Source: Trichormus sp. ATA11-4-KO1 | GTDB taxonomy: Bacteria > Cyanobacteriota > Cyanobacteriia > Cyanobacteriales > Nostocaceae | Direction of reading: 5' to 3' | DNA length: 64,000 nucleotides | NCBI GenBank assembly: GCA_019358915.1 | Contig: JAHHIM010000055.1 | Coordinates: 320,001-384,000, forward strand | Shown: positions 1 through 64,000 of the stretch, piece by piece | How the letters are laid out: every line of letters begins with the position of its first letter | Position numbering within the stretch: position 1 is the first letter of the stretch | The notes under the pieces: model-generated | Databases searched by the model: none | What the model saw: the letters and a program-made list of their open reading frames with translations, nothing else | What the model was told of the DNA's origin: nothing | Made by a program: the position numbers and the translations under genes

Positions 1-993
1 TTGACTGATTTGTCTGATAGCATCTATTTCCCATTTCTGCCACTGACGGTAACTGCAACAGTCATAGACAATTAATATTCCCCACAAGCGCTTTGAGCTT
101 GAAGACTCTGAGTCTTCATGTTCTAGTGCTTTTAATAAAATAGGAACTACTAAATTGGCTTCGACCTTACACTGATTTAGAAAATTGATTTGACAGGGTA
201 ATTTAGGTACTGTGTCAGTTTTTTCGCTGATACTTGATTGGTATATTTCTAAATACTGAGCAGGGATTGAAACTTCTATATCTATATCTTTCAAAGATGC
301 CAAGGGTGCTGCAAAAGATTCAAAAACTACTTCACCTCTACCTTGGGGTGGAACACGGTAAATGAATGTCTGGTCAATCTGCAAAAACTGCCGTAATTCT
401 ACTAATACATTTTGCAGTAATGCCCCCAGTTGAGAACAGGAATTGATGTGTTTTCGCACGGCGTTCAACAGTTGCTCTTGCTTTTGGTACTGTCGCCAAG
501 CTTCCTGGGATAATTTTTCTTGAGTAATATCCCTATGTGTTCCTGACATCCAGACCGGCTGGCCGAATTCATCCCACTGAAATACTCTGCCACAACTGAG
601 AATCCACTTCCACCCACCGGATTTAGACAACATTCTCAATTCAACTTCAAATACAGGTATATGACCTGCAAGATAGTCTTTCAACACCTGGCGAACTTTC
701 GGCAAATCCTGTGGATGTATAAGTTGCTCAAAGGATTGATGGTTGGTAATTTCTTCTACTTCATAGCCTAAAATTTGTTGCCACTGAGGGTCATAATAGG
801 TTTTATCGGTAGCCAGATGCCAATTCCACCAACTCAGACCACTGGCGGCTAATGCCATTTGTAAAGCGGCTTGTGAGTGCTGGTCAATCTCGGAGTCTTC
901 TGGAGGTGGTTGCTGGTTATTGGGGAAACTTTGGGAGCTTGGCGCTGAAACTGGAGCTTCCATCTGATAGGTAGCGGGTTCTTCGATATGCAT
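1..993 (-). CDS. PAS/PAC + GAF sensor protein, 5' part only (runs off the left edge)
   Basis: Manual translation of the minus strand from the ATG at 993: MHIEEP...ALQMALAASGLSWWNWHLATDKTYYDPQWQQILGY...IHPQD...WKWILSCGRV...GTHRDIT (PAS_3/PAC), then LRQFLQIDQTFIYR...ANLVVPIL...LWGILIVYDC..RQW (GAF). No stop before base 1. Confidence 0.85.
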   Translation of the reverse strand, partial: MHIEEPATYQMEAPVSAPSSQSFPNNQQPPPEDSEIDQHSQAALQMALAASGLSWWNWHLATDKTYYDPQWQQILGYEVEEITNHQSFEQLIHPQDLPKVRQVLKDYLAGHIPVFEVELRMLSKSGGWKWILSCGRVFQWDEFGQPVWMSGTHRDITQEKLSQEAWRQYQKQEQLLNAVRKHINSCSQLGALLQNVLVELRQFLQIDQTFIYRVPPQGRGEVVFESFAAPLASLKDIDIEVSIPAQYLEIYQSSISEKTDTVPKLPCQINFLNQCKVEANLVVPILLKALEHEDSESSSSKRLWGILIVYDCCSYRQWQKWEIDAIRQISQ

Positions 994-1532
994 AGCTGCT
1001 GATACGATGAGGAAGATATCCTGAGCTTCTCTCTACGCTGTCTTAGCACCTGAGGGTTAAGGTATGAACAATGCCAACATATTCACTGTCGGTTAACTTA
1101 GCTATTACTCAGTCGATTTAATCAAAGTTCAAAGAAATATCCACAAGGTATGACTAATCTTGAATTAAATTTAGAAAAAGTTAAACGTAAAAGTGTAACC
1201 TCTCAAGCGATCGCCTACCCCAAGTTTTAGAAAAAATTAGCTACATTTTGTGTATCTATCATCTCCAGATGACAGTTTATGAGTATACAAAATTACAAAT
1301 AGGTTGCTTTAATGCCCAAAAATTATTAGGGTAAAAATCCTATAATCATTTAATATCAGATGTTTCAGATAAAAGAAGTATTGTCAAGCCCTATTTGTAG
1401 CTTTTTTGTAAAAGGCTGGCTTTCATTCAAACCTGGGAGGCTACATCAAGTTTCATCCTCAAAACTTCAACTTTGACGTGGAACCAGAATTTGAGGAAAT
1501 GTCATACAAAAGAAAAGTAAGGCCGATGACGA

Positions 1533-3536
1533 ATGACTATAGATGAAGTCGTATTGCTACTCAAAGCCAGCCAGATCAATGGTTTGACGACACTCCAAGA
1601 GATGATACTGCGCTCTTCATGGGAGGGAAAAACTTATACAAGTATAGCGTTTGAGGCTCACTACGGTGGAGAACGGATCAGGAAAGTTGCTTCTCATCTA
1701 TGGCAATTATTAAGCGATTTTTGGCAAGAACCTATCCATAAATCTAACTTCCGTAAGACTCTGGAACCTCGCCGTTTAAGTAAAGCTCATCAACAGTTAA
1801 TTAAGGAATTCAACCGCGCAGCTACCGCCATATCCCTAGAATTTCCTAATGGGCCAGTATCTCTTAACTCTAGATTTTACATTCCTCGCCCACCAGTTGA
1901 GGAACTTGCCTACGCAGAAATAGCTGAACCAGGAAGTGTCATCTGCATCAAAGCTCCCAAAAAAATGGGAAAAAGCTCCCTAATTCTCAGAGTTCTCGCC
2001 CGCGCTACCAATCAAGGTTTTCGGACTGTGAGTCTGGACTTTCAGCAAGCGGATAAAGCCGTTTTTAGCAGCTTGGATAAGTTTTTACGCTGGTTATGTG
2101 CTAATGTCAGTCGGGAATTACAGCTAGAACCAAAACTCAATGATTATTGGCATGAGGATATGGGTAGCAAAGTCAGCTGCTCTATTTATTTCCAGAGGTA
2201 TTTGCTGTCTGCGCTGAAAAGTCCTTTGGTTTTGGTATTAAACGAAGTAGATTGGGTATTTGAGTATCCAGAGATTGCTGGGGAATTTCTGCCATTAGTG
2301 CGTTCCTGGTACGAACAAGCAAAAATGGTGGAGATTTGGCAAAAACTCCGCCTAGTGTTGGTTTACTCGAAGGAAATTCTTGTTCCCCTCAAATTGACTC
2401 AATCGCCATTTAATATTGGTTTACCAATTAAGTTGCCAAACTTTACCCAAGAGCAGGTGCTGGATTTAGCACAACGTCACGGTTTAGATTGGGCAAATAG
2501 TAAGGATATTGAAAGTTTAATGGCGGTGGTAGGAGGACATCCTTATTTAGTCAGGTTGGCTTTGTATCACCTTGTGGGAAAAGGTGCGTTAGAAAGAAAC
2601 CTACAGCAGTTGTTAGCAGAAGCAGTAACGACAGCTGGAATTTATCACGAATATTTAAGACAGTACGTATTAGCACTCCAAGAGGAGCCAGAATTGGCAT
2701 CTGCTTTTTATGATGTAATTAATGCTACAGATTGTGTAAAATTAGAGCCAGTCTTAGCATATAAATTGCAGAGTATGGGGCTGGTGAATCTAGAAGGCGA
2801 TCGCTGTACTCCTGCATGTGAGTTGTATCGTTTGTATTTCCGTGGACAACTCAATAGCATTGCGGATTTTACTGCTGTTCGTGTTGATCAGTTGCAAAAA
2901 GAAAACCAATACTTGCGCGCCCTCTCCAGCTTAGATGAACTGACTCAGTTAGCCAATCACCGCTACTTTCACACCTACTTACAAGTTGAGTGGCAAAGAT
3001 CTACTCGCAATGGCACTCCTTTAGCACTAATTTTGTGCGACATTGATTATTTTAAAATTTATAATAAAACCTACGGCAGAGAAGCAGGAGATCATTGTTT
3101 GCGCCAAATTGCCAATGCAATCTTTAACTGTGTTCAGCATTCATTTAGTCATAGCAGTTTTTCCTACGCTAGCAACACTATTACTTATCAAGCTCATGGT
3201 GCTTGTGAAACTTCTCAGATTGCATATTCTCAGAATCAACCTAGTCCGGTGTTAGTCGCTCGTTACGGTGGTGAAGAATTTGCTGTTCTCACCCAGACGG
3301 ATGCTAAGACTGCTGCATACATTGCTGAACAAATTCGCCAGCAAGTAAAAGCTTTGGCAATTAAGTGTGAATATCCCGGTATTGGTGGTCTTCCTGCTAC
3401 TGTTTTAACTGTTAGTGCAGGCGTTGCTAGTATGATTCCCCAGTTAGAAATTGAGGCAATTACTTTAGTAAATGCTGCTGAGCAAGCACTTTCACAAGCA
3501 AAAAGAACAGGACGCGATCGCCTCGTTCTCGGTTAA
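1533..3536 (+). CDS. AAA_35-like STAND NTPase fused to a GGDEF diguanylate cyclase, with a short N-terminal HTH-like region
   Basis: FYIPRPPVE, Walker A-like APKKMGKSS, SPFNIGLPIKLPNF and GGHPYLVRL (AAA_35); C-terminal DELTQLANHRYF, CDIDYFKIYN and RYGGEEF. Confidence 0.9.
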   Translation: MTIDEVVLLLKASQINGLTTLQEMILRSSWEGKTYTSIAFEAHYGGERIRKVASHLWQLLSDFWQEPIHKSNFRKTLEPRRLSKAHQQLIKEFNRAATAISLEFPNGPVSLNSRFYIPRPPVEELAYAEIAEPGSVICIKAPKKMGKSSLILRVLARATNQGFRTVSLDFQQADKAVFSSLDKFLRWLCANVSRELQLEPKLNDYWHEDMGSKVSCSIYFQRYLLSALKSPLVLVLNEVDWVFEYPEIAGEFLPLVRSWYEQAKMVEIWQKLRLVLVYSKEILVPLKLTQSPFNIGLPIKLPNFTQEQVLDLAQRHGLDWANSKDIESLMAVVGGHPYLVRLALYHLVGKGALERNLQQLLAEAVTTAGIYHEYLRQYVLALQEEPELASAFYDVINATDCVKLEPVLAYKLQSMGLVNLEGDRCTPACELYRLYFRGQLNSIADFTAVRVDQLQKENQYLRALSSLDELTQLANHRYFHTYLQVEWQRSTRNGTPLALILCDIDYFKIYNKTYGREAGDHCLRQIANAIFNCVQHSFSHSSFSYASNTITYQAHGACETSQIAYSQNQPSPVLVARYGGEEFAVLTQTDAKTAAYIAEQIRQQVKALAIKCEYPGIGGLPATVLTVSAGVASMIPQLEIEAITLVNAAEQALSQAKRTGRDRLVLG

Positions 3537-3598
3537 GTGGCTACGGTGTTCACACAAGGGCGTAGGGGGGAGATCATCCCCCTCATCCCACAGTACTC

Positions 3599-5383
3599 TT
3601 AACGCAAAGTCACTATCGGCAAGCCTAACCATGCAGCAAAATTCTCTTTCTGCGCCGGATCGGGATTATGAATGGGAACGATCTGATACTTGCTAGACCG
3701 TGGTGCAGCCAAAGTTACAGCATAGGTACGCAGTTCATCTTGGTGGAAAACCGTGATTTCAATGGTGTCATTGGGCTGGTAATCTTTCAGGCGATCGCTC
3801 AGTTGATGGGCTGTCAGTCGTATTCCCTCAAGAGCTAATAATTCATCACCTGCATCAATTCCCGCTAGTTGTGCAGGTGATGCAGTTTCCACAGATTTAA
3901 TTACCTCCCGGCCATTTTCGGTTTTCGCCCTGATGCCTAAATATGGTTCTTCCTCACGTTCCGCTAGTAGCTGCAAACCAAAAGGTTCCAAGTACTGATT
4001 AAAAGGTAATTCATCAGTGCTATCAATGTAGCGTTCAAAGAAATTCCCCAAATCCACACCCGCTACAGATTCAATGACTTCTTGCAACTGTTCAGGAGTA
4101 TAGCCAATTTCTGCTTGCCCAAATTTCCACCACATTTGCCGCATTACATCATCTAGCGATCGCTGATTTCCGTGTCGCGCTCTAATCAACAAATCTAGCA
4201 ACAAAGAAACCATTTCCCCCTTCAAGTAGTAGGACATTTGGGAATTGTTGCTATTGGCATCTGGACGATAAAGTTTAATCCAAGCATCAAAACTTGACTC
4301 GGAAAGTGGTTGCACTTTACGCCCTGGGGTTGTGAGGAATCTAGTAATTTCCTTACCCAAATGATTTAAATACGATTTAGCATCGTAAATGCCAGCCCGT
4401 AAAGGAATCAGCAAGTCATAATAACTTGTAGTCCCTTCACAGAACCACAGAGAAGGTGTATAGTTTTCCTGCTCGTAATCAAAAACTTCTAAACCTTTGG
4501 GGCGAATGCGTTTGACGTTCCACAAGTGAAAAAATTCATGTGCTACCAATTGCACAAAGCGTTCATATTTTTCCTGAGTGCGAAATCCAAAACGTTGGTA
4601 AATTAACGAGCAACAGTTTTTATGCTCCAAACCCCCATAAGCTTGGGCAAATAAATGCAGCAGAAAAATATATCGTTCATAGGGCAAACCCCCGAACATC
4701 TGCGCTTCTACCTGAATCACTTTTTGGATATCAGCAATCATTCGCTGTGGTTGTAAATTGCCCTGTCCCCAAATTGCCAGTTCATGTGGTTTTCCCAAAA
4801 CCTCAAAGTGATATAACTGGTGATTACCAATCTCAAAGGGGCTATCTACAAGGGTGTCAAAATCGACAGCAGAGAAAGTATTAGCTTGCTCACCAACTAA
4901 TGGTAAAGAAGTAGTGACCCGCCAGTCTGGGCGTGGCGGTACAATGGTGATGTTAATTGGTAGGCTCTCCCAACCTGGTAGTCTAAAAAACAGCGCTGCA
5001 CCATTAAAATAGCCGTGGGTGGTATCTAAGTGATTCGTTCGTACCGATAGCTCATTGGCAAACATGCGGTAACGCACAGTTAATTCTGAAACACCATTTG
5101 TGTTGACCTGCCAGTGATTTTTACTGATTTTTCGCCAAGGCAAAGGCTCATCCCCTGCAAAAGCGGCAAAATCTTGTAGATTCTTGGCATATTCCCGCAC
5201 TAAGTATGAGCCTGGTGTCCATACCGGCATTTTCAAGTCAAGAATTTTTGACGGGTGGTTGATTAGCTGCAATGTCACCTCAAACAGATGCGTTTCTGGT
5301 TGAGGCATTGCCACCAGGTAATGAATCGTCGGTACTGTTTCCTGGACGCCAATCTCGATACGAGGTGCTGTTGCTTCGGTCAT
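3599..5383 (-). CDS. M61 family glycyl aminopeptidase with PDZ domain
   Basis: PVWTPGSY, GGLEH, HEFFHLWN zinc motif, LWFCEGTTSYY; C-terminal PDZ (SPAQLAGIDAGDELLAL). Confidence 0.95.
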   Translation of the reverse strand: MTEATAPRIEIGVQETVPTIHYLVAMPQPETHLFEVTLQLINHPSKILDLKMPVWTPGSYLVREYAKNLQDFAAFAGDEPLPWRKISKNHWQVNTNGVSELTVRYRMFANELSVRTNHLDTTHGYFNGAALFFRLPGWESLPINITIVPPRPDWRVTTSLPLVGEQANTFSAVDFDTLVDSPFEIGNHQLYHFEVLGKPHELAIWGQGNLQPQRMIADIQKVIQVEAQMFGGLPYERYIFLLHLFAQAYGGLEHKNCCSLIYQRFGFRTQEKYERFVQLVAHEFFHLWNVKRIRPKGLEVFDYEQENYTPSLWFCEGTTSYYDLLIPLRAGIYDAKSYLNHLGKEITRFLTTPGRKVQPLSESSFDAWIKLYRPDANSNNSQMSYYLKGEMVSLLLDLLIRARHGNQRSLDDVMRQMWWKFGQAEIGYTPEQLQEVIESVAGVDLGNFFERYIDSTDELPFNQYLEPFGLQLLAEREEEPYLGIRAKTENGREVIKSVETASPAQLAGIDAGDELLALEGIRLTAHQLSDRLKDYQPNDTIEITVFHQDELRTYAVTLAAPRSSKYQIVPIHNPDPAQKENFAAWLGLPIVTLR

Positions 5384-5409
5384 CTGTAATTAGGAGTTAT
5401 AAATTCTGA

Positions 5410-5460
5410 GTCAATAGTTAATAGTCAATAGTTAATGGTCAATAGTCAATAGTTAATAGC
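5410..5460. repeat. STRR-type heptamer tandem repeat (GT[C/T]AATA)n
   Basis: gtcaata gttaata gtcaata gttaatg gtcaata gtcaata gttaata. Confidence 0.85.
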
Positions 5461-5977
5461 TAACAACTGTAGATTGAAGACTGAGTAAAGCCAATCCAAC
5501 CCCACTAACTTTAACCGCAGTTTCTCCCATAATGTACTGCCTACTCATGGCACTCACTCCGCAAAATTCAGTTTTTAACTCGACTTTATTTAATTAAACA
5601 GCATAAATTGTCATAAATTTCAAGCACTCAAAGACAGAGTGCGGGTAGTATACTACATCTATTGGTCAATTTCTGAAAACATTTAACTAGCCTAAACCTG
5701 ACCCCATAGGAGTAGTTTTCCATATCTAAATAAATGTTATCTCCAAACAATTACATTTATCATGATGCAGAAAGGGTAATTTCGTAAATATGTTTAGTGT
5801 TCTAATTCTGATATTTGGGACTGACAGCAAGCAAAAAAACAATTGATTGAGAACAGCCTCCAGAGCCAAGAAATTTAATAGAGGCTCCTGTTTAATTTTT
5901 GTTGGTGTAGCCTGAGCTATGCACTTAAAAATTCAGTAAACATCTCCAGAAATTAAATATGCGTCTTTCATAACCCT

Positions 5978-6007
5978 TGTAGAGATGTTGCATACAACGT
6001 CTCTACA
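5978..6007. repeat. REP-like palindromic element
   Basis: TGTAGAGATGTTG CATA CAACGTCTCTACA, a near-perfect inverted repeat downstream of the Crp-family gene. Confidence 0.75.
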
Positions 6008-6084
6008 TTCTTTTTCCAAGATTATAGTACATATCGATTCCCTTCTTTCCTGTCACCTGTCTCCTATCACCTATTCCCTGTTAC

Positions 6085-6768
6085 TTAGACCTTGCCTGCT
6101 AAGTTAATCAATTGTTTGAAGTTAATCAGATAAATAATACTGTTGGCGCTATCAATCATGATCCAACCTTTTTCATGTAGTTTTTCCATGATTTTGGTGG
6201 TTTCGTCAACACCGATTTCTGTCACCTCTGCCAAATCTTTAAAAGGAATATTCAAAATTTCCTTACCTTTGCCTGATTCCTGTCCATAACTTTCGCCTAA
6301 ACTGACTAAGGTATGAGCAAGTTTGACAGCTGGTGGTGAAGAGCGGATTTGTAAGCGCTGGTTAATTTGCCGCAATCGCCGTACCATGAGTTGCAACATC
6401 CGGTGATGTAACTGCGGGTCTTTAAATAATATTTGAATAAAACGCTCTCTCGAGATGCTCAATAACTTCACTGGCGATAGGGCAATCACATCGGTTGAAC
6501 GTGGAGATTCATCTAAAATCGCCATTTCTCCGAAAAAATCACCTCTACCTAAAATTGCCAAAGCTACAGAATCATCTCCGGAGGTGCGTCGGACTTTCAC
6601 CCAGCCAGAAACCACGAAGTAAACTGCATTACCCCAGGCATCTTCCATCAACACAGCTCGTCCAACAGGGTATTCGTGTTCAATTGCAACGTTGAGTAGC
6701 CATTCCAAAGTCTGCGGGTTAGCTGTACTTAGTAAGGGGAAAAGTTGACTAAAAACTTCAGTCTGCAT
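6085..6768 (-). CDS. Crp/Fnr family transcriptional regulator
   Basis: cNMP-binding signature GDFFGEMAILDESPRSTDV; C-terminal HTH (FKDLAEVTEIGVDETTKIMEKL). Confidence 0.93.
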   Translation of the reverse strand: MQTEVFSQLFPLLSTANPQTLEWLLNVAIEHEYPVGRAVLMEDAWGNAVYFVVSGWVKVRRTSGDDSVALAILGRGDFFGEMAILDESPRSTDVIALSPVKLLSISRERFIQILFKDPQLHHRMLQLMVRRLRQINQRLQIRSSPPAVKLAHTLVSLGESYGQESGKGKEILNIPFKDLAEVTEIGVDETTKIMEKLHEKGWIMIDSANSIIYLINFKQLINLAGKV

Positions 6769-6967
6769 GTATTTTCAATAAATAAATTCAAGTGCGGAAA
6801 ATTAAATTGACTACTATAAGTTTTCTAACCGCAACTTTGGTAATATTACGGTATAAATTTGTGATAAATTAAACTAAAAGTCCAAAGAAGCATTAGTCTA
6901 GGGTGCCATTACAACATAACAAGTGTGTATGCGATCGCAATCAGCGCTTCCACTGACAGAAATCTCT

Positions 6968-8167
6968 TTAGCTGTTTGTTGGTGGTTCGCTAGTTGCTGA
7001 GAGTATTTTTATCTGCTGGTCTAAATTTGTAACGAGCTGATTTAAAGTTACTACAGCCTCTAATTGCTCTGACTTCATGACGGGATTGAGTAGAAGTCGT
7101 TGTTGCAGTTCATGCAACTTAAAACTTAATTGTTGTGAAATTCCCAAAGCATCGCGGCTAAGACGTGTCAACTGTTGTTGCTGATAAAACTTTAAAGTCG
7201 CTCCCCGTAAAACTTGTAATGTTGCCTCTTCACCATAAATTCCTGGCATCACCCGCAGGCGTAATAATAAACGGTTTTGTTGATAGAGGCATTCTTTTTC
7301 TATCTGTTTTGGTTCTGCAAGTTTGCTCACAGGTAGGGAAGCAAATCGCTTCAGTTCATTAAGTACTCCTTGGAAAACAGACAGAGGGAGATTTTCTAAT
7401 ATGGACTGCAATACTCCATTGTCACTCCAGAGTATCCTGCCTTCGTAAGGTTGTCTTTCCAAATACAAGCGACCAATTCCCCCACCCAAAACTCGCCCTA
7501 GTAATTCTTGTAATAATTTTTTGGGTGGTAGTGTTGCCAATATTTCCATAGGACTAAATTGCTCTGGAACTTGGACTTGTAAAACGGTTAAGTTGTTTGG
7601 GAATGCTGCTTCAGAGATGTCTTCTGCTTGTTTCTCGTTGACGGTACTTGGAGATAAGCTATCTAGATTTGGAATATCTACCTGCTCAGAATATTCCAGC
7701 ATTGATGTTGGTTGCTGATTAGATTCAAAGGAGATAGTTGCAGATTGAATCAATTGCTCATCAATAATCGTTTTGTTGTTTTCTAGATAAGAGTCCGCTC
7801 CTGGGTGATCCACTTGTTTGGTATTGGGGCGGAATGTATTTTTATAGTTGAGGTAAGCTGATAGTATGATGCGGTGCGTGTCGGTGGCCATCTCCTCAGT
7901 CACCGTTGTACAATTAATATAAGACACAATGCGATTTACGTAATCTAACGCTCCAGTGTCTTGTGGATGAACCATACCCAGTAAGAGTTTGTTATCTTCT
8001 AGTCCCAAGGGTAAAATTTGGTGATATAGGCAAGCTTCAAAGGATAAAAGACTATCAATTAATTGGAATACTTGCTCGCGTCCTTGCGCCCAGTTTGCTG
8101 GTGTGTCACCTAAAACTTGCTGCCCACTTGCTCCTGTATCAGTTGGTTTGCCCTTTGAAGACAACAT
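6968..8167 (-). CDS. PilB/GspE N-terminal-domain protein lacking the ATPase domain
   Basis: T2SSE_N-like segment (ACLYHQILPL...LLLGMVHPQD) and N2D-like segment (RLYLERQ...RILWSDNGVLQ...RLRVMPGIYGEEATLQVL); no Walker A motif. Confidence 0.75.
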   Translation of the reverse strand: MLSSKGKPTDTGASGQQVLGDTPANWAQGREQVFQLIDSLLSFEACLYHQILPLGLEDNKLLLGMVHPQDTGALDYVNRIVSYINCTTVTEEMATDTHRIILSAYLNYKNTFRPNTKQVDHPGADSYLENNKTIIDEQLIQSATISFESNQQPTSMLEYSEQVDIPNLDSLSPSTVNEKQAEDISEAAFPNNLTVLQVQVPEQFSPMEILATLPPKKLLQELLGRVLGGGIGRLYLERQPYEGRILWSDNGVLQSILENLPLSVFQGVLNELKRFASLPVSKLAEPKQIEKECLYQQNRLLLRLRVMPGIYGEEATLQVLRGATLKFYQQQQLTRLSRDALGISQQLSFKLHELQQRLLLNPVMKSEQLEAVVTLNQLVTNLDQQIKILSATSEPPTNS

Positions 8168-8439
8168 AAGTTTGATTACTGAGTGTTTTCCTATATTTTA
8201 TTTTGCTATAAATTAGTTGGCAGTAAATAAAGATACTTTGTGACCTTGTTAAAGGTTAAATTAATTACCAACAGGTTAAGGAATTATTCATGATTGGGGA
8301 TTGGGTAGTTATTCCCAATCCACAATCAAAAGAGTTGAACTGGGTACACGGTTACCAACCAGCGTCGCGCGCGAAGCAAAGACGCTTGTTGCTAAACATC
8401 GCCATGCCTCAAATCCCTGAAACTCAGTGATAAATTTAA

Positions 8440-9636
8440 TCATTCCTGAGTCCTTAAAGATTGAGCTGCAAGATAAACTTTAGTCCATTCGCCCATTACC
8501 TGATGGACTTTGAGCTTTAACTGTTGGGCTATTGCTTCTATAGAGTTGTCGGCTTTCCGCAAATCTAGGATCTGCCGCCCCAAAGGAGTTAATTTTCCAT
8601 ACAGTTGTTGCCATTGGTTTTGTGTTAGCCCCAAATTATTTTCTTGTAGGGAAATTGCCAGCCAGTTATCCACCAGTTCCGGTTTACCTTTGAGGGCAAA
8701 AACGCGTACTGCGTGGTAGCTAATTTTTTCTCGCAGTCGGTAAACTTCCTTAATCGGCTTTTGTAATTTACGGGCGATCTCATCTTGAGACTTGCCTTGT
8801 AGATACAGTCGCAGCCATTCTACTGCATCTGTTCCCAGATTTTCTTGTAAATAATTGGCAAATTCCGTTTTGACTGTCTGCCGCAGTACCTGTTGTTCCT
8901 CTAATTGTTGAGCTTCTTGATATTCTGCGATCGCTTGAGTATCAGCCAAATTGACTCGATTATCATTGTCATCTGTGAGAATTTCTTCTGACACCAGCCT
9001 TACCAAATCACTGTTTGGCACTTGGGTTAAACCACCACGTTGAGTGCGACGTAAGTAGTTGACAAATCTATATACGAGCAAAGGTTGATTGCGTATTGGT
9101 CGCATAGAATATTCTTCTACACTGGCAAATAACAAAGTATCCCGTAGTCGTCTATCGGTGGTAAATTCGGCGATACAAGCCATTTGCTGCTGCATATATT
9201 TGTCGTTCTGCAATAATTCTTGCAGGACTTCTTGCAACACATCCATAACACTGCGCTGGCGATCGCGACTTAGTGAAACCCAAGTCTGAATCTTATTCCG
9301 TAATGTGACTAAACTCCCTAGCCGAGTCAGCAGGTTGCGATAAGCACGTTCTCTCCCAATGCCCAAGTAGCGTTGATGTAAAATTTTCCAGCGATATTCC
9401 ATCGCTTGTTTGGCGATGTCAAGTTCTTTAGAGTTGAGCAAATCAAACCGCTTTAAGTCAGTTCCTAACAGCCAGAGAATAATACTTTCTCTGGTGGCTA
9501 TACTTTGTTCGGGACACTCCGCAGCTAGACGCTTGCCCCAATACTGCTTCAGTTTTTCTGCCTCCGTTGTCATAGCGAGATTGCGCTCCTCGAAACCCTG
9601 TTTTAAAGCTTGCATCACAACCCCCGTTTGTCGCAC
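8440..9636 (-). CDS. HetZ-related protein (sigma-like HTH C-terminus); start may lie further downstream
   Basis: Recognised HetZ-family-like segments (QRYLG...AYRNL, VLQEVLQELLQND, LFASVEEY, LYLQGKSQDEIARKL); no adjacent patU, so probably not hetZ itself. Confidence 0.7.
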   Translation of the reverse strand: MRQTGVVMQALKQGFEERNLAMTTEAEKLKQYWGKRLAAECPEQSIATRESIILWLLGTDLKRFDLLNSKELDIAKQAMEYRWKILHQRYLGIGRERAYRNLLTRLGSLVTLRNKIQTWVSLSRDRQRSVMDVLQEVLQELLQNDKYMQQQMACIAEFTTDRRLRDTLLFASVEEYSMRPIRNQPLLVYRFVNYLRRTQRGGLTQVPNSDLVRLVSEEILTDDNDNRVNLADTQAIAEYQEAQQLEEQQVLRQTVKTEFANYLQENLGTDAVEWLRLYLQGKSQDEIARKLQKPIKEVYRLREKISYHAVRVFALKGKPELVDNWLAISLQENNLGLTQNQWQQLYGKLTPLGRQILDLRKADNSIEAIAQQLKLKVHQVMGEWTKVYLAAQSLRTQE

Positions 9637-10454
9637 TGAAACTTATAATCTGGCAGTTGCCTATGAGTCTGTCTTGTCCATAAAGACATCTCAAATGTTC
9701 TATTCTTATTACGTCTGGATTGACTAAATTTATGCAATAATTTCCAAATTACTTTTTTTGCTGCTAATCTCCCATACCAGAAAAGATGGTATTGAGAGCA
9801 TTTGCCTAAATTTATGGGAAATTTAAATTTTGTAAACTTATATTTGGGAAACAAAGATTTGAGCTTTTGCATCTCTTTTAGATGCGCGAATCTTATGCAC
9901 CTCAATCCAGCCGTTATTGATATTTATAAGTTTCATCCTGCTATTTCTCTTCGGCAATGCGAAAAGTTCCAGAATTTTCACGTCGTTAAAATATTCACTT
10001 TTAGTTGTTTTACATCCCCTGGGGGTTAGAGGGAAGTAAAATAAGATGAATATTTTAATGCTTGATGGACTATTTGTGGATAGCAATTACGTTTATCAGC
10101 ATCTTTGGCATTTTCTAGAAATAAAATTTGATGAAATATGATATTACGAAAGATACATAAAAAACTTAAAAGTACCCTTACGGGTACTAGCTTACACAAG
10201 GATGTCAAGTATAAGTTTAACTAAACAAACTGCTGTATTAGTTTCAAACTCAATTAATCACCGAGTTTTTTAGATAGACAACAAAATTACTGAGCTATCA
10301 TTACTTGCTGACACCTATCAAATTTAATAGTTTTCAGTTCTCCACACCACAGTTTTTCCAAAAGTCAATAGTCAAAGGTCAAGAGTTAATAGTCAGTAAT
10401 TAATTAACACTGGGACTTTCAACTTTTGACTAATAACTGATGAGTTTAACTGTA

Positions 10455-10802
10455 TCACCTGTTAGATGACCGAACAATTGGGTTTTCTACAGATTCTCGA
10501 TACTGCTGGACTTGTTCTGTGTAACCGATTGGCAAAACAGCTTCCACATTTTCATGAGGACGAGGAATAATCACCCAAGATTCTAGGGTACCACCATAAG
10601 CATTGGCTGCGGCTTCAACACCAGCAGCCATAGCTGTTTTGACTTCAGAAACATCTCCGCGAATATTTACTGTAAAACGAGCGCTACCCACTCTTATATA
10701 ACCAACAAGGGTGACTCGACCAGCTTTAACCATAGCATCTGCTGCTGCTAATACAGCAGGAAAACCCTTAGTTTCCAGTGAGCCAACGGCCTGTAGTGAC
10801 AT
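10455..10802 (-). CDS. ccmK4: Carboxysome shell protein CcmK4
   Basis: BMC domain [47 protein letters not shown]...[11 protein letters not shown]; lies downstream of ccmK3. Confidence 0.93.
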
Positions 10803-10888
10803 TTAGTAATCTCCTGTATGAATAAACGTATGTGGTGTGACCAGTCAATTGTACGCAACTGCGCTACAAAGTTTGATGACAAATTGAC

Positions 10889-11200
10889 CTAGAACATCCG
10901 GAATGGTTCTGATGCTGGAGTGAAGTGGATTGGTAGAATGGTCTCCACGTTTTCTGGGGGATTGGGAACAATGTAGTGGGTGATTACTTGACCACCATGA
11001 GCTTGTTCACCGGCGGCTATTCCTGCTTCTACTGCTGTTCTTACTTCAGCAACATGTCCCCGGACGGCGACTAACAAGCGAGCGCTTTCGGCTTGACCAT
11101 AATAGACAATTGTGACTGCGGCAGATTTTACCATGGCATCGGCTGCTGCAAGTACAGCAGGGAAGCCTAAAGTTTCAATTACGCCAACCGCCATGGGCAT
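10889..11200 (-). CDS. ccmK3: Carboxysome shell protein CcmK3
   Basis: BMC domain [25 protein letters not shown]...HYIVPNPPENV; AGGAG SD before the ATG at 11200. Confidence 0.92.
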   Translation of the reverse strand: MPMAVGVIETLGFPAVLAAADAMVKSAAVTIVYYGQAESARLLVAVRGHVAEVRTAVEAGIAAGEQAHGGQVITHYIVPNPPENVETILPIHFTPASEPFRMF

Positions 11201-11347
11201 GGCATTAGCTCCTGAGTCAAAAAATGAAGTGATATTAATTGTACGAGGCTTTAGTACCAATTTTGGCATTTGGGAAAACTTTCTGTAATTTCAGCAACCA
11301 CTACACTAGATAGTGTTGTAGACACCTGCAAATTTTCTACATTACTT

Positions 11348-13093
11348 ATGCTCAGACGCTTAAGCGGCCGTAAAATCCCTTTATTAGCCATATTTCTGTT
11401 GGTTATATGCCTTAATCTGGTAAGCGTGCGTTCATTTGGGCAAACAACTATGACATCGGTACCCCAACTGCTGACCGACCCATTTTTGCAACTACCAACG
11501 GCAACCTCAGTACGAGTAGTTTGGTTTACTGAGTTTCCTGGTAATAAACACATAGTTAATTTTGGGGAAAATCTTGACCAAAATACTCTGGCAAATACTA
11601 CCAAACTCAGCCGCACACGCGAAGACCAGCAATCACGAGTAGCAAATCAAACCCAAAACGGACAAGTTTATCAACAACCTGTTAAACGTGACATTTGGCG
11701 ACACGAAGCAGAGGTAACTGGGTTAACTGCTGGTGTGCGTGTTCCCTATCGCGTCACCAGTAGGCGCGAAGACGGTGAGAGCGTTAGCAGCGATGTTTTT
11801 ACTCTTGCGCCTACCCCAAAACCAGGTACACCATTAAAAATTTTGCTGACTTCAGATCATCAGTTAAAGCCGATGACAGTGGCAAATCTGCAAAAGGTCG
11901 TAGAGACAGTGGGACAAGTGGATGGGGTATGGTTCGCCGGTGATTTAATCAACGTGAGCGATCGCGCCTCAGAATGGTTTGATGATCATCGGGGTAGTGC
12001 TTTGTTTCCCGGTTTGCAAGGTCGCGCCCAATATGAAGTGTCACACAATGGTGTGAAAACAACCTACACAGGAGGTCAAATAATTCAACATGCTCCCATG
12101 TTTACTGCCATTGGTAATCATGAAGTTATGGGACGCTTTGAGAGAACGGGAAGTTTAAATAATGAATTTAATGATCCGATTCCCCGTGCTGTTGCCCAAA
12201 GGTTATATAGTGGGAAATCTTTAATAGACAATTCTTTTAATACTCATACTTACGAGGAAATTTTCACCCTACCCCAAAGTCAAGCAGGTGGTAAAAGATA
12301 TTATGCAGTTACCTTTGGTGATGTGCGTCTAGTGGTACTTTATGTTACTAATATGTGGCGGACTCCCAAGTTAGATGCAGGTACTAAAGGCAGATATCGG
12401 GAAGCAGAACAGGATTTCCATAATCCTGAGAATTGGGGTTATGGACAGCTAATTTTTGAACCAATTACTCAAGGTAGTCAGCAATACAACTGGCTAGAAG
12501 CAGAACTCAACAGCCCTGAGTTTCAAGCAGCCAAATACAAAGTTGTCATGTTTCATCATCCACCCCATACTCTGGGTGATAATATCGTCCCTGCTTATAC
12601 CAATCCAGTGCAGATGATTGAACGGGATGAAAATGGCGAAATCAAGGCGGTGCGTTACGAATACCCTAAGGATGCAGACTATATTATCCGCGATGTTATC
12701 CCTTTATTAGAAGCAGCTGATGTGCAATTGGTATTTTATGGACATTCTCATTTATGGAATCGCTTCGTTAGTCCCAGTGGGATGCACTTTCTAGAAACAT
12801 CCAACGTCGGTAACACTTATGGGGCTGCTTGGGGTGATAAAAAGCGCGAAGTGCCAATTGGCTACAAAGAAGATTACACGAAACTGGGTGATCCCAATGG
12901 CTTAGAACCAGTAATACCGACTATCTCGCCTTTGCTAGGGGATGATGGTCAACCAATGCCTTATATTGCCAGTAATGACATCACTGTTTTTAGTATCTTC
13001 GATACAGGAACGGGTACAGTCAGTAGTTATCGTTTTGACACCCGCAAGCCTGAGTCGGAAGTTGTGAAATTTGATGAATTTAAATTGAAATAG
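11348..13093 (+). CDS. Secreted metallophosphoesterase (purple acid phosphatase-like, N-terminal FN3-like region)
   Basis: Signal peptide; calcineurin-like motifs TSDHQ, AGDLIN, IGNHE, HHPPH and GHSH. Confidence 0.88.
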   Translation: MLRRLSGRKIPLLAIFLLVICLNLVSVRSFGQTTMTSVPQLLTDPFLQLPTATSVRVVWFTEFPGNKHIVNFGENLDQNTLANTTKLSRTREDQQSRVANQTQNGQVYQQPVKRDIWRHEAEVTGLTAGVRVPYRVTSRREDGESVSSDVFTLAPTPKPGTPLKILLTSDHQLKPMTVANLQKVVETVGQVDGVWFAGDLINVSDRASEWFDDHRGSALFPGLQGRAQYEVSHNGVKTTYTGGQIIQHAPMFTAIGNHEVMGRFERTGSLNNEFNDPIPRAVAQRLYSGKSLIDNSFNTHTYEEIFTLPQSQAGGKRYYAVTFGDVRLVVLYVTNMWRTPKLDAGTKGRYREAEQDFHNPENWGYGQLIFEPITQGSQQYNWLEAELNSPEFQAAKYKVVMFHHPPHTLGDNIVPAYTNPVQMIERDENGEIKAVRYEYPKDADYIIRDVIPLLEAADVQLVFYGHSHLWNRFVSPSGMHFLETSNVGNTYGAAWGDKKREVPIGYKEDYTKLGDPNGLEPVIPTISPLLGDDGQPMPYIASNDITVFSIFDTGTGTVSSYRFDTRKPESEVVKFDEFKLK

Positions 13094-13133
13094 TTATTCT
13101 ATATCCAGCCAACTTTTCAGAAAGCGATCGCCA

Positions 13134-13577
13134 TTACTCACATACTGCTTCCGGTAGCCAGTCTTCATCTAAGACTAACTCTAAAGAATATGGGCATTCT
13201 TGGGGAAATACGGATATTAATATCCCTGTTTGCTTGGCTGCTTGACGACGCGCCCTTTGATAGCTTGCTTCAAGTTGTTCTGTAGGATAGTTTTTGAGAC
13301 TGGGACTGTCTTGTAGAGCTAACTCAATTTGAGTGCGAGAATCAGTGATGGCATCAAGCCAACTATCTGAACGACGCTGAGGTTGATATTGCCACTTCAG
13401 TAGATGCAACAGCAGGCGAGTGAGTTGACTCGCAATACCCCGCCGTTCACTTTTGCCCAAGTCTTCAACCTCTGCAATCAGATGTTCCAAATCAATTTCC
13501 TGCCAACGATGCGATCGCAATAGTTGGGCTGTCTGTTCAATCCATAAGTAAAAATCTGCGCTATTAGTTGCGCTCAT
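13134..13577 (-). CDS. DUF29 family protein
   Basis: DFYLW..QTAQLLR...DLEHLIAEVEDLGKSE...LLHLLKWQYQP..RS.SW...SPSLK...FPQECPY. Confidence 0.93.
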   Translation of the reverse strand: MSATNSADFYLWIEQTAQLLRSHRWQEIDLEHLIAEVEDLGKSERRGIASQLTRLLLHLLKWQYQPQRRSDSWLDAITDSRTQIELALQDSPSLKNYPTEQLEASYQRARRQAAKQTGILISVFPQECPYSLELVLDEDWLPEAVCE

Positions 13578-13712
13578 GAATCGTCTTTTACCCTTTCTGA
13601 CACATTTATGGCATCAATTCTAGCCCAATCAGTTTTTGAGGTATGAGCGTTTTCATGCAAATTCTAATTTAATCAGATGTTCTTCTTTGCGCCTTTGCGT
13701 GAGAAAAACCTC

Positions 13713-13991
13713 CTAAAAATCCTCATCATCAACAAAAAACTCAGCATCCTCATCAAAGCGAGATTTACCCTGTCCAGATCCCGCAAGACCCCAGAGGGGT
13801 TGCAGTACTGCCATACCAATTAAACCAATCCCGGCACTGAAGGCCAACACTAAACCAACAGGTATTTGAATCGATTGAAATGTTAAGAATTTTAAAGATA
13901 CAGGTGTGGCATTTTGGACTGAAAGAATCGCGATCGCTACTACCCAAATAGCCACAACTAGAGATATTAAAATAGGGGTCAAAGTTTTCAT
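13713..13991 (-). CDS. LapA/DUF1049-like small membrane protein
   Basis: Two hydrophobic segments around the SVQNATPVSLKFL motif; acidic tail. Confidence 0.75.
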   Translation of the reverse strand: MKTLTPILISLVVAIWVVAIAILSVQNATPVSLKFLTFQSIQIPVGLVLAFSAGIGLIGMAVLQPLWGLAGSGQGKSRFDEDAEFFVDDEDF

Positions 13992-14037
13992 AATTTTTAT
14001 TCCCCTCTCCGGCAACGAAGAGGGGTAGGGGGTTTTG

Positions 14038-15480
14038 TTAAACTGCGACTGCTTCTAGTTTAGCGATCGCACTTTCCATGTCTTGCGCGATTTTGCTCAG
14101 TTTCTCGGAAGAGTTGGTTTCCATGTAAACGCGCACCAGAGGTTCTGTACCAGAAGGACGCAGTAATATCCAGCTACCTTCTTCTAAATACAGCTTAATC
14201 CCGTCTTTACGCCCGACTTCTTTGACTTTAATTCCTGCTACCTCTGAAGGTGGGTTTTTGGTAAAGGAGTCGATAACGGCGGTTTTATGGGCTTCTGTGA
14301 GGTGCAAGTCTAAGCGGTCGTTATATAACGGGCCATCAGCTTCGGCGATCGCTTCCTTGACAAGTTGACTCAGGGGTTTACCTTCATAGGCGATCGCTTC
14401 TGCCACTAGCATATCGGCTAAAATACCGTCTTTTTCGGGAATATGCCCAATTACACTTAAACCGCCTGATTCTTCACCTCCAATCAGTACGGTAGTTTCC
14501 CGCATTTTTTCACCTATGTATTTAAAGCCGACTGCTGTTTCATAAATTGGCAAACCATATTTAGCCGCGAAATTATCCAGTAGGTGAGTTGTCGCCACAG
14601 TGCGCACTATAGCACCACTTTTACCTCTATTTTTGATTAAATGACGTGCTAACAACAGCAAAACGGTATTAGGAGTCAGGAAATTACCTAATTCATCAAC
14701 AATACCAAAGCGATCGCCATCGCCATCTGTAGCCAAGCCCAAATCAGCTTTATCGGCACGTACTGCTTCCACTAACCCAACTAGTTGTTCGCCTTTGGGT
14801 TCTGGCATTCCACCGCCAAATAGCACATCACGTTTGGTGTTAAAGCTTTCTAACTGACAGCCACAATGTTGTAAAACTTCATCTAAGTAGCCGCGAGAGG
14901 TAGAGTAGAGGGCATCGTACTTGACCTTTAAATTCGCACTCTTAATCCGTTCTACATCCAGCAAGGTGTAGATAAATTGTAAATAGTCTGGTTTGGGATC
15001 AAAAATGGAGATTTTATTACCAGCAGAACTACTACTAGGCAGCGCATCCGATGCACCTTCAATATTTGCCACAATAGTATCAGTAATCTCTGGAGTGGCA
15101 GGCCCAGCATAATCAGGGATATATTTAATCCCACAGTAAGGTGCTGGATTATGGCTGGCGGTAAACATCAACGCCCCAGCAGAATTTAAGTGACGGGCGT
15201 TGTAGGCAATTACTGGTGTGGGGCAATCCCGATCAGTAATTTTCACAGTCCAACCCAAGTCTGCCAAAACTTCAGCTGCTGTACGGGCGAACTGGTCAGC
15301 TAAAAACCGAGTATCGTAGGCAATAAGAACTGGTCTATCTTTTGCATAGGCTGTTTCGAGGTAACTTGCGATCGCTCTAGTTACTTTCCGCACATTGGGG
15401 AAAGTAAAATCATCGGCTATAATTCCTCTCCAACCGTCAGTACCAAATTTTATCTTGCTGGAATTACTACTAGCGCTCAT
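14038..15480 (-). CDS. Phosphoglucomutase/phosphomannomutase family protein
   Basis: FGTDGWRG, catalytic TASHNP, DGDGDR, GEESGG and RPSGTEP all present. Confidence 0.96.
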   Translation of the reverse strand: MSASSNSSKIKFGTDGWRGIIADDFTFPNVRKVTRAIASYLETAYAKDRPVLIAYDTRFLADQFARTAAEVLADLGWTVKITDRDCPTPVIAYNARHLNSAGALMFTASHNPAPYCGIKYIPDYAGPATPEITDTIVANIEGASDALPSSSSAGNKISIFDPKPDYLQFIYTLLDVERIKSANLKVKYDALYSTSRGYLDEVLQHCGCQLESFNTKRDVLFGGGMPEPKGEQLVGLVEAVRADKADLGLATDGDGDRFGIVDELGNFLTPNTVLLLLARHLIKNRGKSGAIVRTVATTHLLDNFAAKYGLPIYETAVGFKYIGEKMRETTVLIGGEESGGLSVIGHIPEKDGILADMLVAEAIAYEGKPLSQLVKEAIAEADGPLYNDRLDLHLTEAHKTAVIDSFTKNPPSEVAGIKVKEVGRKDGIKLYLEEGSWILLRPSGTEPLVRVYMETNSSEKLSKIAQDMESAIAKLEAVAV

Positions 15481-15586
15481 TGTTGCCACTGTCTCCCGTC
15501 CATCTTCAATACTATAGGAAGCTTCCCGCAAAGCGTGCGTAGCCGCAAGTATCCCCCAACGTATTTTTTCTCACTGCTATTGAGCA

Positions 15587-16438
15587 ATGTCAACTCCTGA
15601 TCGACCTTTTGCCAGTTATCACCTTTGGTCTTTAGTTGCCCCAGCTACAGGCCAAGAACGTTGGCATTGCCAGATGAGAAGGGGATTTATCAAAGCGCGT
15701 CAACATGAACCACAAGTTAAAGCACTCTTAGGTAAGGCCACTGCACCCCAGAGGATTGGTATACTCGCTCAAAAAGGTGTTTATGAATTCCATCATAATA
15801 GACATTTATTAAAGCAATCAGACGGTGTTGAACAAGTTGCACAGCTTCTAAAATTAGACAACTCCACCGAGCAAGTGCAACAACGTGTGCTGCAAATTTT
15901 ACAAAAATATCATGATGCTCCATTACTATTAGATAAAAACATCTTGCAATTAACTCCAGGGGATGAAGGCTTTCCCAAACCAATTTTTATTGAACAAGAA
16001 GATTATCGCTTCCGCTTATATGCAGCGATGGACTGCGTTTTTATTGAGTCTGATCACACTTTGCATATTTTAGATTTCAAAACTGGTAAATCTGCTTTTG
16101 ACCGACGACAGGCATTAGTTTATTTACTAGCTGCTCGTTATCTTTACCCTGGATTGCGCGCGGTGGCATCATTTTATAATCTAGAACTATGTAAAAAATC
16201 TGATTTAATTAGTATCAACAATAGCGAATTAGAATCTTTAAAATTTGACTTGGCAAATGTTGCCCACAAACACCAGTACGATTTGCAGAAATATCAAGAA
16301 AAAACTAGTAATTTCAGTAAAATATTTCCTCCTAATCCTGGGACTCACTGCCGTTTTTGTCCATTTAATTCAATTTGTGATTTTTCGGAAAAGGCATCTT
16401 ATTCACACCCACTGCCTAGTTTAAAAAATCATGGGTGA
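15587..16438 (+). CDS. PD-(D/E)XK nuclease of the Cas4/RecB-like type with a predicted Fe-S cluster
   Basis: MDCVF...ILDFKTG...QALVY motif; N-terminal Cys (WHCQMR) plus C-terminal CRFCPFNSIC. Confidence 0.85.
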   Translation: MSTPDRPFASYHLWSLVAPATGQERWHCQMRRGFIKARQHEPQVKALLGKATAPQRIGILAQKGVYEFHHNRHLLKQSDGVEQVAQLLKLDNSTEQVQQRVLQILQKYHDAPLLLDKNILQLTPGDEGFPKPIFIEQEDYRFRLYAAMDCVFIESDHTLHILDFKTGKSAFDRRQALVYLLAARYLYPGLRAVASFYNLELCKKSDLISINNSELESLKFDLANVAHKHQYDLQKYQEKTSNFSKIFPPNPGTHCRFCPFNSICDFSEKASYSHPLPSLKNHG

Positions 16439-16747
16439 GGGGAGTGAATCAAGCCCGGATAATTGCTGTTTCTAAGTGCTAATAAAACGTAATTTAGACG
16501 GTTATAAAAAGGCAAAAAGCTTGCTAGATATGAATTTTCTCAACTGGGAATTCCTAAGAAATCGTTACGATTGACCAAGAAGGAAGAAGTTTGGAGTCAG
16601 GAGTCAGAAGGATGAATTTGGATGGGGATTATCCTTCTTGCGTCTTCTCTCTGACTTCTGACTTCGTTGATTGAGAATCGGCAAAAAAGTCACCAAAAAC
16701 GCCGAGACTAAGAATATCTCAGGATATTATCTTTAGACTGGGTAGTA

Positions 16748-16782
16748 AGGCGATTGCCAGAATAATTCGCTAGCAATTGCCT
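16748..16782 (-). terminator. Stem-loop just after the stop of ORF 16790-17029
   Basis: AGGCGATTGCCAG-N9-CTAGCAATTGCCT, an imperfect inverted repeat. Confidence 0.5.
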
Positions 16783-16789
16783 CTTCAAA

Positions 16790-17029
16790 CTATTTGGTCT
16801 TAGGGTCGCCCATTTTTCTCCACTCCCGCAGAAGATACAGTGCAGCTACAAGCACTTGATGTAAGCGCTTGGCCAAGACAGTCAGCACCATAAGCGCAAG
16901 TAACCAATTAGGTTGATGTACTAAAGGCAATACAGGTGGAGAAAATTTTGATGTGGGTAGAGGAGAAACAGTTGGGTGATTGACCTCAGTGGAATAGTGC
17001 AAGATTGTAGAAGTTAAAATGGTTTGCAT
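16790..17029 (-). CDS. Small hypothetical protein with a hydrophobic C-terminal helix
   Basis: GGAG SD about 8 nt upstream of the ATG, a downstream hairpin, a Pro-rich N-terminal half and a hydrophobic WLLALMVLTVLA segment. Confidence 0.6.
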   Translation of the reverse strand: MQTILTSTILHYSTEVNHPTVSPLPTSKFSPPVLPLVHQPNWLLALMVLTVLAKRLHQVLVAALYLLREWRKMGDPKTK

Positions 17030-17148
17030 GGGGCAGTCTCCATTTGTTTTGAAACTGCTTTCATCATCAAATTTCTAAACAATTCAAAAGCCCCCTGTTG
17101 GTATAGGGAAGGTATAAAGTTGTTTTTTTTCTTTTGCAAGTCTAAGCT

Positions 17149-18543
17149 ATGGAGTGGGTTGAGTTCCTTCGCAGTATTGCTATCAAACAGGAATTAAGTG
17201 ACGACTTAATTGAGACTTTGGTGATTCGGTTCAACGCTCGAAGTTCAGATAAATCTGATGCTAACTTGGCGCAGGAACTCAATATATCTGAAGTTGCCTT
17301 CAAAAAGCGCATGGCTGAAATTTATGAAGCTTTCAAGCCAATTTGCCCAGAGTTAGCAGATTTCATCGCTCGTGGAAAACGAGAGAAATTACGAGCTTGC
17401 TTGTGGAAACAGTTTGAGGCGCAGGATAGTTTAAAAGGGGCTGCACCGCCTAGTAACCTCCAACGACGGGGTATCCAAAATCCGCAAAACTTCGTCGGGC
17501 GAGAGCAGGAATTAGAGCAGATACATAGCCAACTTAAACAAGGCAATCAACTAGCTATCTCCGCTATCGCTGGGATGGGAGGTATAGGTAAGACCGAGTT
17601 GGCAATTCAGTACGCTAGAAAGTATGAACAGCATTATTCTGGCGGGATTTGTTGGCTGTATGCCAGAAAAGATGACTATGTTAAAACTCAAGCTGATATT
17701 AGAACTCAAATTGTGCTTTATGCAGTGGTGCAGCTGGGATTGAAAATTCCCGATGAGTTGGAACTTCCAGAGCAGGTTGCTTTCTGTTGGCGGCATTGGC
17801 CAACAGGTGATGTTTTAGTTGTGCTGGATGACGTCACGAATTATGGTGATGTTCGTCCTTACTTGCCGCCTGCATCTCAAAGGTTCAAAGTCATAATGAC
17901 AACTCGTTTAAAATTTGATTCCTCTGTTCAAACGATTTCTTTGAGTGTTTTGCAACCCCATCAATCATTGAAATTATTAGGGTTAATACTGGAGGAGCAG
18001 AAACGCTTAGAGGATGAACTCAGTATTGCATCGAGTTTGTGTGAATGGTTAGGAAATTTGCCTTTGGGGTTGGAACTGGTAGGGCATTATCTAGCGTTGG
18101 AGCGCGATTTTTCGTTAGCTGAAATTTTGTTTCGACTCCAGCAAAAAGCAAAGCAACGGCAAGTTCTAAAAGATAGAGCGCTGACTCGCACAGCAGAAGA
18201 TGAAGGGACTTGGGTAATGACAGCAGAGCGAGGCGTTGAAGCGGCATTTGAATTGAGTTGGGAGGTTTTAGATTATAATAGTCAGCATTTGGCTAAGTTA
18301 CTTAGTCTGTTTGCATTGGCTCCCATTCCTTGGGAATTAGTAGAGCAGGTTAAACAACAGCATTATGAGATGTATCCCGAAAATGGGGTTTTTAACTCCG
18401 AAGAGTTGAGAGAAGCCAAACGAAAGCTGCTACGGTTACATTTAGTTCAGCAGGAAAGCCGCACAACCTACCTTTTGCATTCACTGATTAGGGAATTTTT
18501 CAGGAGTAAGTTGGAGGGAACAGAGTATGACGGTGCGGGTTGA
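17149..18543 (+). CDS. HTH + NB-ARC (STAND) NTPase, NLR-like, with no fused sensor repeats
   Basis: N-terminal HTH-like DANLAQELNISEVAFKKRM; FVGRE, Walker A GMGGIGKT, Walker B VVLDDV, TTR, GNLPLGL, LHSLIREF. Confidence 0.92.
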   Translation: MEWVEFLRSIAIKQELSDDLIETLVIRFNARSSDKSDANLAQELNISEVAFKKRMAEIYEAFKPICPELADFIARGKREKLRACLWKQFEAQDSLKGAAPPSNLQRRGIQNPQNFVGREQELEQIHSQLKQGNQLAISAIAGMGGIGKTELAIQYARKYEQHYSGGICWLYARKDDYVKTQADIRTQIVLYAVVQLGLKIPDELELPEQVAFCWRHWPTGDVLVVLDDVTNYGDVRPYLPPASQRFKVIMTTRLKFDSSVQTISLSVLQPHQSLKLLGLILEEQKRLEDELSIASSLCEWLGNLPLGLELVGHYLALERDFSLAEILFRLQQKAKQRQVLKDRALTRTAEDEGTWVMTAERGVEAAFELSWEVLDYNSQHLAKLLSLFALAPIPWELVEQVKQQHYEMYPENGVFNSEELREAKRKLLRLHLVQQESRTTYLLHSLIREFFRSKLEGTEYDGAG

Positions 18544-20080
18544 AGTTAAACAAAATACCGAGGCAGAGCAGCTAAAAATGGCTTTTTGTCGGGTGATGGG
18601 AACATTGGGGAAACAGATTGTTGCAACCACGCCTACTATCTCCATGTCGTTCTCCATACTTGAGCAAGTTAAGCCTGTGATTCCGCATCTGATAGAAGCA
18701 GCAACGACTTTGGAACCTTGGTTGACAACGGAAGACTTGATTGCATCCACCACAAGTATTGCTCGATTCTATCGAGGACAGATTGCTTATACCGAGGCAG
18801 AATGCTGGTATGAGCGTTGTTGGGAAATGACGAAAACTCGTTTAGGCGAAAAACATCCTTTTGTAGCAACTGCCCTCAACAATCTAGCAAGACTCTACCA
18901 ATCGCAAGGACGCTACCGAGAAGCCGAATCTTTATTTTTGCAATCGGTAGACATTGGACAAGAACAGCTTGGGGACGATCATCCCGAAGTAGCAAGGTCT
19001 CTCAACAATCTGGGACAACTCTACAGTGACCAAGGGCGCGACAATGAGGCCGAACCACTCCTAGAGCGCTCATTGAAAATTTGGCGGCATTACTACGGTG
19101 ATGACCATCCTCACGTGGCGACTGCCGTCCACAATTTGGCACAAGTTTATAAATCGCAAAGACGTTACAGCGAAGCTGAAACCCTCTATCAGTTATCTCT
19201 GGAAATAACCCGAAGAGAATTTGGTAGTAATCATCCTTTAGTGGCAAGTCTCCTCAGCTCTTTGGCAACGCTCTGCTATGCACAAAATCGCTATAGTGAT
19301 GCGGAAACTTTCTATCAGTTATCCCTGAAAATTGATCAAGATCACTACGGAAACGATCATCCTGAAGTAGCAACTGACCTCAGTAACTTGGCATCGCTTT
19401 ACTCTTCACAAGGACGTTACAGTGATGCTGAACCTCTCTTCCAGCAAGCATTAGATATTAAACGCCGAAAATTAGGAGATAATCATCCCCAAGTTGCGAT
19501 AAGCTTTCATAATTTAGCAGCGCTTTACTCTTCACAGGGACGTTACAGTGATGCTGAAACTCTCTACCTACAAGCATTAGATATTCGGCGACAAACACTC
19601 GGAGACAAGCATCCCCAGGTGGTAATGAGCCTCCACGAACTGGCAATATTCTACCAATCTAAAGGACAAGGAATACTCGACTTTCAAAGACGAGCTATCC
19701 TTAACGATTTGGCAGCGCTTTGTAATTCACTAAACCTTTGTAGTGATGCGGAAATCTTCTATCAATTACTGCTGAAAATCTACCGAGACCATTACGGTGA
19801 TGACCATCCTGAAGTAGCAGTTGACCTCTACAATTTAGGACTACTTTACCAATCACAAGAACGTTTCGGAGATGCTGAGGCTTTTTATCTGCAAGCATTA
19901 GAAATTTGGCAACAAAAACTAGACGATGATGATCCACGAATAGCAATCAGCCTGCACAACCTTGCAGTACTCTACTATCTTCAAGAGCGTTATGACGATG
20001 CTGAAGCTCTATTTAAGCAATCACTGAATATTTCAGAAGGAAAATTTAACAACAACTCCCTTAATTCACTGGAGTCCTAA
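18527..20080 (+). CDS. Tetratricopeptide repeat protein (42-aa kinesin-light-chain-type TPRs)
   Basis: Repeated HPxVAxxLNNLAxLYxSQGRYSxAExLY; GGAGG SD before the ATG; 17-nt overlap with the NB-ARC gene. Confidence 0.92.
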   Translation: MTVRVEVKQNTEAEQLKMAFCRVMGTLGKQIVATTPTISMSFSILEQVKPVIPHLIEAATTLEPWLTTEDLIASTTSIARFYRGQIAYTEAECWYERCWEMTKTRLGEKHPFVATALNNLARLYQSQGRYREAESLFLQSVDIGQEQLGDDHPEVARSLNNLGQLYSDQGRDNEAEPLLERSLKIWRHYYGDDHPHVATAVHNLAQVYKSQRRYSEAETLYQLSLEITRREFGSNHPLVASLLSSLATLCYAQNRYSDAETFYQLSLKIDQDHYGNDHPEVATDLSNLASLYSSQGRYSDAEPLFQQALDIKRRKLGDNHPQVAISFHNLAALYSSQGRYSDAETLYLQALDIRRQTLGDKHPQVVMSLHELAIFYQSKGQGILDFQRRAILNDLAALCNSLNLCSDAEIFYQLLLKIYRDHYGDDHPEVAVDLYNLGLLYQSQERFGDAEAFYLQALEIWQQKLDDDDPRIAISLHNLAVLYYLQERYDDAEALFKQSLNISEGKFNNNSLNSLES

Positions 20081-20085
20081 GTAAT

Positions 20086-21219
20086 ATGACAGAACCCCAC
20101 CATACACTAGAGCAGCAAAAGAGAGTAACAGAGCTTTGGATGCGTTCGCTAGAAAATCAACTCCGGCAGCAAAGTGTCGATGATGCGAGTATTATCCAGA
20201 AATTCAACGAAATGGCAGAAGCTTTCTGTTTACAAGGGAAAAACTTGCAAGCCGAAGCTTTATGGGTGCGCTCCCTTGATGTTGCTCAACGCTGTTATGA
20301 AGACAACAAGCTAGTGATCGGATTTACTCTCAAAAGGTTGGTGGCGTTTTACCGTTCGCAACAGCGTTACAGTGAGACTGAACCTCTTTTGAAACAATCA
20401 TTGCAGATTTGGCAACATTTGTTTGGCAATGAGCATCCTTTAGTAGCAACCAACCTTAATGATTTAGCTGCGGTTTACCACCGACAGGGACGTTACAGCG
20501 AAGCTGAAAATTTTTATCTCCAAGCAATACCACTTCTATTGAACAAACTAAAAAACGAACATCCTGATACCCAAAACGCTTTGCAAAACTTTCGGCATCT
20601 CTTAAAGCAAGCCGTGCAAGAAAATAGAGTTGCCGAACTCTCTAATCATCCGTTCACGCAGTCGGCACTTGAGAAAGAATTATTAGACTTTCAAGAACGG
20701 CAACCCAACGAGAGACGTACCTTGGTTGTAACTGAACAAGATATTGAGGATCTCAGAAAGCTTACCCTGTCACAAGGAAAGAATACGGGAAATGCTCTCT
20801 TCTGGGTGCAACTGGTAGAAAAAAACCTTCGTCAACAGGGTGCTGACCATCTAAGCGTTGCTAAGGAGCTTAACAATGAGGCAAAAGTCTGCCGTTCCCA
20901 AGGAAAGAACCTGGAAGCCGAAGCCCTTTGGCAGCGATCGCTGGAAATTTACCAACAGCATCTTAACAATGCAGATCCCTATCTGGGAGTAATCCTCAAT
21001 AATTTAGCATCATTTTACCTTTCACAAAAGCGCTACAGTGAAGCCGAATCGCTCTTTCTAGAAGCTATATCCATCCTAATAAAGACACTAGGAAACGATC
21101 ACTCTACCACCGTATCCGTTTGGGAAAACTTCGCTGTACTGTTAGGACTAGTTCAGCATGAAAACCGAGTTGCTGAACTTTCCAACCACCCAATCACGCA
21201 GGCGTTACTTCCTCATTAG
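20086..21219 (+). CDS. Tetratricopeptide repeat protein with an internal two-module duplication
   Basis: TPR motifs; QGKNLxAEALWxRSL and ENRVAELSNHPxTQ each occur twice. Confidence 0.88.
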   Translation: MTEPHHTLEQQKRVTELWMRSLENQLRQQSVDDASIIQKFNEMAEAFCLQGKNLQAEALWVRSLDVAQRCYEDNKLVIGFTLKRLVAFYRSQQRYSETEPLLKQSLQIWQHLFGNEHPLVATNLNDLAAVYHRQGRYSEAENFYLQAIPLLLNKLKNEHPDTQNALQNFRHLLKQAVQENRVAELSNHPFTQSALEKELLDFQERQPNERRTLVVTEQDIEDLRKLTLSQGKNTGNALFWVQLVEKNLRQQGADHLSVAKELNNEAKVCRSQGKNLEAEALWQRSLEIYQQHLNNADPYLGVILNNLASFYLSQKRYSEAESLFLEAISILIKTLGNDHSTTVSVWENFAVLLGLVQHENRVAELSNHPITQALLPH

Positions 21220-21374
21220 CGATCGCCAAAAAATCTGGCTTTTTTCACTATCGGTAGACATAGCCGACTAAATCACGTTAATAAACACATTATTTTAGCT
21301 TTTTGGGAAACGACCAAGGGTTGATTGTGAGCAGTTATCAGTATCCAGAAAACTGACTACTGATAACTGCATAA

Positions 21375-23903
21375 TTACACCTCAGCAGGTTGCTGTTCTT
21401 GTTGTCGTTCCACAAACGCTTGAACACGGGAGCGATAGTTTCTCAAAGTCTCATCTACCCAGTCGCGATCGTTGCTATTAGCATACAAATGTACTAAAGG
21501 CTCACTGGCATCTGGTAAAACTAACAACCAACTATCATCGTAGGGTTGGCAAATTTTCACCCCATCGATTAACTCTAAGTTTTGGGCTGGGTGGGTTTCC
21601 ACTAAGTAACGCATCAGCGCGCCCTTAGCTGTCCAAGGACAACGGACTGTATAAGCTTTATGAACCACACGGGGCAATTCTGAACGGGCTGTAGCCAGCG
21701 ATCGCTCCTGAATAGTCAGCATCTCAATGAGCTTGGCAATACAGAACATAGAATCAAATCCCGGATGCAACTGCGGGAAAATAAAACCAGTTTCGCCACT
21801 ACCTCCTAAAACTACATTGGGATTTTTCTGAGAAGCTTCCATCAAGGCTGTAGGATTGGCTTTAGTACGAATTACCCTACCATCGTGGCGGCGAGCAACT
21901 TGTTCCACTGCACTGGAAGCGTGAACTGGGACAACTACCGTACCTCTGGGGTTGGATGTCAATATCATGTCTACCATCAGTGCTGTTAAGGTTTCTCCCC
22001 GGATAGGGTAGCCTGATTCATCAACTAAGATTAGCTGTTCCCCATTAGCTGATACTTGCACACCAAAGTTAGCTTTTAACGCCTCCACTACATGACCTAG
22101 TTGAGTTAGCAGTCCTTCGCGGTCAGTGGTGGACATAGCAGTTTTATTTACACTGGCATTCAACACCACCGCATCAGCACCAAATTTATCTAACATGAGC
22201 GGTAGAACTGCCCCAGACACAGCATAAACATAGTCAATTACCACTTTTGCCCGGCTGTTGCGCAGAGTATCAACATTTAACAGCTTTTCAAAGGCAGTGC
22301 AGTAACGGTCAATTACTTGGCTAGGGTAAGAAACATCGCCAACTTCATGAATTTGCGATCGCCGCATATCTTCTTTAAAGTAAGCACCCTCAATTTTCTT
22401 TTCTAGGGCTTTGGTGATGTTAATACCCTTGGCATCCATAAATTCAATCAGGATATAGTCAGGGCGATCTGGGTGTACCCGCACATGGATGCCGCCAGCT
22501 ACTGACATTGTGGGTATCACTGTCCGCGCTATGGGAATAGCTGTTGCATCCAGGTTTTGAATATCAACACCTACTGACATCAAACCAGCAATTAATGACC
22601 GGGTAACCATACGAGAAATATTACGCTGGTCACGGGAGACAGTTACCTTAGAACCGGGTTTCAAAGTAGAACCATAAGCGGCTCCCAATTTCACAGCAAA
22701 CTCTGGGGTAATGTCAATATTGGCTAAACCTTGGACACCACGTTGCCCAAATAAATTTCTTTGGGCAGTGTTACCCCAAATCAAATTAATGTTTAAAATT
22801 GCACCAGACTCAATTTTCTTACTAGGCCAAACGCGGACGTTGGGGCTAATTTGGGCTTCTTCTCCCACAGTGGAAAGCGAACCAACTACAGATGCTTCTA
22901 ATACATGAGCGCGACGATCTACACGGGTACCACGAGAAATCACGCAAGCACTTAAATGGGCTTCATCCCCAATAATTGACCCATTCCACAAAATCGGCCG
23001 CTTCAAGTTAGCATCAGCGCCAATAGTGACATTATCCCCAATAACAGTTCCCCCCTCAATCTGCACTCTTGCCCCAATGCGGCAATTGTCACCAATAACT
23101 GCTGGAGTTTCAATAGTAGCTGTGGGGTCAATAAAAGTATTTTGGCCTATCCATAACCCATTAGCAACTTCTTTATAAGCAAAGTCAAGTTTTACTTTAC
23201 GATCCAAAGCATCATATTGAGCTTCACGATAAGCATCTAAGTGACCAACATCGCACCAGTAACCTTGGGCAATGTAACCGTACATTGGTTCACCTTTTGC
23301 CAGTAATAAGGGAAATAAGTCTTTAGAAAAGTCGCTTTCAGTGTTAGATGGCAAATATTCCAAAACTTCTGGTTCGAGAATATAAATGCCAGTGTTGACG
23401 GTATCGGAAAAAATTTCACTAGTGGAAGGTTTTTCTAAAAAGCGATTAATATTTCCTTGTTCGTCGGTAATCACCACTCCAAATTCAACCGGGTTGGGAA
23501 CCCTAGTTAACACCAAAGTAGCTTTTGATTGTTTTTGTTTGTGAAATTCGATTGCAGCTTTCAGGTCGAAATCTGTGATACTATCGCCGCTAATCACTAA
23601 AAACGTTTCGTCAAGGAGTTCGGCAATATTTTTCACACAGCCTGCCGTGCCTAACGGCTGGTCTTCTTCGACCGCATAGGTCATCTGGATGCCAAAATCG
23701 CTACCATCTTGAAAGTAATCTCGCAGGACATCTGGTAAATAATGCAATGTCGCAATAATTTCTGTAATTTGATGTCGTTTGAGCAGATTGATGATATGTT
23801 CGGCAATTGGTCTATTTAAAATGGGAACCATCGGTTTGGGCAGATCACAAGTTAATGGGCGAAGTCGCGTTCCCGAACCGCCTGCCATCAGTACTGCACG
23901 CAT
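21375..23903 (-). CDS. Mannose-1-phosphate guanylyltransferase / phosphomannomutase-like fusion
   Basis: [13 protein letters not shown] nucleotidyltransferase motif, left-handed beta-helix hexapeptides, C-terminal PGM/PMM-like domains. Confidence 0.93.
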
Positions 23904-24248
23904 AAATCCTCCTTAGCTATTTGCAGCATTTGCTGCTTTCAAACCCATGAGAGTATGTTGTGTATTCTTTCTTTAGTCTCCTATGGATATTGATATTTAA
24001 GGAACTTCCATAAGAAGCATCTGGGGAGACATAAGCAGATTTACTCATTATGCTTATGCTAGCCATCTGTTCAGGGATACTTGAGCAAGTGCTGTCAAGG
24101 CCTGTGGGTGTAGTTGCGCTTCAAGCTTAGCGGGGTTGCTGAGTTATTCTAACAACACTTTACAGACGATAGTGCCTGAAAGTCTTGAGGCAACAAGGAA
24201 CATGCCGCGAAAGAACACTCTTGTGACTTTTTGTCTCTTAACTTAGTC

Positions 24249-24409
24249 AGGACTTACACACAGGTAATGGGAAAACGTTCGCATAGCGTGCGCGTAGCGC
24301 ATACCATGAAGACGCGTAAAGCCTTCGGCATAGCTTCGCTTACCGCACAGCATCTCGAAGAGAAGTACACGAAGAAATAAGAGTTTGAGAGAGTTTTTGC
24401 GTAAGTCCT
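24249..24409. mobile_element. MITE-like element (TIR AGGACTTAC[G/A]CA...TGCGTAAGTCCT) with nested small-repeat insertions
   Basis: Terminal inverted repeats; a shorter related copy at 53135-53221 shares the 5' end and the AGTACACG...GAGTTTGAGAG...TTTTGCGTAAGTCC 3' end. Confidence 0.8.
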
Positions 24410-24642
24410 ATTAGTTTTACTTTGCCTATATTCTATTGTGACAATAGGTACTTAACTTTGGTAAATATTAACTAGCTGCAATACCTGGGTCTAATTTACA
24501 CTGGAATTAGAGAATGTATGATTAAGTGACTCAGATGTTGAATACAGAGGAATTTAGTCCTAAATTCTCAGTGTAGGCTACGCAGTACCTACATGATGTG
24601 ATCATAACTTAACTCAAATTCTGTCAGTTACTAAGGGAGTCG

Positions 24643-24840
24643 ATGGGAATGAGTAACTTAATTGTTTTTGGTTTGATTGTGGTTTATGTAGCCGGTATTT
24701 GGAAGTTCTGGAGTGGGTTTACACGGACTAATTTTAGTCAAACTTTACCTAATCGCCTTGGTTTATCATTACTATGGCCGGCTTTATTTATTGCTAATAA
24801 ATCATATCGACGTAATTTTAGAAAGGCTTTAAAAGGCTAG
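24643..24840 (+). CDS. Small membrane hypothetical protein
   Basis: GGGAG SD; two hydrophobic segments; GFTRTNF and LLWP motifs; basic C-terminus. Confidence 0.75.
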   Translation: MGMSNLIVFGLIVVYVAGIWKFWSGFTRTNFSQTLPNRLGLSLLWPALFIANKSYRRNFRKALKG

Positions 24841-25379
24841 TGCCACTACGCGGGAGTTAAAAATCAAAAGTCAAAAATTTTTATTATGGGCTTTTGAACT
24901 CTTTGGGATAATTTTCCCTCAGCACGATGGGTTACGTCCTTGCAGGCGATCGCACCTAAGTTACCGAAATTGATGCTCACCAGGATGTAATAATCCATAT
25001 CAGACCTGGGAGACTTGAATGATGTTTCGTCCTGCAATAGCGATCGCCAGTTTCATTTGTGTAATTTCTCTGCCCTCCTTAGCTCAAGGAAAACATTGAA
25101 ATATCCATCTTAATGTCGGAGAAAATGTTAGCTTACCTAGTTGATTTTTAATGCCTATTTTGATTCTTTTTAACCTATTTCTCAGTTCCCTTTGTCCAAG
25201 GTTATAAACTAACAAGCACAATGTATTTGTTTTTTAAACTCTACTAATATTTGACCAAATACGGCTTTATCCGCACTTTGAAAAGTCTCTGAAGATGTTA
25301 TCACGGGTGAGACGCAAAAGCTTTTATCTTTCAACATCCGGTAAGCGATCGCCGCGCCGCAAAATATAAGTGTAGTTCA

Positions 25380-26690
25380 TCAAGATTCAGGTACTATCGG
25401 CATACCATCTTTAAGAGTTAACAGTCCTGAGATGACTATTTTATCTCCTGGCTGTAATCCTTCGAGAACTTGGGAATTATCCTCTCTGATATTGCCTAAC
25501 TTTACCCGCCTTTGCCGAGCTACTAGTTGAGATATCCCTTGTGAGGACTCTTCAGTTGCCATTACATAGACAAAAGTTTCCCCAGTTACACGAGACACTG
25601 CTTTAGTAGGAATTAACACCCCAGAACGCTGATTCCAAATTACTCTAGCCCGCACTAATTGATTTGGTTTTAGTTTACCTTGGGAATTATTAAAAAGTAC
25701 TTTGATTAAAATTGATTGCCGCTCCTTATTGGCATTGGGAGCAATTAAAGATACTTGACTAGTATCCAAAACTTGACTTTGCATATTCAAAATCTTGACA
25801 GGCATACCCTCACGTAATTGTGAGCCTTGTTCTGGTGGAACAGAAATATTGACTTCTAAAGGTTGGTTTTGAGAGACAGTAACCAGTGGTGTGAAAGTAT
25901 CCACTAAATCCCCTACTTTCACTGGCATATCACTGACTGTACCGCTAAAGGGTGCTGTTATTCTATAACTCTGGGGCTGGAGTTGTTGTTTTTTAATATT
26001 TGCCTCGGCTTGTTGCAAGGCTTTTTCAGCTTGCATTATAGTGGCTTGCTGCCCTTGAATTTGGGAATTGATTGCACCAAGATTAGCTTTAGCTGTGGCG
26101 AGCCTGCTGGCATACTGATCCCTGGTTTGTCGAGACACAGCTCCTTGAGCTGCTAGGTCAGCATACCTTTGGTAGTCCTTTTGCTTCAATTGCAAATCAA
26201 CAACTTGGGATTGCTGTGCTGCTACCAAAGATTGGAGTTTAGCACGCGCATTTTCCCGTTGTGCCACAGTTGCCTGATTAGCTGCTTTAATTTCACCGAT
26301 TGTTGCTGGTCTAGAATCTACTTGGATAATTGCTGTTCTTGCTGCAACTTGCTCTCCCGCTTTCACAAATATTTGGGTAACTAGACCGGGAATTTTTGAC
26401 TGCATCTGCACTGAACGCTGGGACTCTAGGTTAACAACAAAGTCTGAACTTTCCTCAACTGTGCCGAGTTGCACTGGCGAGACCTTGACTCTTACCCCTG
26501 GAGTTTGAACCTTAGCAGATGGTGCTTGATGTGTAGGAGTGAATACACGCCAAATTATCGCTGTTCCACCCCCGATGATTAGTGTGAAAGCTAATAATAA
26601 TCGCGGCCACCGTCGTTGTTTTGGGGATGAATCAAATGAGGTTTGGGGAAGATTATCTTCAAAATCAGTTTGAGGCTCAGGGGATGTCAT
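25380..26690 (-). CDS. RND efflux periplasmic adaptor (membrane fusion protein); no RND permease nearby
   Basis: N-terminal TM anchor, lipoyl-like halves (GLVTQIFVKAGEQV; ITAPFSGTV), coiled coil, LIPTKAV, EGLQPGDKIV. Confidence 0.92.
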   Translation of the reverse strand: MTSPEPQTDFEDNLPQTSFDSSPKQRRWPRLLLAFTLIIGGGTAIIWRVFTPTHQAPSAKVQTPGVRVKVSPVQLGTVEESSDFVVNLESQRSVQMQSKIPGLVTQIFVKAGEQVAARTAIIQVDSRPATIGEIKAANQATVAQRENARAKLQSLVAAQQSQVVDLQLKQKDYQRYADLAAQGAVSRQTRDQYASRLATAKANLGAINSQIQGQQATIMQAEKALQQAEANIKKQQLQPQSYRITAPFSGTVSDMPVKVGDLVDTFTPLVTVSQNQPLEVNISVPPEQGSQLREGMPVKILNMQSQVLDTSQVSLIAPNANKERQSILIKVLFNNSQGKLKPNQLVRARVIWNQRSGVLIPTKAVSRVTGETFVYVMATEESSQGISQLVARQRRVKLGNIREDNSQVLEGLQPGDKIVISGLLTLKDGMPIVPES

Positions 26691-26940
26691 AGCTTACAGG
26701 GAACCTAACAACAAATGAACTGGAACTAAATCAGGATTTGGTCTTTTGAAACGAAAATTACTGATTTAGCACGAGGCTTCATGACCAATGATGTGTTAAC
26801 TCATCCCAATATACTGGCTGATAGATTTTGTCTAAATCTACCCAAAGGTGAATGATAAAATTTAGGACACAGGGAATGGGAAAACTTTTGTTGAGCATTG
26901 CTATACTTCCCAAGCCTGCGCTGGAGCAGCTTAATCAAAA

Positions 26941-27084
26941 TAATTCGTAATTCGTAGTTAAAAACACATTAATAAATCCCGTGAATGGAAATATTATTTA
27001 TATTTCTCTTTTCACCATTGATAAATTGAGAAAACTGTATCCTGTATCATTAATTACGAATTACGAATTACGAATTACGAATTA
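26941..27084. repeat. Inverted arrangement of STRR heptamers (TAATTCG)n ... (ATTACGA)n
   Basis: taattcgtaattcgta at about 26941; attacga x4 at about 27053-27084. Confidence 0.75.
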
Positions 27085-27085
27085 A

Positions 27086-28024
27086 TCAAAGGCTACCAAT
27101 TGCTTCAGCAAATAGCTGAGAAACAAAAGGTAAAATCTCCCGGTTTTTAGCGTTGGCTTTGCCTTCAGTAAATGCTACTAAAATGTAGGGACGTTGATTT
27201 GGTAACTCAATATACCCTGCATCATGACGAACTTGACTTGTCCAACCTGCTTTTGACCAAAGTTGAGCATTTTGGGGAAGTCCACCACCTAAGAAACCTG
27301 TTACCTGGTCTTCTTCTACATCAGTAGGTAAATCATCTCTTTTGAGACTACGTTTGAGCAAAGCCATCATCGCTTGCGATCGCCCGCTCGAAACTGCCAC
27401 CCCACCTACAATACTATGAAGTAACCTGGCGATCGCATTGGTTGTGACCATATTACGATTGTCTAACATCTCTCCATAAAATGCCCGCTCTCTGCCATAA
27501 GGGCCATCACCCCAAGTTTTTTGACAAACGTTAATTGTCTGTATTTCTTCCCAGCCCAAAGATTGGTAATAGCGGTTGACAATGTTACGCTGATACTTCC
27601 AGGTTTCAAATGGCCCTGTGGGTAACTCTGGTCCGGAGGTCGTACCACTGAGAATATCGACAATTAAGCTGGTAGCGTCATTGCTAGAATCAACAATCAT
27701 ATCGCGCAAGGCTCGTTCCAACTCCTTGGAGTTTGAACTCATGCCTTTTTCTAGCCATTCGTTGACCGCCACCAAATAAAATAGTTTAACTACACTCGCG
27801 GGATAAATCCGCTCAACCCCACGATACGTAAAACCACGTACTTGATGGTTCCAAAAAGCATCAGGAGTCAAAGCGCCACCAGTATTTACAGGTACTGGCG
27901 GATCGTACACAATCCAAGTTAAAGCAACTTGGTTACGGGCTAACGTCGGAAATGCTGCCCAAGTTGCCTCTAAAATGCCATTACCAAGATTTTCGAGTTG
28001 TTCGTCTTTTCTGAAGAAAATCAT
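27086..28024 (-). CDS. Serine hydrolase, class A beta-lactamase-like
   Basis: YPASVVK (SxxK), SSNDAT (SxN) and SKAG (KxG) motifs. Confidence 0.9.
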   Translation of the reverse strand: MIFFRKDEQLENLGNGILEATWAAFPTLARNQVALTWIVYDPPVPVNTGGALTPDAFWNHQVRGFTYRGVERIYPASVVKLFYLVAVNEWLEKGMSSNSKELERALRDMIVDSSNDATSLIVDILSGTTSGPELPTGPFETWKYQRNIVNRYYQSLGWEEIQTINVCQKTWGDGPYGRERAFYGEMLDNRNMVTTNAIARLLHSIVGGVAVSSGRSQAMMALLKRSLKRDDLPTDVEEDQVTGFLGGGLPQNAQLWSKAGWTSQVRHDAGYIELPNQRPYILVAFTEGKANAKNREILPFVSQLFAEAIGSL

Positions 28025-28030
28025 TGAAGA

Positions 28031-28735
28031 ATGCTCTCTAATCCAGAATCCCAAATCCTAAATTTGACATCGGCAGAATACCAGTGTCTCGCTGACCTGA
28101 ATTTATATGATTCTCCTGAATGTACGCGCTTGGCAACTCAAGCCGCTTCTGAGCGACATTTGCGGGTAACATCAAATCATCAGGTGTCAGGAGTCGAGGT
28201 ATGTTTGTGTGAGGATGACTATCCAGGATGGGTATCCTTTGCCGATTTGGGTTTGTTACAACCTGCTACTGTACTTTATCAGGCTAAATCATTTTCTGAG
28301 TCTGATATTAAAAAACTGCTACCAGAGGTCATCGCTTTTACGCAAGCGGCGATGCAACAGTCTAACTATTACCTTTGGGGTGGTACGGTGGGGCCTAATT
28401 ACGACTGTTCGGGGTTAATGCAGGCGGCGTTTGTCTCTGTGGGTATTTGGTTACCTAGAGATGCTTATCAGCAGGAAGCTTTTACTCAGGCAATTGCTGT
28501 GGCTGATTTAGCACCTGGGGATTTGGTGTTTTTTGGTACTCCCCAAAAGGCTACTCATGTGGGGCTGTATTTGGGTAATAATTATTACATTCATAGTTCT
28601 GGGAAAGCCCAGGGACGCAATGGTATTGGGATTGACATGCTCTCGGAACAGGGAGATGCGGTAAGTCAGTCATACTATCAGCAGCTACGAGGTGCTGGCA
28701 GAGTTGTTAAAAGTTACAAACCACAGAGACACTGA
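28031..28735 (+). CDS. NlpC/P60 (C40) peptidase
   Basis: YLWGG...YDCSGL...LPRDAYQQ...PGDLVFF...THVGLY...IHSSG. Confidence 0.93.
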   Translation: MLSNPESQILNLTSAEYQCLADLNLYDSPECTRLATQAASERHLRVTSNHQVSGVEVCLCEDDYPGWVSFADLGLLQPATVLYQAKSFSESDIKKLLPEVIAFTQAAMQQSNYYLWGGTVGPNYDCSGLMQAAFVSVGIWLPRDAYQQEAFTQAIAVADLAPGDLVFFGTPQKATHVGLYLGNNYYIHSSGKAQGRNGIGIDMLSEQGDAVSQSYYQQLRGAGRVVKSYKPQRH

Positions 28736-28749
28736 GGACGCAGAGGAAT

Positions 28750-29763
28750 ATGAGGGGTGGATTAATTTCCGACATGATCACGGAGGAGAATGGGGCAATT
28801 TCTGCAAATATCCCCGATGTTTCGGTGGTGGTGCCGGTACGTGATGAGGTGGAAAGTTTACCAATTTTATGGGAGGCGATCGCTTCTAGTATTAGTAATA
28901 GTAATTTGAGTTATGAAATCATTTGTGTAGATGATGGTTCTACAGATGGTTCTGCTGAGTTACTTAAAGAACAAGCACAAATCCGCACTGATTTAAAGGC
29001 GGTGATTTTGCGACGAAACTACGGTCAAACTGCGGCTATGGCAGCTGGGTTTAATTATGCTAACGGTAAAGCGATCGTGACTTTGGATGCTGACCTGCAA
29101 AATGACCCGGCTGATATCCCGTTGTTATTAGCTAAACTGGAGGAAGGTTACGATTTGGTCAGTGGTTGGCGGCATAAACGCCAAGATGCTTTGGTATCAA
29201 GATTAATTCCTTCTAAAATTGCTAACTGGTTGATTGGCAAGGTGACTGAAGTGAAGTTGCATGATTACGGTTGTTCCCTGAAAGCTTATCGTGCGGAAGT
29301 AGTAGCAGATATGAATCTCTACGGGGAACTGCACCGATTTCTCCCAGCTTTGGCTTATATTGAAGGCGCAAGAATCACCGAAATACCTGTGCGTCATCAT
29401 GCCCGACGTTTTGGATACAGTAAGTATGGCATTGGGCGGACGTTTCGCGTCATGATGGATTTGCTCACTATTTACTTTATGAAAAAATTCCTCACACGCC
29501 CGATGCACGTTTTTGGGCTGTTGGGTTTAAGCTCGATAGTTACAGGAACGCTAATTGGTATTTACTTGACTTTTATTAAATTGGCTTTAGGCGAATCGAT
29601 TGGTAATCGTCCTTTGCTGATTTTGGCAGTACTTTTGCTAGTTACTGGGGTGCAGCTGTTTTGCTTTGGTCTGTTGGCAGAGTTACTCATGCGTACTTAC
29701 CATGAATCTCAAGGTCGCCCTATCTATCGAGTACGGGAAATAGTAGCAAAAAACATTAAGTAA
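28750..29763 (+). CDS. GT2 glycosyltransferase (ArnC/Dpm1-like)
   Basis: VDDGSTDGS, RNYGQTAA, LDADLQNDP, GELHRFLP; two C-terminal TM helices. Confidence 0.93.
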   Translation: MRGGLISDMITEENGAISANIPDVSVVVPVRDEVESLPILWEAIASSISNSNLSYEIICVDDGSTDGSAELLKEQAQIRTDLKAVILRRNYGQTAAMAAGFNYANGKAIVTLDADLQNDPADIPLLLAKLEEGYDLVSGWRHKRQDALVSRLIPSKIANWLIGKVTEVKLHDYGCSLKAYRAEVVADMNLYGELHRFLPALAYIEGARITEIPVRHHARRFGYSKYGIGRTFRVMMDLLTIYFMKKFLTRPMHVFGLLGLSSIVTGTLIGIYLTFIKLALGESIGNRPLLILAVLLLVTGVQLFCFGLLAELLMRTYHESQGRPIYRVREIVAKNIK

Positions 29764-29787
29764 AGTAACAATATATGGAGTGCCTTT

Positions 29788-29867
29788 CTGAGTGCTGAGT
29801 GCTGAGTGCTGAGTGCTGAGTGCTGAGTAAAAAATACTAACCTCTAGCCTCTAGCTTCTAGCCTCTA
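29788..29867. repeat. STRR tandem repeats (CTGAGTG)n and (CCTCTAG)n
   Basis: About 5.9 copies of CTGAGTG followed by about 4 copies of CCTCTAG. Confidence 0.85.
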
Positions 29868-29887
29868 TTAATAATGGAATAGTTACT

Positions 29888-31123
29888 TTGAAAGTTCTTT
29901 ATACATTAGATGCCGAACTACGACGTAACCTGCTAGTTTTGTTTACAGCAGGTTTATTATTCTGGTCTAGTATCGCCTCGTTATTACCAACTCTTCCCCT
30001 GTATATCGAAGATATCGGCGCAACCAGTCAACAAATTGGCATTGTGATGGGCAGTTTTGCCATTGGGATGTTGCTGTTTCGCCCTTGGTGTAGCAATTTA
30101 GCAGATCGGCGGGGTCGTAAGATTGTGTTGCTCATTGGGATGACAGCAGCTGCGATCGCACCTCTGGGCTATTTGCTAGCAACTTCTATTGTGCCGTTGA
30201 TTGTGCTGCGTGCCTTTCACGGTATTAGTATTGCGGCTTTTGGCACGGCCTACATGGCGTTGGTGGGAGATTTAGCACCAGCGAAGAACCGTGGTGAAGT
30301 CATTGGCTATATGAGTTTGGTGAATCCTTTGGGTGTGGCCATTGGGCCCGCTTTGGGGGGATATTTACAAGCGGCGGCTGGTTACACCCCATTATTTGCG
30401 TTATCTGCGGCTTTGGGTTGTTTAGGGCTGTTGTGTGTTGTGCCAATCGTCAATCCCACCGTGGATGAGCAGTCGCACACCAGCGCCACTGATAACTTAT
30501 TTTGGGGACTACTATTTAGCCCTCGTGTGCGTGTTCCGGCAATCGTGATGTTATTGATTGGTATGGTTTTAGGTACTTTGCATACCTTTGTGCCTTTGTT
30601 CATCAAATCAACTAATGTAGATTTGAATCCAGGCTTGTTTTACACAGCCGCCGCGATCGCTAGTTTTAATGTCAGGTTGTTTATCGGTCGGGCTTCTGAT
30701 CGCTATGGACGGGGTTTGTTTATCACCTTTAGCTTGATTGCTTTCACTTTAGCGATGGTAGGCATTTGGCAAGCTAACAGCGCCTCTGTTTTCTTACTAT
30801 CAGCCTTTGTTGAGGGTGCTGCTTCTGGGACAGCAATTCCCATGATGGCCGCGATGATGACAGATCGAGCCATGCCCCACGAACGAGGGCGGATTTTTGG
30901 AGTATCTTTGGTGGGACTGGATATTGGAATTGCGATCGCAGGGCCTGTTCTCGGTGCTATTGCCGAACAAGTAGGCTACCGCAATATGTTCGGTTATGGT
31001 GCTGGTTTAACTTTTCTGGCCTTAATCATATTTCTTACCCAGTCCAGCCATGATTTACGCCATTCATTACGTTTTGCTTTAGGTCGCGCTGAAGATACTT
31101 ATGCTTTAGATAATGCCAAATAA
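29888..31123 (+). CDS. MFS transporter
   Basis: About 12 TM helices; motif A LADRRGRK and ASDRYGRG. Confidence 0.92.
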   Translation: MKVLYTLDAELRRNLLVLFTAGLLFWSSIASLLPTLPLYIEDIGATSQQIGIVMGSFAIGMLLFRPWCSNLADRRGRKIVLLIGMTAAAIAPLGYLLATSIVPLIVLRAFHGISIAAFGTAYMALVGDLAPAKNRGEVIGYMSLVNPLGVAIGPALGGYLQAAAGYTPLFALSAALGCLGLLCVVPIVNPTVDEQSHTSATDNLFWGLLFSPRVRVPAIVMLLIGMVLGTLHTFVPLFIKSTNVDLNPGLFYTAAAIASFNVRLFIGRASDRYGRGLFITFSLIAFTLAMVGIWQANSASVFLLSAFVEGAASGTAIPMMAAMMTDRAMPHERGRIFGVSLVGLDIGIAIAGPVLGAIAEQVGYRNMFGYGAGLTFLALIIFLTQSSHDLRHSLRFALGRAEDTYALDNAK

Positions 31124-31178
31124 AAGCTTAAAAAAGGCAAAATAGAATCAACTCTACCTTGCCTTTTACTTTTTTAAA

Positions 31179-31252
31179 CGGGCGAGGAGGGATTCGAACC
31201 CCCGACACCGTGGTCCGTAGCCACGTGCTCTAGTCCACTGAGCTACACGCCC
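31179..31252 (-). tRNA. tRNA-Arg (anticodon ACG)
   Basis: Reverse complement GGGCGTGTAGCTCAGTGGACTAGAGCACGTGGCT-ACG-GACCACGGTGTCGGGGGTTCGAATCCCTCCTCGCCCG folds as a cloverleaf; no encoded CCA. Confidence 0.97.
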
Positions 31253-31289
31253 TTACAAGAAAATTATAATAACACGTTCTCGCAAAATA

Positions 31290-31796
31290 ATGCAAGACAA
31301 TTTTTCATTGAATCCTATCGACTTAACTCACTTGGATGCTCAGGGAGAAGCGCAGATGGTAGATGTATCTGAGAAAGTACCAACTATCCGCCAGGCGATC
31401 GCCGCAGCCAAGGTGCGGATGTTACCAGCAACCTTTGCGGCAATTCAAGCCGGCAATGCCCCAAAAGGTGATGTGTTGGCAACTGCTAGGTTAGCGGGGA
31501 TTATGGCAGCTAAACAAACGGCCGCTTTAATTCCTTTGTGTCATCCATTGCCACTGCAAAAAATATCAATTGAGGTCATACCCGACCCCCAATTACCTGG
31601 TTATCAAATTCAATCTACAGTCAAAACCAAAGCTGAAACTGGTGTAGAAATGGAAGCTTTAACTGCTGTTTCTATTGCAGCTTTAACTTTATATGATATG
31701 GCAAAAGCTTTAGAAAAATCGATTCAAATTGAATCAATTCAACTAATAAGTAAAACTGGCGGGAAAGCAGGAGAATATTACCCGCCAGAAGCATAA
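31290..31796 (+). CDS. moaC: Cyclic pyranopterin monophosphate synthase MoaC
   Basis: [45 protein letters not shown]. Confidence 0.97.
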
Positions 31797-31797
31797 C

Positions 31798-31995
31798 TTA
31801 GACAATATTGCCTATGGCTTTGTTTAGGTCTGTGGGGCTTTCATATTCTTCATTTTCGGGTAATTGCTCTAATATTGAGATTACATCCCGATCAGCTCCT
31901 TGACTTTGAGCATGTTGAATCAATTCTTGCTTATTCGCAGGATAATCAACACCTTTCAAGTGTTTTTGGATTTCTACTGGATTGGCTTTAGCCAT
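31798..31995 (-). CDS. DUF2795 family small protein
   Basis: QKHLKGVDYPANKQELIQHA...LEQLP..EYESPTDL. Confidence 0.88.
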   Translation of the reverse strand: MAKANPVEIQKHLKGVDYPANKQELIQHAQSQGADRDVISILEQLPENEEYESPTDLNKAIGNIV

Positions 31996-32339
31996 TTTTA
32001 TCCACCTCTAACGGTTGTTATTTATATCTTCACGATTGCTTGTATTAACTCCCTCTATCAAAAAGATGAATCATTTTTAACACATATAAATTAAAAGTTC
32101 ACCCAATTGATTGATGAATATTTTGTGATTTTTGATTCTTTTCTCAAAATTAACCCTTATTAATCGATAGTTTTTTATCAAAAAAGTTATAGGTATTTTA
32201 TGAGGATTAGGATTTGAGGAGGAGAGTGATCCCTTGTTATACATCTAAGAAGATATTTGTAAAGTATTCAGTGGTATCAAGATACCCCTACTGTTTCCAT
32301 CACCCGGTTTTTTCTTGGAGACAATACTTGATTTTTTTA

Positions 32340-32370
32340 AACCCATTTTGGGTTTATCCTATATGAGGTT
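32340..32370. promoter_or_regulatory. Putative tandem controller (C-box) operators
   Basis: AACCC-ATTTT-GGGTT followed by ATCCT-ATATG-AGGTT upstream of the XRE gene. Confidence 0.55.
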
Positions 32371-32452
32371 TTATGATGAAACAGAGTTAGACAAAAAATA
32401 CTAACTGTCATTGAGAGCGAATATACTATCGCCTACAAAAAGCTAAATCAAG

Positions 32453-32701
32453 TTGCCTAAATCAGTTTATAGCGAGGAATATAATCGGTTTCGTCAGATG
32501 CTTATTGAAGTTCGTAAAGCAGCAAATTTCACTCAAGCTGAGTTGTCAGCTAAGTTAAAGCGTCCGCAATCTTATGTATCAAAGTATGAACGTGGAGAGC
32601 GTCGTCTTGACTTAATTGAATTCTTGGAAGTAGCCCTAGTGTTGAAAATAGATCCACTTGCTTTTATTGAAGAACTGCTGAAAAAGCAAAAGGAGACTTA
32701 A
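32453..32701 (+). CDS. XRE-family HTH protein, putative RM controller (C protein)
   Basis: RKAANFTQAELSAKLKRPQSYVSKYERGERRLDLIE; lies directly upstream of the REase. Confidence 0.85.
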   Translation: MPKSVYSEEYNRFRQMLIEVRKAANFTQAELSAKLKRPQSYVSKYERGERRLDLIEFLEVALVLKIDPLAFIEELLKKQKET

Positions 32702-32703
32702 CA

Positions 32704-33372
32704 ATTATTATTCAATATATTGACTTCAATGCAGCAGACATAATTATTAATACCCAATACAAAAATGAATGGCATGAGGTTAGTACTGTCTTGACTTCAA
32801 TGCCTCTACATCTCAAAGCTTCAGATCAAGCAGGAATTCAGGGTAATCCAATCTTCGATCCAGTAGGTACCAACGAATACATTAAAGCTGCTTTTATGAG
32901 TTGTGGCTGGCAATCCAATATACCTATTCCAGTATCCTATAGATTTTTGGGTACAGATATTGATTTTGCTAAAGCTGGCATCGTCATTGAAATCCAGTTC
33001 TCTAACTATCCTTTTCTACTCAATAATACCTTACGTTCAGAATTGTTCTTTAAATCTCAAACTGAATTTGCTGGCTACCCAACTCATCTGGTAATTTTAG
33101 TGACAAAAGCTCTCATGTTTCCTGCTTCAAACAGCACTCTTTATTATGAGCAAGCTGTTAACCAATTAACAGCTTTAATGCAAAAGCAAGTTTTTGATGT
33201 ACCAATTAGACTGGTAGGATTATTTGAACAATCAAATACAACAGTACCTGTCATTTGGACTGAGTATTTATCAAAAAGATACTCTAGAAATATAAATACT
33301 AGAGTTAGTCGCCAATGCCAAATACTTGCAGGAAAATCAACCCGTAGTCGTTGTTTATTTCGCTTATTGTAA
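32704..33372 (+). CDS. BglII-like type II restriction endonuclease (predicted site AGATCT); probable ATT start at 32704 (ORF track gives TTG at 32791)
   Basis: Blocks closely matching BglII as I recall it: MPLHLKASDQA, IFDPVGTNEYIK, FLGTDIDF, EIQFSNYPFLLNNTLRSELF, MFPASNSTLYYEQA, VFDVPIRLVGL, KRYSR; D...ExQ catalytic motif intact. Confidence 0.88.
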   Translation: MIIQYIDFNAADIIINTQYKNEWHEVSTVLTSMPLHLKASDQAGIQGNPIFDPVGTNEYIKAAFMSCGWQSNIPIPVSYRFLGTDIDFAKAGIVIEIQFSNYPFLLNNTLRSELFFKSQTEFAGYPTHLVILVTKALMFPASNSTLYYEQAVNQLTALMQKQVFDVPIRLVGLFEQSNTTVPVIWTEYLSKRYSRNINTRVSRQCQILAGKSTRSRCLFRLL

Positions 33373-33383
33373 ACATAAATCAA

Positions 33384-34493
33384 TTAACTCCACAATTTCA
33401 ATTCAATTTGTTCTCCTTGTTCAATTTGTTTGACTGTTTTATTTGGCAGGGATGTCTTCTCGCCATTCCCATTTAGTTTGGGATCTACAGGAATATTTTC
33501 ACCTCGCAAACTAGCGCTAAAAGCAGCTTCTTCATAAACTAATCTCTCTTCCATTTCTTGCAAGTGATACTCTTCTGGATAAATTTTAGCTTTACTACGT
33601 TCTGAAGCTCGATTTCCTATTTGCAAATCAAACTTAAATTTCTCGATAGATTGACCAGTTTTATCAACGTAATCACGCAATGTTTTTAAATTTGGAAAAT
33701 ACCCGTTTTCATCAGGTTCACCACTGAGACGACGTAGCGCAACTTGATGATATTTTGATTCAATTTCTGTTCCTATAAAATGGCGTTTATAATCTTTAGC
33801 AACGACTGCTACAGTACCAGTACCCATATAAGGATCTAACACAAGATCATTTTTTTCAGTTGTAGCTAAGATAATTCTGGCTACTAAATCTTCTGGAAAC
33901 TGACAAGGGTGTATAGTTTGTTCCTCATGATTATGCTTTACATTCCGAAACATCCAAATATCACCAGGATTTTTACCATCTGGATTACAAGACAGTTCAC
34001 CCTTACGATTTCCCCGAAAATGTTTTTTATTTTGATATTTTTGTGGAACTCTAATAGCATCTAAATTAAATTTATAATTATCAGATTTAGTAAACCAGAG
34101 AATAGTTTCATGTCTACAAGAGAACTTTTTTTGAGCATGAAGACCATGCTGTCTAGCCCACACAATTCTATTACGAGGTATTAATCCACAAGATTCAAGA
34201 ATAGGAAAAAAGCGAATATCTAGAGGAATTAGCATCCCTTTATCAGAAAAAGCTCCAATCTGCCAAAATAGCGAGCCTGTTTTTTTGAGAATGCGGCTAC
34301 ATTCACGTAATACGGCTGTTTGTTCTTGTAAATAAATATCAAGAGCTTGCCTAGACTCGTACTCTTTACCCAAATTATAGGGTGGTGAAGATACGATTAA
34401 ATCGACACAATCATTTGGCAATTTATGAAGCAGTTGTAAGCAATTTTCTAAAATAATTTGGTCTACAGGTATATTCTCGTGTTTAATCTTCAC
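33384..34493 (-). CDS. Beta-class DNA methyltransferase (probably N4-cytosine), cognate MTase of the RM system
   Basis: Motif IV SSPPY precedes motif I DPYMGTGT; HPCQFP; convergent with the REase. Confidence 0.92.
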   Translation of the reverse strand: MKIKHENIPVDQIILENCLQLLHKLPNDCVDLIVSSPPYNLGKEYESRQALDIYLQEQTAVLRECSRILKKTGSLFWQIGAFSDKGMLIPLDIRFFPILESCGLIPRNRIVWARQHGLHAQKKFSCRHETILWFTKSDNYKFNLDAIRVPQKYQNKKHFRGNRKGELSCNPDGKNPGDIWMFRNVKHNHEEQTIHPCQFPEDLVARIILATTEKNDLVLDPYMGTGTVAVVAKDYKRHFIGTEIESKYHQVALRRLSGEPDENGYFPNLKTLRDYVDKTGQSIEKFKFDLQIGNRASERSKAKIYPEEYHLQEMEERLVYEEAAFSASLRGENIPVDPKLNGNGEKTSLPNKTVKQIEQGEQIELKLWS

Positions 34494-34529
34494 TTTTGTA
34501 TTTACCTCAAAATTAAGGCTAAAATTACA

Positions 34530-34552
34530 TAATAACCTATAATAGGTTATTA
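34530..34552. promoter_or_regulatory. Perfect palindrome in the MTase promoter, putative C-protein operator
   Basis: TAATAACCTAT-A-ATAGGTTATTA; its core AACCT-N5-AGGTT matches the boxes upstream of the C gene. Confidence 0.6.
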
Positions 34553-34730
34553 AACCTAATAATTTAAGTTAATTAAACGTGATCGCCTCTGGATACTGCT
34601 TTTTGGGTGATCGCTGACGGGATTTCCCAGTCTTGTGACAACAGACCCCCAAAGACCTTAGAATGATTTAAGTACACGGTAAACAGCCGTGTTACTAAAA
34701 TAAATGTATTCAAGTCTGTAATAAATCTTT

Positions 34731-34988
34731 ATGCCTCCTCGTTGGCCTCGCAAACCTGATCGCAAAGACCCAGATTTCCGTAAGTTAGATGATCGGATGA
34801 ATTTTGCTGTGCATGTAGCTGCTGCCTCGGCAATTAACTCTGGTTTATGGTTTGTTCACACCTTGAAAGCAACTACCTGGGAGTGGTTACCTTGGTTGAC
34901 GGCCAGTTGGATCATAGTATTGTTGGTGCATCTGATTTATATTACGGCGATCGCCAACTACTCCGATACTCCACCCAAATCCACCTGA
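34731..34988 (+). CDS. 2TM domain protein
   Basis: MPPRWPRKPDR.DP.FR.LDDRMNFAVH followed by two TM segments. Confidence 0.82.
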   Translation: MPPRWPRKPDRKDPDFRKLDDRMNFAVHVAAASAINSGLWFVHTLKATTWEWLPWLTASWIIVLLVHLIYITAIANYSDTPPKST

Positions 34989-35108
34989 AGATGGACTGCT
35001 AAAGTTAGGGTGATTGTAACCTGTGGTGGTAGATTCAGCTTGATTAATTGCGCGATAATGTCAAATATCCTGAGAGTTTGCGCTCTTTCTTGATATAGGA
35101 TAATTTTT

Positions 35109-35417
35109 ATGGCTCAAACTAACACCACAGAATTACTGGAAGCTTTAGCTGCTGAAATTGGTGAAGCAGTTTATATGGATATCGCCAAGTGGCATCTTTA
35201 TTTATCTGATGCCAAATTGCATACTGTTGTCGCCGAACAGATGTACCCTTTGGTGACTGCCAAAAGTGTCAATGAAGACCGAGTAATAACAGTATTGTCA
35301 TCTATTCCCGTAAAAATTGGCGGTGGGAGAAGAGAACTACCTTTAATCGATTTACTCCCACTGCAATGCCAAGTCAACCTGGTAGATATTTTAGAAAAAT
35401 TTCAGCGCGAAATTTAA
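35109..35417 (+). CDS. DUF3181 family protein
   Basis: LAAEIGEAVYMDIAKWHLYLSDAKL...VKIGGGR..LPL. Confidence 0.82.
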   Translation: MAQTNTTELLEALAAEIGEAVYMDIAKWHLYLSDAKLHTVVAEQMYPLVTAKSVNEDRVITVLSSIPVKIGGGRRELPLIDLLPLQCQVNLVDILEKFQREI

Positions 35418-35481
35418 TTTTGGCGTTTTGAATGTCCATAATTTGCTTTTTAGGCAACCCTCTTTGAGGAGGTTTTCGGAC

Positions 35482-35697
35482 ATGAATACATATCCATTTC
35501 ACGATGAATACACTCTAGCAGAAACAGCAGAAAAACTTGGGAAACAAGCTTTGAGCTTGGGTTTAATTCCTAGTTTTTTAGTGCGTCATTTTCCTGATAG
35601 CAGGCAATACTACATTCCCAATGAAGAAGCATCGGAACCGTTGACACCAGAACAAGCATATCTGCGGTTCAAAAAATTACTTGAAGAATCTACTTAA
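35482..35697 (+). CDS. Hypothetical protein
   Basis: GAGGAGG SD before the ATG at 35482; co-oriented with its neighbours. Confidence 0.7.
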   Translation: MNTYPFHDEYTLAETAEKLGKQALSLGLIPSFLVRHFPDSRQYYIPNEEASEPLTPEQAYLRFKKLLEEST

Positions 35698-35781
35698 GTA
35701 AATACTTAGTAGTTAACACGTCAGCAAGTTTTTCTTGATGCTTGAGTGAAATATTCAGATAAATTTAGTGAGGCTAGTCGT

Positions 35782-35991
35782 ATGCTTTTACAACTCAAAG
35801 ATACTGGGGATATAGTAAAAATTCTTGATATTCAAGAATTAATTGACCCAAATAATCATATCGTCCATGCACAGGATCAAGTAGGTGAAGAAGAACAAGA
35901 ACCTGATGCTTTTCACAAAGAGAATCTCATTTTTCCTTCTGGTGAAACTTTACCACGCTGTTGGTTAGATGCCAACTATAGGAAAAAATAA
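35782..35991 (+). CDS. Conserved small hypothetical protein
   Basis: GEEEQEP..F.K..LIFPSGETLPRCW motif, recognised as conserved. Confidence 0.78.
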   Translation: MLLQLKDTGDIVKILDIQELIDPNNHIVHAQDQVGEEEQEPDAFHKENLIFPSGETLPRCWLDANYRKK

Positions 35992-36039
35992 AAATAAATA
36001 AATTCTCCTAGCCAAAATTAGGCGGCGATCGCTCTCAAT

Positions 36040-36585
36040 TTAATGAGAAACTGGTGGTTTAAGAACGCTGGGAATGGCGTCCATGATTCTGTCGGCAATT
36101 TCTTCGGGTGTTTCACCCTCGCTCACGGTGATTTTGAGATCAGCTTGGGAGTAAAGTGGTGTTCTTTGTGTGAGCAGCGATCGCAGTTTACCTTGAGGAT
36201 CAACATCTTTTAATAATGGTCTTGTGGTATCCTCTAGCAAGCGGGTGTAAAGTAGCTCAATTGGCACATCTAGCCAAACGACTAAACCGTGGTGCAGATA
36301 ACTCCAGTTTTCTCGCCGCAATACGATACCCCCGCCTGTAGCAATAGTCAAATTAGTATAAGCACATACTTGAGCTAGTACATCACTTTCCAATTGGCGA
36401 AACGCTGCTTCCCCTTCTTCGGCAAACAGCTGATTGATAGATTTTCCTGCTGATTGGGCAATTACATTATCTGTATCTAAAAACCTATAACCGAGATGCT
36501 TTGCTAGTAATTGTCCGACAGTGGTCTTACCAGCGCCCATCATACCAATTAGGTACAGGTTGACTCCTTGCAATAAGCTACTCAC
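36040..36585 (-). CDS. aroK: Shikimate kinase
   Basis: GMMGAGKTT, GEAAFRQLE, ATGGG, RPLL, RTPLY. Confidence 0.96.
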   Translation of the reverse strand: MSSLLQGVNLYLIGMMGAGKTTVGQLLAKHLGYRFLDTDNVIAQSAGKSINQLFAEEGEAAFRQLESDVLAQVCAYTNLTIATGGGIVLRRENWSYLHHGLVVWLDVPIELLYTRLLEDTTRPLLKDVDPQGKLRSLLTQRTPLYSQADLKITVSEGETPEEIADRIMDAIPSVLKPPVSH

Positions 36586-37103
36586 TAGTTGCTGCGCTCC
36601 AATTATAAGTTGTCTTGACTTTTATCCTAACGTCTCAAGTTGTCTTAAATCTCCGCATTGAGACTACTTTTTGTTAGGAATAATACTGTTACTTATGTAT
36701 TGAATTTGACCAAGGTAATATCCTCACGATTCTTCGGTGAAATCAAAATAAATTGCAGATAAATTTGATAAATTTCTTGAGGCTTAATGGGAATTTTACG
36801 AAGCTTGTTTGAAACTTTATGCGAACAAATTCTGTCAATACAAACCAGCAGGACTCTCTCTGGTGGGGAAATTTTAGTTGTACTTAATACTATGTTTCTA
36901 ACAGCACAGTAGCGAAACCTCTAAAATTTAGTCACAGCAAGCTCAAATCAAAAATTGTGACAATTTAAGGTGTAAAAAGTAACTTAATTTTTGACATTTG
37001 ACAAATCAACTTCATCAACTTGAAGGTTTTAGCACAAAATCCACTGCATATCCCACCGGAGTAAGACCAAATAAATCAATGTGGTATGTATGAGGCATCA
37101 ACC

Positions 37104-37295
37104 ATGACTCGAATTCGTGAAGTAGTGCAACAAGCTTTAGCAACTGGCTATTTGACGGTTGAAGCAGAAAATCAACTACGGCATCTATTGACTACTCGAT
37201 ATGACTTGGAAGATTTTAATGCTTTCATGGCCTTGCAGGAGGCTGCCATGAACGGCAAAGTCAAGCAGGAGTCACGTGAACAGTGTAGTATCTAA
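37104..37295 (+). CDS. Small conserved cyanobacterial hypothetical protein
   Basis: IREVVQQALATGYLTVEAENQLR..L...DFNAFMALQEA; GAGG SD. Confidence 0.75.
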   Translation: MTRIREVVQQALATGYLTVEAENQLRHLLTTRYDLEDFNAFMALQEAAMNGKVKQESREQCSI

Positions 37296-37322
37296 ATTAT
37301 TTATTCTTCTCTTTATTAAAGC

Positions 37323-38024
37323 TCACTTACGTGAGCTATCATCTTCATCCTCAAAATCATCGTCGTTAAAAAATTCCCAATCGTCATCATCATCACTTTG
37401 ATTATTTGTCGGTGGTTGATAAGGAGGGATGATGACTCGGTAATCAGCATCGTAAATGGATTCCGTTTTTCCTACCGCAGTATTTTTTGGCTCACGGTAG
37501 TTGTAGGAGTAAACTGAACCAGACTGAGAACTGCTTTTGGGTTCTTGTTGGCGTTCGTAGGTTTGAGAGTCTCGCACTGATGAAGTTGTAGAACTAGGGG
37601 TAGGCGCTTCTCGCGGCTTTTGCTCAAAATCCCAATCATCATTAGTACTGTCATTTGTTTCCCAATCATCAAATGAGTTACTGGTAGCAGTTTCTGTTTG
37701 ATTAGCTGTCGATGGTGGTCTAGAAGGTGGAGGTGTAGGTTCTTCCCTTGTTGTTGCTTTAGTTCGAGGCGGGGTTGTGGCTGGTCTAAACTGAGTTTGG
37801 CCTTGTGGTCCCCCAAAATAATTAGCTAATTTAAACAAGATAGTGATAAGTAGGGATGTGCAAGCGCCAGCCGCAGTGCTAAACAAGATCCATATTGCCA
37901 GTGGTAATGGTTGAGTTCGCATCCCCAAAAATACTAGTGATAGAACAGGCGACCAATTTTGCACTAACAACAGCGTTAGCATTCCCAGAACCGCCACCAA
38001 CAAAATTAAGCGAATTACAGCCAT
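37323..38024 (-). CDS. LapA-domain membrane protein with a disordered acidic tail
   Basis: Two N-terminal TM segments around the QNWSPVLSLVFLG motif; YDADYRVIIPP. Confidence 0.78.
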   Translation of the reverse strand: MAVIRLILLVAVLGMLTLLLVQNWSPVLSLVFLGMRTQPLPLAIWILFSTAAGACTSLLITILFKLANYFGGPQGQTQFRPATTPPRTKATTREEPTPPPSRPPSTANQTETATSNSFDDWETNDSTNDDWDFEQKPREAPTPSSTTSSVRDSQTYERQQEPKSSSQSGSVYSYNYREPKNTAVGKTESIYDADYRVIIPPYQPPTNNQSDDDDDWEFFNDDDFEDEDDSSRK

Positions 38025-38125
38025 AGCAAAGGCAAAAATAAAAAGTTACTCAATGAAAATGCCAGAAAAAAAGCAAAAGGCAAAAGTTACTCTATCTTTA
38101 CTTTTACCTTTTTTCTTTTAACTTT

Positions 38126-38746
38126 TTACTGCCTTCCTTGCCAACGCTGAATGGGGATGCAATCAATATCTAGTTGATCTAAAGCACGGGCAACTACAAA
38201 ATCAACTAAGTCCTCAATACTTTGCGGATTGTGATACCAAGCAGGAATAGCAGGTACAACTCTGACTCCAGCTTCTGCCAAAGTCGTTAAGTTACGTAGG
38301 TGAATCAAGCTAAAAGGAGTTTCACGGGGGACAATGACTAGTTTTCGCCCTTCTTTGAGTTGGACATCGGCTGCTCGTTCTAGTAAGTCAGAACTCAAGC
38401 CAACTGCTAGCTTTGCCACTGTACTCATACTGCATGGCATGATCATCATCCCCAAGGTGCGAAAAGAACCACTAGCGATCCCGGCGCCCACATCACTCCA
38501 AGGATGACAGCGTAGTTTACCCCCAACAGTAACTCCAGCTTGTTCTCGCCAGAATTGCTCTTGTCCGGTTGGTTCTGCTGGCATCCGGGTGTCCTGTTCT
38601 GCTTGCCAGACTATGTAAGTTGATTTAGAGGCAACTAGTTCAATTTCATAATCGGCTGCGAGCAAATACTTGAGAGCACGAACAGCGTAAATCAGACCAG
38701 ATGCACCTGATACGCCTAAGATCAGGGGTTTAGAGATATTGGACAC
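38126..38746 (-). CDS. ubiX: Flavin prenyltransferase UbiX
   Basis: GVSGASG, IASGSF, PCSMST, RAADVQLKEGRKL, PRETP. Confidence 0.96.
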   Translation of the reverse strand: MSNISKPLILGVSGASGLIYAVRALKYLLAADYEIELVASKSTYIVWQAEQDTRMPAEPTGQEQFWREQAGVTVGGKLRCHPWSDVGAGIASGSFRTLGMMIMPCSMSTVAKLAVGLSSDLLERAADVQLKEGRKLVIVPRETPFSLIHLRNLTTLAEAGVRVVPAIPAWYHNPQSIEDLVDFVVARALDQLDIDCIPIQRWQGRQ

Positions 38747-38785
38747 GGTGGTTATTTAAAGGGGGATGGGGGGATAGGGGGGAAT

Positions 38786-38820
38786 AACTTAATATTAGTA
38801 ATCTCTCCTTGTCCCCTTGT
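38786..38820. repeat. 35-bp repeat copy A (inverted partner at 42938-42972), inside an STRR hairpin
   Basis: AACTTAATATTAGTAATCTCTCCTTGTCCCCTTGT. Confidence 0.9.
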
Positions 38821-38844
38821 CCCCTTCCTTGTCCCCATTCAAAT

Positions 38845-41199
38845 TTATTCATCCTCAGCATAAGTTTCTAAATCATCCGACTCCATATCGTTGGGAAAGT
38901 AGATATCTGATACATCACCGTTGGCATTACGCTCATCCAAATCTTTACCGATAACATCGCTACTGACAGTGACTAAATCAATTTGCTGGCGATAGTAATC
39001 GACACTTTTAACTTGCACAGCTACGCGATCGCCTAGTCTGTAAGAAGCACGATTTTTGCGCCCAAATAATGCCTGTTGTCTGGCACGGTATTCATACCAA
39101 TCGTCTTTGAGTGAACTGACGTGTACCAGTCCTTCTACTCGTAGAGGTACGCTGGGATCTTCACCAGGTGCAGATTCGGCGGCTGGCACTTCAATTTCGA
39201 CAAAAAAGCCGTAGGATTGCACGCCAGTAATTACGCCCTGGAATACCTGACCGATGCGCTGTTTCATCAGTTGGGCTTTTTGTAGTCCAGCTAAATCGGC
39301 TTCGGCTTCTTGGACTTCTTTTTCCCTATCGTTGATTTGGATGATTACCCGATTTAAATCACTTTGGAGTTCTTGTTGTAATTCTGGGGGTAAGACGTTC
39401 CAGTTAATTTCTTCATGGGAGGAAGAGTGGCGCAGGTTAACGCGTTCTTTCACGCGGGTGTTGCGGCGATCGCGACCGTGTTCAATCAGCCGATAGTACA
39501 CTCTTTGCATGAGCAAATCTGGGTAACGTCGCAAGGGGGCAGTACAGTGAGTATATTGCTGTAGTGCTAGACCAAAGTGTACTCCTTTAGTGGTGCTGTA
39601 GGCAGCAGGCTTGAGTGTATCTTGTAACAGATATGTTAAAACTTGCTCCGATGGAGATTCGGCAAAAGCCCTAGTCAAATGTTGATAATCTAAGGGTTGG
39701 ATATCTACTTCTGGTTCTAATGCCAGTTCCACACCTAAATTAATCGCCAATTTCAGCATTTCTTGGACATCTTCGGGATCGGGCGTACCTTGGACTCGCC
39801 AGATGGCAGGAATACCTAGGGCACTAAGATGTTTTGCCATCAGTTCATTTACTAGTAGCACCAACTCAGTCAACAGCGATCGCACAGGTAAATCATTGAC
39901 TAATACTGCCCCTAAAATCCCCTCATCATAGTAAGGGTTTTGGTTGGGTGGTAAATTTAACTGCAAGCTACCCCTAGATAAGCGCGCCTGTTTGACTGCT
40001 GTCTGCAATGCTTCTAGGTCTTGCAGTACCTCTATGACCTCTTGAGTGTGTTGAGTAGATTCACCTAGGAGAATTGCTTCGGCTTCTTGCCGACTCAGTG
40101 CGATGTCTACATTGATGACGCTGGGTTGAATTTGCCACTCTAAAGCTTCTCCGGAATTTGGGTCAATGGCAATTAAAAAAGAAAGGGCCAGGCGATCACT
40201 TCCGGGGACTAATGAACAGCGTTCTGCTACAGCTTCAGGTAACATTGGCAGGACTAATTCTCCCAGATACACCGACCTACCGCGCTTCACGGATTCTCTA
40301 TCTAGGGGTTCATCAGGTTGGACGTAGCGGGAAACATCGGCAATATGAAAACCCAAAAGCCAATGTCCTTCTCCGGTTTTTTCCAAACTTAAGGCATTCT
40401 CTACAAATTTGGTTGTACCATTTACACCCGCGATAGTTACGGTAAATAAATTGCGTAAATCCAGTTTGTTTTTCAGGTCTGCTTTCAGCAGTCTTTTGGG
40501 CAACTTGGCTGCTGCTTCCAGGACTGCATCTGGAAAATTCCGGGACAGGTCGTGTTTACAAGTTACTAAATCTATATCAGCCGCCGCTTCGGCATCGCTA
40601 CCCAGAATTTGCACCACTCGACCCAATGGGGGATATTGTGCTAAAGGGTAACGCAGCACTTCTACATGAGCTAAGTGATCGATCGCTTCCTCCAACTTCA
40701 TGCCGTTGGTTTGTAGTTTGAGTTCAAACAGTAGTCGATCATCTAATGGTACAGCACGGAAACCGCTATCTACTGGTTTAATTCGTGCCAGTAGGGTGTG
40801 GTTGGAACGTTCTAGAATCAGCTTGACTTCACCCTCAGGAGAACGGCGGCGACTACCTTCTTTGAGAACTCTTACCAAAACGCGATCGCCATTCCAAGCA
40901 TTACTCAGATGACTTTCACGGATATAAATATCCTCGGCTCCCTCTACATCTTGAATGGCAAAGCAAAAGCCTTTACTAGAACAACGGAGTTTTGCTTCGA
41001 TCATTCCCTCTTCTGTCACCCGGCGATATTTGCCGCGTTCTTTGACTAAAATTCCAATTTTCTCCAGTACTTCTAAGGCAATGTGAAGTTTTTGTAAACT
41101 AATCTCATCCTCGCAACCCAGTTTCTTTTCCAAAACTTTACGAGCTACCAATTTATCATCAGTGAAATTGGCCAGGAGTGTAGCGATAGAAAATTCCAT
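38845..41199 (-). CDS. RNase II/R (RNB) family protein, Zam-like, with a degenerate catalytic motif
   Basis: Cold-shock domains (KGFCFA, AWNGDRV), HIADVS, YTHCTAPLRRYPDL, S1 domain (EGLVHVSSL). Confidence 0.9.
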   Translation of the reverse strand: MEFSIATLLANFTDDKLVARKVLEKKLGCEDEISLQKLHIALEVLEKIGILVKERGKYRRVTEEGMIEAKLRCSSKGFCFAIQDVEGAEDIYIRESHLSNAWNGDRVLVRVLKEGSRRRSPEGEVKLILERSNHTLLARIKPVDSGFRAVPLDDRLLFELKLQTNGMKLEEAIDHLAHVEVLRYPLAQYPPLGRVVQILGSDAEAAADIDLVTCKHDLSRNFPDAVLEAAAKLPKRLLKADLKNKLDLRNLFTVTIAGVNGTTKFVENALSLEKTGEGHWLLGFHIADVSRYVQPDEPLDRESVKRGRSVYLGELVLPMLPEAVAERCSLVPGSDRLALSFLIAIDPNSGEALEWQIQPSVINVDIALSRQEAEAILLGESTQHTQEVIEVLQDLEALQTAVKQARLSRGSLQLNLPPNQNPYYDEGILGAVLVNDLPVRSLLTELVLLVNELMAKHLSALGIPAIWRVQGTPDPEDVQEMLKLAINLGVELALEPEVDIQPLDYQHLTRAFAESPSEQVLTYLLQDTLKPAAYSTTKGVHFGLALQQYTHCTAPLRRYPDLLMQRVYYRLIEHGRDRRNTRVKERVNLRHSSSHEEINWNVLPPELQQELQSDLNRVIIQINDREKEVQEAEADLAGLQKAQLMKQRIGQVFQGVITGVQSYGFFVEIEVPAAESAPGEDPSVPLRVEGLVHVSSLKDDWYEYRARQQALFGRKNRASYRLGDRVAVQVKSVDYYRQQIDLVTVSSDVIGKDLDERNANGDVSDIYFPNDMESDDLETYAEDE

Positions 41200-42060
41200 G
41201 CAGTGAACCGACCTTTGGTCAAAACATCATTTTTCATTTAATCTGGTTCTTTCCTGTATACCCTCACGGCTTACAGATACTAGTGCTATTACGCAGAAGT
41301 CAAAAGTCAAAAGACTCATTATGTCTGTAGCTTTCGACTCGTTGTCAGATGGCCGGTTACTTCTGCTCAATTGCACTAGCTGGAAACGAATTGCCTTGAG
41401 GCAGGGTTCTTGTTCCGGGGAAGGAAGCCGACTCACCCTTACGGGAAGCAGCTTTGCATCTACGAACTTCTCACTGGAAAATCATCTCAGAGTTCGCCTG
41501 GGTTTAAGTTCCTTCAATTCACCCAACTTAAATACAATACACCTGATTGGAATTTTGCCCCGCTAGGTAATTACGCGACGGGTTTTTGAGAGGCTGGGTT
41601 GGGATGACTCTCTACACTGCCCAAAAGCGCTATCAGGGGAAACCACAGGTGTTAGATTGTCCAGATTGAAAGTACTTTCACACCATTAGACTCTGATTTT
41701 TGATCAGGAAAAACTGCCGATCAACCTAATTTTCCCATATGTAGAATCGGTAACAATCAGGTAAGCAGCTTAACCAGCAGTGAGGATGAACCTTATCTCC
41801 ATTATTGTAGATTTAGAGCGTACTTCTAGGAAATATTTCCGGATATAGAATTGGGTAACCAGTATAGCAGCATTTCAGGCGTGACCACCTAGAGTAATTC
41901 CGCATTAACTAAAAATTGGCGCAACCAACGGCTACTGCTACAATCGGGAAACAGTTGAGTGCTGAGTAAGGAAGAAACTTCTGTATTTCTCTTTTTGGAA
42001 ACACAGGAAAAAGTAGTCCAAGATTTGGTACAGAGCAGAGTTTAGATTGGTGGCAGTATT

Positions 42061-42924
42061 ATGTTGGCTCAATTTCGGAGCTTGTATCCTAGCGGCAGTA
42101 TTATTACTGAATTAGTCCAAATTTTTCAAGGAAAGTATATTGTTCGGGCTAGCGTGCAAATTGAACACGTCACCCGTGCAACTGGCATGGCAGGGGCAGA
42201 AACCATAGAAGCAGCAGAAGATCAAGCCAGAACTAGGGCACTAATGGTTTTGGGCATAACCAGTTCTCCGCAGGCACCCGTGGCATTTTCTCCCCAACCA
42301 ACATCCCTAGTGCAGCTAAATTCTGCCTTGAGCACTACAAAGGTGGGATTAAATGAGCCTACCTATTCCCCTGTCATAGATGAGGACTTTGGCAGTAGTC
42401 AGTGGTCAGCACCCAGTGGCCAAGAAATATCTCCACCACCGGCTAGTGAACAAAACCTAAAATCAGATTCTGTCACAATTGACACGCAAAGCACTAGTAA
42501 AAGCGATACTTACAGCCCAGATTTCAATCAAAGCTTTCCCGCGAGTGACAACCGGGAACCAGAATTTGATACCCCAGTCGAAAACTGGGGAATGATGTCT
42601 GGTAAACAGCTGGAAAATCAAACTTCAGAAAATTTCGCCAGTAATGTTACACCATTTACACCCCGCAGTTATAGTCCACCAGAGAATGTGGGCACTCAAA
42701 CAGGAGTAGGAAAGAGAAAGAAGAAAAGTGAACCAGTTGATTTGTCTGATGTCATTGCCAAAACCGATGTCGAACTGCAACGCTTAGGCTGGACACCAGA
42801 ACAGGGTCGAGAGCATTTAATTAAAACCTACGGTAAGCGGGGGCGTACTTTACTAACCGAAGAAGAATTGCACGGATTTCTCAAATACTTGGAATCTCAG
42901 CCAGACCCAGTGGCGGGGTTTTAG
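42061..42924 (+). CDS. Conserved cyanobacterial hypothetical protein
   Basis: Ordered N-terminal domain (GKYIVRASV...ATGMAGAETIEAAEDQARTRAL), low-complexity linker, C-terminal ELQRLGWTPEQGREHL..TYGKRGR. Confidence 0.85.
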   Translation: MLAQFRSLYPSGSIITELVQIFQGKYIVRASVQIEHVTRATGMAGAETIEAAEDQARTRALMVLGITSSPQAPVAFSPQPTSLVQLNSALSTTKVGLNEPTYSPVIDEDFGSSQWSAPSGQEISPPPASEQNLKSDSVTIDTQSTSKSDTYSPDFNQSFPASDNREPEFDTPVENWGMMSGKQLENQTSENFASNVTPFTPRSYSPPENVGTQTGVGKRKKKSEPVDLSDVIAKTDVELQRLGWTPEQGREHLIKTYGKRGRTLLTEEELHGFLKYLESQPDPVAGF

Positions 42925-42937
42925 GTGGGACAAAGGA

Positions 42938-42972
42938 ACAAGGGGACAAGGAGAGATTACTAATATTAAGTT
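42938..42972. repeat. 35-bp repeat copy B (exact reverse complement of 38786-38820)
   Basis: ACAAGGGGACAAGGAGAGATTACTAATATTAAGTT. Confidence 0.9.
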
Positions 42973-43209
42973 TTTCCCCCCCATCTCCCCATCTCCCCAT
43001 CCCCCAATCTCCCCAGGGCTGTTTCATTCCCTAAAAGGGTTAAAATTGCAAGGGCAAATCCACAATTAAGACCGAAAATTTTGGCATCTTCAGTCCGAAA
43101 TACCTGATTTTTCTTTGCGTCTTTGCGCCTTTGCGTGAGATTATCCTCTTGACAAATCTCCAACACAAGCGAATGAAACAGCCCTGCCCATCTCCCTACT
43201 CCCACTTAA

Positions 43210-43821
43210 TTAATGATTAAGAACAGCAACCGGGCGACTACCAGCAGCGTGACGGTCAATCACTTGATCAATTAAGCCATATTCCTTAGCTTCCTCTGGG
43301 GACATAAAGAAGTCGCGTTCGGTATCTTCAGCAATGCGTTCAATCGGTTGACCAGTATGGTCAGCTAAATATTCGTTTAGCCGCCGCTTGTGGTATAAAA
43401 TCTCCCGCGCTTGAATTTCAATATCAGTCGCTTGTCCTTGAGCGCCACCTAAGGGTTGATGAATCATAATCCGAGAATGAGGCAGACTCATCCGCTTACC
43501 CTTAGCACCTGCACTGAGGAGGAAAGCGCCCATACTTGCCGCTAATCCAGTACAAATGGTACAGACATCCGGGCGGATGTGCTTCATGGTGTCAAAAATA
43601 CCCATGCCAGCCATTACCGAACCACCGGGAGAATTAATGTACAAATAAATGTCTTTCTCCGAGTCTTCAGCATCCAAAAACAGTAGTTGGGCAACAATCA
43701 AGTTTGCAATGTTGCTATCAACCTGTTGTCCCAAAAAGATAATGCGCTCACGTAACAGTCGTGAGTAAATATCAAAGGCGCGTTCGCCTCGACCCGATTG
43801 TTCAACAACGATAGGAATCAT
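43210..43821 (-). CDS. clpP: ATP-dependent Clp protease proteolytic subunit
   Basis: [45 protein letters not shown]. Confidence 0.98.
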
Positions 43822-44069
43822 GCAGCGTGCTTGTAGCTATTTTACGTCTATTTTATCGATGTCAGAGGCTGATTGTTGTCCTCAGCCAAAAGTCAGTTAA
43901 TTTTTCTTCTACTTGGCAGATGCCAAAAATCCCATTGGGCACTTTTCATAGAGGATAAACGTCTAAATAAATATCTCCACCTGAGCGGAGAGGAAAAATT
44001 AAAAACCTTTAGTGACGGCTACGACAAGACTTTTTCTTCGAGTCTACACCAAGCCCTAGAATGAGGATT

Positions 44070-44188
44070 TATACCAATTCTCTGTGAAGTTGCACATTAT
44101 TTATACCCCTCCCCACCTCCCCTTGCCAAAGGGAGGTGCCGCAGGCGGTGGGGTTCATTCCCTGCTTCTTCATCTAGAAATTGTATTA
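44070..44188. mobile_element. Degenerate MITE-like element
   Basis: Imperfect TIRs ATACCAATTCTCTGTGAAG / CTTCATCTAGAAATTGTAT enclosing a GC-rich hairpin (CACCTCCCCTTGCCAAAGGGAGGTG). Confidence 0.55.
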
Positions 44189-44387
44189 CTAAATAATTTT
44201 GGTGGCGTGGTGAGCAGACCACTGGAAAAATCATTTTTGTCAACTATTGGTAACTTTTTCAACATTTATTTAGCTTATTGTTGTGTAATTGTCCGGTTAA
44301 TCTTGTCAAGTCCGGTAAACCAATAACACGGCGTGTATTTACAGTAACTAATCCTACTTGAAATGCTATCAACCGAGGAGAACTGCT

Positions 44388-44543
44388 ATGCCAGAAAAAC
44401 TTGTGCAAGCTGCCATCATTACCTTTTTACTCCACCTGATAGCAGGTCTTAGTCCCCAGACAAGAATGCAGACAAGGGCAATATCGCCTGCGCCAGAAAC
44501 GCCAGTAACAATTGTCAGTTTGCTATTACGCTCTTTCAAGTAA
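44388..44543 (+). CDS. Small protein (51 aa) with a signal-peptide-like N-terminus
   Basis: GAGGAG SD before the ATG; hydrophobic AAIITFLLHLIAG. Confidence 0.65.
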   Translation: MPEKLVQAAIITFLLHLIAGLSPQTRMQTRAISPAPETPVTIVSLLLRSFK

Positions 44544-44736
44544 TAATTTAGCTAGTGGCAAAAGTATACTGAATTTTTTCAAAAATTAAATAGAACTTTT
44601 TTGAGTTGACCAACTGCTCTCAAACTCTAGGGATAATTCTCTGGTTGAATTTTTTTGCTGATCTAGGTGGGTCTAGGCTAACACCTCTAGGAACAGGGTA
44701 GACTGAGCAAAGAAGGCAACTATCTGCATTTGAATC

Positions 44737-46794
44737 ATGACTAATCGCCTTGCTGAAGCTAAGAGTCTCTACCTCCGCAAACACGCCGAAAACCCTATCG
44801 ATTGGTGGTCTTGGTGTGACGAAGCTCTCGCAACTGCAAGGGCACAAAATAAACCTATTTTTCTCTCCATTGGTTATTCCAGTTGCCACTGGTGTACCGT
44901 CATGGAAGGTGAGGCTTTTTCTGATCCAGCTATTGCTGAGTACATGAATGCCAATTTCTTGCCCATCAAAGTAGATAGAGAAGAAAGACCTGACCTAGAT
45001 AGCATCTATATGCAGGCTTTGCAAATGATGAGTGGTCAAGGAGGTTGGCCTTTAAATGTCTTTTTATCCCCAGAAGATTTAGTACCGTTTTACGCTGGAA
45101 CTTACTTTCCCTTGGAGCCGCGTTATGGTCGTCCTGGCTTTTTGCAAGTACTACAAGCCCTGCGCCGCTACTACGATACGGAAAAAGCAGATTTGAGCCA
45201 GCGTAAAGCAGTAATTGTGGAGTCGCTTCTCACCTCTGCGGTGTTGCAAAATGGGGCTAAGAATGAAGTTTCAGAAGCTGAATTACTCCGGCAAGGTTGG
45301 GAAACTAGCACGGGTATAATTACTCCCAATCAATCTGGTAATAGTTTTCCAATGATCCCCTATGCAGAATTAGCGTTGCGGGGAACGAGATTTTTGTTTC
45401 CATCCCAGTATGATGGCCAGCAAGTTTGTACTCAATGGGGACTAGATTTAGCTTTAGGAGGTATTTATGATCATGTGGGTGGAGGCTTTCATCGCTACAC
45501 GGTTGATCCCACGTGGACAGTGCCTCATTTTGAAAAGATGCTTTATGACAATGGTCAAATTGTTGAGTATCTAGCAAATTTGTGGAGCTATGGAGTCAAA
45601 GAACCAGCATTTGCCCGGTCGGTGGCTGGGACTGTGGAATGGTTACGCCGGGAAATGACTGCTCCGGAAGGTTACTTTTATGCGGCTCAAGATGCTGATA
45701 GCTTCAGTAGCATCACGGATGTAGAACCTGAGGAAGGAGCCTTTTATGTCTGGAGTTACAGCGAACTGGAACAACTGTTAACACCAGAAGAACTAACGGA
45801 ATTACAACAACAGTTTACAGTAACTCCTAACGGTAACTTTGAAGGCAAGAATGTTTTACAACGGCGCCATTCGGGAGAACTAAGGGCAACAACAGAAATT
45901 GCCTTGGCTAAGTTGTTTGCTGCTCGTTATGGTGACAAGCCAGAGTCGCTGATAATTTTTCCCCCTGCTGCTAATAACCAGGAAGCAAAAACTGGTGGTT
46001 GGCCTGGTCGCATTCCTCCGGTGACAGATACGAAAATGATTGTAGCCTGGAATAGTTTGATGATTTCCGGTTTGGCCAGGGCGGCTGGGGTGTTCCAACA
46101 ACCGTTATATTTAGAAATAGCAGCACGGGCAGTGAAGTTTATTCTGGAGCATCAGTTTGTGGATGGGCGTTTCCACAGACTTAACTATCAAGGACAACCT
46201 GCTGTATTAGCGCAGTCTGAAGATTACGCCTTTTTTATTAAAGCACTGCTGGATTTACAAGGTTGTTACCCTGACCAAAGATTCTGGTTAGAAAAAGCGA
46301 TCGCACTGCAAGCAGAATTTGACGAGTTTCTCTGGAGTGTAGAATTAGGTGGTTATTACAATACTGCCAGTGATGCTAGCCAAGATTTGATTGTCCGGGA
46401 GCGCAGTTATGCAGATAATGCTACACCATCAGCGAATGGAGTAGCGATCGCTAACTTAGTCCGTCTGTCGCTGCTTACCGATAATCTACATTATTTTGAT
46501 TTAGCTGAACAAGGCTTAAAAGCTTTTGGTAGTGTGATGCGTAGCGCTCCCCAAGCTTGTCCTAGTTTGTTTACTGGTTTAGATTGGTATCGTAACGCCA
46601 CCTTAATTCGCAGCACTACTGAGCAGATAATTCCTCTGATTTCCCAGTATTTACCTGTTTCTGTATTTTCTGTCATCTCAAATTTACCAGCAGGTAGCGT
46701 TGGGTTAGTTTGCCAAGGACTACAATGTCTGGAACCAGCAGAAAGTAGTGAGCAGTTGTTACAGCAAGTGCAGCAGAGTCAGACTAGGGGGTGA
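44737..46794 (+). CDS. Thioredoxin-domain protein (DUF255/YyaL-like)
   Basis: NRLA...SLYLRKHAENPIDW, CHWCTVM, KVDREERPDLD, GGWPL, PHFEKMLYDN. Confidence 0.95.
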   Translation: MTNRLAEAKSLYLRKHAENPIDWWSWCDEALATARAQNKPIFLSIGYSSCHWCTVMEGEAFSDPAIAEYMNANFLPIKVDREERPDLDSIYMQALQMMSGQGGWPLNVFLSPEDLVPFYAGTYFPLEPRYGRPGFLQVLQALRRYYDTEKADLSQRKAVIVESLLTSAVLQNGAKNEVSEAELLRQGWETSTGIITPNQSGNSFPMIPYAELALRGTRFLFPSQYDGQQVCTQWGLDLALGGIYDHVGGGFHRYTVDPTWTVPHFEKMLYDNGQIVEYLANLWSYGVKEPAFARSVAGTVEWLRREMTAPEGYFYAAQDADSFSSITDVEPEEGAFYVWSYSELEQLLTPEELTELQQQFTVTPNGNFEGKNVLQRRHSGELRATTEIALAKLFAARYGDKPESLIIFPPAANNQEAKTGGWPGRIPPVTDTKMIVAWNSLMISGLARAAGVFQQPLYLEIAARAVKFILEHQFVDGRFHRLNYQGQPAVLAQSEDYAFFIKALLDLQGCYPDQRFWLEKAIALQAEFDEFLWSVELGGYYNTASDASQDLIVRERSYADNATPSANGVAIANLVRLSLLTDNLHYFDLAEQGLKAFGSVMRSAPQACPSLFTGLDWYRNATLIRSTTEQIIPLISQYLPVSVFSVISNLPAGSVGLVCQGLQCLEPAESSEQLLQQVQQSQTRG

Positions 46795-46836
46795 GTGAGG
46801 AGACAAGGGGATGAGGGAGATGGGGGGATGAGAAAG

Positions 46837-47490
46837 ATGGGGATAAATGATAATTCCTTACTCAGCACTCAAGAAGCACTCTTAAGCGCTATTGTATTGG
46901 CAGGTGGAAAGAGTTCTCGCATGGGTACGGATAAAGCTTTGATTCATATTCAAGGGGTGCCTTTGTTGCAACGGGTTTGTCACATTGCATCATGTTGTGC
47001 AGATACTGTATATATAGTCACCCCTTGGCCAGCACGTTATCAACACTTAGTTTTACCTCGTTGCCAATTTGTCAAAGAAGTACCTTTGTCTCTAGTCGAT
47101 CAAGATCAAGCAAATTCTCCCCCTTCCCACGGACCACTTGTAGGATTTGCCCAAGGATTGGCACAAGTACAAACAAATTGGGTGTTGCTATTAGCTTGTG
47201 ATTTACCTCGGTTACAGGTTGAGGTGTTGCAAGCATGGGCGACTGAACTTAATAGTGTCGAGGATCAAGCGATCGCGGCTTTGACTTATCATCCTAAAGG
47301 CTGGGAACCTTTATGTGGTTTCTATCGCCGACGCTGTTTGCCACCACTTTTAGAGTTTATCAATCAAGGGGGGCGATCGTTTCAGCAGTGGTTAAATCAG
47401 CATCATGTACAAGTTTTACCATCACCAGCATCAGAAATGCTGTTTAACTGTAATACGCCAGAGGATTGGGCTTTGATCTCATCAAAATAG
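46837..47490 (+). CDS. mobA: Molybdenum cofactor guanylyltransferase (start uncertain; STRR repeats upstream)
   Basis: LAGGKSSRMGTDKA, GPLVG, ACDLP, EPL, FNCNTPED. Confidence 0.92.
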   Translation: MGINDNSLLSTQEALLSAIVLAGGKSSRMGTDKALIHIQGVPLLQRVCHIASCCADTVYIVTPWPARYQHLVLPRCQFVKEVPLSLVDQDQANSPPSHGPLVGFAQGLAQVQTNWVLLLACDLPRLQVEVLQAWATELNSVEDQAIAALTYHPKGWEPLCGFYRRRCLPPLLEFINQGGRSFQQWLNQHHVQVLPSPASEMLFNCNTPEDWALISSK

Positions 47491-47804
47491 CATTTTAATT
47501 ACCAATAGACTAAAAGTGATGTTAGTACGAAATTTTTCAGGTAATTACCTGGAAAAACCAAACATTTGTGATCTATCCAACAATAGATTTTTAGGCTATT
47601 ACTATATAGTAATTAAAGCTTTTCTAAATAAACCTTGTATAGATTCAAGACGAGTAGCGTGGCTATATGTTCCTTGCGGAATTTTGGCTTATTTCTCTAC
47701 TCGTCTTTTTCCATTTCACTATAATCATACAGCAAGTGACATCATAAATATATAATATATTTGCTAATTTGAAATATGATTGTCTACTTCCAAGGAAGAT
47801 TTAT

Positions 47805-48713
47805 ATGTATCATCGATGGATTTCATCTATTTTACTCTTGTTTTTGAGTATAGTTTTAACTGCTTGTACCACTGCAACTACTCAGCAACCACAGGTACAA
47901 ATTACGACGAACTCTCAACAATTTCCACAAGAATCTTTTACACGAATTGTGACTCTTTCATCTCTTTCTACAGATATTATTTATAATCTCGATCAAACAA
48001 AGCTTGTAGGAATTACTGGGAGTAAATTATTTAATGATGATCCACGATTCAATGATATTCCTCGCGTCAGTGAAGGGCAAACTCCTCCAAATTTAGAAAA
48101 AATTGTTGCCCTTAAACCAGATTTAGTCATTGGTGCAGAAGGTTTTTCTACCCAAGCAATTCAAAGACTCCAGCAGTTAGGAATTACCACATTGCTCACC
48201 CAAGTTAATACCTGGGAATCTTTAGAAGAACTGACTAAAAAATTAGCTCAATTCATTGATGCTGACCCCCAGCCTTTGTTAAATCGTTATCAAAGTTTTA
48301 TACCAGATAAGTTCACTCAAAGTCCTTCTACTTTAGTGCTGGTTAGTCGTCAACCGATTTTAGCACCAAATAAAAACAGTTGGGCTGGGGATTTGTTGAC
48401 AAAATTTCAAGCAAAAAATGTGGCGGCAGAATTACAAGGTCAAAGTCCCGTTGGTGGCTATGTAACTTTATCGGCAGAAAAAGTTTTAGAGGCAAATCCA
48501 GAGGTAATTATTGTAGTTAACCCTCCACAGGGTGGTTCCGAAACAGCAGTTTTAGATTCCTTTAAAAAAGAACCTTTTTGGCAGCAACTACAAGCTACTC
48601 AAAATAATCGAGTTTACATGTTTGACTATTACGGATTGGTAAATCCTGGTAGTATTAATGCCATCGAAAAAGCTTGTCAACAGCTTAAGCAAGACTTATT
48701 AATGATGAAATAG
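47805..48713 (+). CDS. Iron-complex/B12-type ABC transporter substrate-binding lipoprotein
   Basis: Lipobox LTAC; RIVTLS, PNLEKIVALKPDLVI, ANPEVII, LQATQNNRVY. Confidence 0.9.
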   Translation: MYHRWISSILLLFLSIVLTACTTATTQQPQVQITTNSQQFPQESFTRIVTLSSLSTDIIYNLDQTKLVGITGSKLFNDDPRFNDIPRVSEGQTPPNLEKIVALKPDLVIGAEGFSTQAIQRLQQLGITTLLTQVNTWESLEELTKKLAQFIDADPQPLLNRYQSFIPDKFTQSPSTLVLVSRQPILAPNKNSWAGDLLTKFQAKNVAAELQGQSPVGGYVTLSAEKVLEANPEVIIVVNPPQGGSETAVLDSFKKEPFWQQLQATQNNRVYMFDYYGLVNPGSINAIEKACQQLKQDLLMMK

Positions 48714-48731
48714 ATTCAAGAATAATATTTC

Positions 48732-48947
48732 ATGCGGCGAGACTCGATTTTTTATAAACTGTTTCAACAATCTCCAACACTTTTATTTGAACTATTGACA
48801 AATCCTCCAAGCAATGCAGATGCTTATAGATTTGATTCTGTAGCTTCTTCAGTTTCTGTTTTACCTTTGTCTGATTTGGAAGATTTGAGTGAAGCACTCT
48901 TAGATTTTACTAGCTTGGCCGATTTACAGGCTTGGTTAGACAAATGA
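48732..48947 (+). pseudogene. Internally deleted Rpn/DUF2887-type gene (N-terminus joined to a DUF4351-like C-terminus)
   Basis: MRRDSIFYKLFQ..P..LFEL...YRFDSV (family N-terminus) fused directly to LSDLEDLSEALLDFTSLADLQAWL (C-terminal motif); the nuclease core is missing. Confidence 0.75.
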
Positions 48948-48978
48948 ATTGTGGCGTCAGTCCTATAGTTTCTTGCCC

Positions 48979-49947
48979 TTAATCATTCGTAGTGGTCACG
49001 GGTTTTTGAGTTACTGAATTATTTTTATTAGCTTGAATAGCGCCAGTAGTTAAACTGCGGAAATATAGCCCTCCAACAGTTGCTAAAAAGGCAACATAGC
49101 CGATCGCTTGTATGAGATACAAATGTTCTCTGTAGCCAAACAAAGATTTGAGAATAATGCCGGGGAATTGTTGATCTGGCAAGATTTTTTCGGTATTCCA
49201 AACCATTGGCCCCAAAATGCAAGAGTGGGTTTTAGTAAAATGTTCGTAATAAAAACAAAGACTTTCTGAGGCGCGACTACTCAGGGCTAGGTTAGCTAAA
49301 CCTTCATCAAAATGCTTCAAGGCGGAAACTACCAATCCAGCAACAATCAACACCAACAGAACGCCCATCACCTGAAAAAATTGCCGGATGTTGATTTTAA
49401 CACCCCATTTAAATAGTAAGACTCCAATAGTAGCTGCCCCCGCTAAACCAGCAATTGCACCTAAAGCTGGTACTAATCCCTGTTGAAAATTAGCCGCAAT
49501 AAATAAAACTGTTTCAAAACCTTCACGGACAACAGCAATCAAAATTAAACTAAATACGCCCCAGCCAGCATTTGAGTTTTGCGTGAGTGCTTCTGTTACT
49601 GCTCCTTCAACTTGCGCTTTCATGAATCTGGCTTGTTTCGTCATCCAGATGAGCATCCAGCTGAGCATGGCGATCGCGAGTACGCTAAATACACCTTCTA
49701 GCATGGGTTCAACGACTGAGGTGTATTGAGGATTGACTGTACCCAGTGCTTGAATTACCCAAGTGAATAACACACCTATCAAAGCACTGATGACAATACC
49801 AACACCGACACCAGCATATACCCAAGAATTCAGTCGGGATTGGTTGGCTTTTTTCAGCAAGGCCAGCACAATACCCACAACGAGGGCAGCTTCTACTCCT
49901 TCTCGGAGTGTAATGAAAAAAGTAGGTAGAGCAGTTGTCAAATTCAT
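48979..49947 (-). CDS. FTR1/EfeU family iron permease
   Basis: Two RExxE motifs (REGVEA, REGFET); about 7 TM helices. Confidence 0.95.
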   Translation of the reverse strand: MNLTTALPTFFITLREGVEAALVVGIVLALLKKANQSRLNSWVYAGVGVGIVISALIGVLFTWVIQALGTVNPQYTSVVEPMLEGVFSVLAIAMLSWMLIWMTKQARFMKAQVEGAVTEALTQNSNAGWGVFSLILIAVVREGFETVLFIAANFQQGLVPALGAIAGLAGAATIGVLLFKWGVKINIRQFFQVMGVLLVLIVAGLVVSALKHFDEGLANLALSSRASESLCFYYEHFTKTHSCILGPMVWNTEKILPDQQFPGIILKSLFGYREHLYLIQAIGYVAFLATVGGLYFRSLTTGAIQANKNNSVTQKPVTTTND

Positions 49948-50055
49948 GATGAGAGAGATTAAGGGGATGATGGGGATAAGGGAGATGAAGAGGGAAGAAA
50001 CTTCCCAATTTGAGTCACCATTCCTCACTTCTTACTCCCTACTCCCCCTAAATTA

Positions 50056-50490
50056 TTAGCTGAAATCTCGTAGCATTTTTTTCAGTTCGAGATTATGCAT
50101 CTCTTCTTGTCCTATCATGCCACGGGCGAATTCTTCTAAGTAAATGCTGGCATCGGTTACAGTTTCCAGCAGATTTTTGTACAGTTCTAGCGCTTTCTTT
50201 TCATGGGATAAGCTTTCTGCCAAGATATCTTTGACTGTGTGCTGGTAAGTTTCTTCCATTGGCGCAATTTTTAGGGAGGGATGCCCATCTAAGCCTGTCA
50301 AAATTTCTCCCACTTGTTGGGCATGAAGTAAAGACTCACTAGCCTGTGCTTTGAAGAAATCGACAATCGGAATGCGATTAGGGCCAGTTACCATCAAGGA
50401 ATAATGTGTGTAGCGCACTACTCCCGCTAGTTCAAATTCCATGATGGCGTTCAGTAGGTCGATGGTCTTTTGGTTGTCAAGTTCTTGCAT
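50056..50490 (-). CDS. Ferritin-like / bacterioferritin-like protein
   Basis: Di-iron ligand pattern MEFE...ESLLH...HEKKA...QEEMH. Confidence 0.88.
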   Translation of the reverse strand: MQELDNQKTIDLLNAIMEFELAGVVRYTHYSLMVTGPNRIPIVDFFKAQASESLLHAQQVGEILTGLDGHPSLKIAPMEETYQHTVKDILAESLSHEKKALELYKNLLETVTDASIYLEEFARGMIGQEEMHNLELKKMLRDFS

Positions 50491-50686
50491 TAGTTGTTAG
50501 TTTAAGTTGCGAATGGAATTTGAGGAGAATCTAGATATGAGAATTCAGAAGATTCAGCAAGGAAAACTGAATTCTTTTTTGGTATAAGAGTTAGGAGTTA
50601 TACTCCTTGCAGGTCTTCAAAGCCCAAGCTACACTCTTAACCCTTTCATTTTAAACTTCTCTCTCTGCACGACCAATTAAGTCAAT

Positions 50687-50717
50687 GCGATCGCGAAGCG
50701 TGCGTTTACGCGATCGC
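50687..50717. repeat. Small dispersed repeat flanked by a duplicated HIP1
   Basis: GCGATCGC-gaagcgtgcgtttac-GCGATCGC. Confidence 0.65.
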
Positions 50718-50746
50718 CTAGGTTGCGGTTTTGCTGAACACTTGAC

Positions 50747-51751
50747 TCAGAGGCTGGATTTTTTCATGATTTCTTGAGAGTTTTGCTCAATATTTGTCAC
50801 TAGCTTGGTAACATCTTCTGGTGTCTTCGCTGCTTTAGCTGGTGGAATAACACTAGGCCAAGCTGCTTTTAGTTCAGTGAAACTCACCTCAATTGCTTTG
50901 TGTGCTTTGGGATTTTCTGGGGCGATTTGGCTAGAAATCCCTTGATACAGTTCATTGGCATAAGCTACAAAGCCACGAGAGTCTTGATATTCAATTGGTG
51001 CAGCTATTTTGCCATTTGCGATCGCTGCTGTATATTCGGCGTTAGCTGCATCTAGTAATTCGTTAATCACCTGGAGGACAAATCCTGGTTTTGAGCGTTG
51101 TTCTGGGGGTAAAGTGGCGATCGCTCCATCAACTGCTTGCATGGAGGCGGCTAAATTAGTTTTCACTTTGGCATCTTTGGGATTAGATTTGACAAAATTT
51201 TGCAAACTCACCAAAGTTGTCTTAAATTCTTTAACTTGACGCTCATTTAATTGCTCTTCTACATCAACATATATCTCTTCAACTGGATGTCCAATATGAG
51301 GTTCCGCTTGTTTTGGCTGATTCTGCTCTAGCAGTTCTTTTGCTACTAAAAGATGTCCTTTCATTAAACTCAATTTAGTCATGTAGTCAACATCTTTAGC
51401 TTCACCCGTGAGTACCACTTCCTCAACAGTCACCGAGTCTTTAATTTGGTCAAACTGTGCTTGTGTAATCACTTTTTTGGTAACTAAATCTTCAGGACTA
51501 CCATAAGGACGGTTAGCTTGAATTTTGTTTGATAATGCTGGAATGCCCAACTTGGCTTCAAACTTATCCAACTCTGACAAGATAGCAGTATTGATATTGA
51601 TTTGAGGTTTACCACCGTGACCACTGTGGCTGACAACTTCTGTGCTTTGGGGACTGGATGGACTTTCTGCGGTTGGTGTACTGTTACAAGCACTGAGAGT
51701 AACTATCGCCGCAGTAGCGACAGTTAAGCTGACATAACGCAATTTGATCAT
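50747..51751 (-). CDS. Lipoprotein with a helix-hairpin-helix (ComEA/PsbU-like) domain and a His/Glu-rich helical domain
   Basis: Lipobox LSAC; ININTA..SEL...NRPYGSPEDL; KGHL, PHIGHPVEEIY and EYQDSRGF; GGAG SD. Confidence 0.82.
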   Translation of the reverse strand: MIKLRYVSLTVATAAIVTLSACNSTPTAESPSSPQSTEVVSHSGHGGKPQININTAILSELDKFEAKLGIPALSNKIQANRPYGSPEDLVTKKVITQAQFDQIKDSVTVEEVVLTGEAKDVDYMTKLSLMKGHLLVAKELLEQNQPKQAEPHIGHPVEEIYVDVEEQLNERQVKEFKTTLVSLQNFVKSNPKDAKVKTNLAASMQAVDGAIATLPPEQRSKPGFVLQVINELLDAANAEYTAAIANGKIAAPIEYQDSRGFVAYANELYQGISSQIAPENPKAHKAIEVSFTELKAAWPSVIPPAKAAKTPEDVTKLVTNIEQNSQEIMKKSSL

Positions 51752-51907
51752 TTTTGCTCCTGGCAAAATTTTAAAGGTAGTCACTGAAACAGTTCACACT
51801 ACTAACAGCAGTTGGTTTGATGCCTTGTCATAGATTTTACTGTTCTATATAATGATATTTTTTGTCAACTAATTGCTGATTAATTAAAGAGAATTTAATA
51901 ATATCTT

Positions 51908-52912
51908 TCAATTCTCAGAACGAGCGATCACGTCAAATTGACCCATGCAACCTTTTTCGGCGATCGCGTCCTGATGAGGGTGAAACATATACTTACCCGG
52001 ATAGCGAAAAGCAAATTCTAAAATGTGCCTTTCTGCTACACCCATCGTGATCACATCAGTTTTTTCGCTAGGAGTCAGAGTCATCCCAGACCGATAAACA
52101 TCAAAGAAGTTGGCGTGTAAGTGAAATGTCACAGCTGGGTCAAATTCAATAATATTGAGGACATACAGCCGAATCAACTGATCTTGGTAAATGGGGATGG
52201 GATAATGCATGTAGTGATCAGGCAGACCGTTGAAGGCGTAGTATTCGTTACGGCTATCGTCATTTACGTCATACCCAGCCATAACTAAAACTATCTCATC
52301 AGCCGGGGGACGCGGCGTAGGGGGATCAATAATAAACATCCCGTATAGCCCCTTGGCAATGTGACGGGTAACTGGTTCAATATGGCAATGGTACAAGTGA
52401 ACGCCGTAGGGTTCAGCATCAAATTCGTAAATCGTGGCACTGCCATGTTTGACTGGGCGAATACCATCCATTTCTGCTGGGTGAGTGCCATGAAAATGCA
52501 GAGAGTGAGCATGTCCCGCTTGGTTGAGAAACAACACCCGTACGCGATCGCCTTGTTTTGCCCTTAGTGTTGGCCCCGGTATCCGACCGTTTAAATCCCA
52601 AATATTGTAGGAGACAGCACTGTTCAGTTGAATTGTAGAAGTACCCGCAGTTAACTGAAATTCGCGAATAGTCCGCCCATTTTCTTGCTTGAGTGTCCCA
52701 TAATTAAACTCTCTCAGCATCTTCATCGGGTTAGCAACGCCTGCAGTTGCTTCCATCTGCAAAGGTGGCACTCTTACTTTTAACTGAGTTTGTAAATTCA
52801 GTAAATGCCAGAGTGCTGCTGCACTCGTCACACCAACACCTGTTAACCCTAGCTTTAGCAGTTGACGACGGCTCCAAAGTTTTTCTTGACCCAGAGCGAA
52901 GTTGTTGGGCAT
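51908..52912 (-). CDS. Tat-exported two-domain multicopper oxidase
   Basis: SRRQLLK Tat motif; HSLHFHG, YHCHIEPVTRHIAKGLYG, FHLHAN and FHPHQ. Confidence 0.92.
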   Translation of the reverse strand: MPNNFALGQEKLWSRRQLLKLGLTGVGVTSAAALWHLLNLQTQLKVRVPPLQMEATAGVANPMKMLREFNYGTLKQENGRTIREFQLTAGTSTIQLNSAVSYNIWDLNGRIPGPTLRAKQGDRVRVLFLNQAGHAHSLHFHGTHPAEMDGIRPVKHGSATIYEFDAEPYGVHLYHCHIEPVTRHIAKGLYGMFIIDPPTPRPPADEIVLVMAGYDVNDDSRNEYYAFNGLPDHYMHYPIPIYQDQLIRLYVLNIIEFDPAVTFHLHANFFDVYRSGMTLTPSEKTDVITMGVAERHILEFAFRYPGKYMFHPHQDAIAEKGCMGQFDVIARSEN

Positions 52913-52975
52913 GACATGACATTATTAGCACAAACAGTAAAGTTGCTAAAAAGATAGTATGGGATTCAAACTTTA

Positions 52976-52992
52976 TTGTCAATAATTCTCAA
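52976..52992. promoter_or_regulatory. Putative Fur-family box upstream of the MCO operon
   Basis: TTGTCAATAATTCTCAA, a near-palindrome related to TTGAGAATnATTCTCAA. Confidence 0.5.
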
Positions 52993-53134
52993 CTATCTGC
53001 AAAATCGGCTTGAGCAGACAATTCCCACCAAAGAAAGTTGTATGATTCACTTTTACTGTAATCAGACTTTGGTATGGAGAATTTTTAATTTTTAATTTTT
53101 AATTGCTGATCAAGGTATCTGTTGATTTAAACTC

Positions 53135-53221
53135 AGGACTTACGCAGAAGTAACGGCGAACCACAGAGGACACAGAGTACACGGAGGAATGAGAGTTTGA
53201 GAGGTTTTTTGCGTAAGTCCC
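53135..53221. mobile_element. MITE-like element, same family as 24249-24409
   Basis: TIRs AGGACTTACGCA / TGCGTAAGTCCC. Confidence 0.8.
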
Positions 53222-53264
53222 AAAACTAAGTCGTTAAAATACATCTATTTATGAGGTATGAAGA

Positions 53265-54050
53265 TTGTTAAATATTATTTTTAAATCAAAGCTGGTATCA
53301 CTAATCCTGATAGGGTTTCTCAGCTTTTACATAATCGTGGGAGCATCTACACCAGCTTATGCGATGCACATTATGGAAGGTTACTTACCAGCCAGTTGGG
53401 CAATTTTTTGGTGGGTGGTAGCGTTACCATTTTTTGCTTTAGGATTGCGATCGCTCACTCGCATCACTAAAGCCAACCCAGAACTAAAATTACTTCTAGC
53501 CTTAGCCGGAGCATTTGCTTTTGTTTTGTCAGCACTGAAACTACCTTCTGTTACAGGTAGTTCTTCCCATCCTACTGGTACAGGATTAGGCGCAGTGCTA
53601 TTTGGCCCTTTAGCCATGTCGGTGTTAGGTACTCTGGTTTTGCTGTTTCAAGCGTTGCTGCTAGCGCATGGCGGTTTGACAACACTGGGAGCTAATGCTT
53701 TTTCAATGGCGATCGCTGGCCCATTTGCTGCCTACTGGATATATCATCTGACAAAGCGGTTAACTGGTAAGCAAAGAATCGCCATTTTTTTAGCCGCCGC
53801 CTTAGCTAATTTACTCACTTACATCATTACCTCTGTACAACTGGCCTTAGCTTTTCCTGCGCCTGTGGGTGGGTTTGCAGCCTCATTCGCTAAGTTTGTC
53901 GGCATTTTTGCCATTACTCAAGTGCCTTTGGCAATTAGTGAAGGATTGCTAACTGTATTAGTGTGGAACTGGTTACAATCCTACACTCCTCAAGAACTCG
54001 AATTATTAAAATTAATTACAGGGGAAGCTCAAAGCAATGAATCAGTCTAA
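53265..54050 (+). CDS. cbiM: Cobalt ECF transporter S component
   Basis: Signal peptide ending AYA, then mature [37 protein letters not shown]. Confidence 0.95.
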
Positions 54051-54339
54051 ACCAGGATTGAGTAACTGGCTATTGATATTAGCCGTGATCACTTTAGCAG
54101 TTGCACCCTTAATATTTATTCGGGGTGCAGAATTTGCTGGTGCAGATGGACAAGCTGAAGCAGCAATTGGGGAAGTGCAGCCTGAATACAAACCTTGGTT
54201 TAAACCTGTTTTTGAACCACCTAGCGGTGAAGTAGAAAGCTTATTATTCACCTCACAAGCTGCTTTGGGTGCTGGAGTAATTGGTTATGTGATCGGATTA
54301 TATAAGGAGCGTGAACGCCAGCAAAGGAATAAGGAATGA
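54037..54339 (+). CDS. cbiN: Cobalt transport protein CbiN
   Basis: [29 protein letters not shown]. Confidence 0.95.
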
Positions 54340-55124
54340 CTCTGCAAATAGATGCTCTGGCTTATACTAATCGGTTGCGATGGTTAGCGCCAGAGCAAAA
54401 AATATTATTGGCGATCGCCTTATTAATTCTCACTGCTTTTACCCATCCCCCAATACAGATTTTAATTGCCATCTGGATGAGTACTTGGACGGTCATTTAT
54501 GCCAGGATTCCCCTAAAAATATATTTAAAACTAGTTTATATTGCTACTTTTTTCTGGTTAACAAGTTTACTAGCTTTAGTAATTAATGGTATACATCTTG
54601 ATCACCTGAAGATTATTGAAAATGATGCCATAATCGGGTTAAATTTTGGCTCTTATTATATATACATCAGTAATCAGGGAATCGAGCAAGGATGGACAAT
54701 TCTAACACGAGCGATCGCTTCACTTGCTTGCTTGTATTTTGTCATGTTAACTATCCCATTCACTGAACTTTTACAAACCTTGAGACGCTTTGGTTTTCCC
54801 GTGCTATTAACAGATATTTTATTATTAATGTACCGTTTTATTTTCGTTTTATTAAACACAGCTTCCGAAATCTGGATTGCTCAACAGTCTCGTGGTGGCT
54901 ACTGCACCTTTAGAATTGGGATAAAAAGTTTATCGCTGTTAATTGGACAACTACTCAAGCGCACCTTAGAAAACTATCGTCAAGTCTCTTTAAGTTTAGC
55001 CTCACGTGGCTTTAATGGCGAATTTAAAGTTTGGCATCCTTATCGCTATCATCTCTCCAAACGCTATGCCATAGAAGCAATTGTTGGATATTTAATTTTA
55101 CTAGGATTAGAATTAAAAATTTAA
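54336..55124 (+). CDS. cbiQ: Cobalt ECF transporter T component
   Basis: IDALAYTNRLR, MYRFIF, AQQSRGGY, SLASRGF. Confidence 0.93.
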   Translation: MTLQIDALAYTNRLRWLAPEQKILLAIALLILTAFTHPPIQILIAIWMSTWTVIYARIPLKIYLKLVYIATFFWLTSLLALVINGIHLDHLKIIENDAIIGLNFGSYYIYISNQGIEQGWTILTRAIASLACLYFVMLTIPFTELLQTLRRFGFPVLLTDILLLMYRFIFVLLNTASEIWIAQQSRGGYCTFRIGIKSLSLLIGQLLKRTLENYRQVSLSLASRGFNGEFKVWHPYRYHLSKRYAIEAIVGYLILLGLELKI

Positions 55125-55202
55125 TTGACCTCATTCAGTGCTGAGTGCTGAGTCAAAAGCAGAAGAAGGAAGGACTTTCGCACTCGGTACAAGCCCCGCC
55201 CC

Positions 55203-55305
55203 TTGTGGTCACTGAGCCTTGCCGAAATGTGGGCGGAACTTATTACTGTCAGAAGATTGATACCACGCGAATTGTGGTCACTGAGCCTTGCCGAAGTGTG
55301 GGCGG
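55203..55305. repeat. Two 34-bp direct repeats, each a 24-nt small-repeat insertion in a GC hairpin
   Basis: TTGTGGTCACTGAGCCTTGCCGAA[A/G]TGTGGGCGG at 55203-55236 and 55272-55305. Confidence 0.85.
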
Positions 55306-55454
55306 TTTTTTAACTCAGCGCTCTTCACATATCATATAATTTTTAAGATAACCTAAAACTTATCTTTATTCTTTCTTGGCTAGCTTGATGGTTATTTTAA
55401 AATGCATATTTCCTAAATAATTAGCCTGTAAGCCTTGATAAAAATAGCATAATC

Positions 55455-56285
55455 ATGCAGCAATCATTACTAGAATTTGAGCAAGTACAATACACCTATC
55501 CAGGTACACAACAATTAGCCTTAAATAACTTAACACTAAAAATTCCAGCCAAAAAAAAATGTGCATTAATAGGTCAAAATGGTTGTGGTAAAACCACACT
55601 ATTTTTATTAGCTAATGGTTTATACATACCCCAAAAAGGAAATATCAAATGGCAAAGTCAGCCGCTAAAATATGACCGACAATCATTAATACAATTACGT
55701 CAAAAAGTTGGGCTAATTTTTCAAGATCCAGAGCAACAATTGGTAGCCTCAACTGTAGAAGAAGATATATCTTACGGTTTATGTAATTTGGGATTACCAA
55801 TAGCAGAAATTCAACAGCGCATTGAACAAGCCTTAGTTGAGTTTGGACTAACTGAACTAGCCCAAAGACCTGTACATCATCTCAGTTTGGGTCAAAAAAA
55901 ACGAGTTTCTATTGCTGATGTCATGGTGCTAAAACCAGAACTGTTATTACTAGATGAACCGACAGCATATCTAGATAGGTTGCATACTCGTAACCTGATG
56001 TCAACCCTAAAAAATATTCATACATCTGGTACAACGATATTAATGGCAACCCATGACCTAGATTTAGTTTATCGTTGGGCAGATTGGGTATTTGTCATGG
56101 ATAGAGGACAACTTATTTTAGAAGGAAATCCCCAAGAGGTGTTTAACCAACGAAATATTCTTGAAGAATTACAGTTAGGAGTACCACTGCTATATGAAGT
56201 GTTATCTGCTGAAGAATTAGCCACAGACAAAACAGATGGAAAACAATTACGGCAAAAGATATTGAATTTATTTCCTTACTTTTAG
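55455..56285 (+). CDS. cbiO: Cobalt ECF transporter ATPase
   Basis: GQNGCGKTT, FQDPEQQL, LSLGQKKR, LLLDEPT. Confidence 0.93.
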   Translation: MQQSLLEFEQVQYTYPGTQQLALNNLTLKIPAKKKCALIGQNGCGKTTLFLLANGLYIPQKGNIKWQSQPLKYDRQSLIQLRQKVGLIFQDPEQQLVASTVEEDISYGLCNLGLPIAEIQQRIEQALVEFGLTELAQRPVHHLSLGQKKRVSIADVMVLKPELLLLDEPTAYLDRLHTRNLMSTLKNIHTSGTTILMATHDLDLVYRWADWVFVMDRGQLILEGNPQEVFNQRNILEELQLGVPLLYEVLSAEELATDKTDGKQLRQKILNLFPYF

Positions 56286-56593
56286 TCTGACCATATTCAC
56301 TTCCAGGATATGAAATTTTATGATGTGAATAATTTATTTGAATAATGCCCTAAAATTTCAAGATTTAACCAACTTTTAACGCTAAACTAAAAATAAACTT
56401 AACATAATTTAATAACTTAATAAATAAGTATATTATTTGACGTAGATTTTATTGTTCACTTTCCCTGGTGAACACTATAAAATCCCCCAATAGGGCATTG
56501 AAAAAGAGACAGGAATTCTGTTTTCTATTAATTTAATGCCGTAATTACATTGTTTAAATTGTGTGAATCTACACATTCAATACAGGACACATT

Positions 56594-57517
56594 ATGCATA
56601 TTCCTGATGGGTTTATTTCTGCTCCCGTGGCTGGAGTGACTGGTTTAGCAAGTGCGATCGCACTTGTAATTGCCTGTGGGCGATCGCAAGAAGCCTTTGG
56701 TATCCGTCGTGCCCCCATACTCGGTTTAACCACTGCTTTTATTTTTGCTGCTCAGATGGTCAATTTTCCGGTGGCAGGTGGCACTAGTGGTCACTTGTTG
56801 GGGGGAACCTTAGCAGCGATCGTTTTGGGCAGTCCCTGGGCGGGAATGCTATGTATTGCCACAGTTTTCATTATTCAAGCTGTGCTATTTGCCGATGGTG
56901 GCATCACAGCCTTGGGCGCGAATATTTTGAATGCGGGAGTAATTGCCGTTTGGGTGGGCTGGGTGTTAACCCAAACCTTACAACGGCTATTTGGCGGATC
57001 TCAAGGGCGTTTACCTCTGGCAGCTGGCATTGCTGCTGGTGTCAGCGTAGTTGTGGCATCTGTAGCCTGTGCTATTGAGTTAGTTCTTTCTGGAACTGCA
57101 TCCGCAGCCATAGTTTTACCAGCTATGACTGGAGTACATATTCTGATTGGCGTTGGCGAAGGATTAATTACTGGAGGCGTGCTAGCTTACTTGGCTACAG
57201 CCAGACCGGATTTGCTACCAGGGGAGCAGCAGCAATTTCAAGGATGGTTAGTACCTGTCGTCAGTATTTTATTAGTTGCCGGTGTGTTCTCTTTGGCGGC
57301 TTCAGGGTGGCCTGACGGTTTGGAAAGAGTTGCCGAAGACGTAGGTTTTATAGATTTAGCCGAGCAAGTGCGAATAGAAGTGCCAACGCCTTTAGCTGAC
57401 TATGGGATCGAAGGTTTAGAGCAAATTGGCACGAGTATTGCCGGATTAGTGGGATCGGCGGTTTGCTTTGCTGTGGCCTTTGGAATTGCCAAAGTCATGA
57501 AACCGAAAAATGCTTAA
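56594..57517 (+). CDS. Ni/Co ECF S component, NikM fused to a PDGLE (NikN) domain
   Basis: N-terminal MHIPDGF, GTSGHLLGG, ADGGITALGAN; C-terminal ASGWPDGLE. Confidence 0.9.
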   Translation: MHIPDGFISAPVAGVTGLASAIALVIACGRSQEAFGIRRAPILGLTTAFIFAAQMVNFPVAGGTSGHLLGGTLAAIVLGSPWAGMLCIATVFIIQAVLFADGGITALGANILNAGVIAVWVGWVLTQTLQRLFGGSQGRLPLAAGIAAGVSVVVASVACAIELVLSGTASAAIVLPAMTGVHILIGVGEGLITGGVLAYLATARPDLLPGEQQQFQGWLVPVVSILLVAGVFSLAASGWPDGLERVAEDVGFIDLAEQVRIEVPTPLADYGIEGLEQIGTSIAGLVGSAVCFAVAFGIAKVMKPKNA

Positions 57518-58163
57518 AATTGCCTTGCCGTTACGTTTGCAGCTGTCTTTAGTAATTGTAGTAGGGGCAGCTTTACTAAAACAAGGTGCCTGGCCTTGGC
57601 TGGCTGTATATGGGGCGATCGCTCTTTTTTGGGCAGGAGTCTTGCGCGTACCAATTCTCCAGTTGGGAGGACTACTGGGTACAGAACTGATTTTCCTCTC
57701 ATTCATGGCATTACCCTTGGGATGGGAGCGAGCTAGTTTTTTGTTGGTGCGTTCCCTTGTTTGTTTAATCACTATGAACAGTTTTTTGTTAACTTTGCCG
57801 CCGCATAGTTTCGGTATTGCCCTCAAAAGCTTGCCTGTACCCGTACCCATCAAAGTAAATTTACTGTTGGCTGGACAATACCTAGAAATTTTGTTAGCAG
57901 AAGTAACACGAATGCAGCGCAGCGCTCAATTACGAGGTTTAAATGGTACGGTGGGATGGTTACGCTACACTAGTGCTGCCATGATTGGAGCCTTGTATCT
58001 CCGCACTCTAGACAGGGCAGAGCGAGTTTATGCAGCCATGATAATTCGGGGTTACAACGGGCAATTACCTGTAGATTCGCCATTTAGACCAAAAGAGCGT
58101 TTTGCCTTATTAGTAGCTTGGGCGATCGCTGCTTGTTTGACCATAACTTCTTACAGAATTTAG
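57510..58163 (+). CDS. ECF transporter T component (NikQ/CbiQ-like)
   Basis: AQLRG and RAERVYAAMIIRGY motifs. Confidence 0.88.
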   Translation: MLKIALPLRLQLSLVIVVGAALLKQGAWPWLAVYGAIALFWAGVLRVPILQLGGLLGTELIFLSFMALPLGWERASFLLVRSLVCLITMNSFLLTLPPHSFGIALKSLPVPVPIKVNLLLAGQYLEILLAEVTRMQRSAQLRGLNGTVGWLRYTSAAMIGALYLRTLDRAERVYAAMIIRGYNGQLPVDSPFRPKERFALLVAWAIAACLTITSYRI

Positions 58164-58173
58164 TGCAGGTATC

Positions 58174-58929
58174 TTGAAATTTTTGACTTTTGATCCCCAA
58201 ATTTCCCCAGGTAATCCAGTAGTTGAAGTACAAAATCTGGTGTATGCCTATACTAATCAGGAACCAGTATTGCAAGAACTTTCATTTACCTTGAATGTAG
58301 GCGATCGCGTAGCATTGATGGGCGCAACTGGTTCTGGTAAAAGTACCTTATTAGAAAATTTAATTGGCTTAAAACAACCGCGATCGGGCAAAATTTTCAT
58401 TAATGGCATTCCAGTAGCACCAAAAACTCTTCCCCAAGTGCGCCGTTACATCGGTTTTGGTTTTCAAGATGCCAACGACCAACTATTTATGCCTACCATC
58501 TTGGAAGATATTACCTTTGGTCCCCGTAATTACGGTGTGCCACCAACCGTGGCTATTGATCGGGCCAGGCAGTTGTTAGCAGATTTTGGTCTAGAAGCCT
58601 ACGCTAATCGTTCCGCCCACGAACTATCTGGAGGACAAAGAAGACTTGCTGCTTTAGCGGCAATTTTAGCCCTAGAGCCGACAATTTTGATTTTAGATGA
58701 ACCGACTAACGGTCTTGATCCGTCATGGCGGAGGCATTTGGCGCAAGTATTGTTAAAGTTGCCAGTACAAGTAATGTTAATTGCTTCCCATGAATTACAT
58801 TGGTTGGGGAAAGTTACTCAACGTGCTTTGGTACTATCTGGTGGTCGCATTCAAGTAGACACGGATATTCAACCACTTTTACAAGAGAAAGATACTTTAG
58901 ACCAGTTGGGTCTACCCGTAGATTGGTAA
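58174..58929 (+). CDS. ECF transporter ATPase (NikO/CbiO-like)
   Basis: GATGSGKST, FQDANDQLF, LSGGQRR, ILDEPT. Confidence 0.92.
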   Translation: MKFLTFDPQISPGNPVVEVQNLVYAYTNQEPVLQELSFTLNVGDRVALMGATGSGKSTLLENLIGLKQPRSGKIFINGIPVAPKTLPQVRRYIGFGFQDANDQLFMPTILEDITFGPRNYGVPPTVAIDRARQLLADFGLEAYANRSAHELSGGQRRLAALAAILALEPTILILDEPTNGLDPSWRRHLAQVLLKLPVQVMLIASHELHWLGKVTQRALVLSGGRIQVDTDIQPLLQEKDTLDQLGLPVDW

Positions 58930-58959
58930 AGTGATTACTAAAAAACTGAATTATTTGCT

Positions 58960-59061
58960 AATATAGCAGTCGCCACTTAGCTTAGGACGTAAACTAATTA
59001 GCAAACCCTTATGTAAACCAACTTTCAAGCCTTTTCTCTATCCCCTGTCCCCTGCTATATT
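58960..59061. mobile_element. MITE-like element with 10-bp TIRs
   Basis: AATATAGCAG ... CTGCTATATT. Confidence 0.55.
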
Positions 59062-59071
59062 TCGGGTATGA

Positions 59072-59548
59072 ATGTCTGTGTGGCGTAAATATATTGTTAT
59101 TGCTCCTGTTAGTCTGAGTATTGCTTTACTAGGTAGTAGTTGTGAGGATCAAGTCTCTCAATGTCAGCGACTGATTCAGGTAGTGAATGAAGGAAACGCT
59201 CTAATTGACCAAAACAAAGGACAGCAGGTAGTAACAAGTTTGCAACTATCTAAAGATTTGGTAGCCATTACTAGATCCTTAGAAGAACTGAACTTGTCAG
59301 ATCCTAATTTACAAGCATTTCAAAGCAGTTTTACAAGCGTGTTTGAGAATCTCAGTCAAGCGATCGCTAAGGCGGCTAAAGCTTTGGGTACAGCTAAAAA
59401 TGCAGAAGCATCACCAGCAGGTAGGGAAAAACTACAAAAAGCTAGAACAGAAATTGATACAGCACTGACATCAGCCGCTAAAACTGCTGGCAAAAAATCA
59501 GATGCATTAGTCGATGATCTGAATAAATACTGCGGTCAGACTGATTGA
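59072..59548 (+). CDS. Hypothetical helical lipoprotein
   Basis: Signal peptide with lipobox-like GSSC; Cys near both ends; helical composition. Confidence 0.78.
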   Translation: MSVWRKYIVIAPVSLSIALLGSSCEDQVSQCQRLIQVVNEGNALIDQNKGQQVVTSLQLSKDLVAITRSLEELNLSDPNLQAFQSSFTSVFENLSQAIAKAAKALGTAKNAEASPAGREKLQKARTEIDTALTSAAKTAGKKSDALVDDLNKYCGQTD

Positions 59549-59667
59549 TGTCACTCAGTACACAAATGCAGAGTGCTTACTAGTTTACTCAGCACTGAAT
59601 TAAATATCCTTCTTCAGAAATTTGCCATTGGGAAATTGATGTTATAAATTGGTGCTCACAAGTTTGA

Positions 59668-59850
59668 ATGGCAAATTTATTACCCATGACAACCACACAG
59701 ATTAATTCCCAGACACAAGAAAAAAAATCCACTAAGAAGAAACAAGCATTTCCTCGCATGGATATTGGTACTCCAAAAGTCCCACTCCGCACTCCCAACC
59801 AGACGAAACAACAGCATGAATTACTCAGTGACTGGGATCACGCGAGTTAA
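59668..59850 (+). CDS. Small hypothetical protein (uncertain)
   Basis: 60-aa ATG ORF filling the intergenic gap; no recognisable motif. Confidence 0.4.
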   Translation: MANLLPMTTTQINSQTQEKKSTKKKQAFPRMDIGTPKVPLRTPNQTKQQHELLSDWDHAS

Positions 59851-59854
59851 TTTG

Positions 59855-60436
59855 TTACTTTAAATTCCACTCACACAATTGAGAAGGAGGTGTCATGCGA
59901 GGACGATTATATTGATAAAATCCCTCAATATTCAATGAAGCCTTACGGTATAAAATTCTTTTAACAGCATCCTCATCATTATTGGCGCTATGCGTGATAT
60001 TTCCTTGACTGAGTGTCAAGCGCCCTTCTGAATCCCACTTAAATGCAGATTGAGGTATTTTATGTTGGTGATTTCCACCCCATAATATCTCTAGAGCTTC
60101 ACCAGCAATCTGATTTTTATCTACTGTCCCCTGAATACAAATAAAGTTATCTGAGTGAGGATAGCCATAATATCCATCAACGTGATTCCCAGCTTTCTGA
60201 AAATTTAAACACACTCCTGCCCCATCTCGCCAGTCTTGGGGATCAGGTTGACTACAAAACTGGTAGTTACCATCTGTTAAATCAGCAATGTTTACTGATT
60301 GGGCTGCAAGCCAAAAGTTTTCATTGGGAAAAAATAGAATTTGTTGACCTTTAACTTGGCTGTAAGAAATTAGGGAACCTACTAATAAGGCTATGAATAC
60401 TCCACCCCACTGCAAAAAATTTCCTCTAATGTGCAT
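59855..60436 (-). CDS. Hypothetical secreted protein
   Basis: GGAGGTG SD; hydrophobic N-terminus; DGNYQFCS...GVCLNFQK...GYYGYPHSD.FICI. Confidence 0.75.
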   Translation of the reverse strand: MHIRGNFLQWGGVFIALLVGSLISYSQVKGQQILFFPNENFWLAAQSVNIADLTDGNYQFCSQPDPQDWRDGAGVCLNFQKAGNHVDGYYGYPHSDNFICIQGTVDKNQIAGEALEILWGGNHQHKIPQSAFKWDSEGRLTLSQGNITHSANNDEDAVKRILYRKASLNIEGFYQYNRPRMTPPSQLCEWNLK

Positions 60437-60820
60437 TATTTCACCTCCAAAGATTGGGGAGGTTGGCATTATTGGGATATGGAGAATAATTGGCTAATTT
60501 TTAAACAGCTGGTGCAGCAGAAACTACCAACAATACTAGCATTACCAAAATTAATATACTGATTTTGACAATTAGATAATTGGTAGGGTCAGATAATGAA
60601 AAATTGTAAATCATCTTACACCTCCATTTGTTGATATCTCTACTTTCATTGTCCCTCAAAAATCGCTACACCATTAATTAGATAGCATTTATCAAGTAAA
60701 TCTTAACGGTGTAGGGTGTAGGTACTTTAATGGTGTTCCCTCTCATCTTTAGATGACTTTTGTTATGCAGCCCGATGTTTCTCACTTATGACGGTTTTTA
60801 ATGCTGGTGCTAGATATAAC

Positions 60821-61726
60821 TTAATTATTGCCACCAATTAAGTATACATAAGAACCCAAATTTTCATCGTCTGTACCAACAATTACACCACCTGCGGCAC
60901 CTGTTACAAGTTCCATACCTTCAATTTTATGGTAGTTAGAACGATAGAGGGGAACAAGTTGAGTATTCTGCTGCCATGCTAATTTGTTACCGCGAAATCC
61001 TAAGTAACCAGCGACATACACAGCCGACTGGAATGGGCCATTATCTCCAGCATCACTGGCTGAGGTAATATACACAATTCCAACCGAGTCTACTTTCAAA
61101 TCAGAAATATGACGCACACTTGCCGATGGAAATGGTACTTTCAAACTCACTGAACCTGCCAGATTAATTTGATATTTAGTTAAATCAAGTATTCCCCAAT
61201 AAATAGTAGCAGGCTGTTCTCCAGCACCTCGATGCGCCCAGATAGCAGCTAATTTACCATCTATTTCTTGCAAACCAAATGCCTCAAAATTGCTACCCTG
61301 TGGAACTTCTGGTAAATCAAATTTTTTAATAACTGAAATATTTTTGTTAGCAGCATTTAATTTAATTTCATAAGCTCTTCCGGAACTACTTAAGGCTAAA
61401 AAAGTTTTTTTCCTAGGAACGGATGTTAAACCCTCTAAATCAATAGGTAATTCTGTATTTTGTTGCCATTTCACACGGGAATATTCAGGCTGCTGCTTTC
61501 CTTTAATACTAACAATCGCTAGACGGTCTTCATCTTGCTTTTTGTTGTCATGGACAATCAAAAAATCTAAATTATTACCTTGTTGCTCTACCAAAGCCAT
61601 CCCGCTAATCCCAAAAGGAATACCACCACGCACTGGTAGCCAATCTTGCGCCCAAGTTCTCTGGGATATAAGTAAAAATGCACCCAAGACAACTATACTA
61701 ATGATTAATCTAAGAAACCGAGGCAT
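60821..61726 (-). CDS. Hypothetical secreted beta-propeller-like protein
   Basis: Signal peptide; repeated ISG/DLEG/NFEA/ISDL/KIEG blade-like motifs. Confidence 0.75.
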   Translation of the reverse strand: MPRFLRLIISIVVLGAFLLISQRTWAQDWLPVRGGIPFGISGMALVEQQGNNLDFLIVHDNKKQDEDRLAIVSIKGKQQPEYSRVKWQQNTELPIDLEGLTSVPRKKTFLALSSSGRAYEIKLNAANKNISVIKKFDLPEVPQGSNFEAFGLQEIDGKLAAIWAHRGAGEQPATIYWGILDLTKYQINLAGSVSLKVPFPSASVRHISDLKVDSVGIVYITSASDAGDNGPFQSAVYVAGYLGFRGNKLAWQQNTQLVPLYRSNYHKIEGMELVTGAAGGVIVGTDDENLGSYVYLIGGNN

Positions 61727-61845
61727 ATTTTAAGTATTGGGAAGAAAGAGTGTATTATCTGATGCTCAATCATATCAAATCCCAGCGATCGCTCCAGAAT
61801 TCTCAAATTTTTGATTGGCTAATTTCGTTCAACATCTTTAGCAAG

Positions 61846-62526
61846 ATGACATTGCAAAACACAGATGATCAAATACCACAACTAAAAGCGCTGACTCAAG
61901 AAAGCCTAACCTGTGGTTTGCAGGTGCTGGCCAATCTTGACAGTGATTTAGCTCGCATTTTAGACACACTGGGGCCTCCAGCAATGTGGGAAAGAGAGGC
62001 GGGTTTTCCCACATTACTCCGGATAATTTTGGAACAGCAAGTTTCTTTAGCGGCTGCGAAAGCCGTATTTACTCGGCTATGTGCAGTTGTTGTATCACTA
62101 ACGCCAGAAAATTTTTTGCAGCTTGACAATGTGCAATTAAAAGGTATTGGATTTAGTCGGCAAAAGATGCTTTATTGTCAGAGACTGGCAGATGCAATAG
62201 TAAATAATCAGCTTGATTTAACCAAGTTAGGAAAAATGGATGAAACTGCTATTAGAACTGAGCTAAAACGCATCAAAGGTATCGGAGATTGGACGGTCGA
62301 TATTTATTTATTAATGGCGCTACAACGTCCTGATGTTTTTCCCAAAGGCGATTTAGGAGTAGCGATCGCCATCCAGAATATCAAAGGATTGGCAACACGT
62401 CCCACACCAGCACAACTGGAAGTAATTGCTGAGAAATGGCGACCGTGGCGTGCAGTCGCGACGAGAATTTTATGGCATTACTACTTAAGTAATGCCAATA
62501 ATAAATCGGTTACAGTTTACCTGTAA
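61846..62526 (+). CDS. alkA: DNA-3-methyladenine glycosylase II (AlkA family)
   Basis: ILEQQVS, HhH motif [22 protein letters not shown]. Confidence 0.9.
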
Positions 62527-63367
62527 ACACCTTTTCAGCCGGGCCAGTCATGTAAACTCGTTGGTCTAATTCTGACCATTCAATTTGCAAAGAACCACCA
62601 GGTAATTCTACAGTTGCGGCGCGATCGCATTTTCCAGTCAGCACACCAGCCACCAAGGCAGCACACGCACCAGTACCACAAGCTAATGTGATACCCGCGC
62701 CTCGTTCCCATACCCGCATTTTCAAGTAGTCTCGACTAACTAATTGAATAAATTCAGTATTTGTGCGTTGGGGAAAAACCGGGTGATGCTCAAACTGAGG
62801 GCCGACACTTTCCAGAGGAATCGCCGCTACATCTTCCACAAAGGTAATACAGTGAGGATTACCCATACTCACACAGGTAACATCCCAAGTTTGTCCCGCC
62901 ACCGCTAAAGGCTGATTAATCACTTTTGCATCAGGTGAACCAAGGGTAGTCGGAATTTCCCCAGCCAGTAACCTAGGTAAACCCATATCCACCTTTACTT
63001 GACCATCGGGCATGATCTGAGGGGTCATCACACCAGCCAAAGTATGAATGCGATAGGTAATTAAAGGTTGAGAAGATTCTTGATTAGTCTCCAGTTTCTC
63101 TAAATCTGCCAAAAAACCAGCTAAACAACGAATGCCATTACCACACATTTCCGGTTCTGAGCCATCGGAGTTGAAAATCCGCATAGTGTAGTCAGTACCG
63201 TTTTCTCCGGGTAAGGCAAAAATCACACCATCAGCACCGATGCCAAAATGGCGATCGCACAACTTGACTGCTTGCTCTGGAGTCAGCACAGGTAATGATG
63301 ACAAGCGATTGTCAATTAAAATGAAGTCATTTCCCAGACCGTGATACTTAGTAAATTCGATTGCCAT
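62510..63367 (-). CDS. dapF: Diaminopimelate epimerase
   Basis: [40 protein letters not shown]. Confidence 0.98.
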
Positions 63368-63474
63368 TTTCCCTACGATGAATTATTAATGATTAGGTAT
63401 TGGGTATCGGGTATTAGGTCTTAAATATCTCCCAGTCCCCAGTCCCTACTCCCCTAATACATCATTAACTAAAA

Positions 63475-63690
63475 ATGCCTACAACTGAATTTGATACATC
63501 ACTACCTAGCATCAGGCAACTGCAAGACCTGATTAAACAAACAGCAGTAGTAGAATTCAAACTGGTAACAGGTGATCTGCTAACAGGTAAAGTTTCTTGG
63601 CAAGATCCTAATTGCGTGTGTATTGTCGATGATCATAGTCAGCAAACCACAATTTGGAAACATGCGATCGCCTACTTTAAAAAGTGCTGA
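63475..63690 (+). CDS. hfq: Cyanobacterial Hfq
   Basis: FDTSLPSIRQLQ, KLVTGDLLTGKVSWQD, IWKHAIAY; divergent from dapF. Confidence 0.9.
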   Translation: MPTTEFDTSLPSIRQLQDLIKQTAVVEFKLVTGDLLTGKVSWQDPNCVCIVDDHSQQTTIWKHAIAYFKKC

Positions 63691-63731
63691 GTGCCAAGTG
63701 GGGAGTGAAATTCTCTCCCTGACTTTAATCC

Positions 63732-64000
63732 TTAGGCAACCACAAAATTCACCAACTTCCCAGGAACCACAATCACTTTTTTAATCTCTTTACCCTCAAT
63801 GTGGCGCTGGACAACTTCTGATTCACGGGCGTACTTTTCCAACTCGGCTTTATCTGCTTGTGCAGGAACTGGAATATCTGCACGCTTCTTGCCGTTAACC
63901 TGAATTACTAAAGTAATTTCATCAGCTACTAAGGCAGCAGAATCAAATGATGGCCAAGTTTGAGTATGGACTGAATTACTGTTGCCCAATAAATGCCACA
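63732..64000 (-). CDS. leuS: Leucyl-tRNA synthetase, 3' end (partial)
   Basis: WHLLG...SVH...WP...[11 protein letters not shown]...[14 protein letters not shown]. Confidence 0.95.

Follow-up and report, generated by a model that had tools for sequence, protein, structure and literature searches.

A predicted NLR-like STAND switch of Trichormus with its NB-ARC hub and arm-TPR sensor in separate, overlapping genes

The window, a stretch of 64,000 nucleotides from Trichormus sp. ATA11-4-KO1, carries a 4.8 kb cassette whose genes and features are collected in Table 1. The cassette is flanked by core genes, with no defence neighbours at this locus, and is missing from the sister genome G001, where the empty site holds a single TAATAAA copy, while the window has two flanking the cassette. 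The GC content of the cassette is 0.43, compared with 0.42 for the genome. Scarcity of HIP1 had been taken as a sign of accessory origin; the two positions given for it (20934 and 21219 only) are right, but the scarcity is not significant, as a count of two or fewer occurs in 24% of 1213 same-sized genome windows and the two copies found here are not unusual. It is the empty site of G001, and not HIP1, that establishes the accessory status. Rfam gave zero matches over 16400–21400, a promoter scan returned 5 sites against 7.8 expected, and terminator-like sites numbered 13 against 4.1 expected, mostly within ORFs. The dN/dS ratios indicate purifying selection on A, B and C.

Table 1. Genes and features of the accessory cassette (window positions).
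Feature	Position	Strand	Description
Left 7-bp direct repeat TAATAAA	16480..16486	none	Border of accessory cassette
Gene D	16790..17029	-	79 aa; divergent from A; putative regulated output
Intergenic motif	17098..17122	none	Imperfect GGTATA direct repeat
Gene A	17149..18543	+	464 aa; STAND hub without sensor
WHD insertion	18355..18384	+	About 10 residues (A 403–412); marks the split clade; extends the arm-docking helix
Coupling junction	18513..18543	+	GGAGG, B ATG 18527, A stop; also the sensor-gene exchange point
Gene B	18527..20080	+	517 aa; stand-alone arm and about 10 TPRs; putative lid and sensor
Gene C	20086..21219	+	TPR protein without arm; own GGAG at 20071–20074
Right 7-bp direct repeat TAATAAA	21279..21285	none	Border of accessory cassette

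Gene A matches the Pfam family NB-ARC (E 2.7e-15) and consists of an HTH-like region (1–98), NBD, HD1 and a WHD with an LH motif (H444). With Walker A (GMGGIGKT, 142–149), Walker B (VLVVLDDV, 222–229), an HD1 GxP-type motif and an MHD-like histidine, it has the features of the STAND AP-ATPase/NB-ARC clade, and K148, D227, D228, P305 and H444 are invariant across 103 hubs. The AF2 model of A has a pLDDT of 86; Foldseek places it with Apaf-1/NRC, CED-4 chains also match by fold, and the closest solved relative by sequence is AfsR (E 4e-21). The dN/dS of A is 0.13 against L051. The N-terminus has no Pfam match, and its HTH_VMAP-M9 atlas score of 0.87 is a lead only; PADLOC matched A to 0 families, Avs models included. 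A differs from a canonical single-chain NLR in that the arm and the repeat sensor lie outside its ORF.

Genes B and C match TPR_12/TPR_10 in Pfam. B begins with the arm (HD2, about residues 1–85), followed by TPRs of 42 residues, and AF2 models residues 1–260 as KLC-type TPR with a pLDDT of 94. Against L034, B has a dN/dS of 0.29 and C of 0.24; diversifying selection in B was not seen in this comparison (TPR dN/dS 0.30). PADLOC assigned one generic TPR model to B, an exact look-up of B found no entry, possibly owing to another called start, and a homologue search with B 1–120 returned one protein out of 39 candidates, which marks that search as too insensitive. The TPR protein model of the FxSxx-COOH system (NF040586) scored 127, 197 and 68 bits, below its curated cut-off of 300. 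C is made of two halves 40% identical, each ending in a capping motif, and resembles the C-terminal part of the single-chain P0122 (43%). Exchangeable sensor subunits had been proposed; this is supported for B-type genes, but C has no arm and so does not count as another exchangeable sensor like B. It is likely that C completes B's repeat array as its capping end.

Gene D, which was overlooked in the earlier reading of the window, encodes a Pro-rich N-terminus and a hydrophobic helix, with a peak 19-residue hydropathy of 1.74 from residue 43. D is 56% identical in L051, with a dN/dS of 0.25, and its homologues in L093 and L094 face the same HTH-type N-terminus; a 68% copy of D also occurs in G772, where nothing within 1.5 kb matches A, and the atlas score of D (0.83) is uninformative. 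The intergenic motif is identical in L051 at 24 of 25 bases and not obviously conserved in L093 or L094; it is a candidate operator or promoter element.

The earlier note had read the junction between A and B as an evolved split. The two ORFs are separate, with B in the +1 frame and a 17-nt overlap, and a GGAGG at 18513–18517 precedes the start codon of B by 9 nt. A ends in LHSLIREFFRSKLEGTEYDGAG, so that the break falls at the winged-helix/arm boundary. In five fused relatives (L002, L003, L004, L007 and L008) the matches to the end of A and to the start of B abut, whereas 34 nt separate them in the window, which is not the spacing of a one-base indel. The cyanobacterial single-chain NB-ARC-TPR proteins belong to the same family as A at about 45–57% identity; no single-chain relative above 57% was found, and the split ones reach 72–96%. 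A one-base frameshift is ruled out by this spacing and by the identities of the relatives. At the junction, the independent run X2, which spans 18340–18517 and 18503–18800, has no indel and keeps both the A stop and the B ATG, at a depth of 3 and on a contig with just 24 letters left of the ATG. Another run, flagged as a possible source of the assembly and thus not independent, gave one contig across 17460–22000 with zero differences. Assembly error is ruled out by independent contigs and by recurrence. Translational coupling would keep the hub and its first sensor in proportion.

The split recurs across genomes, the same break being present in 30 of the 31 other loci fetched with a motif; since this motif was derived from split hubs, the fraction is not the family-wide frequency of the split. 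At these junctions an overlapping +1-frame ORF is found in 24/30, and in the other 6/30 a short remnant is present and the arm gene lies farther downstream. Every hub of the 30 loci has an arm gene within the fetched DNA, and 19 of them carry at least two (2–4) stand-alone arm-TPR genes, 59 in all; over the 28 within-locus pairs of alignment A3, mean arm identity is 44%. Among the best 119 other near-length homologues, 109 stop no more than 32 residues from the LH motif, and the top 150 arm matches (50% clustering) include 50 with the arm in the first 25 residues and without NB-ARC, a few of which are fragments. Remote stand-alone arm genes were not found in the window's own genome, and in five chosen genomes the arm matches off split hubs, at the 10 loci checked, were internal to an NB-ARC frame or fragments. 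The split hubs form one clade, with an SH-aLRT of 98 when the insertion and tail columns are removed. The WHD insertion is present in 42 of 43 split hubs, and segments of 13–14 residues occur in 38 of 48 fused proteins. Five fused members lie inside the split clade in the clade tree, with more in a further comparison, and the long-branch fused row L015 also falls there; L085, scored as split, is outside the clade and lacks the insertion, and is probably a separate truncation. The accessory distribution is patchy.

Exchange of sensor genes, as the earlier note had supposed, was directly seen, with the start codon as the exchange point. Up to 18529, runs X8 and X9 are about 95% identical to A, and beyond it they enter another arm gene; P0005, at 96% identity to A, has a different tail; the L051 hub is 77% identical but its arm 46%; and in L034, B and C are kept at 90% DNA identity behind only 54 nt of hub, a case of B–C without A. 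L034 suggests that sensors may work across hubs only about 56% identical, and one hub likely docks interchangeable detectors. Recurrence, the tree, purifying selection and these swaps together bear out an evolved split rather than a one-base frameshift.

The predicted complex of A97–464 with B1–260 scored 0.63, compared with 0.00 for the best of 3 controls; the score mark is reached by 116/157 solved complexes and 2/215 mismatched pairs, with the caveat that the halves of a split gene may pass because they resemble solved single chains. At least 58% of contacts are shared between runs, and the partner pLDDT is no lower than 82. In the model, B lies against the WHD at 380–412 and 455–457 through its helix 1 (L16, K17, F20) and its IPH motif (P53, H54), and residues 404–405, 408–409 and 412 of the insertion sit in the predicted interface; this WHD–arm packing agrees with PH0952 (PMC6468293). 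Confident contacts are of the WHD–arm kind only, with no NBD–arm or NBD–sensor contact that would explain autoinhibition, and the conservation of interface versus other arm positions (0.63 vs 0.52, p 0.065) is not significantly different.

These results favour an NLR-like STAND switch in split form, in which B is predicted to dock on A and probably restrains it until the repeats bind ligand. By analogy with MalT and PH0952, binding of ligand to the arm-TPR protein would release the arm, A would then swap ADP for ATP and oligomerise, and the output would be given by the N-terminal module of A. In the window cassette this output is likely transcriptional: gene D, which diverges from A, would be the target of the HTH. 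Relatives probably use an amyloid motif to activate a neighbouring effector, be it a PNP, a CHAT or a small helical protein. In 14/26 loci, as read by eye, the N-terminus of the hub carries a motif that recurs where the upstream gene ends; these upstream genes include PNP_UDP_1 and CHAT, and partners in the split clade include PNP, CHAT, TIR and EAD4. The 137–165 aa partners of relatives have no meaningful Pfam match, and when 100 ORFs next to the hubs of 22 loci were run through PADLOC, TIR-, PNP-, CHAT- and E1-like matches turned up in about 8 loci, which is only suggestive. The most likely class of ligand is a foreign (phage) protein, but the case for an antiphage role is circumstantial: PADLOC returned nothing for A, and core genes flank the cassette.

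More tentatively, with the odds slightly against it, the clade could be a plug-in immune receptor, in which a single ATPase hub would read many separately encoded arm-TPR detectors, all of them fitting a standard socket, sensors would recombine at the start codon to give new specificities and serve across hubs, and outputs would be swapped independently. The socket would be the WHD insertion facing the LK..F and IPH motifs of the arm, and the putative N-terminal outputs are an HTH with a small membrane-active gene, amyloid-coupled enzymes and EAD4.

A rather less probable reading, though one with real weight, is a transcriptional regulator of the MalT/AfsR type with no immune role, its TPRs responding to a metabolite or to one of the cell's own proteins; the HTH-like N-terminus, the divergent target gene, the conserved intergenic motif, AfsR as closest solved relative and the absence of defence neighbours at the window locus all speak for it, but the patchy distribution, the fast turnover of sensors and the PNP/CHAT/TIR/EAD4 partners of the split clade do not, and the choice bears on the role rather than on the split mechanism. 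It is unlikely that B is instead a guard or inhibitor, such that the hub is constitutively active without B and fires once B has been titrated away or destroyed. An analogy is the restraint of the sensor-less CED-4 by CED-9; A by itself makes up a whole NOD lacking the arm and resembles CED-4 chains in fold, the arm is the autoinhibitory element of MalT and PH0952, and an arm gene accompanies the hub in the fetched DNA of 30/30 split motif loci. However, a pure inhibitor has no need of 5–16 variable TPRs or of several divergent copies per hub, and the guard and sensor readings overlap mechanically. Very improbable is a programmed +1 ribosomal frameshift joining the two ORFs into some single-chain receptor: the overlap frame is constantly +1 and an SD-like sequence lies just upstream, but there is no common slippery site, the last sense codon varies (AGT, GCT, AAT, ACC, ACT, CGT, TAC, GAC, GGT and others), the G332 genes do not overlap, distal arm genes have their own starts, and the conserved M..VKQxTE N-terminus exists only under independent initiation. 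A decayed or mis-assembled single gene, which might be thought of as fused forms predominate among family members in genomes, is refuted almost beyond doubt by recurrence, clade structure, dN/dS of 0.13–0.29 and independent contigs.

Among known systems, CED-4 is sensor-less and matches A by fold, and to our knowledge it has no cognate arm-TPR array. AfsR (PDB 8k60/8jke), PH0952 (PDB 6mfv; PMC6468293) and MalT (PMC4381067) are single-chain NOD-arm-TPR STANDs, and the split switch keeps their order of N-terminus (putatively DNA-binding here), NBD-HD-WHD, arm and TPR sensor; unlike them, its arm-sensor is encoded by separate genes, often several per hub, and its clade has the WHD insertion and a new N-terminal arm motif. 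It has been reported that the isolated arm-sensor of MalT binds its inducer tightly (PMC4381067). The Bell/BASS-NLR papers, in the parts available, separate the effector from the NLR and not the NOD from the sensor (bioRxiv 10.1101/2020.01.06.895854; 10.1101/2024.11.07.622273); a short motif that recurs where the upstream gene ends is found in many split hubs, as in those systems, but not in the window hub, whose N-terminus is HTH-like and which has no effector gene upstream in the same orientation. Antiviral STANDs (Avs; PMC13581612) also join a STAND core to TPR-like sensors, which recognise phage proteins, but in the same chain, and the sensor clustering described there left out clades without sensors of at least 400 aa. 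In iSTAND2/TERNS3 MoxR-vWA of multicellular cyanobacteria (PMC8195603), a helical linker and variable C-terminal module form a separate adjacent gene, but there it is a vWA component that is split, and what is detached is an effector instead of a STAND arm-sensor. The domains of the plant NLR Rx complement as separate polypeptides (as cited in PMC3510248), but that split is artificial and lies after ARC2. No description of a NOD/arm-sensor split was found in the literature searched, where supplements such as the 589-clade tables of PMC13581612 might list the clade.

Activation models of STAND/NLR proteins assume that arm and sensor are tethered in cis, and the split clade would be a natural trans case, in which the arm-release step can be tested directly by mixing purified parts. 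Surveys that demand a sensor in the same chain overlook split receptors, and annotation shows them as unrelated NB-ARC and TPR proteins. With this arrangement a bacterium could attach many specificities to one switch, a functional parallel to the sensor/helper networks of plants and animals, but with a sensor that has no ATPase; if the socket is standard, it may provide a modular scaffold for engineered sensors.

As shown in the table, genes A (a sensor-less NB-ARC hub with an HTH-like N-terminus, NBD, HD1 and WHD), B (a stand-alone arm with TPRs) and C (TPRs without an arm) are three co-oriented ORFs, flanked on one side by a PD-(D/E)XK nuclease gene and on the other by an 842-aa gene, whose product we take to resemble a sugar-nucleotidyltransferase/mutase. 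The 17-nt overlap of A and B and the GGAGG that the earlier note described are both confirmed, with B read in the +1 frame and the GGAGG placed 9 nt ahead of its ATG. A one-base frameshift is excluded by the 34 additional bases found here in comparison with five fused relatives, and an assembly error finds no support in the reads, since contigs from the possible source run and from the independent run X2 carry no indel at the junction.

Genes of the cassette in window coordinates
Feature	Position	Strand	Basis
Gene A, NB-ARC	17149-18543	+	ORF, Pfam NB-ARC
Gene B, TPR protein	18527-20080	+	ORF, TPR match
Gene C, TPR protein	20086-21219	+	ORF, TPR match
Gene D, 79 aa	16790-17029	-	ORF inside cassette

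The split recurs elsewhere: among homologues of 255–812 aa other than A itself, 109 of the best 119 stop no more than 32 residues past the WHD LH motif, and many of these end in KLEGExDV, the DNA of which provides the SD and ATG for the next gene. When a close single-ORF homologue was sought, longer proteins reached at most 57% identity to A, compared with 72, 77 and 96% for split ones. Scanning for an exact motif yielded 13 loci in genomes and 19 in metagenomes; with the window's own record excluded, the stop falls 20–26 codons past the histidine in 30/31 loci (three of the 30 being exact repeats of another junction) and 1/31 is fused, a ratio that reflects recurrence and not frequency, the scan motif favouring split hubs. 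Among the named hosts are Microcystis, Nostoc, Stigonema, Dendronalium, Tychonema, Microcoleus, Spirulina and Adonisia. The family occurs at E 1e-100 in 60 of 401 genomes of the phylum (four candidates scored per genome), and among 30 loci fetched from phylum genomes, split hubs belonging to the clade could be confirmed for G000 (the host genome), G350 and G332 alone; the split design is widespread but rare.

The NB-ARC regions collected for phylogeny (n = 192; 133 split, 56 fused, 3 unclear) were analyzed with FastTree (94) and IQ-TREE (65; near-duplicates thinned, unclear rows dropped, and insertion and tail columns removed). One clade takes in all split hubs except that of locus L085 (SH-aLRT 98, IQ-TREE); its fused members are five rows and, on a long branch, L015. 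The WHD segment spans 21–24 residues in 42/43 split hubs, versus 13–14 in 38/48 fused proteins. Fused proteins bearing this insertion have mostly long, irregular junctions, some with DV and QxTE-like remnants, which suggests one split and later re-fusions, an order of events that we infer on an unrooted tree. At loci L040 (P0100) and L049, a split hub is immediately followed by a second gene that has a degenerate arm start and then a whole split-clade NB-ARC-arm-TPR, a re-fused copy put in at the sensor position. In addition, P0028, P0082, P0111, P0119, P0274 and P0287 hold a split-clade NB-ARC inside larger proteins that differ in their N- and C-terminal parts (two contain PNP) and have no TPR Pfam matches. 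In L065 (G332:C11) the split hub has a non-overlapping junction and the preceding protein starts with a VMAP-type HTH-like region; the N-terminus of this hub differs and is presumably XRE-like.

All 30 split loci contain at least one stand-alone arm-first gene with TPRs behind (consensus start M..VKQxTEAEQLKxAF...IPH); 19 contain two to four, and arm genes of the same locus share a mean identity of 44% (28 pairs). The arm matches 611 proteins of a 50% representative library, the best 150 comprising 50 with an N-terminal arm and no NB-ARC, 97 with the arm behind an NB-ARC match, and 3 others. The exchangeable sensors that had been proposed are borne out by contigs of runs X8 and X9, which are ~95% identical to A up to base 18529, at the ATG of B, beyond which they read into a different arm gene; X3 and X6 match B from 18587 onward but have a different 5′ end. 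Locus L034 matches 18473–21227 at 90% identity, a stretch comprising 54 nt of hub and then B and C, both of them intact (517 and 377 aa) and under purifying selection (dN/dS 0.29 and 0.24); they lie head to head with a further hub that shares 56% identity with A. G770 has its two stand-alone arm genes and its sole split-type hub together on one contig. Several distal arm genes use a remnant of a hub 3′ end as SD, and these remnants and the swaps at the ATG make the conserved LHSLIREFF..KLE DNA a likely recombination point for arm-gene exchange. Gene C, whose two halves are 40% identical to each other, corresponds to the tail of the single-chain protein P0122 (arm-TPR 53% identical to B, NB-ARC 45% to A) and is most readily interpreted as the solenoid's detached end. 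L044, L050 and L058 likewise have a second break within the TPR array, an arm gene being followed there by an arm-less TPR gene, as with B and C.

In the AF2 models, A forms a complete NOD preceded by a helical domain at the N-terminus (pLDDT 86), nearest by fold to Apaf-1 and NRC proteins and by sequence to AfsR, and B 1–260 forms an all-helical arm with a KLC-type TPR solenoid (pLDDT 94). The predicted complex of A 97–464 with B 1–260 scored 0.63, whereas none of three controls exceeded 0.00, with contact agreement of at least 58% and partner pLDDT of at least 82; the mark for a complex is attained by 116/157 solved and 2/215 mismatched pairs. The score supports binding, though likeness to solved single chains may produce it. 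The predicted interface sets WHD 380–412, 440 and 455–457 against arm 12–27 and 50–62, thereby taking in the WHD insertion and the nearly invariant arm residues L16, K17, P53 and H54; it agrees with PH0952, in which WHD helix H10 and the H9-H10 loop dock on the first two arm helices (PMC6468293). Extra conservation of the interface positions as a set was not significant (p 0.065). A physical A–B complex is probable.

The accessory cassette, 16487–21278, is absent from G001, the other genome of the genus compared, where the flanks match at 99% and 96%, and a 7-bp direct repeat stands at both ends of the missing stretch. Insertion into G000 rather than loss from G001 seems the simpler reading, because just 4/389 family genomes match any part of the cassette at E 1e-40: G000, G770 (B–C), G772 (D only) and G034 (TPR, ~65%). 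HIP1 scarcity, earlier taken as a sign of accessory origin, proved ordinary, since 24% of 1213 same-sized windows of the HIP1-rich, cyanobacterial host genome have two sites or fewer. The nuclease (15587–16438; PADLOC Aga_Cas4-like_Nuc, E 1e-126) also occurs in G001 and hence belongs to the flank, and an imperfect inverted-repeat element, dispersed in many copies over both G000 and G001, occupies 16570–16680 between the left repeat and D. Gene D is kept in L051 (56% identity, dN/dS 0.25), and its homologues in L093 and L094 face the same HTH-type N-terminus, which in G562 belongs to a fused NB-ARC-arm-TPR; D and the HTH therefore travel together, independently of the split.

It has been reported that the MalT arm switches between two roles, closure of the NOD and inducer binding, and that the arm-sensor on its own has a KD of 2.7 µM for inducer (PMC4381067). 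By analogy with MalT, B would keep A closed, ligand binding would free B, and A could then oligomerise. The output of the window cassette may, tentatively, be HTH-driven transcription of D. Among relatives, the hub N-terminus and the end of the upstream gene have a short motif in common in 14/26, resembling BASS pairs (bioRxiv 2024.11.07.622273; 2020.01.06.895854), and these upstream genes encode PNP_UDP_1, CHAT or a 145–157 aa protein; other hubs carry EAD4 or EAD10. Hubs of L034, L037 and L042 have no N-terminal module and lie ~90 nt behind a 137–165 aa gene. The three-sensor split locus L031 (904–2382 and flanks) lies amid SEFIR-NB-ARC-TPR, PNP-STAND and E1-like genes, likely a defence island. 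An immune role, raised earlier as possible antiphage function, is slightly favoured.

In the accessible portion of PMC13581612, split proteins are mentioned only in the Avs7/Dsr1 methods, and a naturally occurring break between NOD and arm was not found described in the available main text of mostly non-subscription literature, including that paper, PMC6468293, PMC4381067, PMC7159879, PMC8195603, PMC3510248 and the two bioRxiv reports. Recurrence, the clade, purifying selection, swaps at the ATG and indel-free contigs speak for an evolved split rather than an error, as the earlier note suggested, and this is almost certain. The locus represents a design apparently undescribed in print: a real and evolved receptor of the NLR-like STAND type whose arm-sensor subunits are detachable and exchangeable.
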